A stretch of 64,000 nucleotides of DNA from Octopus sinensis (lineage: Eukaryota). This document shows positions 1 through 64,000 of this stretch, one piece after another. Where the stretch lies: positions 81,840,001 to 81,904,000 of the forward strand of contig NC_043000.1 of NCBI RefSeq assembly GCF_006345805.1. Reading direction: 5' to 3'. A program made the translations under genes and the position numbers. The notes under the pieces were generated by a model, which was not told where the DNA came from, did no database searches, and was given only the letters and a program-made list of their open reading frames with translations. Every line of letters starts with the position of its first letter. Within the stretch, counting starts at the first letter, position 1.

Positions 1-234
1 GTGTATATATTTTGTGTATGTATATATATTATATGTATGTATGTGTGTGTATATATATGTGTTGTGTGTGTATGTATGTATTATATATAATATATATATA
101 TATATTATATGTATGTATATATATATATATATATAATATATATGTATGTGTGTGTATATGTATATATATATGGGTATGTATCTGTATGTAGGAGTATATA
201 TATATGTGTGTGTGTGTGTGTATGTGTATATGTG

Positions 235-266
<32 letters not shown>

Positions 267-290
267 TATGTATATTTATTGGTGTATATA
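1..290. repeat. (TA)n/(TG)n compound microsatellite
   Basis: Almost pure TA/TG dinucleotide runs; the overlapping ORFs are YI/VC low-complexity translations. Confidence 0.95.
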
Positions 291-592
291 GACTAGCCTC
301 CTAAAGTGTAGACATGAATCTGTAGGTACGACTACGTATGTGTATATACGTGAACGTATGTAGATGTTTGTATGTATGAATATAACGCGTGCGTACGTGT
401 ATGTGTATGAGTGTACGAATGGGTGTATGTACGTGCTAATGAGTGTGCGTGCGGGAACGAGTACTTGCCTTCTAGTAGACAGACAATTGGACATGCTGCC
501 ATCGCCAGGATCCTTAGCCCTAGCGATCAAAGATAACAAAAGTAAAAATGAAGATAATAAAATTAAAATTAGGGAATGGGCCTGTATTTGAT

Positions 593-633
<41 letters not shown>

Positions 634-1109
634 TATATATATTATATATATAATAATATATGTATGTATGTGTGTATGTGTAGGTATGTATAGGCACACA
701 TGTGTACGTATGTGTGTGTGTATGTATATGTGTTTATGTATGTATGTGCACACATTTTATTATTTTTTATTTTATTTTTTTTTTATTTTTTATTTTTTAT
801 TTTTATTTTTTTTTATTTTTTTATTTATCTATTCTTTCATCTAACTTACCACTGACTCCTTGACCACTCCCCCAAGTATGATATTTTGCGCTATGCCTAC
901 CCCCAAAAAAGTCCCCCACCACCACTCCTTTAAACCTGCCTAAATGTATAAATGCTAATACAATTCTTGTTAAATAGCTTCCTGAAGATTTCTCTTGAAT
1001 GAAACAGTACTAGTCCTGTAGAAGCTCCTTCTATATAATAAATTAATTTTACTCTGCTATGTATTGAGTACCTTACTTACTGTGGTTAACCCCGGATCAA
1101 CCCGGGACC

Positions 1110-1112
<3 letters not shown>
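291..1112 (+). mobile_element. Putative non-autonomous Penelope-like-element-derived segment carrying a hammerhead motif
   Basis: Non-coding block bracketed by (TA)n, with internal microsatellites, a hammerhead motif at 976-1026 and a terminal CCCGG/CCGGG hairpin (1091-1106). PLE origin is inferred from the hammerhead and the (TA)n context only. Confidence 0.4.
976..1026 (+). ncRNA. Type I hammerhead ribozyme motif (near-canonical)
   Basis: AGCTTC-CTGAAGA-TTTCTCTTGAAT-GAAA-CAG-TACTAGTC-CTG-T-A-GAAGCT. Helix I is 6 bp; core CUGANGA/GAAA is intact; helix III is ACAG/CTGT; triplet GUA. Helix II has 3 bp behind a U-U mismatch at its base. Confidence 0.7.
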
Positions 1113-1140
<28 letters not shown>

Positions 1141-1147
<7 letters not shown>

Positions 1148-2576
1148 AGGAAAGAAAACAATGTCCTATCCAAAAATAAAAGTAGTTAAAAAATTGTTTT
1201 TTAAATTCAATTAGATTATGGCTGGGAGAAACAGTATACTCAAAGTAGCTACTCTCAGCTTCCAACACAGCCTCAAGATGGCTCCAGAAACTGGCACATG
1301 CAATCCTCACTGTGTCTCTGGGAAGATTTTTTAACACCTCATTCATCTTAGCCTCTAAATCAGCTTTGGTGTTGCAGGCAAAGTGGTTGGTGTCTTTCTA
1401 AACCATGCCTCTCACATAGTAATTCATGGCATTACAGTCAGTGGTATAAAAAAGGCCAGAAATTGGAGCTGATGACTTTGAAGAAATTCTCTGACAAACA
1501 CTTCTGATTGTTTCTAGAGATATGGCAAGGAGCTGAAACCTGCTGCCAGACATACAGCCTTTCATCAGCAACGCTCTCTAGCCAGAGTTTGACCACAATC
1601 TACAGTAACTTCACATAGCTTAAGGCCCTGTTCAAAAATGTTGGATGATATGATGTTACCCTCACTGGAAACACACCCAAAGATCCTCACAGTTTGTGGA
1701 ACTTCGTTGTCATGGTATGTGGGTCTTCTCATGGATTGTAGGCAAATCACTTGTTGTTCTGGGTGTTGTGCATCAGGCCCTGGCAGAATTTCTTTTCATC
1801 TAAGATGAACCAGATCATCTTCAGTTCAAGAGGATACCTCAATTTGTTCAGGAGCTTCTTTGCCTTTGTCAAGTGGTTTTGCTTGGCCTTGGCTATCAGA
1901 ATTTGTCCCTTGCATCTACTGTATGAATGGTAACAAAGGTCCTCATTCAGGGCCACTAAGTTAGGGGCCATTCCAATACACACTTCTATTGTCAAGTCCT
2001 AGATTCCCTCCCTTGGATATTCCATCCCCTTGCAATTGTTGGATGAATTACAGCATGTCAATGCAGTCAGAACACCTGTTGTGGGCTTGCCTATGGCCAC
2101 AGTTTCATAGTCTCCATTGCAGCTGCCCATGTCACATCTTACAGCCTTTACAGTGTTCACAAAGCATTGAGTAGCAGTCATGATGTTGGCATTTTGATAC
2201 ACAGCATGAATCATCATGACACAAATAACTCTTTCCCAATATTCAGATGACTTTCAATCCTCCATATCACATAACATTTTCTCAATTACAACTTTAATCT
2301 TTATGCTTGCCAATGCCATTTACACTTCACTAATACACCAAGCAGTTCCCAGAAAGAAGGAGACATTAATAAACGCTTGTGTCACATAGCCAACTGGAAA
2401 CGATGTTTCCTGGGGCTAAATAGCAGTAGTATTCTTCCTGTTTCTGGGACTGCCACATTAAGCTGGCAACAAACCATCACTTTATTGTGCTGCTACTGTA
2501 TAAGTCTCTCTGAGCGATATAGAAACGCAATATTTCTCATTAAAAAAATTTTCAAATTTATCCTGAATACTCTATA
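1141..2576 (-). mobile_element. Degenerate Tc1/mariner transposon remnant
   Basis: Minus-strand fragments resemble mariner/Tc1 transposase (WFILDEKKFCQ, VRIFGCVSSEGNI, NACASFWSHLEAVLEAE-like C-terminus); many stops and frameshifts; flanked by (TA)n. Confidence 0.75.
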
Positions 2577-2584
2577 TATACACA

Positions 2585-2656
<72 letters not shown>

Positions 2657-2659
2657 TTA

Positions 2660-3895
2660 TAGGGTGCAGTAAATTGTTGTTTAAATTATGCAGAAATGAA
2701 AATAACACTGACATCTCAATTTAACAAACATATTTACCAAAATTACATAAATTTACTATAGAGTAAATTTACTCAGTAAAATTGCCATTGGCTTCAACCA
2801 GACGACTTTGGAATCTCCTGCAAATTTTCTGGACTGTTTCCTTGTTCAAGTTGGTGAATGCTGCCATAACCTTTGCCTTCAGTTTATCCTTGGTGTTATA
2901 AGGAATTTTGTTGGTCTCTCACTCAACTGTGCTCCACACATAATTATCAAGGGGATTGCAGTCTAGGGTGATAGTTGGCCAGATAATAGGGATGATGTGG
3001 TTGCAGAAATTGTCTGATAGCCATGATTGGGTTCTCTTGCAGCAGCCACCCTCTGGACACAGAACAACACTACCATCTTCAGACACTTGATGTAGGCCTC
3101 TGTATTGAGTCTGAGGCTGAGTGGGAAGATGAACGGAGGCATAACATCACCATGACTAGTAATCACTCCAGACACCATGATATTGACTGGATGTTTGATT
3201 TTTATCTCTCTCGGTACATGTTTTGGGGACATGGCAAGCCAACAGTTGTTCTGTGTGTTCACAATCTGATCCTGGCAGAAATAATTTCTTATCTGAGAAA
3301 AACCAAAGCACGTTCAATTGGAGGGGATGCTTGAGTTTGTTCAAAAGCTTCATAGTGCAGTCTTTCCACTTGTCCTTGATAGCTTGGGATAAAAATTGGT
3401 CCTTTCTTATCTTGTATGAGGAATACCGAATGTCTTCATGCACTACTTGCATGATAAGAAACTCAGACACTCCCATATCCCTGGCGATGGACCTGATTGA
3501 CTTGGAGGGATTGTTGTCAATCATGGCTTGGATCTTATCAACAAATTCAAGAGTTCTTTTCTTATCAGAATGGTCAGAGTGAGTTTTCCGAGCTGCCATA
3601 CCTTCGTAAACACCATTAGACTCATCCAGCTGTTTCTGAATCCTCTGAACTGTCCTCAGATTGACACTCAAACACTCTGAAATGTTCATATTGGAGCTTA
3701 CAGCATGAATGTCAAGCAGCACAGCATGATGTTTCCAAATTTCTAGCAGAGTGAATTGTGTCATGGCAGTGCTTTTCTCACAGACAGTGCCCAACTGACC
3801 CTACTATAATGTGTAGTCAACAAAATCAAAAACAAACAACATGCATGTGTAAAATTAAAAATATAAAATTGTGACAATTTACCCATCGCACCCTA
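2660..3895 (-). mobile_element. Tc1/mariner element with degenerate TIRs and disrupted transposase
   Basis: TAGGGTGC...GTAAATTGT at left, ACAATTTAC...GCACCCTA at right, TA flanks. ORF 3156-3794 gives an HTH region (KSIRSIARDMGVS) plus WFFSDKK; ORF 2963-3262 continues the catalytic domain (VNIMVSGVITSHGDVMPPFIF). Confidence 0.85.
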
Positions 3896-3974
3896 TATAT
3901 ATATATACATACACACACACACACACACACATACACACACACACACATACACATATATGTATATACATACATAT

Positions 3975-5390
3975 CATCATCGTCATCATTTAATATCCGT
4001 TGTTCATTCTGGCATGGGTTGGCAGACTCCAGTCTGTTTTGACATTGTCTCTACAGCTGGATGCCCTTCCTAATGCCAACCAATCTGAGACTGTAATGAA
4101 TGCTTTTATGTCCCAGTGGCATGGGTGCCATTTGCATAACACCAGTATCTGCCACAATTGTGGTCTTATTTGGCTTGCTGAGTCTTCTTCTCAAGCACGG
4201 CATAATGCCAAATGGACTCAGTCATTGTCTCCATGAGGCCCAATGCTTGAAGCACAGCATAATGCCAAATGGTTCCAGTCCTTGCCTCCATGAGGCCCAA
4301 CAATCGAAAGGTGCTTATATGTACCACTGACATGAGTGCCATTTGTGTGACACTGGTTTGTCCCATGACTGTGATTTTACTCAGCTTGATGGGTCTTCTT
4401 CTCAAGTGAATCATAATGCCAAAGATCTTGGTCATTGCCCCTGTGAGGCCCAACGTTCGAAAGGAGCCCAACCACTTTGCCTCTGTGAGGCTCAATGCTC
4501 GAAAGGTGCTTTTTACATGCCACTGGCATGGGTTCTGGTTGTGTGACACCAGCATCAACCACAACTGTGGTTTCACTTGGCTTGATGGGTCTTCTCAAGC
4601 ACAGCATATCGCCAAAGATCTCGGTGATTAGTCATTGCCTCTGTGAGGCCCAAAGTTCAGAGATCATGCTTCACCACCTCATCCCATGTCTTCCTGGGTC
4701 TACCTCTACCACATTCTATCCACAGTTAGGGATCAGCACTTCTTTAAACAGCTGTCCTCATTCATATGCATCACCAGCAAATTCGTCTCTCTTGCACACC
4801 ACGTCTGACTCCTCTTATGCCCAACTTTTCCCTCAAGATGCCTACACTCTGTCAAACATGCACACTCACATTGCACATCTAGCAAAGCATAGTGGCTTCA
4901 TTTCTTTCAGGCCTACACATGTCCTCAGCTGTCACAGCCCATGTTTCACTGTCATGTGACATAGCTGATCGCACACAGGCATCATACAATCTACCTTTCA
5001 CTCTGAGAGAGAGGCCCTTTGTTGCCAGCAGAGGCAGGAGCTCTCTAAACTTTGCCCAGCCTAATTGTATTCTGACAGCTAAGCTCTCAGAGCACCCACC
5101 TCCACTACTAACTTGATCCCCTAGGTAACACAAGCTATTTACTACCTCTAGCTTACCCCCATGGAAGTTGATGCAGTTTATTTTCTGTACATTTTTGGTG
5201 TTTATAGTACCTGTGCATCTACCACATACAAAAGCTATTTTCTCTGTTAACCTTTCTCTGATATTGCTGCACCTTTTATGTGTTCAAAGCTTACACTAGG
5301 TGCATCTAACAGAGTTACTACCCACTCCTTTTCTCAGATTGAGGAGGACTGTCTACTTGAAGGGACTTGTGATTTGTCTGTCTTCCTATT
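3975..5390 (-). mobile_element. RTE-clade LINE, 3' portion with reiterated C-terminal segment and (GAT)n tail
   Basis: ORF 4879-5133 (YLGDQVSSGGG...KGRLYDACVRSAM.HDSETW) is RTE ORF2 C-terminal sequence; the 3' UTR contains the GGAAGGGCATCCAGCTGTAG box and ends in (GAT)n. Confidence 0.85.
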
Positions 5391-5473
5391 AGGACTTTGG
5401 TTTTTGCTAGGTTAACTCTAAGGTTCTTCAATTCTAGACCTTACTTCCATATCTGGAACTTCTCCAGTTTTGC

Positions 5474-6741
5474 ATCATCTTCATCATCATCATCATCATC
5501 ATCACCACCACCACCACCACCTCCACCACCACCACTATCACCATCACCATCATCATCATCATCATCATCATTTAATGTCCGTTTTCCATGCTAGCATGGG
5601 TTGGACGGTTCGACTGGAGTCTGGGAAGCTAGGAGGCTGCATCAGGCTCCAGTCTGATCTGGCGGTGTTCTACAGCTGGATGCCCTTCCTAACGCCAACC
5701 ACACAGTGAGTGTAGTGGGTGTTTTTTACGTGCCACCGGCACAGATGCCAGGGGAGGCTAGTAGCGACCACAATCAGTTGGTGCTTTTTACGTGCCACCG
5801 GCACGGAAGCCAGTCAAGGCGACGCTGGCATAGGCCACGTTCGGATGGTGCCTTTTCCGTGCCACTGGCACAGGTATCACAACTACAATTTCCATTTGAT
5901 TTTTATTTTGATGTTGATGTACATGACTCAATAGGTCTCCTCAAGCACAGCAGGTCACCCTACGATCGAAGGTAAGCACAGCAGGCCGTTCTGCAATCCA
6001 AGGTACTTTGGATGGGCTGGGACTGCTATGTGAAATTGGTGCAGGAAACAGCCATGAACTCACGTTATTTGTCGGATCTTTGCAGTCATAGCATATCTCC
6101 AGAGATCTCGGTCTTTCGTCATTGCCTCTGTGAGGCCCAACGTTCGAAGGTCATGCTTGACCACCTCATCTCATGTCTTCCTGGGTCTACCTCTACCCTG
6201 GATTCCTTCAACTGTTTGGGAGTGGCACTTCTTCACACATCTCTCCTCATCCATCCGTGGTACATAACCATACCAGCGCAAACGTCTCTCTTGCATGCCA
6301 CATCCGATGCTTCTTATGTCCAGCATTTCTCTCATGGTGCTTACACTCTGCCGTGTGTGCACACTGACATTGCACATCCAGCGGATCATGCTAGCTTCAT
6401 TTCTTTCAAGCCTACGCATGTCCTCCACAGTCACAGCCCATGTTTCACTACTGTTAAGCATGGCAGTTCGCACACATGCATCGTACAATCTACCTTTCAC
6501 TCTGAGCAAGAGACCCATTGTCATCAGTAGGGGTAGAAGCTTTCTAAACTTTGTCCAGGAATATTCGTATTCTAGTGGTGACACTCTCTGAGCATCCACC
6601 TCCACTACTAACTTGGTCACCTAGGTAGCGGAAACTATCAGCTACTACTAGGTTCTTCCCCTGGAATGTGATGGAATCTGTTTTCTGTGGTATCTATTGC
6701 CCCTGTGCATCAGCTGCACACAAAAACTATCTTCTTGGTAT

Positions 6742-6750
<9 letters not shown>
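5474..6750 (-). mobile_element. RTE-clade LINE, 3' portion with composite 3' UTR
   Basis: ORF 6171-6620 (KGRLYDACVRTAML.SSETWAVT...RLRWYGYV.RMDE...GRGRPRKT) followed by the GGAAGGGCATCC module and a (GAT)n tail. Confidence 0.85.
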
Positions 6751-6781
<31 letters not shown>

Positions 6782-6939
6782 GTATATCTTTTGAGTCAGC
6801 AGATGAGATCCAGAGATTCTCAATATAGAAGACAATAGTGCTCAAATGATCCAAACTTAGATTCAATAAAGACGTTGGAAAATAAGTTTGAATTACTAAG
6901 TGTATATATATAATATATATATATGTATATATATGTATA

Positions 6940-7005
<66 letters not shown>

Positions 7006-7102
7006 CGGGAAGCTTTATGAAAATAGACAAAAGACGAAGGCAGGTGGAAAACAAACAAACAATTGTATTAGTATGGTGCTCAGGAAATATAAATAAAACA
7101 AG

Positions 7103-7140
7103 TCTTTAACGTTTCGAGCCTACGCTCTTCAACAGAAAGA
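7103..7140 (-). ncRNA. Variant minimal type I hammerhead motif
   Basis: Minus strand TCTTT-CTGTTGA-A-GAGC-GTAG-GCTC-GAAA-CG-T-T-AAAGA. Helix I is 5 bp, helix II is 4 bp, helix III is the ACGT palindrome. The core deviates (A6 to U, plus an extra A after A9). Confidence 0.5.
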
Positions 7141-7304
7141 TACACACAGAGAAAAAAAACACAGAAAGAAGGAGAGAAAAAAAATGCGTGCAGTAACTAA
7201 CGAATCAACATGGCGATCTGATTTCGGCCAGAAGTCAAAGATCAAACATGAGACGCGAGAGCGAAATTAGGGGAGATAATAGGGTTGACTGACCAGCTCC
7301 AACA

Positions 7305-7620
7305 TAAGGGTGTGTGTGTGTGTGTATGAGAGAGTATTAGTGCGTATGAGAGGTCTGGACGTGTGTATGTATAGGGTTGGTGTATGTATTAGTATGTATA
7401 AGGGTGTGTGTGTGTGTGTGTGTGTGTATGAGAGAGTATTAGTGCGTATGAGAGGTCTGGACGTGTGTATGTATAGGGTTGGTGTATGTATTAGTATGTA
7501 TTAGTATGTATTAGTACGTATTAGTATGTATAAGGGTGTGTGTGTGTGTGTGTGTGTATGAGAGAGTATTAGTGCATATGAGAGGTCTGGACGTGTGTAT
7601 GTATAGGGTTGGTGTATGTA
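7305..7620. repeat. Three ~95-130 bp tandem units containing (GT)n
   Basis: GAGAGAGTATTAGTGCGTATGAGAGGTCTGGACGTGTGTATGTATAGGGTTGG recurs three times; homologous units at ~51640-51960. Confidence 0.9.
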
Positions 7621-8088
7621 TTAGTATGGCACATCATATATGATGTGATGTGTAAAGTCGTGTGGTGTAGTGTGGAGAGAGGAGAAGAGGGGGGAGGGGG
7701 AGGAGAGGAGGGGGAGCGAGGGGGAGAGAGAGGAGGGGAGAAGGAAGGGAGGAGGAAAGAGGGAGAGGGGGAGAGAGAAGGGGAGTGAGGGAGCAGAGGG
7801 AAGGGGAAGAGGGAAGGAGGGAGGGAGAAAGAGGGAAGAAAGGATGAAGGACTGAAGAAGTAGGGGTCGGGGGGAAAGGTAGGTGAGGAGGGGGGAGAGG
7901 GGGGTTAGATGAGGAGGGGCGGGGAGAGTTGAGACCAAATGGTGTATAAGAGCGAAGAGAGAAGATTAATTCCTATATATTATATTAAATTAGAGACAAA
8001 ACCACTATTATGCAAATCAAACAAAGAAAGACTTAATCCAATACATAAATTAATTTATATTATTTAGAAATTTAACAATTATTAATAT

Positions 8089-8152
8089 CCACTACGATCG
8101 TTTCATGTCTTCTTTTCATCACATCTTTGAGTAGTAGACATTCTTCAGGTGG
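8089..8152 (-). ncRNA. Canonical minimal type I hammerhead ribozyme with palindromic helix III
   Basis: Minus strand CCAC-CTGAAGA-ATGTCT-(25 nt)-AGACAT-GAAA-CGATCG-T-A-GTGG. All conserved core nucleotides are present; helix I is 4 bp, helix II is 6 bp, helix III is the ACGATCGT palindrome; triplet GUA. Confidence 0.85.
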
Positions 8153-8362
8153 TTTCAAATGGGTTTGTAGGCAAACACACACATATATATACTTATATAT
8201 ATATATGTTTGTGTGTGGGTACATATATATATATGCATATTAATATATGCAGATACACACACATACATATATTTGTATGTATACATATGCATATATATGT
8301 ATATATACGAGTATGTGTGTGTGTATGTGTATTTATACATACATATATATGCATACATATAC

Positions 8363-8393
<31 letters not shown>

Positions 8394-8412
8394 TGTATGT
8401 ATGTATGTATGC

Positions 8413-8461
<49 letters not shown>

Positions 8462-8852
8462 GTCTCTCTTTATATATATATATATAATTTATTTTAATTT
8501 ACACAATAGTTTACAGTTTTGTAAATCTGTTTTGATCAACATTGATATCTTTCTAATCTAGTCATCATTCCAAACAGATCAATGTTGATTGAAGGAGATA
8601 TGTAAACCTACAAAACTATTATGTAAATAAGTTAATGTATTTAACTCTAATTACCAACCTGTGAACGCCTTTGTTCCCATGAAGAAGCACATCCTAAATA
8701 TGTATTATGTGTATGTGAGGGAGAGAGAGAATGTGTGTGTGAAGGAAAGAGGGTGTGTGTGTGTTCATGTCTGCACATGTGAGAGAGAGTGTGTGTGTTT
8801 GTATGTGTATATGTGTGTGTGTTTGTGTGTATGTGTGTGTGTGTATGTGTGT

Positions 8853-8939
<87 letters not shown>

Positions 8940-10072
8940 GTTATGTGACTTAGTGGTTAAGTTACTGGGGCTCATCATGAACATAAGGCTGTTGGTTCAA
9001 TTCCTGGACTGGGTAGATCATTGTATTCTTGAGCAAAGCTCTTTATTTTATCTTGCTCTTGTTGACTCTGTTGTAAATGCATACTGCCCTAGCATTAATG
9101 CAGCCCGCTCTTTCCCACCTGTTATCATGTCTTTGGTGTTCCAGTGGCTCTCATCATTGTCAGCTTCAACATTGCTACCATCGTCATCATCGTCCTCATT
9201 TTGGCATCTGCTTTTCAGTACAGGCATGGGTTGGACAGATGCTCAACACAACCTCATCATCATCATCATCAACATCAACGTTTAGTGTCCATATTCTATG
9301 CTGACATAAGTTGGATCCTGTGACAGGAATTGTCAAGGCCAGAGGCTGCACCAGATTCTGTTTTGGCTTCTTTTCTATGGTTGGATGCCCTTCCTTACAC
9401 CAACCATTCCACAGAATGTACTGGATACATTTTATGTGGCACCATCACCAGTGCTTTTTATATGACATCAGCACCAGTGCTATTTAACATAGAAACAATG
9501 TTGCTAAATGGTTAGAGCATTCTGCTCACAATTGTAAGGTTGTGAGTTCAATTCTCGACAGTGCATTTTGTGTTGAGTAAGACACTTTATATCTAATTGG
9601 TGTAGCAAAAATGAGCAAAACTTGTATATAAAAGGTGGCAGCTGTGTCACATTTTGTGTCATACTGAATCTCCCTGAGGATTACTTTAATGTTACTTGTA
9701 TCTGTAGAGTGCTCAGCCACTTGTATGCTCATTTCATGAGAGGCTCTTTTGTTGATCACATCAACGGGAATGACTTGAAGTTTTGTGAGTGCATAGGACA
9801 AATGCATCTCATCAAATGTAACAAAATTTTAAACCATATGAAGCTGAGTCAAACTGTTACATAATATACATATGTATTTGCATACACACACAAACATATT
9901 ATAGATGTAGATATAGATATGTATATTTAGCAGAAGTAACAGAGTGACTTGAGGTCTGATAGTTTCATGCATTGGCACTTATCACTCTGTTACTTCTACT
10001 AAATATTAATAAAACTATACATATACTCATATTCTGAGTTCTAATTATCCTGTTTGCATTACCTTACCTACA

Positions 10073-10113
<41 letters not shown>

Positions 10114-10275
10114 GCACATATATGTGGGGTGGTGAGAGAGACTGATGCAAGATGAGTTTGGAATGATAATTGTGATTAATAAAGAATCTTATGAATTCCA
10201 TTTTCTCTTTCTCTCATTTGTTAAGTGTGTGTGTGTGTGCATGTGTGCATGCACACACACACATATATATATGTG

Positions 10276-10620
10276 AAGGCACATGGCTCAGTGGTTTGAG
10301 TGTTGGGGTGACAATCATGAGGCCGTGAGTTCCTGGACCAGGCAGTGTGTTGTGTTCTTGAGCAAGACACTTTATTTTCCATTCCTTCAGTTCACTCATC
10401 TGTAGAAATGAGTTATGGAATCACTGGTCCCCAAGTTGTATCAGCCTTTGCTTTTCCTTTGGACAACATCGATGGTGTGGTGAGAAGAGGCTGGTATGGA
10501 TGGGCAACTGCTGGTCCTCCACAATCAACCTTGCCCAGACCTGTGTCTTGGAAGGAAATTTTCTAAGTGCAATCCCATGATCATTCATGACCAAAGGGGG
10601 TGTTCACCCTTTACCCTTTA
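10276..10620 (+). mobile_element. tRNA-derived SINE, family B (further copies ~8936-9120, ~9505-9790, ~13164-13420)
   Basis: A-box-like TGGCTCAGTGG and B-box-like GAGTTC head, followed by the shared body TGTTCTTGAGCAAGACACT...CAGTTCACTCA.CTGTAGAAATG. Confidence 0.75.
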
Positions 10621-10649
10621 TATATATATACATATATAATCCAAATATA

Positions 10650-11060
10650 GGCACAGGAGTGACTGTGTGGTAAGAAGCTTGCTTCTCAAAAACATGGTTC
10701 TGGGTTCAATCCCATTGCATGGCACATTGGACAAGTGTCTTCTAATATAGCCTTGGGCTGAACAAAGCCTTGTGAGCAGATTTGGTAGACAGAAACTGAA
10801 AGAAGCCTATCGTATATATATATATTCATACATGTATATATTTGTGTGTGTGTGTGTTTGTCCCCCACCATTGCTTGACAACTGACGTTGGTATGTTTAT
10901 GTCCCCGTAACTTAGTGGTTCACCAAAAGAGACTAGGCTATAAAAAATAAGTCCTAGGTTTACAAAGAATAAGTCCTGGGGTCGATTTGTTTGACTAAAG
11001 GTGGTGCTTCAGCATGGCCACAGTCAAATGACTGAAACAAGTAAAAAATAAAAGAATAAT
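10650..11060 (+). mobile_element. tRNA-derived SINE, family A
   Basis: GGCACAGGAGTGACTGTGTGGTAAG...GGGTTCAATCCC head, GCAAGTGTCTTCTA body, internal (TA)/(TG) tract, tail AATGACTGAAACAAGTAAA. Confidence 0.85.
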
Positions 11061-11350
11061 AACTCGAAGAAATTCTTTAACATATCATTTAAGATGTGTT
11101 AAAGGATCTCCTTGTTTTATTCTTTATATTATTATTTGGACTATAGTTTACTCTTTCCTACACCCACACAACACTTTTACTGTCATGAAACCAGGATTTT
11201 CTACATGAGGTGAACTTCAGTATTAGTCTGGAATCCAACAATGTTGATAGCCCAGAACTCAGGTTGAGTGCTTCTCCAAAAGTACTCTACTTTTATAACT
11301 TACCCGAACTTATATATTTATATATGTGTGCATGTGGTGTGGTGTGGTAT

Positions 11351-11396
<46 letters not shown>

Positions 11397-11529
11397 TGCG
11401 TGCGCGCACGCATGCGTGTGTAAAAGGTAGTGTATATAACTTTCATATCTGTATTATAACAGTGAGTTGTCAGATTTGTTAGAATATTGATAGAATTCTT
11501 CACAGTATTCATTTTGATTCTCTGAATTT

Positions 11530-12728
11530 TGCATTTAAATCATGCTTTAGTCAAATTTACCATTTATAGATTGAAAAAAAAATCACTCCAAGTGCAATGA
11601 ATAAAGTAAAACTGTTTGACAGGACACATTGTGATATCAGTGTTACACTTTGCATTAAGGACTTTTTTGCATTCAAAAGAACAAGAAAAAGTCACAGGGA
11701 ACAAGATTGGGTGAATTGCGAGGGTGGGTTGGCATGTTTGGTCAAAACCTGTCAAATTCTCAAAGCCAGTGTATGCAGGTGCATTGTCATAATGAAACCA
11801 CCACTCTCCATTTTGCCACAGGTCATGGTGTTCTCATCTCACTGCATTTCTCAAAAGCTTCAGAACTGCCAAGTAAAATGTTTGGTTAACAGCTTGATCA
11901 GTAGGAACAAATGCTGTGTGGATAATTCCTTTTGCATCAATGAAACAAACCAGCATCCTCTTGACATTGAACTTCACTTGACACACTTTTTGGGAGTGTG
12001 GGGATATTGAATGCTTCCATTGACTTGATTGCTGCTTTGTTTCTGGGTCGTAGCCATAACAGCAGCTTTTGTCACCAGTGATGACCTTCAAAAAAAGGTC
12101 TGAATCAACTTCCAACTGTTCTTTCAGTTAATGAAACGCATTCAGTGGTGACTACTTTTGATCTGCAATGAGCAAGTGAGGCACAAATTTTGCTGCAACT
12201 ATTTTTACTCGCAATTCCTCACTCAAAATTCATTGGCAGGAGCTCCAGGACACACCAGTCATATCAACAAGTTTGTTAATTGCTTGATGATGTTCTTCAA
12301 GATTAGTTAACAAGTTTTCATTATGTTTTCTTTTGTTCATGAGGTCAACAGTTACCCTGAGCGTGGTTGGACTTCAAGGAACATGGGACCATTCCTAAAG
12401 CATAGAAACCACTCATAAACTTGTGCTTTGCTCATGGCAGTATCCTTGTAAGCTGTTTGAAGCATGACAACTGTTTTGGTCAACATTTTCCCCAGCAGAA
12501 AACAAGATTTCATGGAAGCATGCTGGTCTTTCATTTCAGCCATAGCAAAAATTGACCAACAGAGGAGAAGCACTGGAAAACAAAGATGCACTATGTGGCA
12601 GTACGACATCCCCCAGTGATGCCAGTTGGCAGACTGATGCCTGAAGGTAACCACATAAGTTGTGGAATCCTGCACTACATTGGGCTTATCCTGCAGAGAA
12701 CGTTTCTGGTTACTTTTGGTACCTCCTT
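11530..12728 (-). mobile_element. Mariner transposon remnant
   Basis: ORF 11834-12115 (KVITGDKSCCYGYDPETKQQSSQW...MLVCFIDAKGIIH) and ORF 12352-12675 (N-terminal HTH, TAMSKAQVYEWF); TIR-like end TTTCTGGTTACTTTTGGTACCTCCT next to TA. Confidence 0.9.
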
Positions 12729-12761
12729 ATATATAGATATGTATATGTATACATACATACA

Positions 12762-12844
<83 letters not shown>

Positions 12845-12845
12845 C

Positions 12846-13130
12846 TCTTTTACTCTTTTACTCTTTTACTTGTTTCAGTCATTTGACTGCGGCCATGCTG
12901 GAGCACCGCCTTTAATCGAGCAACTCGACCCCGGGACTTATTCTTTTGTAAGCCCAGTACTTGTTCTATCGGTCTCTTTTGCCGAACCGCTAAGTAACGG
13001 GGACATAAACACACCAGCATCGGTTGTCAAGCAATGCTAGGGGGACACAAACACACATATATATGCATATATACGACGGGCTTCTTTCAGTTTCCGTCTA
13101 CCAAATCCACTCACAAGGCTTTGGTCGGCC
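12846..13130 (-). mobile_element. SINE family A, 5'-truncated
   Basis: Reverse complement of the family A body with (AAAGAGT)n-like tail. Confidence 0.85.
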
Positions 13131-13569
13131 CATATATATATATGCTTATACATTTATATATGTAAAGGCACATGGCTTGAGCTTTGAATTGTGGATTGTG
13201 AGTTCGATTCCCGGACAGGGCTGCATGTTGTGTTCTTGAACAAGACACTCTATTTCACGTTGCTCCAGTTAACTCAGCTGTAGAAATGGGTTGCGACATC
13301 ACAGGTGCCAAGCTGTATTCGCCTTTGCCTTTCCCTTGGATAACATCGGTGGTGTGGAGAGGGGAGGCTGGTATGGATGAGTGACTGCTGGTCTTCCATA
13401 AAAATAACCTTAGGTTGTGCATTTGTCAGTGAGACGACTTTCTGCCCAGACTTCTACTCCAGTGAGGAACCTAGGTCATTCGTGTGACCAACGAAGTTGA
13501 GTTTACATGTATATATATACATATATATATGATATATATATACATTCATATATATGTGTATATAAATCC

Positions 13570-14135
13570 TACCTGGGACGTAGTCAGTCCACCTGTGCAT
13601 ACCTTCCTTCTTGTGACACTTGTGAAGACCTGTTGAGGCAAGTGAAAATCAAATCAAATCAAATCAAACCAAATCAAAATAGATGAACATCAATGGAATT
13701 TGTATCCTTGTGGTACCAGTGCCAGTGGCACATAAGAAAACCATCCGAACGTGACCGTAGCCAGTACCGCATCAACTGACCTCCATCCGAGCGTGGCCGT
13801 TCGCCAGCCTCGTCTGGCACCTGTGTCGGTGGCACATAAGAAAACACCATCCGAGCGTGGCCGTCTGCCAGCCTCGTCTGGCACCTGTGTCGGTGGCACA
13901 TAAAAAACACCATCCGAGCGTGGCCGTCTGCCAGCCTCGTCTGGCACCTGTGTCGGTGGCACATAAAATCACCCACTACACTCTCGGAGTGGTTGGCGTT
14001 AGGAAGGGCATCCAGCTGTAGAAACACTGCCAGATCTGACTGGCCTGGTGCAGCCTTCGGGCTTGCCAGACCCCAGTTGAACCGTCCAACCCATGCTAGC
14101 ATGGAAAGCGGACGTTAAACGATGATGATGATGAT
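13570..14135 (+). mobile_element. RTE 3' UTR module: (AAATC)n, ~60-bp tandem repeats, GGAAGGGCATCC box, (GAT)n tail
   Basis: GTGAAGACCTGTTGAGGCAAGTGAAAATCAAATC is followed by three near-identical ~60-bp units (CCATCCGAGCGTGGCCGT...GGTGGCACATAA) and the shared tail. Confidence 0.8.
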
Positions 14136-14860
14136 GATGATATATATACACACACACACATACATACATACATACATACATACGTACATAAATACATATT
14201 TATTTATAAACCACCCTATATTATTACTGTAGTTATTAACCTAGAACGACCTTGTACCATTATTTAAATTTTACTGTCATAATATGCTTACTGCTTCTAT
14301 AAGCTGTGAGCTTCTAAACTTTGAAAATTTTCAACAACTGCAAGTAAGCAATAAATTATTCATAAGTCCTGGGATTAGACGCACACTCACGCATACATGC
14401 ATGGTAGAAATCAGCTCATGACTGAATAAGACCGCTTTCTGAGCTCAATAAGTCTGTGCAAATGTTCAGAGACTCCAAGAAGTTCTGGCACCTGAATTTG
14501 TTTTGAGTGAATAAAGTGCTGCACAGCACTGAACTCACTTTTCAGCATTATCAGATATAAAACTAGTGACACAGCAGTGGTTGGATGACCAGAAACCAAC
14601 TGCACTTCAGGTATTTTATACAAGTTTACCTTCTAGAAGGATGTTCTAATGAGAACTACATGTCCTTTAATCCCAGTGGTTCATTTGCTGGGGCCCTGAC
14701 AGGTGCTGTTACTCTGGGTCTGATTAGACCTGGGAACAACAGTGGCAAAGAGGTAGTTCCACATTCCTCAAAAGCCTGCTATTCCTACCTAAGGGTCCAA
14801 CTACCAGATGCAGTTTGATGTCATACATAGATTCATACATGCATGTATGCACATATACAT

Positions 14861-15434
14861 ACAAGAAAAACTGTACAGCTGTGGAAATCAGCTACCCAGC
14901 TGATATTAACATAAAGCTAAAGATCAGTGAAAAAGAAAATACCTACACTGATCTATTGAGAAATCTTGGGTTCCTCTATCCAGACTACAAGTTCAGGTTT
15001 ATACCTGTAATTATTTAGGGCACTGGAATATGTAACACACTGCCTAAATACCAATCTTGAGAAATTAGGCATCTCAAAACCAGAAAGGAGAAAGCTGATT
15101 CGAAAACTACAGATCCAATCCATCACTGGAAATGTAAAAATCTGTAAAACTTTCCAGAAGTTTATCATTTAAATATATATGAGCATGTCTAGACATGCAA
15201 CTATATGCCTGAGAATACATACATAAAACAAAACATACAAATCTGAACAGATACACACATACATACATACATACATACGTACATACATACATACATACAT
15301 ACATACATACATACATACATACATACATACATACCCTATTGATGATGAAATTCCAGTGAAGGAGACTTGGATCTAGGTAAGAAATTGGCTCTTTCTCTAT
15401 TGGTTAGAAATTTTGAAATAAAACTAAATAATGA
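14861..15434 (+). mobile_element. R4/Dong-like RLE LINE, 3' fragment, bounded by (CATA)n
   Basis: Encodes VEISYPADINI.LKISEKENTY.DLLRNL...LQIQSITGNVKICKTF (restriction-like endonuclease C-terminus); 3' UTR GGAGACTTG.ATCT...GAAA..GGCTC followed by CATA repeats. Confidence 0.8.
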
Positions 15435-15471
15435 CATACATACTTATGTACATACAAGCATACATACATAT

Positions 15472-17556
15472 GTACAAACTGTACACAAGTTGCCTCAACC
15501 AATTCCTCAAGGACCATTATGAGTTGAACAACATTGTGACTGATGCACAGGCTGGTGGAAAGAAGGGAGTGTGGCGATGTGCTGAACAACTTTTAATAAA
15601 CAAAGTTGTATTATCTGAAGTAAGAAAACAACACAGAAACCTTGTGACAGTATGGCTTGACTATAAGAAGGCATTTGACTCTGTCCCTCATTCATGGCTG
15701 TTGAAGTGCCTACATCTGGCAAAGGTACCTACTACCTTAATTGCTGCTATAGAGAGGCTCACAGAGACATGGACAACTATTCTTACCCTTACAAGTGAGA
15801 ACAAGATAATTGTTTCTAATAGTATAGGCATTACAAAAGGAGATAATCTTTCTGTACTTTTCATTTTGGCACTGAATCCATTATTGTTTCTACTGCAGAA
15901 AACAAATGGTTACATGCTAGGATCTCCAACTGCCAGAAATATCAATGTAACTCACAATTTCTTTGTAGATGACCTGAAGATTTATGCTAAAAGTGTTAAC
16001 AATGCCAAAAAACAACTGGAATTAACAATATTTTCAGCTGATATAGGCATGGAATTTGGCCAAAAGAAATGTTCATATTTGGTTATAGAATGAGGAAAGT
16101 CAGTCCTCAAAACCCAAAACCTATACATCAATGGTCTCTCTATCTCCCCCATTCCACACAAAGAATGTTACAAGTACCTAGGCATAGACGAAAATGTATC
16201 ATATGAATGCACTGGGAATAAAGACAATGACCCGAGAATATTACACCAGACTTAGGAAAGTGTGGCAGTTGGAACTCTCCTCTTACAACAAAACAATATC
16301 CCACAATGCATTTGCAGTACCAGTGCTGATCCCAACATCTGGGATACTCGATTGGTCTGTAGAGGAAATCCACTCCATAGATATCAAAACCCACAAAATC
16401 CTAAGAAGAAATGAAGGTTGTAGAGGCTTGAGATTTGCACAGATGGCCTTCAAATACCATATGGTATTACTCAGGCAGCACCTAAACAACAGCAGCAAAA
16501 CTAAATATATTAGTGCAGTCCTGAAAAGTGAAGTGAGCAACAGTGTACAAGTTGGCAGTGAACTCCTCAAGAAACACTCTCTTCTTGATGATCTTATATA
16601 AAGCCTCAAAACAGCTGGGCTCTCTTACCTCAGAGAAGACCTGGATTGAAAGCACTCAGCATGCAAAAAAAGACCATGCATGGTTATGTTGCCTAGAAGC
16701 TTCAAGAAGACAGTAGAATTGACACAAAGCACAGCCTCTGTTGGGTACAAGACCACTTCATCACATCACACTTTGAAGGTTATGCATTTGTAATCCAGGA
16801 ACAGGAGATTGACACAAAGTACCTGGTGAACAAGAGAGACAGTGACATTCTTGTAATCCCAAGGTGCAACCACATGTGTAGGTTGTGTCATGTTTCTGTG
16901 GAAGACATCACGCATGTGATTAGCAGCTGTCCTAAAATGTCACTACCTTCCTATGTGTCACGATGTTGTTGCTAAAACAATTATAACACCATCCGCAAAA
17001 AAGACTGTCCTGAAATAAACTTAGAAAATCACTTTGTTATGGAATACATTCATAAACACCAACTCAAGGAACACTGATGGAATATTCCCATTAAAACTTC
17101 TGTCAAATGTAAACATGATAGGCTGATATTGTTGTCTGGGACAGAGGGGCAAAGGTATGTGCCATCATAGAGGTTAGCTGCCCTGCAGATATAAATATCT
17201 CTTTGAAAATCAGAGAGAAAGAGAATGTCTATGGACAACTGCTTCGAAACCTCTAGCTTCTATATCCAGACTGAATTCATATTCATACTGATAATAATTG
17301 GAACACTAAGTTTTGTTAGTAAGTGCTTAAAGGAGAATCTGGATAAACTGGGATTTTCAGAAACAGAAATTGACCAGCTTATTCATACATTACAAGTGCA
17401 ATCTGTGAGTGGAACAGTAAAAATATGCAAGACTTTTCTCAAATTCCAAATGTGAATTTGTCTGTGTTAACTACATCCCAAAGACGGAGACTTGTATCTT
17501 TGTTGGAAACCAGCTCCCTCAGTGGAAGATTTATAATAATTAAAAAATAGAAGAGA
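15472..17556 (+). mobile_element. R4/Dong-like RLE LINE, 5'-truncated and decayed (RT, CCHC knuckle, RLE)
   Basis: RT motifs (EQLLINK...WLDYKKAFDSVPHSW, GDNLS, FFVDDLKIY), CRLCHVSVEDITHVISSCP zinc knuckle at ~16876-16930, RLE remnants at ~17115-17450; (CATA)n on both sides. Confidence 0.9.
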
Positions 17557-17706
17557 CATACATACATACATACATACATACATACATACATACATACATA
17601 CATACATACATACATACACACATACATACATATATACATACATACATACATACATACATACATACATACATAAATACATACATACATACATGCATACATA
17701 CATACA
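17557..17706. repeat. (CATA)n tetranucleotide microsatellite
   Basis: Direct sequence; similar arrays at ~15255-15333. Confidence 0.95.
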
Positions 17707-18299
17707 TGGGACCACAAAGAAAAGATAAGTTCTATTGTGGAAATCAGCTGTCTTTTGGACACCAATGTGGTTAGAAAAATACAAGAGAAAGAGGACATCT
17801 TTGAAAATCTAGTACCCAAGATATACTTTCAGCCTCATATTTGATATTTATTATTATTGGAGCTACAGGATATGTAGCAAGCTGTCTGAAGTAAAATATA
17901 GCAGAACTTGAGATCTTGGGGAGAGACTGCAAATCCTTAATTTTTACGCAACAAATGATCATGTCTGGGACTATAAAAATCTGCAATCTTAAGATTTAAA
18001 AGGTGATGATTAAAACAAGATGCTTTCCTTCACAACCTTGCTACCAAAATTAAAAAAGAGAAAGAGAAGTACATCCATTCATCTGTCCATCCATCCATCC
18101 ATACATCCATCCATCCATGCATGCATGCATTTATACATTTAATGTAGTAAATTCCCCAAACAAATAGAGTATTGGATAGAATGCCTTGAGATTCTAAAAC
18201 TCTGTCCTCAAAATCAACTTTGCCTTGTATTCTTTTGGGATTGATCATCTAAATGGAGAGATTGGTGAAACTAATCTACATCAATAGGTGCAGTAGTGG

Positions 18300-18753
18300 T
18301 TGTCCAACTGCATGGCACCTAGGGCAAGTGTCTTCTTCTATAGTTTCAGGATGACCAAATCTTGTGAATGGATTTGGTAGATGGAAACTAAAAGAAGCCC
18401 ATTGTGTGTGTGTTTGTGTGTGCATGTGTGTGTGTATGAGCATGTGTGTGTATGTGCATGTGTGTGTGTGTGTGCATGTGTGTGCATGTGTGTGCATGCC
18501 TGCGCATGTGTGTGTGTGTATATTTATAGCTATGTGTGTATGTCTTGTGCCCATGTTTGCCCCCCACTACTGCTTGACAACTGGTGCTGGTTTGTTTACA
18601 TCCCCATAACTTAGTGGTTTGGCAAAAAGAGACTGATAGAATAAGTACCAAACTTAAAAAAAGTCCTGAGGTCCATTCATTTAACTAAAAGGTCTTCAAT
18701 GCAGTGCCCCAGCATGGCCACTGTCTAATGACTGAAACAGATAAAAGATAAAG
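18300..18753 (+). mobile_element. SINE family A, older copy
   Basis: GGCAAGTGTCTTC...GATTTGGTAGATGGAAACT...AATGACTGAAACAGATAAAAG. Confidence 0.75.
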
Positions 18754-19128
18754 GCCTATTTAGATGGATGTATAACTATATAGGTACATAACAAAGCAGT
18801 TATCTTGATAGATAAATACAAAGGTCGATAGCAACCCAACATTTTAGCTAGCTGTAAAAGTAGATTGCAAACCAGTCAGCTAGCCAGATTTTTAACTACA
18901 CAAGTAGATGGCAGGCTTGCTACTTGGCTAGTTATCCATCCAAATAAGAGTTTTCAATTTGCAGTTCATAATAAAATATCCAGGGGCACGCAGAAAAGCA
19001 TATTATGATGGGTATCAACCATTAGGTTGGTGACAGAAAAAGCATCTAGCTGTAGAGAATCCGGCTCCATAAATTCCGTCCAACCTATGTATGGAAAAAG
19101 GGGAGATTAAAATGATGATGACGATGAC

Positions 19129-19163
<35 letters not shown>

Positions 19164-19553
19164 GGATGATGATGATGATTAAGGTTTGTATGTGTATATG
19201 CAGTTGTTTATTCCAGTTGTTTTCTGTCATGTTGCATTAATTAATGTTTAATCAAATTTATTCTGTTAATCTGGAGTTTAATTTTCATTTTTATGCTCAG
19301 TTGGTCTATGAAAATAGTCAGCAAATGAAGGAAACCAGTGGAAAACCCAAGATCACCACCATCATCATCATCTTCATCATCATCATCATTTTAACATCCA
19401 TGTTTCCATGCTTGCACGAGGTGGACTGAATTTCTTGAGGCAGATTTTCTACATAGTGGCACATAGGGCACATAGTTTCTATTACAGATCTAGAAAGATA
19501 TATATAAACATAGATAACAAGAAAGATAGCTAGACGAATATTCACATACATAA

Positions 19554-19596
<43 letters not shown>

Positions 19597-19622
19597 TATG
19601 AAGAGAGAGAGAGAGAGAAACT

Positions 19623-19676
<54 letters not shown>

Positions 19677-19777
19677 TGAGAGAGAGACAGAGATAGACAG
19701 ACACAGGAAGCCAGTTGAACATAATTATATGGGTTGATAATAACCCAGTTCAATAGATAGATAGATTGATAGATAGA

Positions 19778-19812
<35 letters not shown>

Positions 19813-20699
19813 TAAATTAGCTATAGAGAGTGTATAAGCAGATAGCAAGAATTTTACCCATATATATATATATATATACACACATATATACATATATATA
19901 TATATATATATAGATAACAAGCTATATAAATATATATATATATATATATAATATAAATAATATATAAATATATACATATATACATACATATATGTACATA
20001 CCTACATATATATGTATATATACATGCATATATGGGTACAGGACATCAAAAAGATGTTGAACACAATGAGAAATGAAAACATAAAAACAAAAACATAATA
20101 TATGTATATTGTTATATATTTTTTCTTTTACCAAATAAACACACACAATATATATTCATTCTTCGCTCATTTATTTCTGTTCTTAATTCATCTTAATTGA
20201 AATCTTTTGTCACACATCTGTGACCTCTTCAGCGACCCTTTCCATGCATGTGTATCCTCCTGCTCTACTTAGTCCAATCTCTAATGGACTAAGATAAAAT
20301 AAGAACAGTAATAAACAAGTGAAGAACAAATATATAGTGCATGTGTTTATTTGGTAAAAAAAAAAAAAGTGACCACCCCGAAATATAACACTATCTGTTT
20401 CAACATGGTTTTACATCAGAAATCTGTGCAACACAAATTCGTAAATATATGCATATATATATATACATATACATATATATATACCAGTACCACCTGACTA
20501 GCCCTCGAGCCGGTGGCACATAAAAGCACCCACTACACTCTCAGAGTGGTTGGTGTTAGGAAGGGCATCCAGCTGTAGAAACTATGCCAGATCAGATTGG
20601 AGGCTGGTGCAGCCATCTGGTTTGCCAGTCCTCAGTCAAATCATCCAACCCAAGCTACCATGGAAAGTGGACGTTAAACAATGATGATGATGATGATGA

Positions 20700-20750
<51 letters not shown>

Positions 20751-20778
20751 TTTATATTATACATATAAGAATCTTAGC

Positions 20779-20812
<34 letters not shown>

Positions 20813-21225
20813 AATGGAACTAGCATGCTAGGTTGATAGATAGGCATAAATATATAGTTGGATAGTAAATCATCTCCCTAGTTAGCCAAGCAGATAGGTG
20901 AAGAAGGCAGGAGAGAGACAGGGGGAGAGAGAGAAGTAGAGAGTGGGAGAGAGAGAGAGAAAGAAGAGGCCAAGAGGTACAGCAATAAAGAGATAGAAAG
21001 ACAGAAAGAGCTGAGGCCAGCAGACAGACACAGAACAGATCAATGGAGACAAGAGTTTAACAGCAACACCTGTCTAGAATAATTCCATACACACTTCCGA
21101 CTTAACTAAACTGCGAAACACACACACACACACACACAACCTTCTCTTTTCCCTTCTCTCACTCCACGACTATCTGTGTCCACACACATTTTCATTCTTT
21201 TTCCATTCTCTGTCTAACCTATGTA

Positions 21226-21240
21226 TTGATCTGTCTTATC

Positions 21241-21316
<76 letters not shown>

Positions 21317-21329
21317 CATCCATCCATCC

Positions 21330-21411
<82 letters not shown>

Positions 21412-21560
21412 ATATTTATCTATATACTTATCTATCTAGCTAGCTATCTGTCTATGTTTGTCCGTCTATCTGTCTGCCTGCCTGTCTCTTTTTCTCTCTC
21501 TCTCTCTATCTATCTAGCTATCTATCTGTCCGTCTGTCTGTCTGTCTATCTCAACAATTT
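21226..21560. repeat. (TCTA)n/(TCTG)n microsatellite
   Basis: Direct sequence. Confidence 0.95.
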
Positions 21561-22124
21561 ACATATCCTAACTTCCTTCTCTAAACTCACTCCTTCACTC
21601 CAAGATATTAAACATGGATGATCACACACACGCACATGCGTGCATACACACACACGCACACACACACAGCTTGAGTTGCTGGATATTCCCTTCATCAGCC
21701 ATTGACAGGTAATCACAATATTGTCATCACCTTGAGATTCAAACAGTATCTGTGCTGCTAGCAGTGCAGTACTGGAAAACAATGAATTTACCAGACAAAT
21801 TTCTGGGTTCTTTTAACCTATGTCATGCCAACTTAATTTTCCTCCTTTCATCCATGCAGCTCCCACCACCAAAAAAGGGTGCAAATAAAACCCCTTGCCG
21901 GTGAGGCTTAGTTTGCAGCCATACCAACTCCACATCCAGACAAGAGTTAACAGTAACCATGCATCATTTGCATCAACTGTTTTGTTTTACGGCTTCATCA
22001 TCATTGTCATCGCTGTGATCATGATCATCATTGTCGTCATCATCATCATCATCTTCAACATCATCAGTGTCATCAGCATCATCATCATCATTGTTGTCGT
22101 TGTCATTCTCTCTCTTTCTCTTTC

Positions 22125-22530
22125 ACTTTTACTTGTTTCAGTCATATGATTGCAGCCATGCTGGAACACCGCCTTTAGTTGAGCAAATTGACCCCAGAAC
22201 TTATTCTTTGGAAGCTTAGTACTTATCCTATAGGTCTCTTTTGTCAAACCACTAGGTTACGTGGACGAAAACGCACCAGCATTGGTTGTCAAACAATGTT
22301 GAGGGGACAAACACAGACACACAAACATATACACACACATACATACATATATATATATACATATATACGATGGGCTTCTTTCAGTTTCCATCTACCAAAT
22401 CTAATCACAAGGCTTTGGTCGACCCGAGGCTATTGTAGAAGACACTTGCCCAAGGTTCCACGCAGTGGGAATGAACCCGGAACCATGTGGTTGGTAAGCA
22501 AGCTACTTACTACACAACCACTCCTGCGCC
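22125..22530 (-). mobile_element. SINE family A, near full length
   Basis: Minus strand starts GGCGCAGGAGTGG with B-box GGTTCATTCCC and has the complete body and tail. Confidence 0.9.
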
Positions 22531-22984
22531 TATCATCACCATCGTCATCTTTGTTGTTGTCATTATCATCATCATCATCATTGTCATCATCGTAATTGTC
22601 GTTGTCGTCATCATCCACTTTTCCATGCTTGCATGGGTCAGACAGAATTAGGTAAGCAAGATTTTTCTATGGCTGGATACTCTTCTTGATGTCAACCCTC
22701 ACCTGTTTCCAAGCAGGGAAATATGTTCCCAATAGCAAAACACATTTCACAGAAGACTGGAAATTCTTTAAGGCAGTGCCTCAGCATGGATACAGTTTAA
22801 TGACTGAAACAAATAAAAGTAAAAGATATATACACACAGGCATGGCTGTGTGGTAAGAGGTTTGCTTCCCAATTATATGGTTTCAGATTCAGTCCCACAG
22901 TATGGCACCTGGGGCAAGCATCCTCAACTATAGACCAGGCTAACTAAAGCCAGCTTGTCAATATATGTGTGTATGAAATCAAAT

Positions 22985-23440
22985 TCGATGACTGGCATCC
23001 ATGCTAGTGGTGCACTAAGAGTACCATCTGAGCGTAATTGTTGCCAGAGCAGCTAGCTGGCTTCCGTGCCGGTGGCACGTAAAAAGCACCATTCGTGCGT
23101 GATCATTACCAGCATCACCTTACTGGCACATGAAAAAAACATTCTAGTGAGGTCGTTGCCAGAGCCGCTGGACTGGCTCCCATGCAGGTGACACGTAAAA
23201 AACACCATTTGAGTGTGGCCGTTGCCAGTACTGCCTGACTGGCCCTCATGTTGGTGGCACTTAAAAGTACCCACTACACTCTCAGAGTGGTTGGCTTTAG
23301 GAAGGGCATCCAGCTGTAGAAATTCTGCCAGATCAGATTGGAGCCTGGTGCAGCCATCTGGTTCACCAGTCTTCCATCAAATCGTCCAACTTATGCTAGC
23401 ATGGAAAGCGGATGTTAAATGATGATGATGATGATGATGA
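22985..23440 (+). mobile_element. RTE-3'UTR/SINE-like module with degenerate ~60-bp repeats and (GAT)n tail
   Basis: Repeated GGTGGCACGTAAAAAGCACC-like motif, GGAAGGGCATCCAGCTGTAG box, GAT tail. Similar modules at ~20490-20700, ~28990-29520 (-), ~38320-38615 and ~58010-58250 (-). Confidence 0.8.
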
Positions 23441-23664
23441 TGTGCATGTGCATGTGTGTGAGTGTGTGTGTGTTTGGGTCTCCTTGTCTTGACACTGAGT
23501 GCTAGTCGTAAATGAATGTCCTTACAGCAGTGTCATTCATTTCTAATATCCTGCAAAAACATTTCTAGCCATGGAAAAATATTGCTTGGAAACAAGTGTG
23601 AGTTGGCAACTGGAAGAACATCCAGCCATAGAAAATCTACTTCAGTAAATTTCAGTTGAGAAAG

Positions 23665-23935
23665 GCACTGAGCACTCTGCCTACAACACCAAGGCTGAGT
23701 TGATGGCCAAGATCAAGGAGGCATTCAAAGATCTGAGAGACACACTGAGGAATGCATGTGCTAGGTTCCAGAGACATCTTGAGGTTATGGTGGGAGCTGA
23801 GAGCAGCTGTTTTGAGTAAACACTTATCTCCAAGCCATTTCTAGTTGATATTTTTTGATTTTTTAAAATACTTTTACTTTTATTTTGGATAATTTCTTTT
23901 TGTTTTATGCAAACTTTCAAATTTAGCTGGAATGT
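23665..23935 (+). mobile_element. Tc1/mariner 3' fragment (same family as 1141-2576)
   Basis: CAACACCAAGGCTGA...AATGCATGTGCTAGGTTCCAGAGACATCTTGAGG matches the reverse complement of ~1240-1380. Confidence 0.7.
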
Positions 23936-24017
23936 CCAGTAAGGACAATTCACCAAATAATTTGTTTTTTTTGTTCATTATCAACAGCTGTAACAAACAA
24001 CGGATGACAACACTATA

Positions 24018-24051
<34 letters not shown>

Positions 24052-24189
24052 ATGTCATCCTTCCTTTCATCGTCATTATCATCATCTCCAGCTTCATCGC
24101 CACTACCATCATCCTTATTCTTATAAATTAAAATTGCTAACAAGACCACTTTAACCACTATCAGTCAATCAGTCATCATCTTTTTCATT

Positions 24190-26035
24190 ATCATTATTGT
24201 CATCACTGTCGTCATCATCGTCATCAACATTCTCCCTTTCTCATCATAATCCCCACCAACACCATTACCACCATTACTACCAGCACCACCATTACCGTTG
24301 TCTACTACCAACACCATCTCTATCATCTTCATCAAAACTGTCATTTTGGTCTAATCATCACATCTATCATTATTATCATTATCATCATTATCAGTTTATT
24401 ATCATTCTTATTATTTCTATCTCCACCACCCGTAATGTCCTATCGACTACCGCCCTTGTTGCAAACAGAAAACTACTACTACTACTACTACTACTACTGC
24501 TGCTGCTACTTGTACTGCTACTGCTGCCCTTCTGCTGCTACTACAGCTGTTACTACTACTGCTGCTGCTGTGTTATCACCACCACCACCACCACCACCAC
24601 CACCACTACTACCACCACCACCACTACTACCACCACCACCACCACCACCACCACCACTACTACTACTACTACTATCATAATCATTATTATTATTACCGCT
24701 TCATTATTGAGAAACAACAAATTCACAATTTCATTGAACAACCAGAAAAAGACAATGAAAAAGTAATTAAATAAATCAATCAATTAGACCACAAATAAAG
24801 AAAGAGAAAAAAGAAAAAAGAAATAAAGGAAGAGGGAATGGAAGAAAAAAAGAAATATAACACAAACAAAAAAAAGCAACTTCTTCCCAATAAATACAAA
24901 AATTTGGTGAGGAAGTAGCAGGGCAGTGAGGGAGGTGGTATTGGTGTTGGTGGTGGTGGTGGTGCTGCTGCTGCTGGTAGTAGTCATGGTGGCGGTGGTA
25001 GCGGTATTGGTGGAGGTGTGGTAGTGGTGGTGATGTTACTGTGGCTGCTGTTGATGGTGGTGGTGGTGAAGAAATAACAATCCCGCCAGGGGGGGTAGGG
25101 GGATGGCATCGTTGAAATGCAGAAACTTGGAGGGAGGAGGAATATGAGGATGAAAGGAAGAAATATAAAACAAATAAAAAGGAGGTGAGGGCAGGGGTGG
25201 GTAAAAATAGGTCCACCCATCCACCCACACACTACTTAGAAAAAGAAAGCAACAAATATAAAATTAGCAAGGAAGTGGGGAATAAAAGGGAAGAAGGTTG
25301 ATAAATAGGTCCTTATTCCCCCCCCCCACTGAAAAGCACAAAATAAAATATAAAAATTGGTCAAAAAGGAAATGAGTGGTGTTGGGAAAGAGGCAAAGAA
25401 AAGATGGTTAGGAAATGGACCCCCTAAAAAACCATAAATATAAAACAGTCATCAAGGGAACCTATATGTGGTTACTTGACCTGCTGGAAATAGCAGTTGA
25501 GTGTTCCCTGTAACACATTCTACTGTCTTAAAATAAGGATGGACACAACAGGCCAGTGTAGTTGTAGATATACAGAAAGTTGAGAGGTTCATGGCTGGAA
25601 TGCCTTCGATCATAGGCATGCAACTACAACAACAGCAACAACAATGGCTACTTATATTAGCTTCATCATCATCATGAATGCTAAAGTTATCATCATCATT
25701 CTATCTCACCATCATCACCACCACCACCACCACCACCACCATTACCATCACAATCACATATCGTCATCAACACCATCATCATCATCATCATTGTTATCAT
25801 TGTCATCATCAGTAACATTGCCATCTCTTCTGCTGCTGTTACCACTCCTATTGTCCTTACCATTATCAATCTTATCAGCATCATTGTCATAATTTCACTC
25901 CCCACTACCCCTTAATCCACTATCATCATCATCATCATTATCAATATCAACATCCCGACCATCACCACCACCACCAATATCATCATCACTTCCACCACAA
26001 CCATCATTCTCATCACCATCATTACCAGCATCAGC

Positions 26036-26066
<31 letters not shown>

Positions 26067-26085
26067 CCACCACCACCACCACTGT
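24190..26085. repeat. Trinucleotide-rich low-complexity region ((CAT)n, (TAC)n, (CAC)n, (GGT)n)
   Basis: Direct sequence; this explains the poly-T, poly-P and poly-V ORFs. Confidence 0.85.
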
Positions 26086-26384
26086 CATATTTCCCTTCTG
26101 GTGCAGTTTATAACATCAGTCTTATTATCATGGCATCTGTGAGACCCCAACATCCTGAGGCCAAATTACAACCTACCTACTCCATATGGATCTAGGTCCA
26201 CTATGCATAGGAAAAGAAAGGTGTGGTCACAGTTGGAATATCTTTGTTTATTGGTCTACCAGATCACAACTGAACTTAGGTAGAAGAAGAACAACAATGA
26301 AACCTTTACATGGTTGTTCAGCTTCCTAATATTAGTAGTGAAGTCTCCCTTAAATCATACTGTATTGTCCAAACTTAAATATTG

Positions 26385-26595
26385 GTTTCAAATTTTGGCA
26401 CAAGGCCAGCAATTTCAGAGACTGATTTAGTCGATTACATTGACCCCAGAGCTCAACTGGTACTTATTTTATCGACCCAAATAGGATGGAAGGCAAAGTT
26501 GACCTTGGTAGAATTTGAACTCAGAATGTAAAGACAGACAAAATGCTGCTAAACATTTTGCCCAGCGTGCTAACAATTCTGTCAGCTCACCATCT
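26385..26595 (-). mobile_element. SINE family C (further copies ~28015-28110, ~50460-50570, ~50705-50860, ~63405-63590)
   Basis: Shared GGTACTTATTTTATCGACCC...AAGGCAAAGTTGACC...GAATTTGAACTCAGAA motif; TTTGAACTC is the reverse complement of a B-box-like sequence. Confidence 0.75.
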
Positions 26596-29500
26596 TATGT
26601 CCAAGCCTAAATATAGAAAGGTGGGAGATATATTACAAGTGATAACCCTCACTGGAAGCTGGAATTTAGCAGGAGTCTAAAGAGAGGAGAGAAGCTGGGA
26701 CTAGCCAATGGTGAAAAGGATATGAAATGGAAAGAAAACAAAACACCATTGGTAGCCATACACACAAGCAGAAAGTCCCTTAAAATTTTAGGTAAGTTTT
26801 CAAGTCTTGATTGCCAAATCCAAACAGGTACATCAATAAATCATAAGTCCCTTGAGACTTACACAAAACTTATAGACTTGTAGTTATGTAACTTCTTTTG
26901 TTCATATCATCATTCATACATGCATTTGTTTTGAGAACCATTCTTTTCATATTAACATTGTATGGATGAAGAGTGATTAGAGGCAGGATTTTACAGCTGA
27001 TGCTCTTCCTGTCACCATCCTTCACCTGATTCAGGTAAGAAACTTTTATATTCCACAAGTCTTCAAAAGCACAGAATGACCAGTCATAATGTCAACAAGG
27101 AATGTCAACATTGGCATTGATTCACTCACATGATGACAAGCGAAATATCAACATTTATGCATATTCTTTATTTCACACACATACATACATATACACACAT
27201 TCATGCATATAAACCTGCTTACTGCCAAGGTTACACCATTGACCTTTTTTTACAACTCTCATGCATCTATCACACATCTGTCTACTGTGTGATAGTTATC
27301 CATATCTGTTTCATCTTACTTTTTTTTCACTCCTGCTTCCTTGCTCATCTCTCAGTTGTTCTTTCTTCTTCTCAGTCTCACTGTTTTATGCTCTCAGCAT
27401 GACCAAGGACAGCAGTGGATCTTTTCCAGTCATTGTACATTGGACTTTCTCACCCATACTTTTCTTCCTTGCCTTCTCTTCTCCATACATTACATTCTTT
27501 CATCAATACCTATGGCCTATCTCTAAATCACTCACCTTTCTTCTTACTTCCCACTGTATTATGCTTCTAGTATTGACAGAGGATAGCAGTAGATCTCTTT
27601 TATTTGCCATACATTGCTTCTGGATTAACTAAGGATGCCACTATACCAATTCTAACCCTATCCCTAAAACACCTTTATTCACATGTTCAAGAATCACTAT
27701 TTACAAATACAGATACACCTACTTTCTATTCCCTTTGGCACCACTCTCATTACTCAACCCTCTGTCTCATAGCCTATGTATAAGTGGCATCGTTGGGTCT
27801 CTTGCGTCTGATTCATTTCATCTTTTCTGTTACCTTTTGTACTGTCTATTGTCATCCCCATGTCACTCTGACTAGTGGTAAACACTTGATCCTTCTTATC
27901 CACACATCCTAGGCTTCCATCATTGCCCTATCTTCTGGGTCATGCAAACCTCTGTCATTCCTACCTGCCATCTCAGTCATGTTGGTCACCTTGACTGTGC
28001 TTTTTATCTTTTTGGAGGTCGATAAATTAAGTACCAGTTGCATACTGAGGTCGATCTAATTGACTGGTCCCCTCCCTCAAAATTTTAGACCTTATGCCTA
28101 GAGTAGAAAAGAATATTATACAAGAACTAGTCCTTGTTGCAGTGTGGTGGGTTGAGTTCCACGATGACCTTGAGAGTTATGCCAACTGAGTGCAAGCTCC
28201 TGTGAGGTTTCCCATGCTGGACAAGTCGAAGGCAGTGTACAAACTCCTGGATGTAAAAATGAGTTTGCATAAGGACAACCTCCTCACCTAGAAAAATGCA
28301 AAGTTATAGAAGCACTGATGATTATTCTGAATCAACAAGGTCTGGAAGAGGTCTTGTTGATTTTGTGGTGCAGTAAAATCCGAAAGGAAAGTGCAAGGGA
28401 ACAGGGATCCAGCAAGAGAGGAGAAATAAAGGGAGCCCAGATTGGAGGAAAATAGTGAAAAATTGTTAATGGCCTATTCTTCATAAGGAGTAAAGGGAAT
28501 CACCATTTCAGACTACTCAGTTCTCCAACCATTCCATATTATATATTCCTCTCATCATCATCATTCATGCTTCTCATTCTATAAAGAGATTGGTAAGATA
28601 GGAGAGATGTAAGGTTTTGATATTCTTTACATCATGTTGAGGATATGGTTATTGCTCTAGTGCCAGAACCAGGAAAAATGTACCCAGTATAACTGAACAG
28701 TGTGAGATTATGAGGGTTCTCAAGCCCTGCAGAGAACATGACAATTTTCTCATTCTAGTGGCATAAAAGAAAAGTGCACAGCACATTCTATAAAGTGATT
28801 CGTATTAAGATGAGCATCCAACCATAGAAACCAGGCTAAAAATTGAGAATGTGAGTAAGATTAGGTACTCCATACAACCACATTTAGGTGAGCAGAACCC
28901 TCAAATTCATGCTGACACTGCCTGTGTTGGCCAACCCAATTAATGCCAGCTTGAAGAGTGAGAGTAAAATGATACTTATACATATATATCATCATCATCA
29001 TTGTTTAACGTCAGCTTTCCATGCTGGCATGGGTTGGACGATTTGACTGAGGACTGGTGAACCAGATCACTGCACCAGGCTCCAATCTAATCTGGCAGAG
29101 TTTCTACAGCAGGATGCCCTTCCTAACGCCAACCACTCCGAGAGTATTGTAGGTGCTTTTATGTGCCACCAGCATGAGGGCCAGTCAGGCGGTACAGGCA
29201 ATGGCCATGCTCAAATGGTGTTTCCAATGTGCCACCTGCATGGAAGCCAGTCTAGTGACACTGGCAACGATCTCACTCGAATATTTTTTTACGTGCCACT
29301 GGCACAAGTGCCAGTAAGGCGACACTGGTAACGATCATGCTCGAATGGTGCTTTTTATGTGCTGCCGGCATGGAAGCTAGTCAGCTGCTCTGGCAACAAT
29401 CATGTTCGGATGATGCTCTTAGCGCTCCACTAGCATGGATGCCAGTCACCGAATTTGATTTCGATTTTGATTTCACTTGCCCCAACAGGTCTTCACAAGC

Positions 29501-29988
29501 AGAGTTTAGTGTCCATTGAAGGAAATGCATATATATATATATATATAAAAGGAAGAAAAAATTTAATTTTAAATCTCTGAGCAAGAAGTAAGTAGTAACA
29601 GTACTATAGGGTAAAATCTATTTGCCAACATAAGTTGGTAGTCCTGGTTAGAACGATGTTACTACCTTTTTTAGCCCCAGGTAAACATCTTTTCCAGCTG
29701 GTTTCTGACGCACAACTGCGTCCTTACACCTCGATCAAGGGAGCTAATGTCCCCACACAGCTTTATATGGTACTTGCGGACCATGGTTTCTGAGTTATTT
29801 CTCTTCATCGCCACAGGATAACCATTGGTTCGAGATAGCAGCACTAACTCTTGTTCGTGGTACATACTTTTAAAGTGACACAGAGTAACTGATTTTATGA
29901 AGAGGAAAACATTTAGTTTTAAATCTGTGAAATAAAAAGAAATAGCACTACAGAGTAGTACTGTTATATATATACATGCTACACACAC

Positions 29989-30019
<31 letters not shown>

Positions 30020-30148
30020 TATATATATATGTGTGTGTGTGTGTGTATATATATATATGTATATACATTTATATATATATATGTACATGTGTATATTCGA
30101 TTTGATTCGTTTGGTTTGGTTTGGTTCTTCTTCTTCTCTAAGCTGGTT

Positions 30149-30180
<32 letters not shown>

Positions 30181-30231
30181 ATAATATATATATATATCTA
30201 TACAATAATATGTTACATTACTCGATAGTCA

Positions 30232-30294
30232 AGATAAAACTCTGAGTTTCAGATGCCGAAGTGGAAATCCACAACACCATCTCTTCAGTTATCT
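30232..30294 (-). ncRNA. Type I hammerhead motif in the PLE 3' region
   Basis: Minus strand AGATAA-CTGAAGA-GATG...CATC-T-GAAA-CTC-A-GAG-T-T-TTATCT. Helix I is 6 bp; helix II is extended; helix III is near-palindromic; there is one register anomaly (an extra U, or a missing A, at the helix II base). Confidence 0.65.
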
Positions 30295-30476
30295 GGCTAT
30301 TTGAAAACGCTATGAAAAAATACCGTTATATAAAGGGAAATTACTGTGTTATAACTCTGCTTGCCCGCGTACTTATACATCGCTTGCATTTTTCGTCATA
30401 AAAATTATATAAAAATACATAAAAAATATATAAAAATATATAAAATCTTCTTGGGACATAACATAGAAAGCATGTT

Positions 30477-31112
30477 CTATCTGTTTTCTTTAGGGGACCA
30501 AAAACGTAACAGAAATTTAGTCACATATGGGCATGATCTGAAAAGTTCTGTCCTTGTCTTTAGACATGTAGTAGGGTCTAAGCTGCTTTTCCAGATAAGC
30601 CATCTCTCCATGTCGCATAGACCGCACCTTCCGCTGCCGTTGGTATAGGGCTTACATCTGGCCAAAATCTTCCATTGTATGTTATAATCGACACCTTTAT
30701 CTCTTAAAGACCAAATATGATTAGATAATTGTGTCGCTTTTCTTTTGTTCCAGTGCCTAAAGCTCAAAGTGTGGTTATTGAAAGTGTGGTTATTGAAATT
30801 ACCCTCTGTAAGGCCCACGTATTTCTTCATCGAAACGGTGTCTTTAGTGGTTATAGAGTTTACGGTAGCTTCATATATGATGGTCTTGGACATGCAAGCT
30901 CCATTTAGCAGGCACAATTCTTTATTCCTGCATGAACAGCTGTTTTCTTGTTGTGTTTTTTGTATGTTATGTTTGATTATGTTTTTAAAATTGGTAGTTG
31001 AACTAAAACTAATTTTTAAATTGTGTCTATTGAAGAGTTTCCTATAAGTATGGCTAACTGGAAAATGTCTATCTATTAGTGCTAGGAAATATTTACCTAT
31101 ATTGAAGGCCAC
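30477..31112 (-). pseudogene. PLE GIY-YIG endonuclease domain with Cys-rich linker (frameshifted from RT)
   Basis: CSCRNKELCLLNGAC linker, IIY...YVGLTE GIY-YIG variant, LSNHIWSLRD...IQWKIL...CGLCDMERWLI C-terminus. Confidence 0.85.
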
Positions 31113-31650
31113 CTCGGGTGACCTTCCTATTTCTATTATTCCTTTTCCTTACTGTTGGGCTAGTGATGGGTGTATATTTTATTTTTTCGCTAAAACCACT
31201 ATCTTTTAAAGCCTTATTATAAACTGGGGCAACGCTATTGAAGATGTCCTTATCAGAGGAGAGGCTAGAAATCCTCTTACTAATATTTTTAACTAAATTT
31301 TTGAATACTATAGGGGGATGGCATGAACCTACATTAATATAACTTAGTCTATCATTGGGCTTCCTATAAGGCTTATAAATATTCTTATTAAGATCTAAGG
31401 AAACGTCTAAGAAATTGACAACCGTCAGGTTAGTATCTATAGTTATACTAAGTCTGAAGTATTTCATTAACTGGATAATATCCTTCCTAAAACGATCTTG
31501 CGCTGGTCCATTTGTATTAGCTGTTAAGGTGAGGGCATCATCATTGTAGATGGCGAAATGTATGTTAGGGAATGTCTTACCTAAGGTATCTAGGAGAAAA
31601 AGTCCAATTAGATCACAGATGCCTGCCCCATCATATGAACCCATGCTCAC
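31093..31650 (-). pseudogene. PLE reverse transcriptase, C-terminal half
   Basis: MGSYDGAGICDL, IYNDD (YxDD), VNFLDV, YKPYRKP, SCHP: the motif order typical of PLE RTs. Confidence 0.9.
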
Positions 31651-31708
31651 ATCCTCTATTTACATAATATTGAGGTCTCTTTCTTTCTTTTGTTATCTTA
31701 CCGTTTTA

Positions 31709-31771
<63 letters not shown>

Positions 31772-31861
31772 TAGTTCAAATTTACAGAAAACAGAAGACA
31801 AAGACAGATGAAAGAACAACAAGCAGGTGTATTACTTTAACACTCGATGTATATATATGTA

Positions 31862-32435
31862 TATATCATTCGAAGTTTCAGGTATGGAAACAAGGTCTAG
31901 AATCAAAGAGCCTTAGAGTTAACCCAGCAAAAGTCTTAGTAAGTAGGAAGGCAGACAAATCACAAATCCCTTCAGGTAGGTATTCCTGCTCTATCTGTAG
32001 AAAAGGCTTAGGTAGAAACTCTGCAAGATGTACTTGGTGTAAGCTATGGACTCATAAGAGGTGCAGCAATATCAGAAGTTTAACAAGGAAAATAGCTTTT
32101 GTGTGTGGAAGATGCACAGGTACAATAGACACCAAAAATGTACAGAAAGTAGATTCCATCAACTACCAGTGGGGTAAGCTAGAGGTAGTAGACAGCAAGT
32201 TAGTAGCAGAGGTGGATGCTCCACGAGCATAGCTGTGAGAATAAGAATAGTCGTGTCAGATACTGATGTCATGCAAATGGCACATAAAAGTACCCATTAC
32301 ACCCTTGTAGCAGTTGGTGTTAAGAAGGGCATCCAGCCATAGAAACCTTGTCAAATCAGACTGGAGACTGATGCAACCTTCCAGCTGATGCAACTGATGC
32401 AACCTTCCCTGGTCAAACCATCCAACCCATGCCAG
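31862..32435 (+). mobile_element. RTE fragment with PHD-like finger; its 3' tail is split by the LTR element and resumes at 35321-35365
   Basis: KFQVWKQGLESKSLRVN...CSICRKGLGRNSARCTWCKLWTHKRCS...CGRC; then the GAAGGGCATCCAGC box and CCAACCCATGCCAG, continuing as CCAGTATGGATAACAGACGTT...GATGAT after 35320. Confidence 0.85.
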
Positions 32436-32550
32436 TGTAGCAATATCGTCTCTCATTATCTTTCACTGTTTGAGAAGAGTATTAAGAATGACCTCGGTCG
32501 AGATTACAAACAGCTTTGGCTAGTTTAACATTGTTGTAAACACTAATTCG

Positions 32551-32700
32551 ATTGGCTGACACGTTGGTCTCTACTACGCTCGCACCGCTGGTTATAACTT
32601 GGCGCAAAATGTCTCGACTTATTTTCGCGCCATAGTCCAAGCAGCCAATCACAGCTTTCCATTTCTGAAGTTCACTGGGAGCCTGGTGAAGCTTATAAAA
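32551..32700 (+). promoter_or_regulatory. Candidate LTR Pol II promoter: reverse CCAAT, paired E2F-like sites, CCAAT, TATA
   Basis: ATTGG at 32551, GGCGCAAAAT at 32601 with ATTTTCGCGCC at 32621, GCCAATCA with CCAAT at 32645, TATAAAA at 32694; duplicated in the 3' LTR. Confidence 0.55.
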
Positions 32701-32722
32701 CAAGGTTTCTCAGAAAAAATAT

Positions 32723-32885
32723 TCGTCTTAGGTTTCCAGTCCTTCTCAGGGCGAACCTCTGACCACACAGAGCTCGTCTTAGGTTTCCAGTCCTTCTCAG
32801 GGCGAACCTCTGACCACACAGAGCTCGTCTTAGGTTTCCAGTCCTTCTCAGGGCGAACCTCTGACCACACAGAGCTCGTCGTAGG
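32723..32885. repeat. 51-bp tandem array inside the LTR (3 units here, 4 units at ~34341-34555)
   Basis: Unit CTCGTCTTAGGTTTCCAGTCCTTCTCAGGGCGAACCTCTGACCACACAGAG (17-codon periodicity in the ORF track). Confidence 0.95.
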
Positions 32886-33665
32886 CTTTTAGTTCTTTTA
32901 AGAACTAAGTCTCTGACCACACAGAGAATACTCGACCAGTTCCAGTTTCGAGGCAAGCGACCACCATTAATACAAGATGTTACAGATACCTCTCATACTG
33001 TTAGGTGAAAAAATCACCATGAAGAAAACGGTTACAAGATATCTATAACTAGAGAAACATAACCAAGCAGAACATATAATGAAGAAGCAGCAAGAACCAA
33101 TCGACAAACATCGAAGATTTAAATTGTACACGAGACAACTACAGATTCAACTATAGCGGTTAGGTGAAATTCTCACCACGAAGAAAACGGCTACAGAAAC
33201 ATGTCTGGAAGTATATTCAGATCAAGAGAAAGATAAACACAACGAGTGGTTCAATTAGTCTCAACTGCGACACGCAATATCTTGATATGGAAGTCTGACG
33301 CTGTACCTCATAAACGGTAAATCAATTCACTGTTCTTGGGTTCTAGTTTCTTCTAAGAACTACCTTAAGCCATCTGTTATTACCTGTTGCCAAGCCGATA
33401 CCAACAACATTAACTGTGAATCAAATCCCAACGTCATTTCACTGGTCAGTACCTTTTTACGCCTAACGAACACACAGACACAAAAACATGCGAACACTTA
33501 CAAACTTCCAACATCAAACATGATTGTAAAATATGTAAAATAAATAATGTATATATCTTAAAAAGAAATCTTGTTGTCATTCCAAACTTATGTGTATTGC
33601 CGCTGCATGTAAAATATAGTCAGTAAAATATATTAATAAGAATAGGATCATTACTATTTTTATAC

Positions 33666-33675
33666 TGGTGACCCC
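33666..33675 (+). other. Primer-binding-site-like motif complementary to the tRNA-Trp 3' end (second copy 33867-33876)
   Basis: TGGTGACCCC is the complement of ...GGGGUCACCA. It lies 15 nt downstream of the 5' LTR, and the match stops after 10 nt. Confidence 0.55.
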
Positions 33676-34051
33676 TTTAATACGCAGGACTTCTGATATA
33701 CTGCGCGGCCAACGGTAGACATAAGTTACGGAATTGACACAAGAGAACGCTGAAAGATGAACTTTTTAAGAAAAACAAAAAAAATAGATATATATAATAA
33801 TGTCAATTTTATCGCCGTTTTGTCGTAGACAAATTATAAGAATCGGGTCAGTACCTATTTTTATACTGGTGACCCCTTTAATACGCAGGACTTCTGATAT
33901 ACTGCGCGGCCAACGGTAGACATAAGTTACGGAATTGACACAAGAGAACGCTGAAAGGTGAACTTTTTAAGAAAAAAAAAAAATAGATATATATAATAAT
34001 GTCAATTTTATCGCCGTTTTGTCGTAGACAAACGTCTGGCAAGAGGCTATA

Positions 34052-35320
34052 TGTAGCAATATCGTCTCTCATTGCTATCTTCACTGTTTGAGAAGAGTAT
34101 TAAGAATGACCTCGGTCGAGATTACAAACAGCTTTGGCTAGTTTAACATTGTTGTAAACACTAATTCGATTGGCTGACACGTTGGTCTCTACTACGCTCG
34201 CACCGCTGGTTATAACTTGGCGCAAAATGTCTCGACTTATTTTCGCGCCATAGTCCAAGCAGCCAATCACAGCTTTCCATTTCTGAAGTTCACTGGGAGC
34301 CTGGTGAAGCTTATAAAACAAGGTTTCTCAGAAAAAATATTCGTCTTAGGTTTCCAGTCCTTCTCAGGGCGAACCTCTGACCACACAGAGCTCGTCTTAG
34401 GTTTCCAGTCCTTCTCAGGGCGAACCTCTGACCACACAGAGCTCGTCTTAGGTTTCCAGTCCTTCTCAGGGCGAACCTCTGACCACACAGAGCTCGTCTT
34501 AGGTTTCCAGTCCTTCTCAGGGCGAACCTCTGACCACACAGAGCTCGTCGTAGGCTTTTAGTTCTTTTAAGAACTAAGTCTCTGACCACACAGAGAATAC
34601 TCGACCAAGTTCCAGTTTCGAGGCAAGCGACCACCATTAATACAAGATGTTACAGATACCTCTCATACTGTTAGTGTGAAAAATCACCATGAAGAAAACG
34701 GTTACAAGATATCTATAACTAGAGAAACATAACCAAGCAGAACATATAATGAAGAAGCAGCAAGAACCAATCGACAAACATCGAAGATTTAAATTGTACA
34801 CGAGACAACTACAGATTCAACTATAGCGGTTAGGTGAAATTCTCACCACGAAGAAAACGGCTACAGAAACATGTCTGGAAGTATATTCAGATCAAGAGAA
34901 AGATAAACACAACGAGTGGTTCAATTAGTCTCAACTGCGACACGCAATATCTTGATATGGAAGTCTGACGCTGTACCTCATAAACGGTAAATCAATTCAC
35001 TGTTCTTGGGTTCTAGTTTCTTCTAAGAACTACCTTAAGCCATCTGTTATTACCTGTTGCCAAGCCGATACCAACAACATTAACTGTGAATCAAATCCCA
35101 ACGTCATTTCACTGGTCAGTACCTTTTTACGCCTAACGAACACACAGACACAAAAACATGCGAACACTTACAAACTTCCAACATCAAACATGATTGTAAA
35201 ATATGTAAAATAAATAATGTATATATATTAAAAAGAAATCTTGTTGTCATTCCAAACTTATGTGTATTGCCGCTGCATGTAAAATATAGTCAGTAAAACA
35301 TATTAATAAGAATAGGATCA
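34052..35320 (+). repeat. 3' LTR (1269 bp)
   Basis: Same sequence as 32436-33650 plus one extra 51-bp unit, a few small indels and a few substitutions. Confidence 0.8.
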
Positions 35321-35399
35321 CCAGTATGGATAACAGACGTTAAGTGGTAATGATGATGATGATGAGAGTTAGTATATATTTATTTTATTTTTAGTTAGG

Positions 35400-35600
35400 T
35401 AGTTCGTCTGTTGTTGTCGATGATGACCAAGGACATCACAGGGAAAAGAAGATAGGTTATGGTGTGTCTGGCTGTGGCCAATCAGTCCAATGCTTGCTTG
35501 GAAGTTTCTGTCACAGGTCAGATACTGGTGATCTGAAGGTAAAGTGTTGGCTGTGGACTTGTGCAGCTCACGTGTTCTTTGTATTCCTGCAATCTTATTC
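35400..35600 (-). mobile_element. 3' tip of a different RTE-clade (BovB-like) LINE with a C2H2 finger remnant
   Basis: LTCDRNFQASIGLIGHSQTH resembles the C-terminal CxxC..F...IGL.SH.RTH finger of BovB-type ORF2. Confidence 0.55.
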
Positions 35601-35919
35601 TGACACACACATACACACACACACACACACACACGCACACACACACACATACCCACGCATACATACATGTATGTATGTATTTATGTATGTATAGACACAA
35701 AAAATACATGTATTTGTATGTTTTATATATGTAAATATGTATGCTAATACGTACATACGTTTATACACACGCATAATGGATCACACTCTCTTACTCTTGT
35801 ACATGTTTGTGTGTATACGCATACAAACACACAGCTATAAAGTATATAGCTCACACACACATGCTGACAGAGACACACCATGTACAGATCCATGTATGTG
35901 TATACATAGTGTACGTGTA

Positions 35920-36130
35920 CTAAGTCGTAGTTACGGCCGGCAGCAGAGTAAAATCGGCATTTCGTCCGACTGCACTGACGGTCTAAAGTTATTTCCTGTA
36001 GAGTCTCCATATATCCTGACCAATCAGCTGATCTCATACTATATCCATTCCCTCTCTCTGTCACTATTGTATCAGTTGGTAGTGCTCCTCCCTGTCCCCC
36101 TGCACTTCCCTCGTCCATGCCTCTCTAATT
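35920..36130. promoter_or_regulatory. Candidate host promoter/first-exon region (CpG-retaining, NF-Y box)
   Basis: Non-repetitive CpG-rich stretch with GACCAATCAG (CCAAT at 36020) in a window that is otherwise mostly CpG-poor; no direct evidence of transcription. Confidence 0.3.
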
Positions 36131-36479
36131 AAGACAGAACTTATAAATATTACTGGAAAAAAAATCCATATAGCAATAATACTGCTCCAATTAAGACAAA
36201 TAGTGATGCGTGAGCGACTCTGTGTGTGTGTGCGTGCGCGTGTGCGCGCGCATACCTCCGTGTGTGTATATGCATGCGTACGCCGTCTATACGTATGCTT
36301 GTGCGTGTGTGTGCGTGTGTACTGATGAATGTATATATGCATGTGTGTAAATATACACACAGACATATATATGTATATTTAGAGAGAGAGCGATTATGAC
36401 TCTGTTGTGTGACTCTATTATATATTAGGCGCGCGCGTGTGTGTGTGATGTATGCGTGTATGCATGCTCTGAATATGTT

Positions 36480-37560
36480 GTAGTCTGGTCGCTAGAAAAC
36501 TCGGTTGATATGTTTTGTGAAAGCTCTGCAAGCCACGAACAAAGATGCCGTCAGCAAGGTGAGCGTTAACAATAAATTCTGTGACGAATGTTACGTGCGT
36601 GTAGGTGTCTTACAGAACTCTATCCTTAACTCCCTCCTGTTTATTGTAGGCCTCCAGGTCATTACAGAAGAGTTTACGAACTTAAACATCCTTGGGAGCT
36701 CTTGTTTGTTGACGCCCTAGTTCTGTTAACCGAATCTGTTTCAGAATTAGCGAAGAAATTATAGAGTCTAGAATGCAGAAGCCTCGAAGCAAACGTAAGA
36801 ATGACAAATGTTTTCGTTAGAGGGCGAGAAGACAAGACTTCATGCCATTTGGGAGGTGGCCAAACATGATATGCAGAAAATGTGTAGGCAGGAACTCTGT
36901 ATTGTGTAGCAAATGTAAATTAAGGGGGCATGAAAGGGATGCGGTGGAGCTATAGGTATGCTGACAGGGAAGAATGATTTCATACACAGCAGACGCCCAA
37001 AAGTAGTTGGCAGTAAGAGCTCCCATGAAATAAATTCTTTCAAATTCTAGGAACGCTCTTGATATGCAGCTGGTAGCTTCTTCTACCTTTGAGGTACCGG
37101 TGATCTGAAAGCATTGTAGACAGTAAAATATATATATACAAAAAAAATCGGGTTAGGAAAAATGTCAGCATGCTTTTACCTATGCAGGTAACAAAGAGTT
37201 TCTTTCTCTGAGTAAAGAGCAGAGTGTATGATGATGTTTGTGTGCGACGTATAATGTTGCGTGAGCAATGAATTTGAGGATGTACACAGGCTGAAAGGAA
37301 TGGAAATGAACATGCTCCGCTGGATGTGTAATGAACGACAGTGCAAACGAGCTGAGAGAAAAACTAAATAGTAGAGATATCAAGTTGGGGTATGCGGTAG
37401 ATAAGATTAAGCTGGTCTAACCATATGATGTGAATGAAAACAGTTCAGTAAAGTGCCAAGTGATCCAAGTGGAAACTGCAGATGAAGTTCGAGGAAAGCG
37501 TGAGAATAACGAAAGGTGATCTGAAGAGCTTTACCTTACGAATGAACAGACGGATATGGA
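36480..37560 (+). mobile_element. Old RTE-clade LINE fragment
   Basis: KDAVSKVSVNNKFCDECYVRVGVLQNSILNSLLFIVGLQVITEEF aligns with the RT segment in ORF 41836-42408; heavily decayed. Confidence 0.75.
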
Positions 37561-38233
37561 AATATATGTGTACATGCTTAAATGTGTGTATTCAGCTTTG
37601 TGTAGATAATGCTTATATACATAAACATAGACAAAAATCTCTGTGTGAGCGCGTGTGTGAGTGTGTGTGTGTGTATGTGTGTGTGTGTGTGTGCGTGTGT
37701 GTGTGTGTGTACACACATACATACATAGGTGACTGCTTCCAGAAAATAAATCTTGCCCAGAGCTGTACAGATCCAGGTGCAAATACATAGACAACCTTGA
37801 ATGAAAGAAGACTTTATAGAAATGTATGTGTGTGCGCGTGCGTGTTAAAACATCGGGTTCATAACCAAGGATCGAAACCCGTTCCCAAGTTCATTTCCAT
37901 TCTCGGATTGTGCATTTAAAATCCATGTAACTTGTGAAATTTAGTATCATATTAGGTGCAAATGAGGTGGATCTAGTGCGCGCGTGTGTGTTATTTGTTT
38001 CAGTCATTGGATTGCGGTCATGCTGCAGCAACGTACTGAAGGGTTTTAGCCAATCAGACCGATCCCTTTTGGTCTATCAAATCCATTCACAAGGGCTTTT
38101 GAGAGTTGGTTATAGCAGAAGACACTTGTCCAAGGTGCTTCATACTGGGATTGAACCCGAAACCATGTGGTAGCCTACGCCTACTAAGCCACGCGTATAT
38201 ATGTGTATACACACACACACACTCACGCACGCG

Positions 38234-38316
<83 letters not shown>

Positions 38317-38829
38317 CCGAACATCGCTGATGCCAGCGCTGCCTTGACTGGCTTCCGTGCCGGTGGCACGTAAAAAGCACCATCCGATCGTGGTTGTTAC
38401 CACCCCACTCTGGCCCCTGTGTCGGTGGCACGTAAAAAAGCACCCACTACACTCTCGGAGTGGTTGGCGTTAGGAAGGGCATCCAGCTGTAGTAACAGTA
38501 CCAGATCAGACTGGAGCCTCGTGCAGTCTCCTGGCTCCCCAGACCCCAGTCAAACCGTCCAACTCATGCCAGCATGGAAACCGGACGTTAAACGATGATG
38601 ATGATGATGATGATGTTGATATATACACACACATGTATGTATGTATGTATGTATGTATGTATGTATATATGTATGTATGTATACAACTTACAAAGCATTA
38701 TTTGGTATTTGGCCCAAGGCTATAGTTGAAGACATTTGCTCAAAGTACCGTACAGTGGAACTGAACTCGAAACCACATGGATGCAAAGCTAGTTTCTTAA
38801 CCACACAGCTATGTTTGTGCCTACAAGTT

Positions 38830-39545
38830 ATGCCTCTACGGATAAATATGACAGGGGTGGTAGTGGTGGTGGTGATGGTGGTGCAAATGGTGCTGGTGGT
38901 GATGATGCTGACAATAAAGATAATTATGACTGTGATCATGATGGCCATTATAGTGTGGTAGTGGTGGTCGTTGTTGTAGTATTGATGGTGGGAGTGGTAT
39001 GGTTACCATGATGATGGTAGTTATATTAGTGGTAATGGTTATAGTAATGGTTGTGGTGATAGTAGTAATGGTGGTGGAAGTAGTGATGGTGGTGGTAGTA
39101 GTGATAGTGATGGACGTAGTGGTTGTGTGGTAGTGGTGGTGGTGGCAGTGGTAATGGTAGTGACCATTGTGGTGGTGATTGTAGTCATTATAGTGGTAGT
39201 AATGAAAGTGGTGGTAGTGGTGGTGGTGGTGGTAGTGGTGGTGGTGATGATAGTGGTGGTAGTAATAGCGGTAGTAGTGGCAGCAGTGACCTTGGTGGCT
39301 GTAGTGATGGTGGTTGTATTCATCACAGTGGTGGTGATGGTGGTGGTGGTGGTGGTGGTGGTGATGGTAGTAGTGATGGTGATAGTGGTCCATAATGGTA
39401 GTTGTGGTTATAGTGGTGGTCGTAATGGTAATGGCAGTGATTCCATTGGTGATTGTAGGGGTGATAGTATTTTGTTTCTATCTAGCACAGGTGTTATATA
39501 ATGGTGATATCAATTGTAATGATGGTGATGATGGTGGTAGTGAGG
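38830..39545. repeat. Degenerate (GGT/AGT/GAT)n trinucleotide tract
   Basis: Direct sequence; a comparable (CAC)n tract lies at ~48490-48920. Confidence 0.9.
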
Positions 39546-39552
39546 AATATGC

Positions 39553-39588
<36 letters not shown>

Positions 39589-39883
39589 TCCTACACTATA
39601 ATCTAGTCTTGCCCTTCCCACACCAGAACCATCCTTAACCCTCATTCCACTCTACATCCTCACCACTAGAAATATGTTAGCTATGTACTACGGAAATTGT
39701 TGAAACTCTGTTGCTAGGAGTTGGTCTCTACTCACACATACATAAATATAAACAGACATAAATTCACACATAAACAATTTCAAACACGCATTGCCATACA
39801 TCATGTGTGTATATATATTATGCACACACACACACACATATGTATATGTACTTATATATTATATATATATGTGTATATATATG

Positions 39884-39932
<49 letters not shown>

Positions 39933-40149
39933 CACACATATGTATATATATATACACACATGTATATATATAATATATACATTTCCCTCTCCATATTTTT
40001 AAGAAGTCATGGGCTAACAAGCTTTTGGGATCTGACAATATACCATAACGCTAAACCCTTTATGGACAGGAAACCTAAAGTAATACCTTTAACCAGCCTT
40101 TCCCACTTTTAATATATGTATATATATATAAACACATATTATATATTCA

Positions 40150-42360
40150 TATCATCATCATCATCGTCGTTTAACGTCCGTTCTCCATGCTAGCATGGGT
40201 TGGACGGTTCGACCGGGGTTCTGGGAAGCCAGAAGGCTGCACCAGGCTCCAGTCTAATTTGGCAATGTTTCTACAGCTGGATGCCCTTCCTAACGCCAAC
40301 CACTCCGTGAGTGTAGTGGGTGCTTTTTACGTGCCACCTGCACAGGTGCCAGGCGGGGCTGGCAACGGCCACGGTCAGATTGGTGTATTTTATGTGCCAC
40401 CGGCACGGAAGCCAGTCGAGGCGGTGCTGGCATCGGCCACGAGTCGGATAGTGCTTTTTACGTACCACCAGACCAGGGATCCTGGCTGTTCAATTCGATT
40501 TCGATTTCGCTTGCCCCAACATGTCTTCACAAGCAAAGGGGGTTGGCAAGGGTGCCTGTCGTACGGTCGCATTGGATATTTTTTACGTGCCACGGCCACG
40601 AGTCGGATAGTGCTTTTTACATACCACCAGACCAGGGATCCTGGCTGGTTCAATTCGATTTCGATTTCGATTTCGCTTGCCCCAACATGTCTTCACAAGC
40701 AAAGGGGGTTGGCATGGGTGCCTGTCGTACGGTCGCATTGGAGTATTTTACGTGCCACGGCCCCGAGTCGGATAGTGCTTTTTATGTACCACCAGGCCAG
40801 GGATCCTGGCTGGTTCAATTCGGTTTCGATTTCGATTTCGATTTCGCTTGCCCCAACATGTCTTCGCAAGCATGGGGTGTTGGGATGGGTGTCTGTCGTC
40901 GGATGAGGTTCTATATCGACTTCGCTTGCCTCAACCGGTCTTTGTGTCCAAGGGAGGAAAGGCATTCATAAGTGGGCTGGGCTCACTTGTCCTGCCTGGT
41001 CTTCTCACGTACAGAATATTTCCAAAGGTCTCGGTCTCTGGTCATTTCCTCAGTGAGGCCTAAAGTTCGAAGGTCGTGCTTCACCACCTCGTCCCAGGTT
41101 TTCCTGGGTCTACCTCTTCCACGGGTTCCCTCAACTGCTAGGGATTGGCACTTTCTCACACACCTATCTTCATCCATTCTCGCCACATGACCATACCAGC
41201 GCAATCGTCTCTCTTGCACACCACAACTGATGCTTCTTAGGTACAACATTTCTCTCAAGGTGCTAACGCTCTGTCGAGTATGTACACTGACATTACACAT
41301 CCATCGGAGCATACTGGCTTCATTCCTCACGAGCTTACGCATGTCCTCAGCAGTCACAGCCCATGTTTCGCTGCCATGTAGCATGGCTGTTCGTACACAC
41401 GCATCATACAGTCTGCCTTTTACTCTGAGCGAGAGGCCTTTAGTCACCAGCAGAGGTAAGAGCTCCCTAAACTTTGCCCAGGCTATTCTTATTCTAGCAG
41501 TTACACTTTCAGCGCACCCACCCCCACTACTGACTTGGTCACCTAGATAACGGAAGCTATCAACTACTTCTAGTTTTTCCCCCTGGAAAGTGACGGAAGT
41601 TGTTTTCTGCAGATTTTCGGAGGTTAATGCTCCCGAGCATCTGCCACATACAAAAACTATCTTCCCAGTTAGCCTACCTTTGACATTGCTGCACCTCTTA
41701 TGTGTCCATAGCTTACACTGGGTACATCTTATAGAGTTTCTACCTACACCTTTTCTACACAGATCGAGCAGGGCCATCTTCCTGAAGATATTTGTGGATT
41801 GTCTACCTTTCTACTTATTAGTACTTTGGTTTTAGCTAGTTGACTCTAAGGCCCCTTGATTCTAAACCCTCCTTCCACACCTGGAACTTCTCCTCCAGTT
41901 CTGATAGTGACTCAGCAATAAGAGCAAGGTCGTCAGCGTAGAGGAGCTCCCAGGGACAGCCTGTCTTGAATTCCTCCGTAATTGCCTGGAGTACTATGAT
42001 AAATAGGAGGGGGCTGAGTACTGAACCCTGGTGGACCCCAACCTCTACTTTGAATTCTTCTGTGTACATGTTGCCAACCCTAACCTTACTTACGGCATCT
42101 CTGTACATGGCTTGCACAGTCCTCACCAGCCATTCATCTATCCCTAGTTTCCTCATTGACCACCAGATAAGGGATCGGGGGACCCTATCAAAAGCTTTCT
42201 CCATGTCAACGAAAGCCAGGTACAGGGGCTTATCTTTGGCTAGGTATTTCTCCTGCAGCTGCCTTACCAGGAATATAGCATCAGTGGTACTTTTTCCTGG
42301 CACGAACCCAAACTGCATCTCATCTAAACTAACTCTCTCTCTAATTAGTTGGGCTATGAC
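40150..42360 (-). mobile_element. Relatively young 5'-truncated RTE LINE (RT core to 3' UTR) with a triplicated UTR segment
   Basis: ORF 41836-42408 (QFGFVPGKSTTDAIF, LAFVDMEKAFDRVPR, GVHQGSVLSPLLF, LLYADDL) and ORF 40983-41777 (C-terminus); UTR ends in the GGAAGGGCATCC box and (GAT)n. Confidence 0.95.
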
Positions 42361-42419
42361 CCTCTCCGTATGTACACATATATAATGTACATTATATATT
42401 ATATACATTGTATATATGT

Positions 42420-42545
42420 ATCATGTGATCATATGACTGACCAGGTTATTAGATGTTGTTACACATTGCTGGTCACAATGTGCTTTTGTATTGTTTTAGT
42501 TTTCAAATGATGCCACTCTGCTGGCTAGGTGAGCAGGCCTACATT
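42420..42545 (-). mobile_element. 3' fragment of SINE family D, CpG-decayed
   Basis: Reverse complement of ~62755-62877 with CpG to TpG/CpA changes. Confidence 0.75.
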
Positions 42546-42579
42546 CCTCACCTGATTGAAAGGAGGAATATACATATAA

Positions 42580-44210
42580 ACAAGCATTTGATGAGAAAGA
42601 GAAGATAGTAATATATAACATAGAAGACAACTGGAGGTTCCTACAAGACAGCTTAATGAGGGCCACAGATCAAATTTGTGGCTGGTGCAAAATCCCCTCC
42701 AGGCCTAAGGTAACAAGCTGGTGGAACAGGAAAGTAGACAGAGCCATTAGAGCAAAGCAACAGACCTGGAAGGACTGGAAGAGTGATAGTAGCAGAAAAC
42801 TAAATCAGGTAGCTAGAATGGAGGCTGGGAGATAAGTATATTTAGCTAGGGGAAAAGCAGAAATGAAGAAGTTTGCTCATGTTATGCAGCAAGAGGACCA
42901 ATGACCTAAAGTATTTCAGATTGCCAGACAGTGTGTGAGAGAAAATTGTGGTGTTGTAGGAGAGAAGATTGTTTGCATGGATGATGGTACACTTGCAGTT
43001 TATGATTCTGTAAAGAAAGAGTCTTGGAAGGCTGCTAAATGTAGAGAATGCATGGGAGAAGGAGAGTTTGCCTAATGTGGGCCCAACAGAGAAACCAGCT
43101 GTCTGAAGCAACAGTAGTTTGGTAGATAAAGTAATTAAGGGTATGAAGACAAGGAAAGCTCCCAACCCTTCAGGAATCACTCTTGAGATGCTTAAAATAT
43201 CTGGGAGAGTGGGATATGGCCTAGTCATCTGCATATTTTAACAGGTTGTCCATAAGGGAGTCATATCCAATGACTGGTGTAGCAGCATTATAGTGAACTG
43301 CTACAAAGGTAAAAGTACCACCTTAGGCAGAAATAATTGCAGAGGTATCAAATTGCTAGACCAGGTGATGAAAGTTACAGAAAGGGTCATAGCTCAACTA
43401 ATTAGGAAGAGAGTTTGCCTAGATGAGATGCAGTTTAGTTTTGTGCATGGGAGAAGCACTACTGATGCTATCTTCCTGGTGAGGCAACTGTAGGAAAAGT
43501 ATTTAGCAAAAACTAAATCCCTGAACTTGGCTTTTGTTGACAAGGAGAAAGCCTTTGACAGGATATTCTGCTCCCTTATCTGATGAGCAATGTCAAAACT
43601 AGGGATAAATGAGTGGTTGGTGAGAGCTGTACAAACCATGTACAGGGATGCTGTCAGTAAGGTGAAAGTCAGCAATGGGTATAGCAAGGAATTTAGTGTA
43701 CAGGTAGGTGTCCACCAAAGATCAGCTTATAGCACCCTCTTGTTTTCCATAGTCCTCCAGACCATAACAAGGGAATTTAAGACTGGCTGCCCTTAGGAGC
43801 TCCTCTATACTGGTGACCTTGTTCTCATTACTGAATCACTACTATAATAAAACTAGAGAAGAAATTTCAGGTGTAGATGCAAAGTTTGGAATTAAGGGGC
43901 CTTAAATTTAATTTAGCAAAGACCAAAGTCTTAGAAAGCAGGAAAACAGACAAATCATTGATCCCTTCAGGGAGATGACCCTGCTTGATATGTTGAAAAG
44001 GTGTTGGCAGAAACTCCATACAGCATATCCAGCACAAGCTTTAGACACATAAAAAGTGCAGTGGAATCACAGGAAGGTTGAAAGAGAAAGTAGTCTTTGT
44101 GTATGGCAGATATTAAGCAGGTACAATAAAAACTAGGAATGTGCACAAAATAGACTCTCTTATATGTCCGGTGGGAGGAGAGGTCCTTAGAAGTACTAGT
44201 AACTTTGAAG
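42580..44210 (+). mobile_element. Older RTE LINE fragment (pre-RT region, RT, PHD-like remnant), multiple stops
   Basis: NCRGIKLLDQVMKVTERVIAQLIR...QFSFVHGRSTTDAIFLVRQL, VGVHQRSAYSTLLF. Confidence 0.9.
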
Positions 44211-44919
44211 AATCAACAGAGATTTATATAATTATAATTATATGTATATTATTTGATATATTTAAGCTTTTATAAACTCTCCCTACACTCTTAGGAGTTT
44301 CATTTTCCATACAGCATGTGCAATTCTTTGTTTACTCATCTACGGCACATTACGTATTTTCTTTTAATATATTTTAATTAATGTGTTATAAAGTGCATTA
44401 CTGTACTGTATTTCTATTTATTGATTTATTAATTTCTAGTCATGAAAATGATTATTTTACCACAGAAATAATTAAAATCTAAAAAATATAAATACCTTTC
44501 AGCCACAGACACCCATGGTATATTGAGGAGTCCACGATATTAATTTACATATAGCAGCTATAAAAATGTGCAATGTACTGAGGGCATGATAGATGAACAG
44601 TGATATGGTGAGTGATTATTGTGTGTATACATATATATATTAATGCTTGCTTTTTTTCTTTATGCTATCATGCGAACGGTTTTACATGAAACTGAAAGAT
44701 TACTCAGTAAGTTTGGTTGACTAGTATTAACAATGACTTCAATAATGGCTTAGGCCAAAAGAATAATAATAATAAGAAGAAGAAGGAGGAGGAGGAGGAG
44801 GGGAAGAAGGAGGAGGAGGAGGAGGAGAGGAGGAGAAGAAGAAGAAGAAGAAGAAGAAGAAGAAGAAGAAGAAGAAGAAGAAGAATGCCTCACGGAAGGG
44901 AAAGCTATCCTAATTCCCA

Positions 44920-46240
44920 AATCCACTGATACAGCAAACCCTCAAAATTACAGAACAGTAACTTCTCTCCCTACAATTTACAAAGCCATTACTGCAATAG
45001 TATCGCAGAGAATGAGCAAACATCTGGAAGAAAACAATCTGTTTCCAGAAGAGCAGAAGGGATGCTGCAAGGGCTCATATAGCTGTAAAGATCAGCTACT
45101 GATCAATAAAGCCATAACTGAATACAACCGCAGAAAGAAGGGTCTAAGTATGGCTTGGATCAACTACCGAAAGGCTTTTGATAATATTCCCCTCACATGG
45201 ATCCTAGAAACACTAGCCATGAACAAGGTAGCCCCAATAATCATAAAATCTATAAAACATTCCATGAATAACTGGCAGACAGTGCTACAGCTTCAGACAA
45301 AAGAGGGACTCATAAAAATCAAAGCCATCTCCATTAGAAAAGGTATATTTCAGGGAAACATGCTCTCTCCACTCTTTTTCTGCTTGACATGCTAAACAGA
45401 ACTGGATGTGGATACAACTGTTATGGCAAAACAATCAGCCACCTCTTATATATGGATGATCTAAAACTGTATGCTGCAAATGATAAACTGCTGGAAACAT
45501 TACTAGAGACAGTATATGTATTTATCAAAGAAATAAACATGAAATTTAGCTTAGAAAAATGTGCCTAAGACATCTTGAAAAGAGGAAAACTAGTTAAGAG
45601 TAGCAACGTCACACTAGATAGAGTAAATGGAATAAGAGAATTAGAACAAAGCCAGACATACAAATAATTAGGAATCAATTAACTAGATATGATACAATAT
45701 ACACAAATGAAAGAGAAGATAAGAAAAGAATGCTATAGATAAGTTAGATTAATACTGAAAACAGCTCAATGCTAAAAACCAGATAATAGATATCAACACT
45801 TTAGCCATCTCAGTTATAAGTTACAGCTACAATATTCTTAACAGAACTCTGAATGAACTAATCGAAATAGACAGGAAAACAAGAAAAATAATGACAGGAT
45901 GCACTGCCCAAAATCTGACATAGAAAGGTCATATATACAACATATCGAAGGTAGTAGATGCCTTATACAGTTAGAAGACTATTACAAAATAACCACCATA
46001 GGACTACAAAAATACCTACTTCAGAAGTGATGGCAAGAAAACCCCCTTCATGGCAAAAATTAGGTTAAACTAAACAGAAAAGAAATAGACAAAGCAAAAT
46101 CCCAACAATGGCTGAGAAACTCAGGACTCAAAGCAGAAACTGAAGGATTTTTAATTGCAGCACAAGATCAAAACCTTCCCACCAGAAATTAGCAAAAATA
46201 TAGATGCAAAGAAATACTAGTAACTGCAGGATATGTGGAG
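44920..46240 (+). mobile_element. Second R4/Dong-like LINE RT fragment
   Basis: PQNYRTVTSLPTIYK, EEQKGCCKGSYSCKDQLLINK, WINYRKAFDNIP, GIFQGNMLSPL, HLLYMDDLKLY; lies directly after (TAA)n/(GGA)n/(GAA)n. Confidence 0.85.
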
Positions 46241-46289
46241 ATGGAGAAGAAACAATAAATTATATATTGTTTCTGGCTACCCAGTCTGG

Positions 46290-46600
46290 AAAGTTTTACA
46301 GAGTTTTACACTTCCAGTGATGGATTGGATCTGTAGTTTCCAAATTAGCTTTCTCCTTTCTGGTTTTAAGAAGCCTAATTTCTCAAGATTGGTATTTAGG
46401 CAGTGTGTTACATATCGCAGGTCCCCAATAATTACAGGTATAAATCTGAACTTGTAACCTGGATAAAGTAACTGCTGATTTCTCAATAGCTATTCTCTTT
46501 TTCACAAATCTTCAGCTCTATGTTAACATCTGCTGGGCAGCTAATTTCCACAACTGTACACAGTTTCTCTTCTCTATCCCAAATCCTTATATCAGGTCTG
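46290..46600 (-). mobile_element. R4/Dong-like RLE 3' fragment (same family as 14861-15434)
   Basis: LYPGYKFRFIPVIIGDL..VTHCLNTNLEKLG..KPERRKLIWKLQIQSITGSVKLCKTF. Confidence 0.85.
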
Positions 46601-46707
46601 TTGTGCTTACATTTTATTGAGGTCATCACTGGGACATTCCACCAGTATTCCTTTCTATTATGAGTAGTTATGACTTCTGTGAGTATGCATGTATGTTAGG
46701 TGCACTT

Positions 46708-47340
46708 TTGGCTGTGTGGTAAGAATTTTGCTTCCAAACCACATTGTTCTGGGTTTAACCCACTGTGTGGCACCTTGGGCAAGTCTCTTCATCTATAGCC
46801 CCAGAATTTGGTGAAGGGAAACTGCAAAAACCCATCATATACATGTGTGTGTGTGTGTATGTGTGTGTGCGTGTGCGTGCGCGTGCGTGTGTGTGCATGT
46901 GTGCGTGTGTGCGTGTGTGTGTGCGTGCCTGTGTGTGTGTGTGTATTTATGTTTTGTGTTTCTCCCTCACCACCTGATAACTAATGCTGGTTTGTTTATA
47001 TCCCTATAACTTAGGTGGTTTGGCAAAATGAGACTGATAGAATAAATATCATGCTTTACCAAAAAATAACCAAAATTCAAAATGTGCTGAGATCAATTTG
47101 TTTGATTGAACCCATCTAGATGGAATCCTAGCATGGCTACAGTCCAATGATTAAAACATACCAGCATAATTAGAGGGGAGCAGAGGGGGCAGTTCGCCCC
47201 GGGTGGCACCACTTTGGGGTCTGCTGTAGGCAATATATATTTTTTGTGGGGACCTAGGGGTGGCAAACTGAAGGGCCACACTGGGCAGCACACATTCTAG
47301 CAATGCTAGTGTTAAGATGTGTAAAAGATAAAAGATCAAA
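46708..47340 (+). mobile_element. SINE family A with a MITE inserted in its tail
   Basis: GGCTGTGTGGTAAG...GGGTTTAACCC head; the tail resumes as TAAAAGATAAAAGAT after 47310. Confidence 0.7.
47160..47310. mobile_element. Possible PIF/Harbinger-type MITE relic
   Basis: Imperfect terminal inverted repeats ACCAGCATAATTAGA / TCTAGCAATGCTAGT around a GC-rich core. Confidence 0.4.
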
Positions 47341-47407
47341 GAATTACCAAATCACTTATTTTGTATGTAAGTGACTGAATATTCTAAAGACATGTGAACC
47401 CTTAATG

Positions 47408-48404
47408 TGGTTCTCAAATGGGGCCTATATGACCCTCAGGATCCATATAAGATTTTGTTGTTACAACTTATTTGCAATAAATTCACCATGCTTCTACAGA
47501 GTGTTCCAGAAAGATTTACTCATCTTCAGAACTCTTCCTAAAGAATATCGGTTCAGGTAATATTATCTACATTTTACTCAAAGATTTGCATATTTCTTTT
47601 GTTCATGAGTCTATTGTTTCATTCATCTATAACAGGTTTGTAAACAAACATGGCATTCAAAGCAAAACGTGACCAGATTGTCGCTTTGAAAACAGCTGGT
47701 GTGAGCAGCAAGGACATAAAACAGTTGAATGTGTGTCATGAAACAGTGTTCTATAATAAATAGAGTTTGCTACTACATCTAGCAAATCAACTCCTGGTAG
47801 GAAACGATCAATTCATACCAAAGAAACCGCTGAAGCTGTGAAGAAGTAAGTGAACCGAAATCCCCATAGGAGTGCAAGAAAAACTGCGAAAGCTCTTGGT
47901 AGTTTGAAATAATCAAATGCACAGGGTTTTTAAAGATGATTTAAAGCTAACTGCATACAAGAAACAATCCCAGCAGTTAATTTCAGCAGCTTCCAAGAAG
48001 AAACAGTTCAAATGGGGTAAAATCATGTTATCTGAGATAAAGAGGTGGTACGGTGCTCATGCAATTCAGTGACCGCTCATTTGCAGGTTATGGTCAAGGC
48101 GAAAGAAGGTCATTTTAAAATGTAATTACTGCAATGGATTGACAATTTACATTAAAACAAGTGTGCCAAATTTCATTATCCTACCTTTAGTTTATTTTGA
48201 ATAATTAAGAAATATCAATGGGTAAATCTTTCTGGGACACCCTGTACAATACTCCAAATATTCTAACAATTTTTCAATACAATTCCGAACAATAATTATG
48301 TAAATATAATATAATTTTTTAAACAGTGAATGGCTATGGGGGACAATCTAAGTAAAACAGGAATCAAAGGGAGTCCATGAGCAAAAGATGGCTGAGAATC
48401 ACTG
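47408..48404. mobile_element. hAT (Charlie-like) MITE with 8-bp TSD, hosting a nested mariner
   Basis: CCTTAATG at 47400-47407 and 48405-48412; ends TGGTTCTCAAA...CTGAGAATCACTG (the left TIR lacks its initial CAG). Confidence 0.7.
47497..48244 (+). mobile_element. Internally deleted Tc1/mariner element
   Basis: 27-bp TIRs CAGAGTGTTCCAGAAAGATTTACTCAT / ATGGGTAAATCTTTCTGGGACACCCTG (3 mismatches), TA on both sides, decayed HTH-coding remnant. Confidence 0.85.
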
Positions 48405-49376
48405 CCTTAATGTAATCCAATTTGGGTTGCATTTGAACTCATAACTTAATGGAACAGAAGAAAATACCTAAAGATTCTTTGCATGTTCTTTCATCATCAC
48501 CACTACCACCACCACCACAACCACCACCACCACCACCACCATCACCACCACCATCACCATCACCATCACCACCACCACCACCACCACCACACCACCACCA
48601 CCACCACCACCATGCTGCTGCCACTACCACGCTGCTGACATCACCTCGCTGCTACCACCACCACACTGCTGCCACCACCACGCTGCTGCCAACACCATGT
48701 TACTGCCACCACATCCAACACCACTATCATATTGTCGAAACAGACACACATTAGAACATTTACACATTTTTTAACAAAAAAGAATGTTAAAATATCACTA
48801 CCACCACTGCCACCACTATCTCCACTTCACTGCAAACCACTACCAACACTACCACTGCCATTACCACCAACAATAACACTGTCACCACCAACCACCACTA
48901 TCACCATCATCACCACCACAACAGGTATACATATATCATTATACTAATTGACAGAAATATCAAGCCCTGTTAGACACAGACTGTTGACTGCAGCTGTTGA
49001 CTTCTCATTGTTGTTGTGGCGGTGGTTTTGGTGGAAGTGGTTGTGGCTGTTGTGGAGGTTACTATGGTGGTGGCTGAGATGATGGTTATTGTGGTAGTGG
49101 TTGTTGGGTGGTGGTTGTGGCTATTGTGGTTCTTGTAGTAGTTTTAGTGAAGTGATGCCCCAACATGGCCACAGTCTAATAGATAAAAGATAAAAGATTT
49201 ATGCATGTGATGTGTGTGAGAAAGTATGTGTATGTATGTGTGTGTGCATGTGTATGTATGTGTGTGCATGTGTGTGTAAGTGCATATGTGTGTATGTGTA
49301 CATGTGTGTGCATGTGTGTGTGTGCATGTGTGTGTATGTGTTTGTGCATGTATATGAGTATGCATGTGTGTATGAG

Positions 49377-49409
<33 letters not shown>

Positions 49410-50255
49410 CACAGTTCTGTTGGTTTGACATTATATAATAATTGTATAATGTAGGTCCCTGCAATGTATGCAGTGATCTCTGTTTCCAATCTTTTGTGAA
49501 AACCTGTCTGGCTATGAGAAAATACTACCTTACTTGGAAACAGGTGAAGGTTGGCTACAGGAAGGGCATCCAACTGTAGAAAATCTGCCTCAACCAAGCA
49601 AGCATGGATAAGTGAACATTAGAATAATGATGATGATGATGAAAACGATGATGATGATGATGACAATGATGATGACAACAATGATGATATATACTGCAAA
49701 CTCTAACATTCGATGAGAAATAGTATGGAATGCAGTGTGTCAATCTGTACATGTTGCACTCAGCACTGTTCAATTTATTTCTTTTCACATTCCGTAAATA
49801 TATAAATAAATAAATAAATAAATAAATGAATTAATAAATAAATAAATGTGGATATACATGAAAGATATTTATTTTACAATTGATACTTATATACACACAA
49901 CAATGAAAAATAAACATTGTTTGGCCAATATTTATCTATACACTACCAACAAAAGTACATATACAATAACTACTTTGCAACCAATAGTCTTAGATTCAGT
50001 ATTACTGTGTGGGGCCTAAGGCAAGTTTCTTCGGGCCAACCAATATCTTCCAAATGAAATTGGGAAACTGAATGGAAACCCATCATATATACATATATGT
50101 GTGTCTATATCTATGTGTGTGTGCATACTTATGTATGTATATCTGTGTATTTATATACAGACATATACATATTCATAGCTATCTGTCTGTCTGTTTATCT
50201 ATATCTATATCTATATTTATATATACATACATACATACATACATACATACATACA

Positions 50256-50301
<46 letters not shown>

Positions 50302-51155
50302 AGCACAGGAGTGGCTGTGTGGTAAGTAGCTTGCTTACCAACCACATGGTTCTGGGTTCAGTCCCACTGCATGGCACCTTGGGCAAGTGACTTCTACTAT
50401 AGCCTCGGGCTGACCAAAGCCTTGTGAGTGGATTTGGTAGACAGAAACTGAAAGAAGCCTGTCAACTTTGCCTTTCGTTCTTTTAGGGTCACTAAAATAA
50501 GTACCAGTTGAGCACTGGAGTCAATGTAATGTCTTATCCCTCCCTCAAAATATCTGGCCTTGTGCCAAACTAATATTTTTATGCATCCTATATAAATAAA
50601 TATTCTGATGTACTCATCAAAAATTGCATCTAAACAGAAATGAATTTTTAAGAAATTAAAATCAACATTTCTGATTGTCACTAGATAGTTTTTACATTCA
50701 ATATTTTGAGTCAATATTCCACCAAGATTGACTTTGCCTTTCATCCTTTCAGGATCAATAAAATAGGCACCAGTGAGCATTGGTGATCGATGTAATCAAC
50801 TTACTCCTTTCCCTGAAATTGCCAGCCTTGTGCCAAAATTTGAAACCAATATTTTGAGTCAGTGAGGAAACTATTATGTGGCTACTCAATTTGTCCGTAA
50901 AACAGTGAAATCTCCTCCAAATTACACCCAATTGTCATTATAAAACGAAGTACACATTGAATAATGTGGTCCTGGACACATAGTACATGAAAGGGGGAAA
51001 AAAATGATAGGTTGCTCTTGACTGAAATGCTTTCTAGTATAGATGTTTTGTCAGTGTTGACCTAAGGTTAACAAAAAACAGCCTCCACAGCACAAAAGAA
51101 AAACAAGACAACAGCAGCAGCAGCAGCAACAACAACAAAAACAACAAAAACAACA

Positions 51156-51192
<37 letters not shown>

Positions 51193-51528
51193 ACTACTAC
51201 TACTACTACTACTACTGTTGTAAAAGCAACAGTAATATTGAACACTTTGATGGTCACATTTTATTTCCAGATGAAAGAGCACTTATATCCGTTTGCATTA
51301 TGGGTAATTAATATAAGGGAATTATATAACACTTGTTATTTTTATATATTTTGACATTTGTTTTGTTTTTAATGAAATTTTCTGTGGTCCTTAAATATTT
51401 ATTTATGTATATGCATGCATGTACGTGAGTGCCTGTGTGTGTGTGTACATACACACACATATATATACAAACACACACACTCACAAACACAAACACCCAC
51501 CAACATATATGTATATATATATATATAT

Positions 51529-52273
51529 CCCCTCCCCTTCTCTCCCCCCTCTTCTCCCCCTCCCCCTCTTCTCCTCACTACACCACATGACTTTACACAT
51601 CACATCACATATGATGTGCCATACTAATACACACACCAACTAATACATACTAATACGTACTAATACATATTAGTACATACTAATACTTACACCAACCCTA
51701 TACATACACACATCCAGACCCCGCATACGCACTTATACTCTCTCACACACACACACACACCTATACATACCAATACGTACTAATACATACTAATACATAC
51801 TAATACATACTAATACATACACCAACCCCATACATACGCACGTCCAGACCAATCCTACGCACTAATACTCTCTCATACACACACACACACACACACACAC
51901 CCTTATACATACTAATACATACACCAACCCTATACATACACACATCCAGACCCCTCCCACGCACTTTTAGCTGGTCCCTCAACCCTTTTATCAATCCTAT
52001 TATCTCCCCTTATTTCGCTCTCGCGTCTCATGTTTGATCTTTGACCTCTGGCCGAAATCAGATCGCCATGTTGATTCGTTAGCTACTGCACGCATTTTTT
52101 TTCTCTCCTTCTTTCTGTGTTTTTCTCTCTCTGTGTATCTTTCTGTTGAAGAGCGTAGGCTCGAAACGTTAAAGACTTGTTTTATTTATATTTCCTGAGC
52201 GCCATACTAATACAATTGTTCATTTGTTTTCCACCTGCCTTCGTCTTTTGTTTATTTTCATAAAGCTTCCCGT

Positions 52274-52275
<2 letters not shown>
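51529..52275 (+). mobile_element. Non-autonomous PLE-derived element, copy B
   Basis: Inverted homologue of 7003-7700; ends GCTTCCCGTTA followed by (TA)n. Confidence 0.6.
52138..52175 (+). ncRNA. Variant minimal type I hammerhead motif (identical to 7103-7140)
   Basis: TCTTT-CTGTTGA-A-GAGC-GTAG-GCTC-GAAA-CG-T-T-AAAGA. Confidence 0.5.
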
Positions 52276-52305
<30 letters not shown>

Positions 52306-52493
52306 CATACATGCACACATTTATATATTTTAGTTATATCAAGGGCATTACTATACATAAATGCCCTTAATATAAATAAATATATTTAAAGGGAATACTT
52401 AATTTATTTTTTCTTTATGAGGTTTTTCATGCTAACTACTTGATAAATTCTTATAAAGTTTTTATCCTATTTTTAAATCATATATATAGATAT

Positions 52494-52564
<71 letters not shown>

Positions 52565-52784
52565 CACATATATATATATACACATACATACATACCTGTC
52601 TCTTTCTTTATATAAATATATATATATGTGTATATGTATATATGATGAAGATGATGATGATGATGATGATGATGAGAATGATGCTGCTGCTGATGATGAT
52701 GATAATATGTTTACATACAAACAAATATTTTCAGAGAGAGAAGGAGAAGAAAGAGAAACATATATGCATACAGATGTATATATA

Positions 52785-52852
<68 letters not shown>

Positions 52853-53130
52853 CATACATATATACATACATACATATATACATGCATACATACATACACG
52901 CACACATGCACATACACACATATATATGTATAAATCCTTAAAATCCTTAAAAATGTTTTAGCCCGAAGGCTGCAGCCATGCTGGGGCACCACTGCTGAAA
53001 TATCAACGTTGCCGATAGGATATGATGAAGATGATGATGATGATGATGATGATGATAATATGTTTACATACAAACAAATAGTTTCAGAGAGAGAAGTAGG
53101 GAGAAAGAGAAACATATATGCATACAGATG

Positions 53131-53165
<35 letters not shown>

Positions 53166-53213
53166 ATATATCATACATACATACATACATACATACATAC
53201 ATACATACATACA

Positions 53214-53245
<32 letters not shown>

Positions 53246-53761
53246 CACACACACACATGCACATACACACATATATATGTATGTATACACATACACATTT
53301 ATATATACAATATATATATGTGTGTGTGTGTATAAATATATAAATATATAAATATATAAGCACAAATATTTAGGTGGGTGGGTGTTGTGATCAACCTTAT
53401 AGTATTTACATTTATAATCACAAATAGAAATGATCATTGTCTTGATATGAAATGTTTTTCAGTTCTAGTGCCAAAAGAAAGCCCTTCAGGGCTATGAGCA
53501 CTGTTGCAATCACTGATACCAAGATTTTTATCAAAATAGACTTGTAAAGAACAAAAAACAAATAAAAAAAAATCCCTATCACAACAATAGCAACAACAGC
53601 CATAACAATAATAATGGTTTCTAATTCATGTACAATGCCAGCAGTTTTGAAAGGAAAGTTTGATCAATATTGATGATGCCTGGGTTTAACTGGTATTTTA
53701 TCTTATCATACCCAGGAGGGATAAAAGGCAAACTTGTATGTATATGTATGTAATTCTATAT

Positions 53762-53827
<66 letters not shown>

Positions 53828-53870
53828 TATAATATATATATATATACATGCATACACACACACATACACA

Positions 53871-53910
<40 letters not shown>

Positions 53911-53949
53911 TATACATATATATGTATATATATAAATATATACATATAT

Positions 53950-55070
53950 ATAGACTGTGTGACACATGTGTGTGAACAGCCATGCTACATGGCAGTGAAA
54001 CATGGGCTGTGACTGCTGAGGACATGTGTAAGCTTGTAAGGAATGAAGTGAGCATGCTCCGCTGAATGTGCAATATTAGTGTGCATACAGGACAGTGTGT
54101 AAGCGCCCTGTGAGGACAGGTGTGTGAAAAAGTGTCACACCCTAGCAGTTGAGGGATCCTGTGAAAACCTGGGATGAGGTGGTGAAGCATGACCTTCAAA
54201 CATTGGGCCTTACCTAGGCAATGACTATTGACCGGGACCTTTGCAGATATGCTGTGCTTGAGAAGACCTGACAAGCTAAATGAGACCATAGCCCATGGCC
54301 TATGCCAGTGGGTGTAACCAGCCCATTTATGAATACCCCTCATTCATTGGACAATAAATCTTGCATGTGAAGACCTATTGAGGCAAGTGAAATCAAAATC
54401 AAAATTACTGACATGGCCAATGACAGTACTGCCTGATTGGCACTCATGCCAGTGGAATGTTAAAAGCACGTTCGAACGTGGGGTGTAACCAGCCCACTTA
54501 TGAGTACCTTTCATTCATTGGACAATGAACTTTGCTTGTGAAGACTTATTGAAGCAAATGTAAACATATCAAAATTGCTGACATGGCCGATGACAGTACC
54601 GCCTGATTGGCACTCATGCCAGTGGAATGTTAAAAGGACATCTGAGCATGATCGTTGCCAGAGCCACGGATTGGCTCCCATACTGGTGACATGTGAAAAG
54701 CACCATTCAAGCGTGATCGTTGCTAGTGTCGCCTTACTGGCACATGTGCTGGTGGCACATATAACACAACATTCGAGCATGGTTGTTGCTAGTGCCGCTG
54801 GACTGGCTCCATGCAGGTAGCACATACAAACACCTTTTGAGCGTGGTCGTTGCCAGAACTGCCTGACTGGCCCTTGTGCCAGTAGTTCGTAAAAGCACCC
54901 ACTACATTCTTGGAGTGGTTGGCATTAGGAAGGGCATCCAGCTGTAGAAACTTTGCCAGATAAGATTGAGCCTGGTGCAGCCTCTGGCTCACCAGTCCTC
55001 AGTCAAACTCTCCAACCTATGCCAGCATGGAAAGTCGACATTAAACGATGATGATGATGATGATGATGAT
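53950..55070 (+). mobile_element. RTE 3' end with a duplicated UTR segment and (GAT)n tail
   Basis: ACV.TAMLHGSETWAVTAEDM-like coding remnant, 171-bp direct duplication (units at 54310 and 54481), GGAAGGGCATCC box. Confidence 0.8.
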
Positions 55071-55344
55071 ATATATATATATATATAATGATAATAATAA
55101 TAATATTAGGGAATATAACTCCAAACTTACAGGGAAAAATTCAATTTAGTATTAAATCAAATTTCACAATATAAATAAATAAAATATATATAAATTAGAG
55201 AAAAACCACTATTACGCAATTCAAACAATGATAGACATAAACCGAATCATTAAGAAAATATAAAATATATTTTAAAACATATGACTAGATCACAAAAAGT
55301 ACAAGTCTTTTTACTTATTATATATCTTTTATTGGTTTTTTTTT

Positions 55345-55776
55345 GTACTTTTTGTGATCTAGTTATACTCTTTTACTCTTTTTACTCTTTTACTTGTTTC
55401 ACTCAATTGACTGCGGCCATGCTGGAGCACCGCCTTTAGTCGAGCAAATCGACCCCGGGACTTATTCTTTGTAAGCCCAGTACTTATTCTATCGGTCTCT
55501 TTTGCCGAACCGCTAAGTGAAGGGGACGTAAACACACCAGCATTGGTTGTCAAGCAATGCTAGGGGGACAAACACAGGCACACAAACACACACACACACA
55601 CACATATATATTTATACATATATACGACAGGCTTCTTTCAGTTTCTGCCTACCAAATCCACTCACAAGGCTTTGGTCGGCCTGGGGCTATAGCAGAAGAC
55701 ACTTGCCCAAGATGCCACGCAGTGGGACTGAACCCGGAACCATGTGGTTGGTTAGCAAGCTACTTACCACACAGCC
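55345..55776 (-). mobile_element. SINE family A, young copy
   Basis: CpG-retaining reverse-complement copy with an (AAAAGAGT)n-like tail. Confidence 0.9.
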
Positions 55777-55924
55777 AATGTTTTATAATATATTTTATTT
55801 TCTATTTATGATTTGGTTTATGTCTATCATTGTTTGAATTACATAATAGTGGTTTTTCTCTAATTTATATATATATTATATATATATATATGCATACATA
55901 TTTGTTATATATACATACTTGTGA

Positions 55925-55986
<62 letters not shown>

Positions 55987-56950
55987 ATATATTTGTATGT
56001 ATGTGTATATATACATACATACATGTGTATATATATATAAATATACATACACACACACATACACACACAAACACACACATATATATATCCCTCCCTTTAT
56101 TTTGCCCTCCCTCTACACTATATCATCCACTGCAGTTCCCACCACAACCACTATCCTGATACCACTTTTCTTTCCTGCTACTCAGAATCATCTCACTGAT
56201 TAGCCATTCTTTATCCATTAACATTGTTCTCCACACCTACATGCTACAATGGCTTTCCCCACCCCTGGACCACCAAATTATCTCTCCTCATGTATTACAC
56301 CTGTTTTATCTCTTCACTCTAACCCTGCAGCCTGCACAAGCTTCTCTCTCTCTCTCTCTCTTTTCTCCCTACTGTCAATGGTAGGTAGGGAGAGAGGGAG
56401 GCATCCCTGTAGCCTTCCAAGCTTGTACAACTCCTGTCAACCTGTACAGATGTTGCCTTCTGCCCTCTCCCACTTTGACTATTTCTTACCTCCTATACGC
56501 ACTTGCAAATCCCCATTCCGTCCACCCTCTTCTGCTCCTGCTAGTTGTGTTTCCACCTGGATACCTTGTCGCCATTTTCTATCTCCTTGGAGACATCTCT
56601 TGTTAATTCTCAATGTGTCTCCTAAATAAAAGTAGTCATGTAGCTCCTCCACAACAAGGACCTACTCTACTCTAACCTCTTTCCTCTTATCTAACAAAAT
56701 GGTTGTAAAATCCTTCCTTCTTTGGTTTGTTGATTTGTGATCTACATGATGATCTCAGTAGCATGATAAAAGCACCCAGCATACATAGTAATGTAGTTGG
56801 TATTAGGAAGGGCATCCAACCATAGAAACCATGCCAAAGCAGATGCTGGCCTACGATGCAGTCCTTGACTCATTGGATCCTTGTCAAACTGTCCAACCTA
56901 TGCCAGCATGGAACATGGGCATTAAATGATGAGGATGATGATGGTGAGGA

Positions 56951-56990
<40 letters not shown>

Positions 56991-57219
56991 CACATACATA
57001 CATATAAACCATTAATCTGCATGAACTTTTTCTCTCTGTTTTTTTCGTTCTCTCTCCATTTTATGTTTTCTTCTCATCCCTTTCTATCAAAGAGCATAAG
57101 TTTGAAACATCAAAGGCTTTTCCATCCTTTCTGGGTATCAAAAAAATGCACTTGTCTGTTGTTCCCTTACCTGTCTTCATGTTTTGTTTTATGTCAATTT
57201 AAACAATATATATATATAT

Positions 57220-57252
<33 letters not shown>

Positions 57253-57264
57253 TATATCATCATC

Positions 57265-58000
57265 ATTATCATCATCATCGTTTAACATCCGCTTTCCATG
57301 CTAGCATGGGTTGGACGGTTCAACTGGGGTCTGGGAAGCCAGAAGGCTGCACCGGGCCCAATCTGATCTGGCAGTGTTTCTACAGCTGGATGCCCTTCCT
57401 AATGCCAACCACTCTGTGAGTGTAGTGGGTGCTTTTTACGTGCCAGATGAGGCTGGCAAACGGCCACGATCGGATGGTGCTTTTTACGTGCCACAGGGTG
57501 GTGCTGGCTATGGTCACGTTCGGATGGTTCTCTTACGTGCCACCGACACTGGTATTACAGCTACGATTTCCATTGATGTTGATCAAATACGATTTTGATT
57601 TTCACTTGCCTCAACAGGTCTTCACAAGTGGAGTTTTGTGTCCCAAGAAGGAAAGGAATGCATAAGTGAGCTGGCTACATCCCAGGTAGAGGCTACGGGA
57701 TTATGGCCTCACTTGTCCTGCTGGGTCTTCTCACGCACAGCATACTTCCAAAGGTCTCGGTCTCTAGTCATTTCCTCGGTGAGACCTAAAGTTCGAAGGT
57801 CGTGCTTCACCACCTCGTCCCAGGTTTTCCTGGGTCTACCTCTTCCACAGGTTCCCTCAACTGCTAGGGTGTGGCACTTTTTCACACAACTATCTTCATC
57901 CATTCTCACCACATGACCATACCAGCGCAAACGTCTCTCTTGAACACCACAAGTGATGCTTCTTAGGTTCAACTTCTCTCTCAAGGTACTTACACTCTGT
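57265..58000 (-). mobile_element. RTE 3' end with composite UTR
   Basis: ORF 57709-57984 (RLRWYGHVVRMDE...GRGRPRKTWDEVVKHDLRTLGLTEEMT) plus UTR and (GAT)n. Confidence 0.9.
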
Positions 58001-58500
58001 ATATATATATCATCATCATCGTTTAACGTCCGTTTTCCGCGCTAGCACGGGTTGGACGGTTTCGACCGGGGTCTGGGGAGCAAGGGACTGCCCCAGGCTC
58101 CAGTCTAGTCTGGCAGAGTTTCTACAGCTGGATGCCCTTCCTAACGCCAACCACTCCGCGAGTGTAGTGGGTGTTTTTTATGTGCCACCTGCACAGGTAC
58201 CAGAGGGGTCTGGCATCGGCCACGTTCGGATGGTGCTTTTTTTATGTGGGGGGGGGGGTGCAGAAATATAGGGGAGCACCAGTGGGGAGGGGTGGTTCAG
58301 AGAAATGATGACAGGTTCTAGGCAAGTAGAACGTAGGATATCAAGAGAGGGGTAATGCATGGTGAAATAGCGTATTGAAGAGGGGGGTTCGAAGAGTAGA
58401 CACCTATTATGGTGGTGGGAGAAGCGACATCCGGGATGGATGGAGCAAAAATATAGAGATATCCAGTATTGGTGGTGGGGGTGGGCAGGGCGGGTGCACC

Positions 58501-60799
<2,299 letters not shown>

Positions 60800-61654
60800 T
60801 ATATATATGTATATATATAAACCATACCAGTCACTTGCAAGCAAGCATAGACACCCTCTTAGCCCTTCTACTTTTGACATAACCAAACATCCAGGATGTG
60901 ATGGCTATATGGAGAAGGGACTGTGTCAGTATTGGGCTTATACTCCATTTCAGCTGAGTGTAGTGGAGCACAATGATTGAAGAAACATCACACAACATAT
61001 TCTAGGAATAGAATTCATGACCTTATGACTATAAGCCTAACGCCCCTACCATTAGGTCAACAGACACACAGAATTAACTATCACAGCAAACTTCAAGGTT
61101 ACAAGGTACCAAATCATCTTCTTTTGTGAATGTTCGTATATGAATCATAGTTTATACGCATATGGAATAAATTATGTGGAAATAAATTTTAGTGTTTAGT
61201 TACTTAATGAGGTAAGATTTTGATAAAAATTCTCTGTAACCAGTCATATAACTTTTGTAACATTTAGCCTGTAATTTGAGGACCAGCAGCAGGTCACTTA
61301 GTTAACTAAATACTGTATGACATCTAACGATCTGCCTATTTTTTTGTTATCAGATGGGTCGTTTTGAAATATAATTCCTTCCTGACTTCTGCTAAGCTTT
61401 GTTCTCTTGTCTCTTAGGCGGTCACTCTATATCATATAACAGCTCTGGTTACAGTTCACTCTCATTTAAATTTTCACACACCCAATCATCCCTTTTCTTG
61501 CAGTAGTTTGCCACCCTAGCCACTATAACAGACACCACACCCTATAACTCACTTTCATGTTAATTCACCTACTGTCGCTGACCAACCTCTGTTTGTTGTC
61601 TAATTGTCACCTGCATTAACAGAGTTTCTTAGCATAGCAGAATTAAAAAAATTG

Positions 61655-62030
61655 TGGCTGTGTGTTAAGAAGCTTGTTTTCCAACCATATGGTTCTTGGT
61701 TCAGTCCAATTGCATGGCACATTGAGCAAGTGTCTTCTACTATGGCCTCAGGCATACCAAAGCTTTGTGAGTAGATTTGGTAGACATAAACAGAAAGAAG
61801 CCCATTGCATATATGTATATATATATATATCTATGTGTCTGTGTTTGTCCTTCAACCACCACCACCACCACTACTGCCATTTAACAACTGCTGTTGCTGT
61901 GTGTATGTCCGAATAAGTACCAGGCTTTACAAAACATAAGCTCAGGGGCTAATTTGTTCAATTAAAGGGTTCTTCAAGGTGGTGTTCTAATGCAGTCCAA
62001 TAACTGAAACAAATAAAAGATAAAAGATAT
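61655..62030 (+). mobile_element. SINE family A
   Basis: GGCTGTGTGTTAAG...GGTTCAGTCC head, body and ATAAAAG tail. Confidence 0.8.
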
Positions 62031-62045
62031 AAACACACACACGCG

Positions 62046-62124
<79 letters not shown>

Positions 62125-62569
62125 ACACACAGACACACACACACACACACATAGAAACACAGACACACAACACAATGCATGCACACACACGCACATGCAC
62201 ATCACACACATGTTGAATGCATATGTGTTTTTCTGTGTGTGTGTTTGTGTAAAACAAAAGCCAGCTAAACAAAATAAGTCAGAGTGGTCAGTTGTATGGA
62301 TCTGGACAACAAAGACTAACAAATTTATATTAAGTATTTGTTTAGATTATCTTCACTGCCAGAGAAGATTAACAAACACCTAGCAGTAATTGCAACTAAC
62401 TCTACACGAATAGGGAGAGATAATTTAATGAATCAAGAATTCTCTGGAAATGACATGCTGTTAAAAAACATAAATACTATTTATTTCTGAAGATAAGAAA
62501 ATAACAGCTGTTTTCATTTGCTTGTGTGTGTGTGTATGTATGAATAAATATATATATATATATATATGT

Positions 62570-62877
62570 GGAGGCGCAATGGCCCAGTGGTTAGGGCAGC
62601 GGACTCGGGGTCGTAGGATCGCGGTTTCGACTCTCAGACCGGGCGTTGTGAGTGTTTATTGAGCGAAAACACCTAAAGCTCCACGAGGCTCTGGCAGGGG
62701 GTGGTGGCGGTCCCTGCTGTACTCTTTCGCCACAACTTTCTCTCACTCTTCTTCTGTTGGCCTGCTCACTTAGCCAGCAGGGTGGCGTCATTTGAAGGCT
62801 AAAACAATGCGAAGCGCATTGTGACCAGCAATGTGTAGCAACATCTGATAGCCTGGTCGGTCACGTGATCACGTGAT
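62570..62877 (+). mobile_element. tRNA-derived SINE family D, apparently full length, in a (TA)n site
   Basis: GGAGGCGCAATGGCCCAGTGGTTAGGGC (A box)...GGTTTCGACTC (B-box-like); ends GGTCACGTGATCACGTGA then TATA. Confidence 0.8.
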
Positions 62878-63807
62878 ATATATACATATATGTAGTTATA
62901 CATGCACTAACAAATATACACATACAAACACATACATATGCATCCATATATGCGTGTGTGTGTGTGTGTGTGTGCATGTGTTTATTGTGTATGGATGGGA
63001 GCATCTACATAGAGAAGTGTTGATTGCAGAGTATGGATAAAACCAGTTGAAGAAGGAGACAAAGACAGACGTGGGATAAAGTAGTAAAGACCTGAGGATT
63101 TGAAGATCATAAAGGAGATGAAGTAGATCAAAATAATTGGTTATTTGTTGAGATTGAGAAGAATAGCCCATCTCAATAAAAACTGGAAGTCCTTAAAACA
63201 TTATTTATGTCTATTCTCTGGTACCCAATCTGTCCTAGTCAAGCCATCCCCACAACTTATCTTCCTAAAATCCCTTCCTCCCTCCATCACTGTTCTACCT
63301 ATGGTACTGTTCACTCAACTGCTGTAATTATACAAGGAAAAATATTTCAATATATTCATCTTTGTTTGTTTTTATGTTCAGTCTTTTATATCCTTTCTGC
63401 CATAGGCACACGGCCTTGAATTCTAGAGGAGGGAACTAGTCAATTATATTTCATTGGTACTTAATTCATTAACCCCCAAAAGGATGAAAGGCAAAGTTGA
63501 CCTCAGTGGAATTTGAACTCAGAACGTTGTGACGGGTGAAATACTGCTAAGCATTTCATCCAGCATACTTATGATTTTGGCAGTTTGTTGTCTTATGTTC
63601 AGTTATAAAAAAAATCTAAAGGCTTACTCTATATTTTTGTCAAGTATAAATTTATTATTCTTATACAAGGATGTTGTTGAAAGTGACTTTGAAGTCTGAT
63701 GATGGCTTAGCTGGCTGAAACTTCAAAGCCACTGTCAAGAGCATTTTTGATTATGAGACTGATACGCTGCCCACTGCACTACTGAGGTCACTGTCAAACA
63801 GTCAAAG

Positions 63808-63874
63808 GCTGTTGGTGGGACTTGAACACACATCTCTTGTAAACACAGCAAGCATTCTAACATTGGACCAAAGC
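63808..63874 (-). mobile_element. Decayed tRNA-like SINE head
   Basis: Minus strand TGGTCCAATGTTAG (A-box-like)...GTTCAAGTCC (B box); does not fold as a genuine tRNA. Confidence 0.4.
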
Positions 63875-64000
63875 AATCCATGTATAAGAATTTTAAATAT
63901 ATACACCTTCTCCTTGACCTACAATCAACTTGCATTCTGACTGACAGGTCATTAGTCAATCTGGTCATATGTTAGATTTGTATTTTTCAACACTATTTTC

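What the first reader, a model, noticed from the sequence alone, without database searches (positions are those of the whole stretch)
32436..35320. Young non-coding LTR retroelement whose LTRs are three times longer than its internal region
Seen: what looks like a tandem duplication resolves as CCAG|TG-LTR(1215)-CA, 401-bp internal region, TG-LTR(1269)-CA|CCAG. It splits an RTE tail that rejoins seamlessly when the element is removed. It has a PBS-like motif, only a weak purine tract (GGCAAGAGG) before the 3' LTR, and no gag/pol. Established: TRIMs have short LTRs and LARDs have long internal regions, so this fits neither well. Inference: an undescribed non-autonomous LTR family, recently mobile given the near identity of the LTRs.
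Basis: partly seen in the sequence, partly recalled or inferred. Interest (0 to 1): 0.72.

Follow-up and report, generated by a model that had tools for sequence, protein, structure and literature searches.

The report
Young gene-less LTR retrotransposon copy in octopus
This is a real, recently inserted, gene-less LTR retrotransposon copy sitting inside an older RTE repeat in an octopus-like genome; its long LTRs and short middle are unusual by textbook labels, but they fall within a continuum of non-autonomous LTR elements already described, so it is ordinary.

Summary

- **Insertion:** removing the element and one CCAG restores an RTE 3' tail that aligns without a gap to three other tails in the window.
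- **Age:** the LTRs differ by 2 clean substitutions, a few 1-3-nt indels and one extra 51-bp repeat unit, which suggests roughly 0.2-0.7 My.
- **Coding:** no gag, pol or any protein or RNA family was detected in the element.
the internal region is itself a 201-bp tandem duplication that starts 19 nt inside the 5' LTR. It therefore carries two copies of the PBS-like 10-mer, which matches the 3' end of tRNA-Trp but lies 15 nt from the LTR.
- **Host:** an octopod; the flanking RTE protein is 86% identical to an Octopus vulgaris protein.

The LTR-retroelement reading is well supported. "Undescribed family" could not be tested, because there is no other copy in the window and no tool searches a cephalopod genome. 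"Fits neither TRIM nor LARD" holds only for strict size labels. The 1.5-4 kb gap and LTR-dominated non-autonomous families are already described as a continuum.

Verdict: new member of a known kind, low interest.

The parts
32432..32435 (.). Left copy of the 4-bp target-site duplication (CCAG)
   Evidence: Other RTE tails have a single 4-mer (CTAG) at this position.
32436..33650 (+). 5' LTR, 1215 bp, TGTAGC...GGATCA
   Evidence: Alignment to LTR2. No copy elsewhere in the window.
32694..32699 (+). Only TATAAA in the LTR; a possible promoter that would put the U3/R border near 32720-32730 (inferred)
   Evidence: it occurs on the plus strand only. About one such match is expected by chance in 1.2 kb, so this is weak.
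32723..32926 (+). 51-bp tandem array in LTR1 (4.0 copies). The LTR2 array at 34341-34595 has 5.0 copies.
   Evidence: TRF; 51-bp gap.
33539..33544 (+). Only AATAAA in the LTR; a possible polyadenylation signal that would leave a U5 of about 75-95 nt (inferred)
33651..34051 (+). Internal region, 401 bp, non-coding
33632..34032 (+). Two tandem units of about 201 bp (33632-33833 and 33833-34032). Unit A starts 19 nt inside LTR1.
   Evidence: The unit bodies are about 99% identical. The differences cluster in the first ~25 nt.
33666..33675 (+). PBS-like 10-mer TGGTGACCCC, copy 1, 15 nt after the LTR end
   Evidence: It equals the first 10 nt of the antisense oligo for human tRNA-Trp printed in bioRxiv 10.1101/400127.
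33834..33850 (+). Diverged copy of the last 17 nt of the LTR (TTATAAGAATCGGGTCA versus AATAAGAATAGGATCA), lying inside the internal region
33867..33876 (+). PBS-like 10-mer, copy 2
34038..34046 (+). Weak polypurine-like tract GGCAAGAGG, separated from LTR2 by CTATA
   Evidence: No purine run of 8 or more lies nearer to LTR2.
34052..35320 (+). 3' LTR, 1269 bp
35321..35324 (.). Right copy of the target-site duplication (CCAG)
31872..32431 (+). Host repeat, left part: degraded RTE 3' coding end and 3' tail, interrupted by the insertion
   Evidence: The ORF at 31690-32232 is 64% identical to the RTE ORF at 40983-41777.
35325..35365 (+). Host repeat, right part: end of the RTE tail with its (ATG)n terminus

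Best explanation
The feature is one intact copy of a non-autonomous, gene-less LTR retrotransposon. It integrated recently into the 3' tail of an older RTE repeat in an octopod genome.

Shown:
- Two 1.2-kb direct repeats with TG..CA ends.
- A true 4-bp target duplication.
- A host repeat that closes perfectly when the element is removed.
- No coding capacity.
- Near-identical LTRs.

Inferred mechanism:
- Transcription starts in the 5' LTR (candidate TATAAA at 32694) and ends in the 3' LTR (candidate AATAAA, 33539 in LTR1 numbering). The RNA would therefore have a long terminal redundancy.
- The RNA is packaged and reverse-transcribed by the Gag and Pol of an autonomous partner. The partner is most likely Ty3/gypsy-like, because of the 4-bp duplication and because nearly all young LTR insertions reported in Octopus vulgaris are Ty3-like.
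- Minus-strand synthesis is probably primed by tRNA-Trp at TGGTGACCCC.
- The partner's integrase joins the TG..CA ends to the target.

Sub-estimates: I put about 0.45 on this exact short form being a heritable multi-copy family. I put about 0.4 on it being a one-off copy that lost its coding region during or soon after reverse transcription.

With 1.2-kb LTRs only 401 bp apart, the copy is expected to collapse quickly to a solo LTR. Its intactness fits its youth.
For: - Structure and LTR identity.
- Target-site duplication and restored RTE tail, checked against three independent tails.
- No ORF over 127 aa stop-to-stop and no homologue among 5.8 billion proteins for a composite of all reading-frame segments of 30 aa or more from one LTR plus the internal region.
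- No Pfam family in the element, and no gag, protease, integrase or RNase H anywhere in the window.
- No Rfam family inside the element.
- The 10-mer equals the complement of the tRNA-Trp 3' end.
- Promoter-like and poly(A)-like motifs occur only on the plus strand.
- Age 0.2-0.7 My, using the rate implied by PMC13282606.
- Octopod host.
- Young LTR families exist in O. vulgaris (15 families, 9 of them Ty3-like).
- Long LTRs with a short internal region favour solo-LTR formation (PMC7497039).
Against: - Only one copy was seen, so mobility of this short form is not shown.
- The PBS-like motif is only 10 nt long and lies 15 nt from the LTR end; the usual offset is 0-5 nt.
- The purine tract is weak and lies 5 nt from the 3' LTR, so both priming sites are atypical.
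- No partner element was found.
- The tRNA-Trp match was checked against a human tRNA sequence, not an octopus one.
- Most LTR differences are small indels, partly in homopolymer runs. Some may be assembly errors, so the age estimate is rough.
Confidence: 0.72

Rival explanations
1. It is a one-off deletion derivative. A full-length autonomous Ty3-like element lost its whole gag-pol region, either by template switching during reverse transcription or by deletion after insertion. On this reading there is no transmissible short family.
For: Only a single copy is in the window. What remains is exactly what any large internal deletion leaves: the leader with the PBS-like site, plus 19 nt next to the 3' LTR. 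Internally deleted copies are common in LTR families (general knowledge).
Against: The copy is very young, which leaves little time for a post-insertion deletion. The tandem 201-bp module is an organised structure rather than a simple junction. Neither point is decisive.
Confidence: 0.4
2. It is an assembly artefact. A solo LTR, or two haplotypes of one, was falsely expanded into LTR-spacer-LTR.
For: Most LTR differences are small indels and one repeat-unit difference, which are typical of long-read consensus errors or allelic variation.
Against: The 401-bp internal region has no counterpart in the flanks. It carries a PBS-like site exactly where an LTR element needs one. The target duplication brackets the whole structure, not one LTR.
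Confidence: 0.04
3. It is a partial tandem dimer of a non-LTR or Penelope-like non-autonomous element, whose pseudo-LTRs mimic an LTR element.
For: Penelope-like elements are abundant and recently active in Octopus vulgaris. They are known to insert as partial tandems. An RT-like ORF with a YNDD motif and no Pfam match lies about 800 bp upstream on the other strand.
Against: The repeat boundaries are exactly TG..CA, with a 4-bp duplication and a tRNA-complementary motif downstream of the first repeat. No hammerhead ribozyme or other Rfam family is in the repeats. There is no poly(A) or microsatellite tail.
Confidence: 0.04
4. It is a local tandem duplication of a 1.6-kb genomic segment and not a mobile element.
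For: At first glance the pattern is 1.8 copies of a 1616-1670-bp unit.
Against: Removing the whole block and one CCAG restores an RTE tail with no gap. The entire sequence is therefore foreign to the site, not a copy of local DNA.
Confidence: 0.01

Closest known systems
Non-autonomous LTR retrotransposons of intermediate size ('long-TRIMs', or the 1.5-4 kb class in the sugar-beet survey, PMC13570524)
   Same: Both have no coding capacity, TG..CA LTRs, a target duplication, a tRNA-type PBS and high LTR identity. Their total length falls between the TRIM and LARD limits, and LTRs make up most of the element. In that survey 65 of 115 families have a length/(2xLTR) ratio of 2 or less.
   Different: This element is from an animal (an octopod), not a plant. 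Its ratio is more extreme, 2885/2484 = 1.16. Its PBS is offset by 15 nt and its PPT is weak. Only one copy is known.
TRIM (terminal-repeat retrotransposon in miniature), including animal examples such as PbTRIM, biv-TRIM and Helenus
   Same: Both have a short non-coding internal region flanked by direct repeats, with a PBS and PPT, and are mobilised in trans. TRIMs also tend to form tandem or rearranged internal structures.
   Different: The original TRIM limit is under 1 kb in total, later extended to 1.5 kb, and TRIM repeats are typically about 100-350 bp (my knowledge; Helenus LTRs reach 323 bp). Here the LTRs are 1.2 kb and the total is 2.9 kb. There is no tRNA- or 5S-like sequence in the LTR.
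LARD (large retrotransposon derivative)
   Same: Both are non-coding and have long LTRs.
   Different: LARDs exceed 4 kb and have a long, conserved non-coding internal domain of several kb (my knowledge). Here the internal region is 401 bp and the total is 2.9 kb.
Ty3/gypsy-like LTR retrotransposons of Octopus vulgaris (9 recently active families, PMC13282606)
   Same: Same host clade and recent activity. The 4-bp target duplication and TG..CA ends fit this superfamily (established knowledge). They are the most likely source of the proteins that moved this element.
   Different: Those elements encode gag-pol. No sequence similarity between them and this element could be tested here.

Membership tests
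LTR retrotransposon (order LTR) | Two long direct terminal repeats in the same orientation | tested here: met
   1215 and 1269 bp. Outside the 51-bp unit there are 2 clean substitutions plus a few 1-3-nt indels.
LTR retrotransposon (order LTR) | LTRs begin with TG and end with CA | tested here: met
   TGTAGC...GGATCA in both LTRs.
LTR retrotransposon (order LTR) | Target-site duplication of 4-6 bp flanking the whole element | tested here: met
   CCAG on both sides. Other RTE tails have one 4-mer at this position.
LTR retrotransposon (order LTR) | Primer-binding site complementary to a tRNA 3' end, next to the 5' LTR | tested here: inconclusive
   The 10-nt TGGTGACCCC equals the complement of the tRNA-Trp 3' end (human sequence) but lies 15 nt from the LTR. 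No self-priming complementarity was found.
LTR retrotransposon (order LTR) | Polypurine tract directly upstream of the 3' LTR | tested here: inconclusive
   Only GGCAAGAGG, 5 nt away and interrupted by a C.
LTR retrotransposon (order LTR) | Dispersed copies or solo LTRs at other loci | not testable with these tools
   No other copy in the window or in the one O. vulgaris locus fetched. No cephalopod genome can be searched.
Autonomous LTR retrotransposon or endogenous retrovirus | gag and pol reading frames | tested here: not met
   The longest frame is 127 aa. No homologues and no Pfam hits.
TRIM | Total length under 1 kb (extended definition 1.5 kb), with short terminal repeats | tested here: not met
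   2885 bp in total with 1.2-kb LTRs.
TRIM | Short non-coding internal domain with PBS and PPT | tested here: inconclusive
   The 401-bp non-coding internal region fits. The PBS and PPT are atypical.
LARD | Total length over 4 kb with a long non-coding internal domain | tested here: not met
   2885 bp in total with a 401-bp internal region.
Cassandra / Helenus / Ajax (small-RNA-derived TRIMs) | 5S rRNA-, tRNA- or other small-RNA-like sequence inside the LTR | tested here: not met
   No Rfam match with E-value up to 1 inside 32436-35320. ARAGORN found no tRNA.
Retrozyme / Penelope-like pseudo-LTR | Hammerhead ribozyme in the terminal repeats | tested here: not met
   No hammerhead family among the Rfam hits.
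TR-GAG | Retains a gag ORF only | tested here: not met
   No ORF with any family match.

The most novel reading that the evidence does not exclude
The duplicated module (end of U5 + spacer + PBS-like site + about 160 nt of leader) may be functional. If reverse transcription is primed at the second PBS copy, 201 bp of internal sequence would be copied into both LTRs. Repeated rounds would then be a concrete route by which this lineage's LTRs grew at the expense of its internal region. That would make it a recently active, LTR-dominated non-autonomous family in cephalopods.
Probability: 0.06. Interest if true: 0.5.

Novelty: new member of a known kind. Interest (0 to 1): 0.22.

Why it matters
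The finding has modest importance.

- It documents a structurally intact LTR-element insertion less than about 1 My old in an octopod genome. LTR elements there are a minor repeat class but are reported as recently active.
- It gives a clean example of an animal non-autonomous LTR element in the size range that current labels (TRIM, LARD) leave unnamed.
- If a family and a partner are found genome-wide, the insertion could serve as a presence/absence marker among octopus individuals or species.
- The doubled U5-end/PBS module would then be worth a closer look as a possible route to LTR growth.

It does not open a new mechanism or a new class.

Tried and rejected
- **Other copies in the window:** BLASTN of the element against the window found only self-hits.
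- **Copies elsewhere through predicted proteins:** exact look-ups of two LTR ORFs found nothing on record. A composite query of all reading-frame segments of 30 aa or more from one LTR plus the internal region found nothing at E <= 0.001.
- **Exact-pattern scans:** the PBS-leader 25-mer in viral and metagenome contigs, and a 37-mer of the 51-bp repeat unit in metagenome contigs, gave 0 matches. These collections hold no cephalopod DNA, so this says little.
- **One O. vulgaris locus of 20.9 kb** was fetched through the RTE protein. It shares many interspersed repeats with the window but has no LTR copy.
- **Autonomous partner in the window:** Pfam on 133 stop-to-stop segments found only non-LTR reverse transcriptase, mariner transposase, PHD and C1 domains.
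- **Small-RNA-derived or ribozyme-bearing LTRs** (Cassandra, Helenus, retrozyme): rejected, since no Rfam hits lie inside the element.
- **Self-priming as in Tf1:** rejected, since the leader and LTR share no complementarity of 8 nt or more.
- **Opposite orientation:** rejected. There is no TGG-type PBS on the minus strand, and TATAAA and AATAAA occur only on the plus strand.
- **Partner search through octopus Ty3-like proteins:** not attempted. No LTR-type protein in the window could serve as a query, and hits cannot be filtered by organism.
Full report
**Observation**

- Layout: LTR1 is 32436-33650 (1215 bp), the internal region is 33651-34051 (401 bp), and LTR2 is 34052-35320 (1269 bp).
- Ends: both LTRs begin TGTAGC and end GGATCA. 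CCAG sits immediately outside each end (32432-32435 and 35321-35324).
- Differences between the LTRs:
  - two clean substitutions (33557 C/A and 33629 T/C);
  - two small complex sites that resolve as paired 1-3-nt indels (32458-61 and 33005-08);
  - a 1-nt indel;
  - one extra 51-bp unit in LTR2.
- The 51-bp array has 4.0 copies in LTR1 (32723-32926) and 5.0 in LTR2 (34341-34595).
- A repeat of 1.2 kb at this identity cannot be chance.

**It is an insertion, not a local duplication**

The element has no other copy in the window. The left flank joined to the right flank with one CCAG aligns across the junction, without a gap, to three other repeat tails in the window (40151-40336 on the minus strand, 5550-5735 on the minus strand, 13957-14140 on the plus strand).
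- Those tails read ...CCAACCCATGCTAGCATGGAAAACGGACGTTAAA...(ATG)n.
- The reconstructed site reads ...CCAACCCATGCCAGTATGGATAACAGACGTTAAG...(ATG)n.
- One of the three tails is contiguous with an RTE-type reverse transcriptase (RVT_1, E = 1e-25) and its C-terminal ORF at 40983-42408 on the minus strand.
- The ORF just left of the insertion (31690-32232) is 64% identical to that C-terminal ORF.

The host sequence is therefore an RTE 3' end. The second CCAG is a genuine 4-bp target duplication, because the other tails have only one 4-mer there.

**Coding and RNA content**

- The longest stop-to-stop frame in LTR2 plus the internal region is 127 aa and runs through the 51-bp repeats.
- A composite of the reading-frame segments of 30 aa or more from that stretch found no homologue among 5.8 billion proteins.
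- Pfam on 133 segments from the whole window, seven of them from the element, found nothing in the element. It found no gag, protease, RNase H or integrase anywhere.
- Rfam, with E-values up to 1, found nothing inside the element. The only hits lie in a CA microsatellite at 35606-35781.
- ARAGORN found no tRNA in the window.

The element is thus gene-less. It is not of the Cassandra/Helenus type (small-RNA-derived LTRs) or of the retrozyme/Penelope type (hammerhead ribozyme in the repeats).

The 401-bp internal region is itself two tandem units of about 201 bp, 33632-33833 and 33833-34032.
- The first unit starts 19 nt inside LTR1.
- The second unit therefore begins with a diverged copy of the LTR's last 17 nt (33834-33850, TTATAAGAATCGGGTCA versus AATAAGAATAGGATCA).
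- This is followed by the same spacer and the same TGGTGACCCC motif (33666 and 33867).
- The unit bodies differ by one substitution and one 2-nt indel (about 99% identity). The first ~25 nt carry 5-6 differences.
- By my estimate such clustering has a probability of about 5e-4 under a uniform rate. I cannot explain it. Recombination between subfamilies and later change of the LTR terminus are both possible.

**Priming sites and orientation**

- TGGTGACCCC equals the first ten bases of the antisense oligo for human tRNA-Trp printed in bioRxiv 10.1101/400127. That makes it the complement of the tRNA's 3' end including CCA.
- By my estimate a 10-nt match to any tRNA end within ~30 nt of an LTR is expected by chance about once in a thousand.
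- The motif lies 15 nt from the LTR end, whereas the usual offset is 0-5 nt (my knowledge of LTR annotation practice).
- The match stops after 10 nt.
- It was checked against a human tRNA, not an octopus one.
- There is no leader/LTR complementarity of 8 nt or more, so self-priming is not supported.
- The only purine tract near LTR2 is GGCAAGAGG, 5 nt away.
- The plus orientation is supported by the PBS-like motif and by the only TATAAA (32694) and AATAAA (33539), which occur on the plus strand only.
- If those motifs are used, U3 is about 285 nt, R about 840 nt (including the 51-bp repeats) and U5 about 85 nt. This is inference from single motifs, each of which is expected about once by chance.

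**Host and age**

- The flanking RTE protein is 86% identical to a protein annotated in Octopus vulgaris.
- The window shares many interspersed repeats at 75-91% nucleotide identity with a 20.9-kb O. vulgaris locus.
- The source is therefore an octopus or a close relative.
- PMC13282606 equates a Jukes-Cantor distance of 0.09 with 25 My, which is about 0.0036 per My.
- With K = 0.0017-0.005 between the LTRs, the insertion is about 0.2-0.7 My old.
- Many of the differences are small indels that could be consensus errors, so the true age may be lower.
- The same paper reports 15 recently active LTR families in O. vulgaris, nine of them Ty3-like.

**Mechanism**

- it is transcribed from its own LTR;
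- the RNA is packaged and reverse-transcribed by the proteins of an autonomous partner;
- the partner is probably Ty3-like, given the 4-bp duplication and the local fauna of young elements;
- the partner's integrase inserts it.

The integration steps are shown by the anatomy. Transcription, priming and trans-mobilisation are inferred. Whether this short form is a heritable family (about 0.45) or a one-off copy that lost gag-pol during or after reverse transcription (about 0.4) cannot be decided from one copy. PMC7497039 reports that long LTRs with a short internal region favour solo-LTR formation. An intact copy with 1.2-kb LTRs 401 bp apart is thus expected to be young, and most relatives are expected to be solo LTRs.

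**Comparison with known kinds**

- PMC13570524 states that 1.5-4 kb non-autonomous elements are unnamed but common, and that the classes form a continuum.
- In that survey 65 of 115 sugar-beet families have a length/(2xLTR) ratio of 2 or less. Here the ratio is 1.16.
- Animal TRIMs are known from ants, bivalves and other groups.
- I therefore file it as a new member of a known kind. It is unusual in its ratio and in its displaced, duplicated PBS module.

**Limits**

- No tool here can search a cephalopod genome. Copy number, solo LTRs, the partner element and empty-site alleles remain untested.
- An assembly artefact is unlikely, because the internal region is unique and the duplication brackets the whole structure. 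Only raw reads can exclude it.

**Handling note**

- The element has no genes, so I treated it as a repeat rather than a provirus.
- The whole 2.9 kb was read, before its nature was known. It was written to a scratch file for self-BLAST, and that file was deleted.

Noticed in passing
window 33834-33855 versus 33634-33654: The differences between the two internal tandem units cluster in the ~25 nt that copy the LTR terminus (5-6 differences). The remaining ~178 nt differ by one substitution and one 2-nt indel. No explanation so far.
   Followed up: partly
window 32981-33036 and 33140-33195 (and the same positions in LTR2): An imperfect 57-bp direct repeat inside each LTR (about 80% identity). 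Each copy contains a small hairpin-like GGTGA-N5/6-TCACC motif.
   Followed up: no
window 58500-59243: A 248-bp tandem repeat: two identical copies plus a third at 62% identity.
   Followed up: no
window 30477-31650 (minus strand): Two adjacent ORFs (185 and 211 aa) with an RT-like YNDD motif and a Cys-rich C-terminus, but no Pfam match at E <= 0.01. This may be a Penelope-like or other poorly modelled retroelement, about 800 bp upstream of the LTR insertion.
   Followed up: partly
window 59590-60081 (minus strand): Remnant of a mariner/Mos1-type transposase (Transposase_1 and HTH_48 Pfam hits).
   Followed up: partly
window 32371-32407: The RTE tail that hosts the insertion carries a short local duplication (CTGATGCAAC-type, about 12-13 nt) that the three other tails in the window lack.
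   Followed up: no
window 15428-16598 (plus strand): A second, unrelated non-LTR reverse-transcriptase fragment (RVT_1, E = 1.6e-15). The window as a whole is a mosaic of RTE copies, SINE-like tails and microsatellites, with no clear host gene.
   Followed up: partly
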